A stretch of DNA of 64,000 nt from Bugula neritina (lineage: Eukaryota; Animalia; Bryozoa). The notes under the pieces are model-generated. The model saw only the letters and a list, made by a program, of their open reading frames with translations. It ran no database searches and was not told where the DNA came from. The position numbers and the translations under genes are program-made. The stretch covers positions 1,995,628 through 2,059,627 of the forward strand of contig OZ037771.1 of the NCBI GenBank assembly GCA_964035545.1, given 5' to 3'. Positions 1 to 64,000 of this stretch are shown piece by piece (positions within the stretch are counted from its first letter, which is position 1; each line of letters opens with the position of its first letter).

Positions 1-1716
1 GTTATGGTGGAGCCACACAACTCGAGTGTCTACCGACTGACCCGTCATGGCACCCGGATTCTAACACCGATTTCCTGTCGTCAACGCTGCTCACCACGGC
101 TAAATTTTCTTTAGGTTTATAGAATTATTTACTCATTACGGCTAAACTTTCTATAGGTTTGTGGGAATTATCTACTCACCACTCGAGATTTTCTGCATCA
201 AAATATGGCCACCGGATGGCATAATATTAGTTTTAAGAGATGGTTGCAATTTGAATGAAAAATTATAAGTTAGAATGATGGCTAGATACGTAGATAAAGG
301 TCTACATCTCCACATTTATTTTAAAATTTAAAGCAACTATGTGCAGATGGTAATTGGTTTATGAGAAGTTATCAACTCCCTAAACTATTTCCATATTAAA
401 GCTGCAATGTTATTATTACAGACTAGCTGTTTTAAAATAGTTAGAGCTTTTCTGTAACACAAGTTTTACCATTGTTTTTATTTAAAAAACCTCTTGCTTT
501 CTTGCTTCCCCTTTTGTGACAACATGTAACAGTGCGCTTTTATATCCCACAGGCCAACATGATGGAGTTTTCCCCTCTACAGCAGAAAACTCTGTAATTG
601 AATGCGCAGTATGCTTTACCAGGAAACCAACTACGGTGGGTTCAGAATCTGTCTCAATTATTTTAATTAATAAAGTTGTGGATTAAAAGCATACCTCGTG
701 ATACTAGATCATGCTACATCTATTCATATTCGTGGGAATCATTGTACAGAATAGATCCCATAAATGTCCTTCAGAGAGTTTAAATATGTGCAACAGCCAC
801 TATGTGCTATGTGGTGGTCACAGTATTATTGTAGTCTCACTCAAACTTTTGTTTTAGTTTTTCAATTAAGTTAGTAAAATGTTGCAAGGTTTAGTATATT
901 GTGTTTTAGCTGATGATACCAGGGTGGGTGAATTGTCCCCCCTCATGGCGCAGAGAATACACAGGCTATTTGATGTCAACCCCAGGTATTATCATACAAC
1001 TTGTTGTATTATCTAATTGCACAACTATTTCAATTTTGTGCTACAAAAATATGTAGGTTTGGTGAAAACCAACAATTTTTACCTCGAAGAGTGTAACTGC
1101 ATGCACTTTGTACTACAAAATGTTGACTTCTTTGAAAGCAGAAAAAAATCGTATAAGCTTATCTTATCTTTTGAACACATATAAATATTTTGTGTTTTGC
1201 AATCGCCTCAGTATTTGTTACTGCTATGCTGTTAATATTTCATAAGACCATATTGTGCCTGTGAATGTTTTGAATTACTGCATGCCTAATAGTGTACGAA
1301 ACCCTCAAAATTATTTTTTTTGTACTTTCATCAAAGCCCAATAGTTGAAGTTTTGATAAATTTCTATAATTCTGCATAAAATAATGAGTATAGTGTACAA
1401 CTGCACATATTTTGGTATTTCAAAAATAATTAAAACTTTAGACAAACAATGCTGTTCATGGGAATTTCATACAATTATTTGTTAATTCTCAATCTTCTTT
1501 GCTCTTCTAACAGGCATAGCCTCAGAGTTTTATTTTTCTTCAAAAAACTACTGTGTGGATAGGAACCCCGACACATACTTCACTGGCCATAACGACACAA
1601 ATGGACTGCAGCTAACGTTTGTTCAAGCCGGCCACTGTTTCCAGCGAGCTGCTCCGTGCACTGAATACAGGAAGAGGAAAAGGATTAGTTGTGCCGTTTG
1701 CTCCAAACTCAAGTAG
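1..1716 (+). CDS. 3' part (5' end outside window) of a short-chain collagen C4-like / NC1-like Cys-rich domain protein, paralog A
   Basis: Phase-consistent exons <1-114, 553-635, 910-985 and 1514-1716, all GT-AG. Translation: ..YGGATQLECLPTDPSWHPDSNTDFLSSTLLTTAKFSL/GQHDGVFPSTAENSVIECAVCFTRKPTT/LMIPGWVNCPPSWRREYTGYLMSTP/GIASEFYFSSKNYCVDRNPD...RISCAVCSKLK*. The motifs GG..LECLP..P, CAVC, LMIPG...CP..W..EY.GYLMS and terminal CAVCSK typify the invertebrate 'short-chain collagen C4' family. Confidence 0.88.
90..182. repeat. 42-43 bp tandem duplication spanning a splice donor
   Basis: ctcaccacggctaaattttctttaggtttatagaattattta / ctcattacggctaaactttctataggtttgtgggaattatcta / ctcaccac. Confidence 0.8.
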
Positions 1717-2669
1717 ATAGAAAGGGCACTCGGTTATATCGTTACCAAGCACCTGAAGACACCCGTCATTGACACATCCTTGTTTACATTGCAGTAAATG
1801 AGTATTATTATATTTATCAGTATATTAGATATTTCTCCTTGTAAAATGCATTTTACATAAGACTTCATGATTTGCTATATAACCAGAGTCATTACTTTTT
1901 GTAGATAGTGTGTGTAGTTTTTTAGATCAATCATTTTTCATTTTTGACTACCGGCCAGCATACAAATATTTTAAGAAAGCCCTTCTGTGGCTGTTGAAAT
2001 GTTTGCTTTGTACATACCTTGTATACTACTGTACATTATTATATATGACATACTATACTACTATAGATATGATATGCATGTATTATACACATTTGTACAT
2101 ATATGAAACTGAAATAAAACTTTTAGAATATGTATAACTCATTTTGGGATAACTTGATATTTAGCAAAATAATTGAAAAATTTTACAATGATGTAATTGA
2201 CAGCGCTAATCTAAGCTATTTGTGGTTTCTATCATTCATAGTATGCTGACATGTAGTTGAATTTTATGCTCTTATACTAATATACTTGGTTATATACTAG
2301 TTGAAGCCTCAAACTAATAGCTAAAACCATTTAATACTTATTTGTTTATATTAGCTTAAAGCTAAGCTTAATGAGACCGTGGTGAAACTAGGAAGCACCT
2401 GGCATTCATGTCACCTGTCATATGATTGACAAGAGCTAAGCTAGCTATTAACCTATCAGAAGTCTTGCAATTTATTTTTTTGGTTATAATCCGTCTCAAC
2501 AAGGATGAAACCCTATTTAAATTGCTATTTTGCGACATAATAAACGTCTTTAGGCATTTATATTACACTCCCATCATTATTAGATGCATTTTCCACAAGA
2601 CTTTTAATGCTACTCATTAACTGAAGTGATGGCACATCACCTTCAACGCAGTCCTTGCTTGTCTGAAAG

Positions 2670-5610
2670 ATGGAGCTGCTCAGTGGTGGCACTAAAAACA
2701 AAATTCTGGTCGGGGAAAATGTTAAACACCAAAGAGAAGAATTCGGAAGCAAAAGGATTTATTTTTTTGTGCTTTCTGCAGCAGCTGTCCTGATTCTAAA
2801 TTTATACGCTGCTATCAGTCTCTTCCGCACTAGAAGCTCCGTTACATCACTACAACATGAACTATACTGGCAACAGCAGGAGCTCGCAACTCTTGCTAAC
2901 CGGACTGGAAATCTAATACAGATGGAGAAAGAGTTGGCATTGGTGAGAGCTGCTCATGTTTTGATGAATTTAACAGTCTTTATTTGATTTTGAGTTCTTA
3001 ATGCAATCTTTCACTTTATTTATAATGAGATAAATAGTTCATGCTGATAGTACAGAGTTTGAACATCACAAAATTAACTCTTAACAATGAGAAGTCAGCC
3101 CTTTTCACTCTAACTGAAAATAGAGAGTTAAAAGGAGATATTCCATGCAACATGTTACTTCTTCTCACGTTGCTAAGTTGACTAGCTTGTTAGTGCAGAT
3201 AAATATTATTTTTAGAATGATAAATTTCAACACTAAACCATTAGAGTTATGTTGAGTTATTCGTCATGCTAATCACGCTACATATTTCGTTGGAAGGTGC
3301 GACAGAGCTCTCGTACTTATACTGTATCTCAACATACTTTGGTAAAGAGACATGTAGAAGGAAGTGTCATGTCACGATCTTCAATAGATCAATCTCAACC
3401 TTCTAGCATCAGGTTAAAATCATACAGAATTTTAATATTTGCTTAAACATTTACTATAATTGGAGTCTGTAAAAAGCAATGATTTTAAGCAGATTTTAAG
3501 CAGATTTCAAGCAGAAAGCTTAATATATGTTGCAGCTTTTATCGTACTTGTAGAATCAAAATTCTACTAAAAACGTTTTATTTTAAACACTTATCCATTT
3601 GCATGTAGAGAAATTATGATAAAGGATATAAACATGCTATACTAACATTATAGTGCTTGTGTGATAGTCATAAGATGACCGCTAGAATATAATCACTATG
3701 CAATACTGAAACATTCCCTGCTATTAGAGATTTGGATGATTATTGTAGGTACTTAAATAACCATTATTCAAAGCAAGTTATTATATGCCAGTGAGAAAAA
3801 TATAATCAGTACTATGTAATACTTTGAGATTCGGATCATTTTGTATTTAAATAACCATTATTTAAAGCAAATTATTATATGCCAGTGAGAAGTGATTTTG
3901 TATAACATCTAGAGAGTAAATAAAAAACAGTATAAACTCCAACAAAGTTGCATTTTAGAGTTTCATATGTTTAGAATACAAAAGTTACAGGAGTAATCAT
4001 TAAATGTAGTTACTCGTTACATGCCAGTAACTAATGACACATCAGATCTGGTGAACTTACTGCCTTGCATGTATAATTAAGTCATAACCAATAAGGTGTT
4101 TTTCAATACTCCAGGAAACCTGCTACCGAACTGGCATTCAATTTGGACTCAGATGAACATAATCACTGTTCAGGTAAACCTCTTCACAAAGTCTTTTTGT
4201 CTCTTAATGCATGACTGTTTCTTAATTCTCAAATTAGATGTGACACTAGGTGGTTTAAGTGACATGTGGCATCAGGTAGTTTAAGTGACATGTGGCATCA
4301 GGTAGTTTAAGTGACATGTGACATCAGGTGGTTTAAGTGACATGTGGCATCAGATGGTTTAAGTGACATGTGGCATCAGGTGGTTTAAGTGACATGTGGC
4401 ATCAGGCGGTTTAAATGACATGTGACATCAGGTGGTTTATGTGACATGTGGCATCAGGTGGTTTACGTGACATGTGACACTAGGTGGTTTAAGTGACATG
4501 TGGCATCAGGTGGTTTAAATGACATGTGACATCAGGTGGTTTACGTGACATGTGACATCGTGCATTGCTTTCAATTTTATGCCATCAAAATGTTTTAAAG
4601 CAAGTATAACTGAAGTTTATCATCGAATAATGTTTCCATGTGAATAGCATAAAGAAGTAATGTACTTTAAACTTTATTTTGCTGCACTTTCTAGCTTAAT
4701 CTGTTGAATATATTGTTTGAATTTGGAAACCTTGCAGTAGAATATAGAGTTTATAAGGCAACTACTAACTCAGTGTAAATATGATTATCTATAGCAGAGG
4801 CTATGAGTCATAGTCAGAGTTATCTCCTCCTATATATAGCTAGCTGTGTATACTGTATAGTGTATTACTAGAAGACTGTGTAGCCTCATATCTTTTCAAT
4901 TTTTTTAAGGGGCTGTCTACTTAAGGTGGGGGAAATTCTCTTGCCCTCATCGCTCAGTCATTATCTATTCAGGTAAATATGATATTTCAAATATAGGTTT
5001 AAAAAAACATTATTTTAAATGCAATAGTTTCAATATATAACATTTTAATAATATACTCCTATTAACTGAATGGCAAGGCTTGTAGCTGCACATAATAAGC
5101 ACAGCTCTCAATCTCATCAACATCCTTATGTTTTGCATTAGTTCAAAATTTAGGAGGCAACTCGTTTTGAATATTTAAAACTTTAGGTTTGTTTGCATTT
5201 CACGCCAGTTTGTTGTTTCTATTTTAGTTACTTCTAATATTAGTAAAATAATGCATCGTAGAGAATACAAGATTGTAATTATTTTTTTGGTGCTCTTCAA
5301 GTAAGAAGGCCAAAAGAAATCAAAATAGCAGTTATAGTTTACTGGAAGATTAAAAGGATAAGATAAAACATTCTGTCAGTACCAAGGGTGGAAGGTTTTG
5401 ACTTCACTTAACAAGGATTTTCCTAATGAACGCTGTTATAGAAAGTGCTGCTTTCTATAACAGGATTTGCGGCGTCTGCTGATCCTGTGGTTGGTACTGG
5501 AGGGTCTACAAACTTGGAATGCTTGCCTGAGACGCCATCTTGGAACTTGAACTCTCCAGCACATGTTGATGGTGGAACTAAGTTATATCCTGCCAAGCTT
5601 AGTACATGTA

Positions 5611-5675
<65 letters not shown>

Positions 5676-7125
5676 AGAAAGAGGGTTTTTTTAGTTTTTT
5701 AGTTTGAGTAATATATCAATTTTATATTTAAAGAGTACTTTTTTATCAACTCTTATATGTAGTTTTTAAGATTGTCATCATGATTTCAAAGACACACACA
5801 TAAAACACGAAGTATAACCCTAAAACTGGTAATTTTGCTAACATTAATTAAAAATAAAATACAGAAATCAGAGGCTAAATGTTTCAAACAATTTGTAGCT
5901 TGCCTGTTTTCACTTGTAGCAGCACACAAAGGTTCATTTCAAAAAGGTGCAGACGGAGGAGTGATAAGCTGTGCCCTGTGCTACTCGCCCAGGTCACCTG
6001 TGGTAAGTACCTGTGGTAAGGCAGCTACATGCATGTATAGTGAATCTATAGTATGTTAGACATCTCATTTGATAAACTTTATTATGTAAACTTTTTCAGT
6101 ATGGCTGGTTTCCGTCTTTCATGCCTGACCATTTGCTAACTTTGTTCAGATTGAGGAATTTCTAATAATTGTTACTTTGAAAATTAAATTTGGGGTAAAA
6201 CCATTTGACTTATGTTACTGCACCTACATCATAATAGGTGGAAAGGTCTAGCATAATAACCAGAAGATTAAGGGCCAAAAGGCACAAATTTGCTACACTT
6301 CTACTCTGGAACACAGGCTTTCTCATGCAATCTCTCCATTACTGTACCTACCTCAGAATTTCTTTATGTAATATCCTATCACATTTATACAAATAGAAAC
6401 AAGCTACTTTACATAAAAATATCAAATATTTAAGTTTCATCAGGAACCAGACCTTTCATCATTCTCAGATAATTGAAAAGTAAAAACATGGCAGCTTTTT
6501 TTGACACATGATATGTTATGGCAGTCTCGGCATAAATCATAGACGCAATTATTTACTTCTTTTTAAGATAATGATACCAGGAAGAGCAACGTGTCCTGAG
6601 AAGTGGTACATGGAGTATCGGGGTTATCTCATGTCAGCTGAAGGTACTATACTAGTTTTATTCCAGTTTTTAGTCTTATGTAAATAAATAATCAGATGAT
6701 GTACTTACTTACATTTTATACATTATCTGATTGTTTATGTATTTAAGTGTTGAATGAGAATACTATGGAGCCAGGAAATTATAGATTGCTAGCTGTTATA
6801 GTAGTTATAGTGTTATAGCTAGTAGTTTCATAAATAAGCTGTGATATACTTTAAGCATAATGCAAATTCCCTACATGTAAGCTGTAAGCATGATGAAAAA
6901 AGCTATTCTAAAACTTCTTTCATAGCTATAGCTGGGGAACTGCCACTCGGGGCCAAGAACTACTGCCTTGCTAAGAAACCAGACTATTACAGGGAACACC
7001 GTCTATCTAACAGAGGTCTCAAGCTAACAATAGTTCAATTTGGGAGTTGTGACACCAACCACACTCCTTGTTCTGCTTATACTAGTAACTACAGACTAGC
7101 CTGTGTGGTCTGCTCTAAACTTTAG
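2670..7125 (+). CDS. Type II membrane protein with C-terminal short-chain collagen C4-like / NC1-like domain, paralog B (~336 aa)
   Basis: Exons 2670-2942, 3297-3412, 4115-4173, 4910-4972, 5464-5607, 5923-6002 (NAGNAG alternative at 5920), 6568-6643 and 6926-7125 join in frame (1011 nt). There is an N-terminal hydrophobic anchor (IYFFVLSAAAVLILNLYAAISLF) and a heptad-like stalk, then GAVYLRWGKFSCP..IIYSGFAAS..GGSTNLECLPETP..ISCALCYSPR..IMIPGRATCPEKWYMEYRGYLMS..LACVVCSKL*. Intron positions match paralog A (both have a 76-nt penultimate exon). Confidence 0.88.
3753..3891. repeat. Local ~45-bp direct duplication
   Basis: ttaaataaccattatt(c/t)aaagcaa(g/a)ttattatatgccagtgagaa at ~3753 and ~3847. 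Confidence 0.8.
4238..4559. repeat. 26-bp minisatellite (~12 copies)
   Basis: Unit gtgacatgtggcatcaggtggtttaa with point variants; intronic in paralog B. Confidence 0.95.
5611..5668. repeat. (GA)n microsatellite
   Basis: Starts immediately after the donor at 5608. Confidence 0.95.
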
Positions 7126-8311
7126 TTTACTTCAGTGTAGTAGCCCTGAACTAAATGGCCACATTTCACAGGTTATGTTTATTTTTTCTTAATACACAAT
7201 CAAGTCCTTATTGCCATGTTGCTGTTTACCTAAATTTGTGGATGCAGCGGTTGCCTTCTTTTTTATCAAAGTTTTTGCCATTATTTCATTATTAAGATAT
7301 TTTACCCTCCCCCACTTGCGCAGGATCACAGTAGTGAAAGGTGATCGTTATTAAGATATCTCTGTACCAGAAACGAATTTTTGTGAAAAGGTGAAAATGC
7401 AACCGTATGAACAAATCCTTCAGAATTGTCAAAACATAATTTAGTAACCTTGTAGGAGAGAATAGAACTTGATTAAACATAAACATTTCTGACCACCTTG
7501 AAATTTTTTTTATAATTATTATGCTTTTGCTTGCAGATGTTTTTCTCAAATCAATCAAATGCATTTTATTATCTGTTGTAAATAGATTATACAGGGGTTT
7601 GCAGTAAGAGCTTTTACTGGTGATTTGTGTATGGTACAGCTATTCTGTCACTCGTGGAGTTTAGGTCTTTGTTCATGTAGTTTGTCAAGAAGTAAAAAGC
7701 ACCTAATTTTTTGTAAAAATCAGGAAACTACAATTTTAGGCTTTTCAGCATTCTAGCTGTTGTAAAATTAATTAGTTATATTAATTGTAATTATAGGTAA
7801 TTCTGTAATGTTCTTTATCAAAGGCTTTTGTGAGCACAATGAACGAATATTGGCCGGCTTCTATTTTGAAATAAATGCTTAGCATTTTTTATGCCTTCTT
7901 AAGTTATTTTATTTTCAAGGTAATTTATGTAAAGTTAGAGTCTACAAAGTTGTGACTAATAATCTTAAATCTATTTTTCATTATTTTCAAGTTGCTTGAA
8001 AATTGACCAAGCAAAACTATTTACGGAAATGTTATTTTAACAATAATTTATTATTACAATATTACTTGATGACTATTATGTTCAGGTTAGTTTGATAATA
8101 TAAATGTTATAATAAATATGTATATGAGTTCTATGGAAAGCAGTTTATTCTAGGAGAAGCCATAAAACTAGCAATAATATTCTATAGCAAATAGACAACT
8201 GTAGTGAAAGTTGAGGCAGATTTTGACTACTTAAATAGAGCACAGATACTTTGACAAATATACAACACAAATTAACTACTGCCAACACTAAAACTTCTGT
8301 CACTGTCACCA

Positions 8312-26853
<18,542 letters not shown>

Positions 26854-27679
26854 CTTACAGTTTTTGTATTGCAACCTGCAGAAGTGTAATAAATAAGTTA
26901 TATATTTATCATGTTTCCACACCATTATAAAGAGGTTTGTAAATTTTCCAAAAATGATTGTGCAATAAATGTATACTTTTCGAGCAGTTTTTCTTTTTTT
27001 AAATATTATTTACAGTTCTTGATTGTATGGAAAAAATCATTCTTTTTTTATGCTTAAAAAAGTAAAAACATTTTTTGTAAAACACTTCTTTAGTATAACA
27101 AATTAAACTTTAAACATTTTTAAATAGAACTGTGATTTTTATATGAGATATGTTACCTTAAGAAAGCAATATTTTGAATACATAATGATATTTTCAATCT
27201 TATATTTTTAATAATATACTGTCAATATTACATAATAACTCATAATTATCTTATAACTGATAAACAACAAGTCCGAATACAAAATTTTGAATTTATTTAT
27301 AAGAAAAAAATATTAAAACTTGCCAATTTAGAGATTTTCTCCCCTCAGTTCAACGTCTAACTAATAATAACGTTTTTATGACTGAGTAGTAATACTGATG
27401 ATGCAATAGCTTCTTTTGGTAACATATATCTACATCTTTTACTTTATTATCTAAAAATAAAAACATATTATCATAACAATTGACAAAGCAACTACAAAAA
27501 ATAGAATCAAAGCTTTAGCCATTCAACTTACATGAGCATTATATGATCATTATTTAAATTTATATTTATTAGAAGTTGAAGCTAACATTTATGACTATAA
27601 AACAATTATATTATGAAACAATATTATTATTTCAACTTAATGTTTCTAACTTTGAATGCAAAACAAATTAGGTAAACGT

Positions 27680-27797
27680 AATGCATTGAACAACTACATT
27701 AATGGTTGACAAACAAAATAGATAGAGATGATGCATTGGACAACTGTATTAATAGTTGACAAACAAAATAGATAAATATAATGCATTGAACAACTAC
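27680..27797. repeat. 50-bp tandem duplication
   Basis: atgcattg(a/g)acaact..attaat.gttgacaaacaaaatagata repeated at 27681, 27731 and partly at 27781. Confidence 0.8.
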
Positions 27798-27819
27798 ACT
27801 ATAGCGCACAGCACAACTT

Positions 27820-27908
27820 ACGTGTAACTTACACAGACAGGACTCTGAACTGAGCTGGTGTTAAGTGAACAATTGGTACAGAGAACTGTGCCTGTGGGTT
27901 AGAGCTGC
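27820..27908 (-). other. Probable non-coding 5' UTR exon of the ABCC5-like gene
   Basis: The first coding exon is preceded by an acceptor (CAG at 26877-26879 on the - strand), so an upstream exon is needed. This GC-richer segment ends in two tandem GTAAGT donors (27832 and 27821), with a CCAAT element at ~27926. Confidence 0.45.
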
Positions 27909-30900
27909 CTGTAATGATTCACGCCCAATAATAATAACATCTGATAGAAAATATTCTTACAGGTTACCACAATTATGCTGGTTCCCTATTCAGAGACATC
28001 AAAAGATATTACCCATCACCTATGTATAGAAACGTATCTAGAAGTGTTGGCAAAGGTATTACAAGCTAGAACGATATGTCTACGCATTAAGCAATTTCAG
28101 TGCTCAGACATTTTGTCAAACATTTGATTTATTTAAAATTAACAAAAACGGAAAGTTATTCTCAAAACTGTTTGATAGTACCAGCCAAATCTTTGCAAAA
28201 TGATGGAACTAATAGAGTTTTTTAGTTTTCTCATGTTTAATTGGGGAACAAAACTTTAAGACAAATATTTTCGCAAAACTTATTGTGTCTTAGAGATAAT
28301 TTACTGTAAAGACATAAAAGCTACACACAAACAACAAACTAGTTCATGATTGACTTGAATATATTGTAGTAATCAAAGTATATATTTACCAGTTTTACGT
28401 TCCTCACTACGCATTGTGTTTTATACATATTATAATATTATGAAAGAAACAATATATTTCATTTACTATAAATGAAATGCAAAAACTAAATTTGCTTTCG
28501 ATCATCATAACAGCTAGGTACTGATAATGTTTGAAAATACTGAAGATGCGTTCAGATGAGACCGGACATTGTACTATACACTACAGCAATACAATCATAT
28601 ATGCAACTATATACACCTTCATAAAGATATTTAAATGCATACAACGTACATTTACCTACAGCTATATACAGCCATATACATTTATGTACAACTATATACA
28701 CATATATACAGCCATATGCATTTATATACAGTTATATATACCTGCATGCAACCTATATATGCAGTCAAATAAATTTGTGTATACATCTATATACAACTAA
28801 TGTATTATATATAGTTTGATATACATTTTAAACAGCTACACATAGGTATAATACAACGATATATACAACTACATACACAGTTATATAAGTATATATATAC
28901 ATCTATACACAGCACTATAGCTATACAACTATATATAACTATATACAGTCATATGTATCATATATAAGGACTCCTACTTTCTATATGTTGCAATGTTCCA
29001 CATCTTAACTTCTTCATCACTTGAATGCTATTTGTAGAAGTTTTTGCTTTTACCAGTAGAAATGCCGTTCTTAAATGACTGCAGGTTGATGCTAATATCT
29101 AGTGTACAGTCTGATGTTTCATAACTCGAATACAACCAGCCAATATATTCTTCACGGCAATCTAACAGTGCAATGGTGTCGGCCATTTTATATAATGTGA
29201 GAATAGACAATGAAATAAAACATGAACCAAATGCAAATTATGAGCTATTAAGAGAGAACATAATCTAATATTCCATCTTGAACTCCTTTAAACAAACATC
29301 TGCAACAAAAGTCATGTAATTTATGAGCTGCTAGGAAAAAAGCCCACTTGAACTAGTTCACTAAAGCTGAGATCATATAGAACACAAGAAAAGCTGGAGT
29401 TGTCTGCCTTTGGCATAAATTGGTGATGCAATAATTGTTTGAAGTTCACAACCTATATGACTTGTCACCTAAAACTTATAACTAGCTGATGAAGTTGAAC
29501 ACTCACGGCTTTCATCAATGTTTATTTATCTTTATGTCGGTTGGCTGGTTTTTTTTTATCAAATCATGATTGATGATGTTGTGGTGAGATTCAGGAATAT
29601 ATCTGAGGAAATGGAGTGGCTGTTAATGTTGGTCTTCAGCCAAAAGTCATTTTATGGGACACCCTTGGCAGAGGCTTATGAGTCTGGCACTGTCTTGCCA
29701 ACCAGTTCTGCTGCTGCCAAACTGGTTCTGCTGCCATCTTACATCTGAGAGCTAAGAGCAGAACAATTCAAAACTTAGTAAAATTGCTCAATGTGGTAGT
29801 TTTTGAGGTCACTTTTAGTCTAGTAAAACACTCTAATCCAAATATAATGCTATGGTTGTTTCGTTCAATTAGGTTTACATAAAAATTCCAAGAAGCATGT
29901 CAGTCGGACTAATGTCATTTCAACTGGTTCTAGCTAGTTTTAACTTTGATATTTATGGTTGCTTTTTTAATTCTGTCAATGGCAACGAAAATATGACATC
30001 ATTAAAAAGATAGATTTGTTGGGAAGTTGAGAAGTACAGGCTGCGAATAAAATCGACAGCCAGTAAAAGTTATTTTTGTTTGTGTATAACAGTTTGCTGA
30101 AAGTTTGATTTTACTTATTCCAATACAAATTTACCATCAAGTTGCTCTTTTTCTTGCTTTAAAATGCAATTTTCCTCTTTTAGCACAAATTTAATTCGAC
30201 TGTCTATTCCGTATACCAAAAGACACTGAAACTGTTAAACATACTATAAATTAAAAAAGATTCAGCGATATAAAGCTAGCCTTGACTTTACAGGGTGATA
30301 CAACTCCTAAAAATATTGTAATTAGTTGTAGTTAGTAACAAGTTGTGGTAAAGCATCATGCAAATAAGATGTATAGCATAGCCATTATTTCTCCACAAGC
30401 TACCTGTTAGCTAATGTTCTAGTTGAACCTGCATGCATTGTTAATGTTTATAATAATTTAACTAAACCTTTTTGGATTATAATGCAGTAATTTATCTTCT
30501 TATAGATTGAGTTAACCCCTGTCTTATATTTTAATACTGTTTCAGTTATAAGTTGTTCTTTAGTGCAAACAATTGCCCTAGAATATTTGAAAACTAACCC
30601 TCCAGCTGTCATAGCTGCTCAGTTTTATGAGCAATGGCTTTTGAAATTACCTCTATATCTTATACCGGCTGCTCTGGATATAATAGGCATTAAAAGTAAA
30701 TAATTTTTAACTGTATAAACTACTGGACACTAGTAGCTTCAAAACCACACTCTTTCATCAAAGTGCTTATTATACCTTTGTCTTTAATTATAAACTCTGA
30801 ACATAAAGTTATAAGTTAAGATGTGTTTTATCATGAAATAGTAACAAATGTCTAAATCTGCCAACTATTAACCCATTTCAACTAGCCTGAACACATTTTT

Positions 30901-31239
30901 TACATGAGATTTCGAAGTTTATAGAAAAGTAGACTTGAAAGATAATGACATGCGACCTGAATGCTATCAGTATGATAAACATACTTTATTACTCAATTAT
31001 CTAATATTTTGCTATGTTTGCTTAAAATATTTTCTTTTTAGAATGTGTGAAATATTTCCGGTGATTTTGTAGTCCTCAATTAAGATGATTAGCTTATCAA
31101 ATCAGTTAATCCATGTAAGTTCTAGTTATAGAGGAATTGATTTATGAAATAGTAAGTCATTCAAGTTATGATTGCATACACAAATAGCAGTGATTGTTAT
31201 TTTATTTCACAAACAAAGAAAACAAATATAGCAACTTAC

Positions 31240-34200
31240 TTGTCTGAACTAGTACCTACTAAGCGCTTTCCTTAAAATAGACTCCTGGTTGTTGCTTTTC
31301 CAACATCGCATCACATGCTGAAAAGCTCTACAATATATAGTTTGTATATTAAACATTAAATAAATTTTATGCTTTTAAAACTGAATATATATCTGTGAGG
31401 AGGTGTTAATGATGCTGAGACCAATTGTCTAGCGTTTTGACATGGGCAGATTACTCTTACTTATACACAAGTGCCAGTTATCCTTCCGATGAGCATACAT
31501 AGTGGATCTGTGTAATATCATTATAATTTCATCAGAAAGACTGGAACCAAAATAACCTTTACGATGAATTGGCTGTCAGACTTTAGAAATTCTTCCAAGA
31601 GAATATTTACTGTATCAACAAAGTGCCAAGAATAGTGTTTAGTTGCTCTGGTTTGTTGAATGTTACGCAATGTCACATCCTGAATGCAGTTATGGATTAA
31701 CAAACACATCAAGGACACTCCCACTTTAGACAATATTTGCTTACTGTGGATTTTTCATACATGCTAAAATATACTTCAAATCCGAACCAGCATATTGACT
31801 TGTGCACTAACCACTTCAGCTAAAAGGGTTACAGTTTCACATTTTGCATGTGAAGCTGTAACACTAGTCCCATTATCTGCTGGCTTGTTTCTCTTCCTAT
31901 TGGTCAATCCTGTCAACAGCTACTAAAATAATGATATATAACTTTTATCAATTTCTGTCCATATGCAGGTAGTTTATGCATGCAGGTTATATAAATAGCT
32001 GCTAATAATTATATCACAATTTGTTATATTGTACCATGATTATAAACACTCCCATATAATTTGTTGCTCCAAACCCAGTTTATGTCAATATGAATGTAGA
32101 GTATTGGCCATTGAATTTATAAAAAATCTTTTGTTGATTTAATCGAACAAAAAACCTTACAAAGTTTAAGAAAGTCAATGTTGAAAAATCAAAATTCTAT
32201 AATTCTAGCATAAAAAGTACCAGCATTTGTCTCGAAAAGTCACAAGTCAGCTAGTAGAAGTACTCTGAACTTGAGAATTTTTTAATAAATCTTCCTGAAC
32301 AAGAGAGCCAGCATATTTGGTGCTATTACTCACACAACTACCTAAACTCTTTCATAACCTCTACAATCATTATTTCATTCAAGAAACTTTTGCTCTGTCC
32401 CAGTTTACTGCCCATGTTTAACAAAACTGGATCTGGCCAGTTACAAGGGCACCCTACCAGCTCCATCATATTATTATGAAAACATAAAAAAACCTGTTTT
32501 GTCACTTTCTCTGCTACTTTGATTTGACTGTTTTAGTTTTTTAGCCAGTTAGCAGGCAACTGTTGCTCAAAAGTTTCCTATAAATACATGGTCTGGTAGA
32601 GAATTTGCTACATATTGCTCTTATAATATAGTGTAGCAGCCATATTAAATGGAATTGATAATTAGTTATGATTTTTTTACTGTCACCTGACAGTTGAGAT
32701 CTAACATGTATGAGACATGCAGAATATATGCTTTTATGAGACAAAAAGAAGCAAACATAAAAAAACACATTTAATGACAAACTTGTTGATTGAATAAACA
32801 TGGCTAAAAATTCGGTTAAACCTGTATTAACAAAGAAAATAAACAACCAGGTTTTGGCACTGAGAGGCTGTTTTTGCTATTGGAAGCCGAAGGGGAACCC
32901 CCTAGCTTCAAATTATGATGTGGCATGATTGATAGCCCAGGCTTATTCAATTAAGCCATGATAATAGCCTTACCACATCGTCTGGAACAAATACCAAAGC
33001 ATGCATTGAACATTATTTTAATAGATCAGTATTGAAAGTTTCTGTTAAATAAAAACTGGGCAACATTCATATAGTTTCACACATGAAACTTAAAAAATTC
33101 CTTTTAGTTTATCAATATCATGTAAACTGCTGTTTTTTTAAAGTAAACACGTAAATAGTTTTAAAAAGTACTTTCACTGCATAGTTTCTTATGTATTAAG
33201 GCTATGAAACTTTACAGCTTTGTTTTGCATTACACATACTAGTACCGTAACATAATTTACATGAAAATGTGAGTTATTTGTGAAAAGTGAAAATGAATGT
33301 GTTGATTACCATTAATATGATTTTTCTCATTTTCACACACTGAGTTGAGCAACGACCTGCATGGAACAAAATAGCATGCGAATCATGTTCAAAATATGTG
33401 AAAAAAGTGTTTAATATTATACGTTAACTACTTTACTTAAATTCAGTAGTCCATAAATCCACAGAGTTGAAGAGGTCACAAGTAATTTATTTACAGATAA
33501 GACTACAGAGAACAGATAGCTTGACACAGTCAACTAAATGGTAAATAAAAGCAAAACATGATAAACTAGAACTTTGTCATACATTGCTCTTGATTTTATG
33601 AATCTATAAAAATAAAAATATCACATAATATTTTGTAGCCAAAATTCTCAAAATTTTGAAATTGAAACATTTTAAATTCCAATGTAGTAAGTTAATAGTA
33701 GCAGGCCTACCTCAGTTGTCTAAACTGTAGTAGAAATGTTTTCTTACGTTCAGTGAGGTGATATTTTAGACATGTGACAATGAGCTTGATATTCTGTAAG
33801 TCCAGTTTGTTTTTTTAAAAACACAATGCTTACTATTACTACAACTCATACTAAACATTGCTTTAACAAATCACTCAGAGTAAATCATCCTCAAAGGGTT
33901 TGTTACTTATGACTAGAGCTGAGTTGAGACCATTTCTAACATTCAATTCACACCAGCTGCATTATTTCTGATTAATTGATTGAAAAATGGAGCAACTTTT
34001 TAAAGGCATTTTATTGGCTATTTTTGCCCATACTTTATATGGTAATTGTCCACCAACAGAAGCACTATAGCTAGCAACAAGTGGTTCTTTCTTTTACTGT
34101 CCTTTGTCTGTTAGCTATATCTATAAAATATTCCAATTGATACCATATTCTCCTCCCCCCCATCTTCTTTCTATCTCTGCTGTCATCTTTACCAATCTAT

Positions 34201-35390
34201 TTCAACTTATACAGGCATTTGGCACCTCTCCAATATTACCGTAAATATTATATGTGACCTGGCACCACAAAACAAGGGATGTATATAAAGTGTTGAAAAC
34301 CTAGTTATTACTATGGAGTGATAGAGCAGACTTTTTCAAACATTTTGCACTTTATTTGAAGTCTCTAGCATAAATAGAACTCGAGATATCAGTATTTATA
34401 AACTTTAACGTTTTTAGAATTTCTAAATTACTGTTTCGAGAAAATAGCGTTTAAAGTTGGCAACTCTAGAATAAGTTGAGAATTATTTGTTTACAATTTA
34501 CAAGCCTTAGCAACGGGTCTTTGTATAATAGGAATAGTGACAAATTTGGTATCAAAATAATTGTGAAAGTTTGGGCTTTCTGTTAAATTTAATTTTATGC
34601 TGCCTCAACATAAAATTAGGTCAAATATGGCCGCCAAACTTTTTGTCAAATTTATTTATCAATTTGCTTTTTACTTTGTGTAATGATTGAAAGGTTCAAC
34701 AATTCCAGCAAAGAAGAGGATGTTTCAGCAAATTTGTGTGTTGAGATATTTAAATTAGGCATCCAAGTCAGCAGGAAGTCATATAAAACAAAATGGCAGC
34801 TGCTTCCTGTTATACATTGAATATCTTCCTCTCCTCTAATATATTGTGTAATATATCAAACTGCAGCTATTGAGCTATGCTGTTTCATAGTTATTGCTTA
34901 ATGAGTAGAACACTTATGAGAAAATCATTTGACTATTATGAGATCATTCGAGATTCATTCATAAATATCTTTATAATCTCTAACGGCAACTAAACTTAGC
35001 AATTGATGTTGAAAATATAAACATAAAATCAGCTATTAGAACTTTTGAGTTTTATTAGGCATTAATATTCACATTTAAAACATCAAATACATTATTTTAA
35101 AAAAATAATTGAATGCAGTAACAAATCCAGCCTGGATACAATCATTATGCTTGAATTAACTCTAATCAAGAAAAGAAAGTTAGGTAGCTTCTACGGTTTT
35201 TGCAAAAAAAGGCACTTTTCATCTTTCTACTTCCTTGGTCTTCATAATATGAGTTTACGAAGTATGGACACATAACATCATGTATGTGGCAAAAGCTTCA
35301 TCACTATCATCAGCTGATTTTCTAGCAATTATAAATGCTGCTACTTGACATCTATTCTGCCAATCTACCCATCTATTGTCTATTCCAGAG
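31240..35390 (-). pseudogene. Decayed DNA-transposase-like sequence (Academ-like), partly with exon-like boundaries
   Basis: Short stop- and frameshift-interrupted peptides appear in colinear order on the - strand: NIKLIVTCLKYHL (33711-33793), ALVFVPDDVVRLLSWLN (32950-33000), HYSWHFVDTVNILLEEF (~31590-31640) and MYAHRKDNWHLCIS (31460-31500). By eye they resemble Academ transposase motifs (..IPDSL..FLSWL, ..RGHFLV..AL..LL, ..AER.GNW.LHL). No intact ORF. Confidence 0.3.
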
Positions 35391-37668
35391 CTGCAAGTAC
35401 AATGTTGACTTTTTTAAATAACAAAAGAAAACGGTAGTTTGATTAGAAATTATACGCAGTTATATTATAAAAATTTATTTGGTTAAACACTCTTGTGGTA
35501 CTATTATGGCAGCAGTTAATTGTCATCCTGCATTTTATCAACATTTAAATGTATTGAATTAAACAGAACAATTTAAATTAAAAAAATTGTTCAAAATTTT
35601 TAAGCACATCATTAAAAGACTGCAAACCTTTTTATGAATGAAATAAGCAGAAGCCATAACCTTGCAAGCCAAAATTCAGAGTGTCTACATTAGGAGTGTT
35701 AGATTGATAGGTAGTAGAGTTGTGTAGGTATAAGTCTTCACTCTAATGCTCTCACAAGCCCACTTTCTAAAATGTACAGAATATCATATTATTCTACATT
35801 AACATAGTATTATCAGTAAAATTACACATTATGCACTTGAATATCTAGCATATCTGCAATTGACAATTTTGAAGCAATGTCTTTCGATAACTATTAACCA
35901 CTCAGGCATTTAATTGAGTAAAAAAGCTAGCTAAATGCAACTGAATATATTAAAGACATTTACTATAAAATCAATTTGAATTCAATAAATTACTTTAAAA
36001 TATGAATAAACTTTTGCTCATCCTTTATAATAAAATTAAAAAGTTTAGACTATTTATGCATTCAGTTAGTGTTACTACTCACTAAATAAGACTAAAAGTA
36101 ACTTACTGAAGAACTAAGTCAGTCAACTATAGAACCAATATGAACTCGCATTAATATTTCATCATTATACTCATTTACATTTAATCACATTTACCATTTC
36201 AATTTGGTTATAGGTGATGCTTTTATCAATATAAATAGGATTACCAATTGAGTTTTGACAGTAACTGTAAGCCTGCATAATGTGATAAAGATTTTATCAT
36301 TATATTTTAAATCAAACTTTGAGCTAATTTGAAAATCACAAAAGGAAACGGTAGTTTGACTAGTAGGCCTAACGTTAATACTAATAGTAATAGTAATACT
36401 AATAGTAATCAGTAACTGTATTCACAAAATCTAAGACAGAGGCTAAAAGTTACTAAGAATAAGTCCAATGTAAATTTAAATATCAACTATAGAATAAATC
36501 AATAAATATAATACTATCAATGTAAGTATCAAGTTTTAAGACCGAAGGCGAAACTCAGAGTCAGACTCAAATAGTGAATTTATAATTATTAATTATTACT
36601 TATAGTTATACTATTAATATTAATCAATTTAATGAGCTACATTTGGTTTTACTGCCAAATACCAGTATCAGTAAATCATGAATAATATTCATCATGATTA
36701 TCATTATGAGTAACCGTAACTCAAACTGTGAGTCATAGTGAGAGTCATTTAAATAGTTACTAGTACTGTAGTAGTAGTATAAGTATAGAATAACAATAGA
36801 CATACTCCTACTCCTAGGGCTAGTGATAGTAAGAATATTAATAAATTGATAACTACAAATAATCCTGGCAACAATGCTAAGTTAATAGCGTAAAGGATGG
36901 TTTTAAGTATAATTACCTGTATTGTTGTGATTTTCAAGCTTGAACGCTAAAGATAAAGATTAAGTTTAGCATTTATCACCAAAGGGCAAAACAGCTCAGT
37001 AACTTAAAAGCTAACTTTGGATGGAGCACGATGAAAAACTAAAACTAGCCTGCGATTTTAAATACGATGCTTCTGACAATGCGAAGAAAGACGTGTAAGC
37101 CAAACTCATTTGATAAAAAAATAAATTTGCAAGATCTCACGCTATGAAAATGACTAAAATTGTCTTCTTTCTTTATTTGATAACTTCGCAATTTTTTCAT
37201 CATTTAAAAATTGAATGCCTTAGTTACCAAATTTAAATGCAATTTTGAAGCTGAAGGAATCATCAAATGCTTACGAAAGTATGATTTTTGAAATCCTTAG
37301 ATTTTTTTGTATTAGAAAAGTTCAAAACCTAAAAACTGGAAATTAATTTCAAATTTAAGTATATCCAAATTAAACCTTCATTTACTACACTTTATAAACG
37401 CCGCCACATCCCCGGTTTTGTCGCGACTGGTCACATATTTGTGCTTTGGTTGAAGCCAAGTGCATATTATGTTTGACTAACATAGAGGACTTTGGTGTGG
37501 TATTATAAGCCACTGCTAGTATATAGAAACCCAGTTATCACCTTCTCCAGTAACTGGTTACCCTGACACCCTGCTAAGCATTTTTTAAGTGTAGGTGTCA
37601 ATAATTGTTTCCACATTAAGAACTTCTCATATCTTCTTCAAGTAGTCTCTCATAAATACAGTATGAAA

Positions 37669-38569
<901 letters not shown>

Positions 38570-38832
38570 GTGTGTGTGCGTGTGTATGTATATGTATGTA
38601 TAATATATAGGTATGTATATGTATATGCGTTTGTGCATGTGTACGTGCATGTGCATGTACATGTACACATGCAGGCCCATGTTCATGTGCATGTGTATTT
38701 GTATGTAAATGTGCATGTACATATGCCTGTATACGTGCAGGTACATGTAAATGTGTATGTACATATGTATGTGTACATGTGTGTTTATGTACATGTACAT
38801 GTGTATGTGTGTGCTCGCGTGTGTGTATGTGT
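38570..38832. repeat. Degenerate (TG)/(ATGTAC) low-complexity repeat
   Basis: Alternating purine-pyrimidine tract of atgtac/atgtgc/gtgt variants. Confidence 0.85.
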
Positions 38833-39435
38833 GTTGTTTGTAAAGCAGGATCTCGCAACTGACCCACTTTGTCCTAACAGTAGCTCAAAAGCGAAGCATG
38901 GTGTTCAACTTCATCACAATGCATCAAAGACTCTGATTGGTCAACTGGTGTTGTTAAACTGGAATTTATTTGCAATTGGTGCCATACAAGCATGCAAAGT
39001 TTTATTCGGAGTATTTAGCCGCTGCGACCACAGGTTGAACACGTGTAGCAAATTCATAAAAAATATAGTCTGCACTTTGCATCTATTTTTCAGTAGTTGC
39101 AAATGTTTACCATTTTATAGTTAAGTATTTGGAGTTCCAAGGCTAAACTGACCAGAGTCATGTTATAAGTTATGCCTGTTAGCCGTTACAAGTTTGCCAG
39201 ACCATATTCAGAAGTCAGTCGAGCGAATAGTTTTTCAGTAGAGGCATCAAAAACTCAATCACCCAATCGTTTTCAACACTAGTATAAAATAAAACTCGGA
39301 AATGCAAAGTTGAAAAACTCTTGGCGTTGAAAAACTTTGGCGACCTAACTTTACGAAATCTGCGCTTCCCCCCTCCGCAGAGTTCGTAGACTTAAAACCA
39401 GTAACATGGCATGTTAAAAAAAGCAAGGCAACTAA

Positions 39436-39500
39436 CCAATACGATAGCTGGATATAAAAGAGACACGCCCACTGTAGCTTATTGTCGACTGCTCATTTCT
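39436..39500 (+). promoter_or_regulatory. Putative core promoter of the zinc-finger gene (CCAAT + TATA box)
   Basis: CCAAT at 39436-39440 and TATAAAAG at 39453-39460 lie ~130 nt upstream of the ATG at 39587. An in-frame TAA precedes that ATG. Confidence 0.5.
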
Positions 39501-39586
39501 ACACATACAGCTCGTACACCAGACTAGTATAAGCGGCCACTGGGCATGTGCATTTATCGACAAAGTCTTCTAGGACAAACCAGAGA

Positions 39587-49413
<9,827 letters not shown>

Positions 49414-50439
49414 ACCCTAATGTTTTAAACTGATGTTAAACATCCTTGATTCTGTAAGAAACTACTTTTACCGGTGAAGAAATATTATTGTAATTGTTTT
49501 TACATACGAATGTCTTAGTCTCTCAAGGTAATCTCATTATAGTATGTTAGTCTACATATGGGTTATTATAAGCTTTATATTTTCTTATCTTATTCAAATA
49601 TACATGCAGTGGAAGATATTTTAATTGGAAATAAGTCGACTAAAAGTTATTTGACACATTTCATCAAGCAATGACACAGTCCCTGTCATGATGGATTTTA
49701 ACTGTGCATAAACATAATTGTTCAATAATTACACTTTTGCAAAAAACTAAAAATATATAATCTATGAGCTGGAAATGAAGTTAATCGGCTTTTTACACTT
49801 GGGTCAGGTCAATTGTAAACTGCTTCATCCATTTTATATCTTTATCAAAACATGTCTGTCTGTAAGAAAATAAATCACGATAGATAGATATAAATCTTAA
49901 ATATTTACGCACACATATTTATACATCATTTAATTTTTTCAGAGCAAAGCATTTGAAACAAAACAATGGAAATACAACTCTAAATTCAAATCACACGAAG
50001 CTCATAACAATATTAATTTTTTTGAAGAAATTTGCAGCTTTCTCAATTATCAACTTTAAGACTATGAGCAATCTATACCATTACAACTTCTAGCATAATG
50101 CTGTAGTGCTAGAAACTTCACTTGAATATTAATCATTGGCCAAAATTAGATTGTATAAAGTAAAAAATATTTTCAAAGGTTATCATAAATATATCTTTAA
50201 CTTTATATCTCTAACTACCTTTAACTGGTCTATTATATCTATTATTTTACAATTGTCTTAGAGAGAGGCATCTTGTTTTGTCAATTATTAATAGATATGT
50301 GTTTAGTAATTAATAAATGTATATATAATAGAACATGCAGTATAGGCATGTACAAATGAACTATGACACTGTATTTGGTTCACAATAATATAGGTTATGT
50401 AAACATTCCAAGGTGTTACTTGGCTATATAAAATAATTT

Positions 50440-50630
50440 ATAGTAACTAGTGTGAGATCGTTCTAATGAAAAGGGTTTTTTAAAGCTGGCTAAGGACTTA
50501 TTCAGATGAGACACAGAAGCAATTGCGGCTGGTTGCTCTTCCTAACATCACCAATGGCCTTTGCTGGGGATCGAACTTCTGGTTCTTTAAGCCAGCCAGT
50601 GCTCTGACTATTTGTTGGCTACATCATGCT
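50440..50630 (-). mobile_element. tRNA-derived SINE, diverged copy of the same family
   Basis: Aligns by eye with 59145-59343: gaaaagggttttttaaagctggctaaggacttatt...gcaattgcggctggttgctcttcctaacatcaccaatggcctttg...gatcgaac. Confidence 0.8.
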
Positions 50631-53600
50631 GAAAAAATATTGTTGTTAGCAAAAACATTCTATTATGTTGGCATCTATCTTGATACATTACCTTTTGAAC
50701 AACCTCTTATGATAAATTTGATTAGAGAAAGGTGACATGCCAAAATTCTTCATCATGACGTCATAGAGTCACCGCTCAAGGCAACCATATGGCACAGGGT
50801 TGTTTTTCAGAAAGGTAGCAAAAGATCCATCAATTTTTTTCTCCTTAGAATGTCTGGGATGTCAAAGCTTCCGAAACTTTGGCACAGAAGCCCACCAAAA
50901 ACAATGAGTAACAAAGTTCAAAAGTTCTCAACATTTTTATGATTGAAGATTCTATAGTTAAAAACGTGTCATTGAATTTGGCTTTCATTCAACTGATCAC
51001 CTATTTACACTGCTATTAATAGCTAACATGGATGTTTACTAAGATTGATAACAGTTGCTTTAGACTATTAAATCTTTTGCCAATAATGAAAAAAATGACT
51101 GTTGAATGCGAGTGAATTTACATGATTAACATAAGTTTTAACCAGATTTTAAAGTTTAAGCGTTTTTTTAGTAACTGATAATTTTTGCCGGAAAACTTGC
51201 AAATAATGCACTATCTTGGAAACATTCGGCATCTGTTCTCCCTTTACCTTTACTTCCATATCCTTTCTATTCAATTATCTTTTAAAGCAGAGAGACTCAC
51301 ATGCAATTTACATGTAAATTGAAAGTAATAAAAGAATCTAGTCTTAGTTTTTAAACTGTAAATCCCTAACAATCATTCCTTTACTCAAATTATTAACCTT
51401 ATCATTTGTGTATCTGCAATTTTGTTTTTAAACTTTTGATGGGTGTTGAAAAACTAAACTGGCAACAACGGAGTATTGGTTAAAACCAAACCTATAATCA
51501 GCCCACTAAATCAATCAAAGCATTCTTAGAAATAAATTAGGTTATCACTGCTGTAGTTATAGCTTCTATTTTGTTTCTTGACCTGCTATAGATGCATGAT
51601 TATCATATAGATTGACGTTCACCTTTGAGTGGTTTATAAATTAGTTTCTTCATTCTTGCAAAGTCTGTTTCGAATCTATTAGTCTAATCACTTCATATTA
51701 TTTTAATGCAAGTTATAAAAAGAAAAAGTTACAGTTCAGTTGTCAATTTAATGCAGAATTTTGTGATATATATAACTTTATTTTCAAGTAAGCTCTTTTG
51801 TTGATCCATGCATTCATTTCATTTAACATCAGGAAATTTATACAGCCAATAGCTTGAATTCCTAGCAATGATCAACCTGTTTTATTGCAAAAAGCCATCG
51901 CTAAATATATTGTCGGAGCATTATTTAAGATAATACATACGTACGATATATGGGGAGCTGTATGCATTAGAACAGCTGTATATAAGAGTTGTCACTGTTT
52001 TCTGGGGCAGACAATTTGTAGTCAAATAGTTATGCAAAAGCTAATAAAGAAGACCTTTAATAAGGTGATTTACAATTACTGCAGTAAGCTTTGTCCAAAG
52101 TCAGATGCTTTGAAAATAAGAAGCTGGGAGGCAAATGTTGAATTTTCCTTTAACCAGTTACGACTTGTCTGATACAAACTGCTCTCATGTGTAAATTTTG
52201 TTCTATGAGGCGAAATATTATTTCGAAATTAATTACTTAAAGCTGTTACATTTCCTGTATTATTTTAGAGACTTAGTAAGCTACAGACAGTCTTAGACAT
52301 ATAGCGGTCTAGAGTTACACTAACTAGAGTCAAATACGCTCACCAACCAACTCACAAAACCTTCATCTCTGTTGTATTAAAGCAACTAAAATTTTTAAGA
52401 CCTCAAATCTTTTGAAGGCAAACGATTTCCAAGCATAATTATTTCTCTTTCCTATATCCAATATGATAAGAGAAGGCAACTTCCGTATCACTAATAAATG
52501 GCGCTGCAGGAGTTGATAGTTGATATACTAAATATATAATATCCATACTTTTTTTATAGATATGCAACCCATGGTACCAATATTTTTCTAAGGTTGTCGC
52601 AATTCCTTGAAGCAATTATTTTGCTATTATCTCTGCGATTTTCAATAACATTGATCATATCACAATAATATATAGACTATCACATCCAATTAATATTCCA
52701 TTCCAAAAAATAGTACAGCCAGTTGTTATAGCAATGTTGATCCTTGGGCGTGATGACACCATAGACTATTATTTTTTGTAATCATTCAGTGATTCATCGA
52801 ATATAAATTTTGAGCTATACAAAACTTGTCCATCGAGCTTTGATATAACATGTTGAATATTCAAAAGTTGATAATATTTTCAAGAAAACATCAATTATTG
52901 CTATTTTCTGAAAATAACTTGCTTTGTTTAAGCAAGTGTATTGATAGCAAAAGGTGACACTAAGTTATACATTGTTCAAAATGCAGCTTTTTGATTTTAA
53001 AATGTTGTTTTAAAAATTCTTTCAACTTGATAGGATATATAAGTATGAGAATAAATTAATTTTTAAAGAAAAATTATAGTGATTAAAAATGAAATCTTTG
53101 CATTTATATTGAACATTTTATAGTTATTTGAAGTTGTTATCTTTAGTTACCTCAAAGTATAATATTATATTCATCACAATACATTTTGAATCAGATAAGA
53201 GAGAAGACAACTACACAACTACTCACAATTTGAAAAAAAATTAAATTGATAATGAGACAGTAGAGGCTTATGTTCTATAAGCAACATTGAAATAAAATTT
53301 TGGTATGAAACCGCAGCAAAAATATTATCTTAGAGTTGTGTTTGTAGTACATATCCTTTGCTTCTAGCAAATTGTTACTACTAGTGTTGTAGTGTAACAT
53401 AAAACTATCGGTAATATGTCATTATGACAGTGTACCACTCCAATTCCAAGTAATTTAATTATTATTAACTTTTATGGAAAATTTGTGTAATTATTTTTTT
53501 AAAAGTAAAGGTTGAGGTAAAAGTGACAGTGAAAGTAAAAATGATATTGTTTATTGCATGCAAAGCTTTATCTGTTTACATTCCTTATCCATTCTTATCA

Positions 53601-54534
53601 TATAGGCTAGTATGATTAAGCTAGGTGTAATGTTTTTGAAAAGTGAAGAAGATTGGTTGAATATCTGAGTCAATGAATTTGATTGGTTAATTCTAGAACT
53701 ATTTTTACTCATGTATCGAACATTGGTTAGCCAATCGGATTTGGCTATACCGAAGTTGCATGTGTAAGCTTTTAAACATGCATGCATCATGCCTACCTGT
53801 AAGCAAAGACCATTGGTGAATTAAAAATATCCTTTTACTGAGCTGGAAAACCCACTTTAAAAGGTTAACATCAGTGCACTAAACTATAAGTAATGATGAT
53901 TCTGTAGGTTTTTTTTAAGCAGGATAAACCTGTTTTTATTTACTCGTAGGAACCTATAAGAGGTTTTTAAATAGGTACAAAATAATTATGATTCGATGCT
54001 TTTCGGGCATTCTGAGGGGTCTGCCAGGATTTGAACTTACAACCTAGTGGTTAGGTCAGCGCTGTTTTCTTTTTGAGCAGCTAAAACATATTCAATAAAT
54101 AAAACAATCAATAAGAAATTGATAAAATAATTGTTTTACATTAATAAGATGTGAAGCTGAGCAACATAATTTCTTTCCAAAATGAAGCACTCTTACAGTC
54201 ATGAAAAAAAATTCCTTATGAATTTAAAGCTGTGATCTTTTTTTATTAATCTACTACTTGGAAACTTGCCTGTTTTAACATATAATTTAAACTATAACAG
54301 AAAAAATAAAATTTAAGCTTGCAAAGGTTATAAGCAGCTAAATTAATTCATTCAGTGTTACCTATACCTAAACACAACTATATAAACGGGTTTGACTATT
54401 AAAGATATAATTGCAGTAACTATAGATCAGACACAACTTTAATTACATTACGTATTAACAGAGCTCTGTTCTCTAAATATTACATGCGAGTGGAACCAAT
54501 AAATTTAAGCATTACTACGTGATATATATATATA

Positions 54535-54720
54535 TGGCTAGTTTACTGCTTCATAAACACAGGGTCATTGGTTTGAATCTTAGTTCAGGCCATTGGTTAT
54601 AATAATAGGAAAGGTATTCAGTTGTAATTGTTCCTGTGCCAACAATAGGAAACAAGTCTTCAACTTGATTTATTAAAACCCAATTTCTTTCAGGGATTCT
54701 TATGGGGTGGCAACTATTAA
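54535..54720 (+). mobile_element. tRNA-derived SINE, older copy of the same family
   Basis: taaacacagggtcattggtttgaatc..caggccattggtt..taggaaaggtattcagttgtaattgttcctgtgcc..caagtcttcaac..ttctttcagggattct matches the reverse complement of the 59.2-kb copy. It is inserted next to a short (TA)n. Confidence 0.7.
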
Positions 54721-57700
54721 CCAAAATGAGTTAATATAACACTGAGACAAACAGAGCAAAGTAACAATGGCAGCCATTCGTTAACAGTCAAAACTCTCTT
54801 ACTACTTAGCACCAAAAGAAGACAGGAAAAATAAGGTTTTTTTCAGGTAAATGCAATGATGCATAGACTAACATGGAAATCCCAAGTATAGTCACTAACA
54901 TTTGTGCAAGGTAACATCTTATAATTAAATAATAATATTTATGCTAGCATGTCATGTTAAACTACACAGTTGCTAGTGCGGTGTCAAACTATGTAAACTA
55001 TGCGCTTTGAAATTAAATATTTTTCAAGTTGAAATTTTCAATAGAGTTTTTCCTTTTGCAGGAACTAATCTTAGAGAAGCAACTTTAGATTCGTGAGCTA
55101 GTTGACAGAATACCATATGTTTAGGTTTCATAATAAGTCACTTACTAATATAACAGGGTTTGCAATAGAAGACAATTTGCAAGTCATTATGTAGCCGTAA
55201 CAGCAGCAGCTGAGGCAGCAATGGCATGTTCCACATCAGGAAATTGAAGCTCATCTCCTCCAGTTTTTCCAGAGGTAGCTATCATCAACTTCCTCAGTTA
55301 AAGCCTTCCTATTGCATGATCAGGAAAATATAGTTTAAGGTTTTAGGAGAACTAAATTTCCTAGTGGTGTTGGTGGAAAGAATCTAGCAATTGTACAATT
55401 AAGCACAGCAAAAATTGAAAAATATTTTTACCAATTCTCTAGCTATTAGATTTTATTAAGATATCTGGCTATATAGTAGCGTTTTTAAAATAAATAGAAT
55501 GTTGAAAACAAAGCTGGACTTTGAAATAGCTTTCAATTTTCAAAGATACTTCCTTTGTATTAAACAAGCAAGTAACTATTTCAATTAGTATAGCATTAGA
55601 TAATTGAACATCTAAAACTATACAAACACTTTAAAAATAATTTCTTAGATGTATTTGAACATTTATCTTTTACATGAAATATTGAACTATATAGTAGTTG
55701 TCATGTATTAATTAATGTGATTATAATTGCTATGTTACCCAACATTAGTTCAACTTTTAACATCAACAGTCATTTTGTGGCTCATATTTTAACCAAGTGA
55801 CTTGAAAAGTGCCCAATCAGCTAAAGTTGTAAAAACCAATAAACAGAAAAAAACTCAAAAAAATAAAATAAATTCAAATTGTTGACTTTCAGAATCTTCA
55901 GGTAGAATTTCCCATCGCAGCCATGTTCTCTCTATTATCTAAAAATAGCACTTAGGCCTTCATTATTATCATCCTGTGATCTAGGTCTATTATGTATGTG
56001 AGAGAAGTAATTAACAGTTCCACATTTCTGCTAACTGCTAAGCTGCATATATTGCTATTTTTATGCTTTTATGCAAAAATTCCCACTATTGAGTGTGAAA
56101 TGAAAAAGACCAAGAAAAGGAAAACTTTAAATACCATATTGATCAAATCAAATTTTAAGATAGCTTCGTATTTAAAAAATTGAGGAAGTTTTCACTTTTT
56201 AGCAAGGCTATTACAGAGAGTTTGAATCTGCGTTAATTTCTTTATAAACCTAGCAGGCTAATTTATTTAGAAAAAACAATAAGTGTATTAAAAACTAGGA
56301 TATGTCATTGCTTATGCTATAAATCTATACGATTTATACATTTATACAAAAGAAATCTGTACTGAAAACCAATGCTATATTTATTTAATCAGCACTAATT
56401 AAAATTAAATATGTAGCTATAGAATATCTATACTAAAACTTGAGACCTGAAAATAAATTAAAATAGATACATCATAAAATCTAGTGTGGGGCTAATCAGG
56501 CCATTGTAAAAACCAACAATCCTATCGCAAGTTAAACAAATGCTGGTGTATTTCCAGGAATTGGAGATAAGTGGTGTTAAAGATCAACAAACTGAAACTT
56601 CGCTAAGAGCTTCCAAGTAAAAGAAAAAAAACTACCATCAATAAAGTGGGTATAGAGTTGGAAATTGGTTAGACTGTTTTATTTCCATTTCGGTATCAGG
56701 TTTATACACTGTTATATATGTTTACTAGCTTTTATGCTCTATGAGAATATAATATGTTTAAAACATAAAAACCTACATATTATGATACTGTAACATTATG
56801 CTAAAAATAATTCTATTTTTTCAACTGTTCATAGTGAAAAATTTATAAAATTATTTGTTTAATTCTTGCAGTTTGTTTGTCTTTCATCACATATCTGTTG
56901 ATTTTTTAAATAAATTTGTTTTACAATTTGTCTAAACCATTTAAAATCATCAATTCATTTTTATTACCAAAATACCTCATTTGATCGCAAGTTTTCATTG
57001 TTCAATACTGCAAAACCTTTTCCTCTGCTTATTTCATATAATGCACTATTGAAGCCAAAAATTGAATTTAATGTCTAATCCATTTTGCTGCCTGCAACAA
57101 TAGTAATTTCTATTGTGCTAGAAACTATATTAACATTTGCCAAATAATTGAATAAATAATATAATCCAAATACTGTATGAATATTTATTCAAATGAGAAC
57201 TAATTGTGAGGAGAATAATTTTTGCTAATGTTATTAAGTTTTGATTAAGTTGTGGTTGCATTTGCATGAACATAATGCGAAGCAATGGGAGCGCGGTGAT
57301 ATACTCCCCACTTCTCATTAGCCATGTATAAGAATTCTACTAATAAAATAATCTTATTAATTTTACCGCAGGGTCAATAAACAAATATTTAAAACTTTTC
57401 TATGCCTCTCCGGTTGTCAACAATTGTATTACTATTTCCAACCATGTATAGCAACATAATTCAATAAGTAATTACAGTGTTTCATATCAATAAATATTTC
57501 ACAAGATATTAATTTTTTAGCTTTATGAGAAGACAAGCTTTTAAAAAGTACTGCTATGTTAATTATACTATTAGACATTATTTTCAACACATTCTGTTAT
57601 TTAACTTTACAGAACACTGATGACTGTATCACTGGTTTATAGCCTGCAACATGAAACATTATTTCCTACACTCACCACTTTCCATTAGCTCTTCATTGAC

Positions 57701-57737
57701 CAGTCCAGTTACTCCAGTTTAGTATTGGAGAAAATAA

Positions 57738-60135
57738 ATGGCGGTATGACTCAATTCTATAGCACTTGCTACACTCTGTCATATACAGAGTACTTGCTGT
57801 GCTATGCCATTCTATATTAACATTTTAGAAATGCTTTACTGTCTCCTTATCTAAACAAACATGTACATTAGAAAATGTTCATTGTTTAATCACCAACACA
57901 CAAACTTAGATAATACCTGCTAACAGCAAATCAAAGCTCTGCATTTCAAATCAGTTTCACTTTATATTTGTGAATGAAATTATTGGCTGCTCTTCACAAA
58001 TTGTAGAAAATTATAATTCCAGAAGGTGTTATGGACAAACAATTAACGAATTATAAGCATAGTTTTGCTATGCGCAGTCATCAATACATGACATAATGGC
58101 AATTAAGTCTGCCTATTGGATATTTCAATTTGTAATTTGCAAAAATGGTATTGATAGCTTCTTCTGGGTTCTATTGGAAGATTTTAAAACCTGGTTCCTC
58201 TTTGTCAAGTATATATAAAGCTAAAACATGAAATTTATCACAACAAAACCTTCTAACCACATCCTACGTAGTCTTATTAATTTGACATAATTAGTTGAAT
58301 ACTGCAACATTATGGACAATATTAAAGCTATTTTAGCTCTTCTTTTAGTAACAGGTTGGTACTCTTATTTTACTTTATTTTAAATATATGGCATAAACTA
58401 ATATGTTGTCAAATATCATCTTTTGAAAATTAAATATTACATAATGTATTTCAATGTACGTACTACATTGATCCAAATGTAACGCTAATATTATATTCAA
58501 ATATATAACTTACTGCATTACTTTTTCTGTGCTCTGTAATTAATTTTAGCTGCTTCTGTTTTGCCATTTTTAGTGACAGCAGGAAATCCATTGCCTTCAA
58601 TTGAAGACACAGACCTCAATGGGCCGTGGGCGTCTATCTCATGGTTCTATCTGGATGAATTTTTAGTAAGTCAAAAATATGAATCTTTCAAATAAAATAT
58701 ACAGCAACATTATATAATACTTATATATTGCAACCAAGATAAGATGCCTTAGTCTAAAATAAATTAAAATACATAATGATATAAAACAGTCTTAATTAGT
58801 TGCAAAAATCTGTTTTCTAGGTATTGGTTCCGCTGTTGATATAGCGTACGGCAAGAATAATAAGCTGACATTTTATAAACTGATTTTAAAACTGTTTTCT
58901 TAATTTACAGACAAGTCTTGGTGATTTTGCCCAAGTAGAGACTTCTGCAGAGTGTATTGCCACATGTGAAGGAAACATAGACCTTGAACAGGTAAAACTA
59001 AAATAAAATATTTTATCTGAACAAGTAGATTATCCCCTTGATATTTTGCTTAAGGCAAATCAAATTATATTTCAGTTAAACATTCCTATATGCTAAAAGT
59101 CATCAGTATAAACTTCAACACAAATTCACACGAACTCACTCACAAGTTTATAGTCACTATCCCTGTGAGAAACCCCTGATAGAAAGGGTTTTTCTTAAAG
59201 CGGGCTAAGGACTTATTTAAATGAGGCACAGGAGCAATTATGACTGGATGCTTTTCCTAACATCACCAATGGCCTTTGTCAGGGCTCGAACCCATGACCT
59301 CGTGTTTACTAGGCAAACGCTCTAACCCCTATACCACGGCTGCATTCACACAAGTCACGTTTAAATATTATTCTAGTATGAGATTTAACCACAGGATGTA
59401 CAGTGATTTATATCATGATGAAAAGAAATATTTTCTGTTGCAGATGCACCAAGACATGTTTGACGCATACAACAAGTTCCTGAATTACCCAACGCTAAAT
59501 AACCAAAATTATGTTGACGCTAGAGATGCATTGCTGAAAGTTTTAGGTGGTCTTTCCAGCCATAATCATACAGATAATACTTACACTACAGGTAAATTAA
59601 TAAGAAATATCTTTTACATTACATGTAAGTTAATAAGAGATAATACTTACACTAAATGCAGTATTTTAAGGTAACAATTGTGACAACACCATTAATAATG
59701 ACAGTTATATCATAAATAATTATTACAAGCATAATAGTAGTAACAAAAAACAACCTAAATCTTATTGTCATCAGTTTTGTCAATAGAATATATTTTATAT
59801 CTTTCAATGCATTAATTTTAAAAGCATGGTAGAAAATTTTATCAACTTATGCTGTATATGTTGTATACCATTTTATTTCAATATTCTTTAAATAAAAAAG
59901 GATATAATAAGAAATTGTACTGCCAAAGGTTATGGATATTTTTGATAATAATATTTAATGAAAATACTTATACAGAAGGTACAGTGTCTTGTATATCTAG
60001 TATTTTATAACTTATTGCACCTCTCTGAGTTTATTTCTGCCATATAGACTCATTATTGATATGATTACAGGCTGGCTGTGTGGTGCAAAGACTCTGCATT
60101 CTATTCTCTACTGTCTGGGATATGGACAGGACTAA
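57738..60135 (+). CDS. Small secreted protein of unknown family (153 aa), predicted alpha-helical / cytokine-like
   Basis: Exons 57738-57743 (ATG GCG), 58078-58147, 58574-58665, 58911-58991, 59444-59591 and 60071-60135 join in frame (462 nt): MASSIHDIMAIKSAYWIFQFVICKNVTAGNPLPSIEDTDLNGPWASISWFYLDEFLTSLGDFAQVETSAECIATCEGNIDLEQMHQDMFDAYNKFLNYPTLNNQNYVDARDALLKVLGGLSSHNHTDNTYTTGWLCGAKTLHSILYCLGYGQD*. The N-terminus is signal-peptide-like with a likely cleavage at TAG|NPLP, and the mature chain has 4 Cys. The first two exons are less certain than the last four. Confidence 0.72.
59145..59343 (-). mobile_element. tRNA-derived SINE (best-preserved copy), antisense in an intron of the secreted-protein gene
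   Basis: The - strand reads GCAGCCGTGGTATAGGGGTTAGAGCGTTTGCCTAGTAAACACGAGGTCATGGGTTCGAGCCCTGAC, with an A box, a B box (GGTTCGAGCCC) and a Thr(AGT)-like loop CTAGTAA. It continues into the body GGCCATTGGTGATGTTAGGAAAAGCATCCAGTC, shared with two other copies in the window. Confidence 0.85.
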
Positions 60136-61376
60136 AACTGGGTACAGAAGTAGTATATCAAAGTAACTAATGATGGAGTTATAACGATATATTCTTCTCT
60201 ACTTGACAATGGCCTCATATATTTCTCTTCCATTTGAACTAGATAACAATGATCATTTCCTACCATCCCGGTGTCATATTTAATTAAACTGAAATTTTTA
60301 TTTAAAGTTCTAGTAAATTTTTATAATTTTACTGAATCTTAATTGCTTAGTGAGTTATAGAATAAAACTCTCATATACTACTTTTAAACTTTCCAACTCT
60401 TTCTGCTGTAGTTTTAGATTCTAAATAAAGAAGATAATCTTAACTGATATAAAATCTTATTTAATATGCAAACCATCATTTCGCATTAGGTATATTGTTA
60501 AAAGGTAACTCTCAACTCTCAAATAGCCTATATACAGCATTCACAAATTGATATCAAAACAAGAATTCAACGAAAATAGTCCTATAGCACTCTCAGTCTG
60601 ACTAAATCTTGCATCTATCCAAACAAAACAAAGTGTTTTATTTTACTAAACTTACACAAAACACATTATGCTTCTTAATATAGCAGTTTAAAGATTCTAT
60701 TTTTGTTATTTTGTTATTCTGTTATGTAAGTTTTCTTAAAAGAAAAGATAATTCTAGACAATCATATAGCTTAACGTAATTGAGATCCCAAATGTTCTTA
60801 TATATATGAACAGGTAGCCTTGTGAAAGCTGTAACTGCAATCAATGATTAAAATTATAAAAATTTTGACAGAAATAATACACACATTGAGCAAAAGGAAA
60901 TATTGCAAACTTTGGTTATACATCAAGCAAAAATAAATAGAATAAAGAGTTTCGGCTACATGTATATATCATAGCAGATATTAATATTGCAGCAGATTAT
61001 ATTAAAACTGCATTCTTTAGGATAGATCAAAAGAATATATACTAATTCATTGCTAAACCACTAAATCCTTATTTTAAAAACATTCTACCACCTTTGAATT
61101 GGTTGTAAATCTGAATACATACTTCTATGTATATCAAGTGTGTAGTTCTTTCTATACAAAACTGTTTATTATTTCTATTCAAAGTTAAAATAAAATTATG
61201 GACACTAATTTTAAAAAAATATGCAAAGTGTACCAAAAAATCTACTATCTATAAATCACAAAGTAAAAAATAAGTAAAAAAGTTAAAAGCTTATGATCAA
61301 GTGAGTAAGTAGGAATGTATAAATTAATACAGTAGATGTTTAATATAAAAGCAAGCTGAAGCCCATAAATTGTTGG

Positions 61377-64000
61377 TTAGAATGATAAATACGCATCTCT
61401 AACGTAGCCTGTAAGTGTGCTTGGCTCCATATATCTACAAAATACAGCAATAGACACATAAATTGACAGCAACAAAAACAACAAAAATATACAAAAGCAG
61501 TAATATACAACACTATATATACTCAACACTAGTAATGTAAAACAAAAGTAATGTACAGGAGTAAATAGTAAGTACAGGAGTAAATAGTAAGTACAGGAGT
61601 AAATAGTAAGTACAGGAGTAAATAGTAAGTACAGGAGTAAATAGTAAGTACAGGAGTAAATAGTAAGTACAGGAGTAAATAGTAAGTACAGGAGTAAATA
61701 GTAAGTACAGGAGTAAATAGTAAGTACAGGAGTAAATAGTAAGTACAGGAGTAAGTAGTAAGTACAGGAGTAAGTAGTAAGTACAGGAGTAAATAGTAAG
61801 TACAGGAGTAAATAGTAAGTACAGGAGTAAATAGTAAGTACAGGAGTAAGTAGTAAGTACAGGAGTAAATAGTAAGTACAGGAGTAAATAGTAAGTACAG
61901 GAGTAAATAGTAAGTACAACAAAGCTGTTTAAAATATAACTACCCATCATCATTTTCTGTTACAGTATTGTGACAGAAATTTCCGGATTTCAAAAGCTGT
62001 CGTGCATTTAATGGTGACTGTGGCAGTTCGGTTTGTGATAAGCAAGTTGGTGGTGGTGAGACGGTTTCAAGAGACAGATAGCTTTGCTCTGTCACTGCAC
62101 CATGGGCTACAGTTGGTTGATAAGGTACGGGTGGTAGAGTGCTACCCCCTTTGTTTTGTGGAGAGGCCCTCTGCAAAGCCATAGTTTGAGGATAACATTG
62201 TCCAGCATTACATTTCCCTTCAAAGTTGCTTTCTGAATGATGGGAGAGAGTTGAAACTTCTATAAATTAGCAGCAAAATATTTCATCAAACTATTATGTT
62301 ATTGCCTAATCAATTACAGGCAAAAATTAAAGTCATGTAATTATTTGCATTCTGCTTTTGTTTCTCAGATCTTATTGAGAATTTTCTTTTAGAAGTAAGG
62401 CACATACAGCCACAGAAAATACGTCATAATATTTTCAACTGCATGAACTGAATTTGATGTGAAAAACAAAAAGTTTGTATGTTGCACAGGCCATTATGAG
62501 TAGTTGATAACTTTAATATACAAATATTAAAGCAATCTAAAATATAAAAATAATAATATATTATGATAATATATTACATCATATGTATTATAATGTGATA
62601 CAATATAATATAATTATAGCATATAATAATTTACATACCTTGGAAGTTTGTTTTTCTACAACTTTCTGAAGGCAGATGATTCTGGCAACAACGCATACTA
62701 AAATGTATTCAAAGTAACATAATTTAGATATCCTTCAATTATTGCAAATAAGGTTACAAATGAAAGTTTTTTTATGTATAAGCCCAAAGTTCAAACAAAA
62801 ATATAGTCAAGGAATTTGGAAATATTGTTTACATACCACACTCCGGCCTTCTGTATAATGACACTCAATACGATTACACTGACTGACAGAATCACAACTA
62901 AGACTGCCAAAATAGTGATAGTGCTAGAAGGGGAGGTCGCTAAAATAGGTACATATAATTGTGTATTATAAATTATATGTTATGACATTTTTAGTATATA
63001 AGGTAAATTTTGAAATTAATTCATTATTTTTATCACAATTGAGTTGCAAAAGCCCTGCATCTATAGACCTCTTTGAAACACGTTTACACTAATTGAAGTT
63101 ATTTCAACAGCACACTAATCAAAAATAAATATAACATTTTTCAGCAGCTTTAAATCATTTCTGAGTAAACTAAGCTCTAAAAATTAAAGTTGTCAAGTAG
63201 GGGTTACTAGCAAGCTCCCTATTGAGCTCATATAAAAAACATATAGCAGTGCAAAACCTGACAAATGAAATAAAGGTGTGAAAATTTTGCCAATTTTCAA
63301 TCTATGACTGCTTTTTCTTTGTTCCCAATAAACAACCTCACATTAAACACATTAATTAAACTATTATCTGGAAATAACATTTTTAATTCTATTTTTCAAT
63401 TATATCCTTTAAGTTACGAAAAAATTGTACCTACAAAATTACACTAATTTTGAAGTACTTTGAATATTAAAACCCACTTTAGCATAATTGGCTAGTGAAT
63501 AGTATTTTTAATTTTTATAGAACAAAAAATGCAGTAAGTATAATTTTATATTTTACTTAATTAAAAAATTCAGTCACATATTATAAAGTTTTCAATTATA
63601 ATAGAACAGAAATTGCATAGAAGTGTACAAAACTAATATAGTAGTAAAATCAAAAATATAAAGAAAAATATTATTAACGTATAATAATTATATGAATCAT
63701 TTTATTTAATATTTTTGCAATGTTGAATGCAGCTGATAATTTTAAAGCTTGCTAAATCATTAATTGTTTAAACACTGCTACCTAATAAATGTTAAAATTT
63801 TATTTAGATGTAATAGATATACTTTTAGTTAAACAAAGTAATTTTTATGAAGGTGTACTAAAATTTTAAAACTATATTTTTTTATTTAAAGTAGACCTTT
63901 CATGTACAAAATGCAACAAGCTGTGAATTACTATATGATGATCAAAGTAATAAAACAAACTAAAAATATGTTAGATCATACCTTTGCTGATTGCTGGAGA
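61377..64000 (-). CDS. 3' part of a single-pass (type I-like) membrane receptor with Tyr-rich cytoplasmic tail; ectodomain outside window
   Basis: Exons >64000-63982, 62939-62837, 62697-62639, 62259-61944 and 61434-61377 are phase-consistent. Translation: ..SPAISKATSPSSTITILAVLVVILSVSVIVLSVIIQKAGVCMRCCQNHLPSESCRKTNFQEVSTLS...CYPQT...PYQPT...SYLSL...ENDDGYMEPSTLTGYVRDAYLSF*. It has one TM helix, a juxtamembrane Cys cluster and a ~150-aa low-complexity tail with no kinase domain. Confidence 0.8.
61553..61917. repeat. 19-bp minisatellite (~19 near-identical copies)
   Basis: Unit gtacaggagtaaatagtaa. It fills most of the last intron of the receptor-like gene. Confidence 0.97.

Follow-up and report, generated by a model that had tools for sequence, protein, structure and literature searches.

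A constrained gene of the bryozoan Bugula neritina for a putatively secreted protein with four predicted helices

The gene and its coding exons

The window analysed here, a stretch of 64,000 nucleotides of the Bugula neritina genome, contains a small gene on the forward strand close to its 3' end. A local script joined five coding exons of the window at GT-AG boundaries into a single open frame; the phases of the introns are 1, 0, 0, and 1. The first-pass annotation of this DNA had proposed six exons, the first of them at 57738, and a protein of 153 aa with the phases 1, 0, 0, 1 following the signal exon. These phases are borne out by the joined exons; for the coding sequence, support was found for five exons. 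An exon at 57738 is opposed by an in-frame TAA at 58288 to 58290, just 5' of the ATG at 58312, by a TATA-like box at 58211 to 58218, and by the use of the homologous ATG as the start both in P0001, the NCBI model of an orthologue, and in a paralogue described below. The TATA-like box is about 100 nt 5' of the start codon and may act as the promoter. A similar TATA-like box precedes the ATG of the paralogue by 92 nt.

Coding exon 1 (58312 to 58354, 43 nt) contains the ATG and the first 14 residues of the putative signal peptide, and ends at a GT donor before a phase 1 intron. Exon 2 (58574 to 58665, 92 nt) encodes the remainder of the signal peptide, followed by a disordered N-terminus and helix A. 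Exon 3 (58911 to 58991, 81 nt) is phase 0 on both sides and encodes the loop between helices A and B (the AB loop) with a conserved CxxxC motif. Exon 4 (59444 to 59591, 148 nt) encodes helix B, a short BC loop, helix C, and a CD loop with a conserved HNH motif, and is followed by a phase 1 intron. The last, exon 5 (60071 to 60135, 65 nt including the TAA stop codon), encodes helix D with two cysteines and the C-terminal tail. A pattern count identified three candidate polyadenylation hexamers between 60283 and 60429, starting 148, 226, and 289 nt past the stop.

There are two possible acceptors for exon 2. Use of the acceptor at 58574, where the preceding 24 nt form a pyrimidine-rich tract with AG at its end, generates a product of 142 aa. 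With the other in-frame acceptor, at 58550, the product is 8 residues longer (150 aa). We prefer 58574, and thus the 142 aa product, because the resulting exon length of 92 nt equals that of the paralogue and the same acceptor is used in P0001. Neither acceptor gives the 153 aa previously suggested. An ARAGORN search of the window found no tRNA, and an Rfam search of the gene region (57000 to 62500) returned no match.

Orthologues, a paralogue, and selective constraint

The database proteins nearest to the window protein are hypothetical proteins of Bugula neritina from assembly GCA_010799875.2, and exon 4 is 92% identical to two of these, P0001 and P0002. The gene models of that assembly were built by AUGUSTUS with transcriptome hints (PMC7576161), and a chromosome-level Bugula neritina genome has also been published (PMC11480708). 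P0001, of 144 aa, is an independent AUGUSTUS model made from another assembly. We take the NCBI models as independent support for the exon structure rather than as proof of expression. The orthologues, all unnamed and none containing a Pfam domain, are EB796_021304, 021305, 021310, and 014940, each of 144 aa, together with the partial models 016201, 021307, and 021309. They have the same exons as the window gene, with exon 4 at 92% identity, and include several near-identical tandem copies. Their introns are only about 78% identical to those of the window gene and dS is about 0.19. Based on this intron difference of about 22%, GCA_010799875.2 is taken to represent a sibling lineage within the B. 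neritina complex.

How far does the family extend? Whole-protein searches were made with the annotated orthologue P0001, and the exons of the window were searched singly. Among 1.84 billion protein cluster representatives, the only match at E <= 0.001 was the family's own cluster, which is composed of four 144 aa models and one 91 aa model from GCA_010799875.2; two further partial models from that assembly are outside the cluster. All 5 members are NCBI gene models, and the spliced product of the window gene is not among them. Pfam searches with the single exons and with P0001 found no family even at E 10, including the cytokine families (IL6/G-CSF, leptin, somatotropin, and others), and a PDB sequence search returned nothing below E 0.6. 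A locus 834 kb upstream on the same chromosome (L014) has noise-level similarity only to the window protein, with a best E of 0.67. The orphan status proposed for the protein at the outset thus stands: there are constrained orthologues and a paralogue within the lineage, and homologues outside it were not detected. Seen so far, the family is known only from the Bugula neritina species complex, few bryozoan genomes being among the collections searched.

Within its own genome, an assembly of 216.0 Mb in 321 contigs, a search with single exons found one further locus only, 49 kb away on the opposite strand. The interval between the two copies holds exons with VWC repeats, and so there are unrelated genes there. 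The paralogue has five exons of 37, 92, 81, 148, and 65 nt with the same phases as the gene. The two proteins are about 40% identical, and exon 4 is 35% identical to its counterpart (E 0.0025 in the own-genome search). All four cysteines are retained, both cysteines of the CxxxC being present in every copy (gene, orthologue, and paralogue). Four histidines, those of the HNH motif and two others, are also invariant between the paralogues. Conservation is strongest in helix B and in helix D with the tail, where 19 of 21 residues are identical.

The similarity of the two copies is very uneven along the gene. Exons 2 to 4 are 49 to 58% identical and dS is saturated, yet a tract of 82 nt over exon 5, which takes in 6 bases of the intron and 11 bases of the 3' UTR, is 92.7% identical. 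This near-identity reaches synonymous sites as well as the 11 nt of 3' UTR, and may be due to gene conversion or to strong functional constraint.

The comparison with the sibling lineage was made against a locus of GCA_010799875.2 that holds two tandem copies (L006). The exons are 92% identical and the introns 78%, every splice site is kept, and both of the indels in exons are 3 nt long. With the joined window sequence, which was also used for length and composition, the Nei-Gojobori dN/dS of the mature part is 0.135 and 0.209, at a dS of about 0.19. For the whole chain, signal region included, it is 0.32 to 0.37; a raised ratio when the signal region is counted is usual for signal peptides. 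For the paralogue, dN/dS is 0.215 (pair L002/L007, L007 being a genomic Logan contig from the sibling species). These values indicate that the gene and its paralogue are both under purifying selection. On this evidence from sequence comparison, the locus is a working, evolutionarily constrained protein-coding gene of Bugula neritina. An open frame that arose by chance, or a duplicate in decay, would fit the lack of relatives outside Bugula in the search of 1.84 billion representatives. However, the frame and splice sites have been conserved and the indels kept in frame between sibling species at a dS of about 0.19, with dN/dS of 0.14 to 0.21, and an old paralogue (dS about 1) retains the same structure and is itself constrained. 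That the gene is nonfunctional is thus very improbable.

Copy number differs sharply between the two lineages. At least 7 annotated models are present in GCA_010799875.2, versus one copy and one old paralogue in the present genome. Part of the extra copies of the sibling assembly may be uncollapsed haplotypes.

The predicted chain and its structure

The N-terminus has features of a signal peptide, including a Lys in the n-region, 12 to 13 hydrophobic residues, and, ahead of NPLPS, small residues at both -3 and -1. On this heuristic reading, the gene, its orthologue, and its paralogue all share the pattern of n-, h-, and c-regions and the small residues at these two positions, even though their sequences diverge. 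This agrees with the signal-peptide-like N-terminus noted earlier, and the protein looks to be secreted. The mature chain is acidic (17 Asp/Glu to 4 Lys/Arg, pI 4.2) and contains no dibasic sites. It has a single N-glycosylation sequon, which is absent from the orthologue.

Of the four cysteines, two form the CxxxC in exon 3, which falls in the long AB loop as previously described, and two more are in exon 5. The latter are 11 residues apart in helix D and could not pair with each other within one helix, so each is suggested to form a disulfide with one of the CxxxC cysteines in the AB loop. An insulin B-chain was considered and was rejected on reading the sequence: the cysteine spacing in LCG...L...C is 10, where that of the insulin B-chain is 11, and the A-chain motif is absent.

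The same cysteines, together with conserved histidines, could instead coordinate Cu or Zn in an extracellular metal-binding protein. There is a conserved HNH in the CD loop, a His at the start of helix B, and another in helix D. The four Cys and four His are invariant despite the low identity of the paralogues, and the paralogue has 9 His in all. Profile and PDB sequence searches, however, matched no known metal-binding motif or family, and the cysteines of secreted proteins are normally disulfide-bonded. We regard metal binding as improbable.

For structure prediction, residues 20 to 144 of the orthologue P0001 were folded as a stand-in for the window protein. The first AF2 run used a shallow alignment (A3) that contained paralogue information for exons 4 and 5 only, and gave a pLDDT of 51.6 and a pTM of 0.46; the second, from the single sequence, gave 56.7 and 0.56. 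The ESM Atlas model has a pLDDT of 0.43. Both AF2 runs predict, at low confidence, four helices at mature residues of about 14–33, 52–67, 75–92, and 103–119. These are the positions of the four segments, A to D, that had been read from the sequence as amphipathic helices. In comparison with shuffled sequences, amphipathicity is significant for B (P 0.006) and D (P 0.004), and is not for A (P 0.10) and C (P 0.39). The predicted AB loop is long (about 18 to 21 residues) and the BC loop short (7 residues), as expected from the earlier reading, whereas the CD loop, supposed to be long, is of just 10 to 11 residues.

The first-pass annotation had likened this layout to that of a class I helical cytokine such as IL-6, and proposed that AlphaFold and Foldseek be used as a check on the fold. 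Neither AF2 model has a match in the PDB at E <= 0.001 with Foldseek; the weak matches are at E 0.5 to 3, with TM of 0.2 to 0.41. Helical cytokines account for 12 of the 14 top matches of model 1 and for most of the top 50 of model 2, and realignment of the Foldseek lists with VIA-align covered all four helices in order in every alignment. The structural scores are nevertheless no higher than for unrelated bundles. The support that this gives to a cytokine fold is weak. By our reading, the AF2 models have a cytokine-like topology at low confidence. With little alignment depth, AF2 perhaps defaults to the topology usual in the PDB for such a pattern of helices and loops. The models largely restate the earlier observation and are not independent of it. 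The packing of the bundle and the pairing of the disulfides are likewise guesses, given the low confidence of the AF2 and ESM Atlas models.

What kind of protein, then, does this gene encode? Our preferred reading, to which we give a probability of about 60%, is a Bugula-restricted gene for a secreted four-helix chain that binds an extracellular partner. After removal of a signal peptide of some 18 residues, the preprotein of about 142 aa would become a secreted chain of about 124 residues that is acidic, with a pI of about 4.2. The mature chain would fold as a four-helix bundle, and disulfides would tie the CxxxC of the AB loop to two cysteines on the same face of helix D, holding the long loop against the helix. 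Binding of the partner would most likely involve helix B as well as helix D and the C-terminal tail, the latter two being nearly invariant. A receptor of the gp130/Domeless type is one possible partner among several.

The protein might instead be helical and secreted with no role in signalling, and serve as a carrier, as a binding protein, as an effector in defence, or as part of the cuticle, an adhesive, or a skeletal matrix. Such roles are typical of secreted families that are taxon-restricted and variable in copy number. The strongly acidic chain, the confinement of the family to Bugula, and the difference in copy number between the siblings are all consistent with this. Matrix and adhesive proteins, however, are usually repetitive or disordered, and the window protein is compact, non-repetitive, and constrained (dN/dS about 0.14 to 0.2). 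In addition, the profile search matched no lipid- or odorant-binding family, and the draft assembly may, as stated above, owe part of its extra copies to uncollapsed haplotypes. This remains a tentative alternative. If the protein is no cytokine, it is unexceptional among the numerous lineage-restricted secreted proteins that bryozoans have, and the interest of the gene would be mainly in the conversion-like identity of the last exons of old paralogues and in the difference in copy number between sibling species.

The cytokine reading and known helical cytokines

On the more specific reading, the protein would be a class I helical cytokine: it would fold as an up-up-down-down bundle, bind a receptor of the gp130/Domeless type, and activate JAK/STAT in the bryozoan. 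The layout predicted by AF2 at low confidence, a signal peptide and then helix, long loop, helix, short loop, helix, loop, and helix, is in its favour, as is the prominence of helical cytokines in the weak Foldseek lists. Against it are the lack of a Foldseek match at E 0.001, the TM of at most 0.41, the pLDDT of 52 to 57 in models that may be an AF2 default, and the short CD loop. The Pfam cytokine families were also unmatched even at E 10. Cytokine families diverge past sequence recognition, so that the missing sequence match merely lowers the chance of membership.

The structure of the gene has also been brought forward in this connection. The five exons with phases of 1, 0, 0, 1 are near the 1, 0, 0, 0 of growth hormone and IL-6-class genes. 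However, a phase 1 intron after the signal exon is common among secreted-protein genes, and phase 0 is common elsewhere too. The agreement of three phases out of four therefore carries little weight, and the phase 1 intron loses the value as evidence for a cytokine that it was first given. A likeness of helix D to that of IL-6, in the pattern WL....T..H.IL, does not hold up either: a one-residue shift is needed, and the paralogue has Met in place of the Thr.

Is the signalling pathway present in this animal? A profile scan of the genome found STAT_bind exons at two loci (42 and 36 bits) and a JAK-type FERM_F2 exon (35 bits), all above the Pfam cut-off, which favours a cytokine; the Jak1_Phl domain was not found in that scan. 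The receptor domains gave nothing over the cut-off in an exon-by-exon scan of the genome that is insensitive on split genes, with no matches to IL6Ra-bind or EpoR_lig-bind and 21.5 bits for Lep_receptor_Ig against a cut-off of 28.8. To our knowledge, JAK and STAT occur across animals, and extracellular ligands are known only in vertebrates, in insects (Upd), and, in the form of one lectin, in a crustacean. A 2026 survey reports that IL-6-like ligands are not known from most invertebrates (PMC13203501), a point in favour of the cytokine reading.

Taken together, these points make the protein a weak cytokine candidate that is compatible with all of the observations. A fold of the cytokine type, judged from the models, is possible, though distinctly less than an even bet. 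A role as a JAK/STAT ligand is unlikely, and so is the full class I reading set out above. For a true up-up-down-down helical cytokine that is also the ligand of a bryozoan gp130/Domeless-like receptor, the chances are slightly poorer still. If it were true, lophotrochozoans would have their first identified helical cytokine, and JAK/STAT its 'missing ligand' outside of insects and vertebrates. A constrained and apparently secreted protein with four predicted helices, in a genome with JAK/STAT, is in any case a concrete candidate for expression and for tests with the receptors of the animal.

The systems closest in form are the class I long-chain cytokines, which include leptin, G-CSF, IL-6, CNTF, and growth hormone/prolactin. 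Like these, the Bugula protein is small and putatively secreted, with four predicted helices, a long AB loop, and a short BC loop, and it is encoded by five coding exons with a phase 1 intron in the signal region. Unlike them, it has shorter helices (16 to 20 residues), a chain of about 124 residues, a CD loop of 10 to 11 residues, and a last intron in phase 1, and searches by sequence and profile show no similarity. A disulfide joins the loop to helix D in growth hormone and prolactin. The Bugula protein similarly has cysteines in both the AB loop and helix D, and these are compatible with a loop that runs along helix D. In IL-6, a Trp opens helix D, and a Trp also opens helix D of the Bugula protein. 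The known invertebrate JAK/STAT ligands are the Drosophila Unpaired proteins (Upd1-3), which are basic and glycosylated and have about three times the length. Similarity to them was undetected in the search of 1.84 billion representatives. What the Bugula protein shares with Upd is that both are invertebrate proteins, secreted and predicted to be helical, and if the cytokine reading were true, they would share the same role as well.

Exon 5 and the interval between the paralogues

The gene and its old diverged paralogue, 49 kb away on the other strand (L002), are 92.7% identical over an 82-nt tract, compared with 49–58% identity in the remaining exons of the pair. This tract, at 60065–60146 of the window and approximately 982–1063 of L002 (minus strand), covers the final bases of intron 4 and all of exon 5, and extends 11 nt into the 3' UTR. 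Such identity could come from gene conversion over a short tract or from constraint at the nucleotide level. Between the two paralogues, on the same contig, is a run of exons coding for von Willebrand factor type C / chordin-like cysteine repeats (approximately 3100–6200 on the minus strand of L009, a stretch at 2079628–2089627 of the contig). These exons appear to belong to an unrelated gene.

Copy number in the sibling species

The sibling-species assembly GCA_010799875.2 contains near-identical tandem copies of the orthologous gene at L006 (10001–11914 and 14100–16003; contig VXIV02003178.1). At least 7 gene models are present across this assembly, whereas the genome containing the window has a single copy. 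Either this difference is real variation in copy number, or it is due to uncollapsed haplotypes in the draft.

Repeats in and around the gene

A tandem repeat runs from the end of exon 4 into intron 4 (window 59572–59658; 2.6 copies of a 33-nt unit, 72% matches). The unit spans the exon 4 end and its splice donor; later copies, within intron 4, lack the same GT donor context. A perfect-looking 19-nt minisatellite lies downstream, 1.4 kb from the gene (61547–61918; 19.5 copies, 98% matches), and explains the long 'ORFs' at 61377–61953. At 37690–38548 and 38569–38810, an 860 bp (TA)n microsatellite and, after it, TGTGYA repeats explain all of the long multi-frame ORFs in this region, none of which has a Pfam match.

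Within intron 3, neither ARAGORN nor Rfam made a call in the minus-strand stretch at approximately 59160–59345. This stretch is missing from the matching section of the sibling-species intron alignment, as the BLAST match breaks at this point. In its sequence, including a GGCTCGAACCC-type box, it resembles a tRNA-derived SINE.
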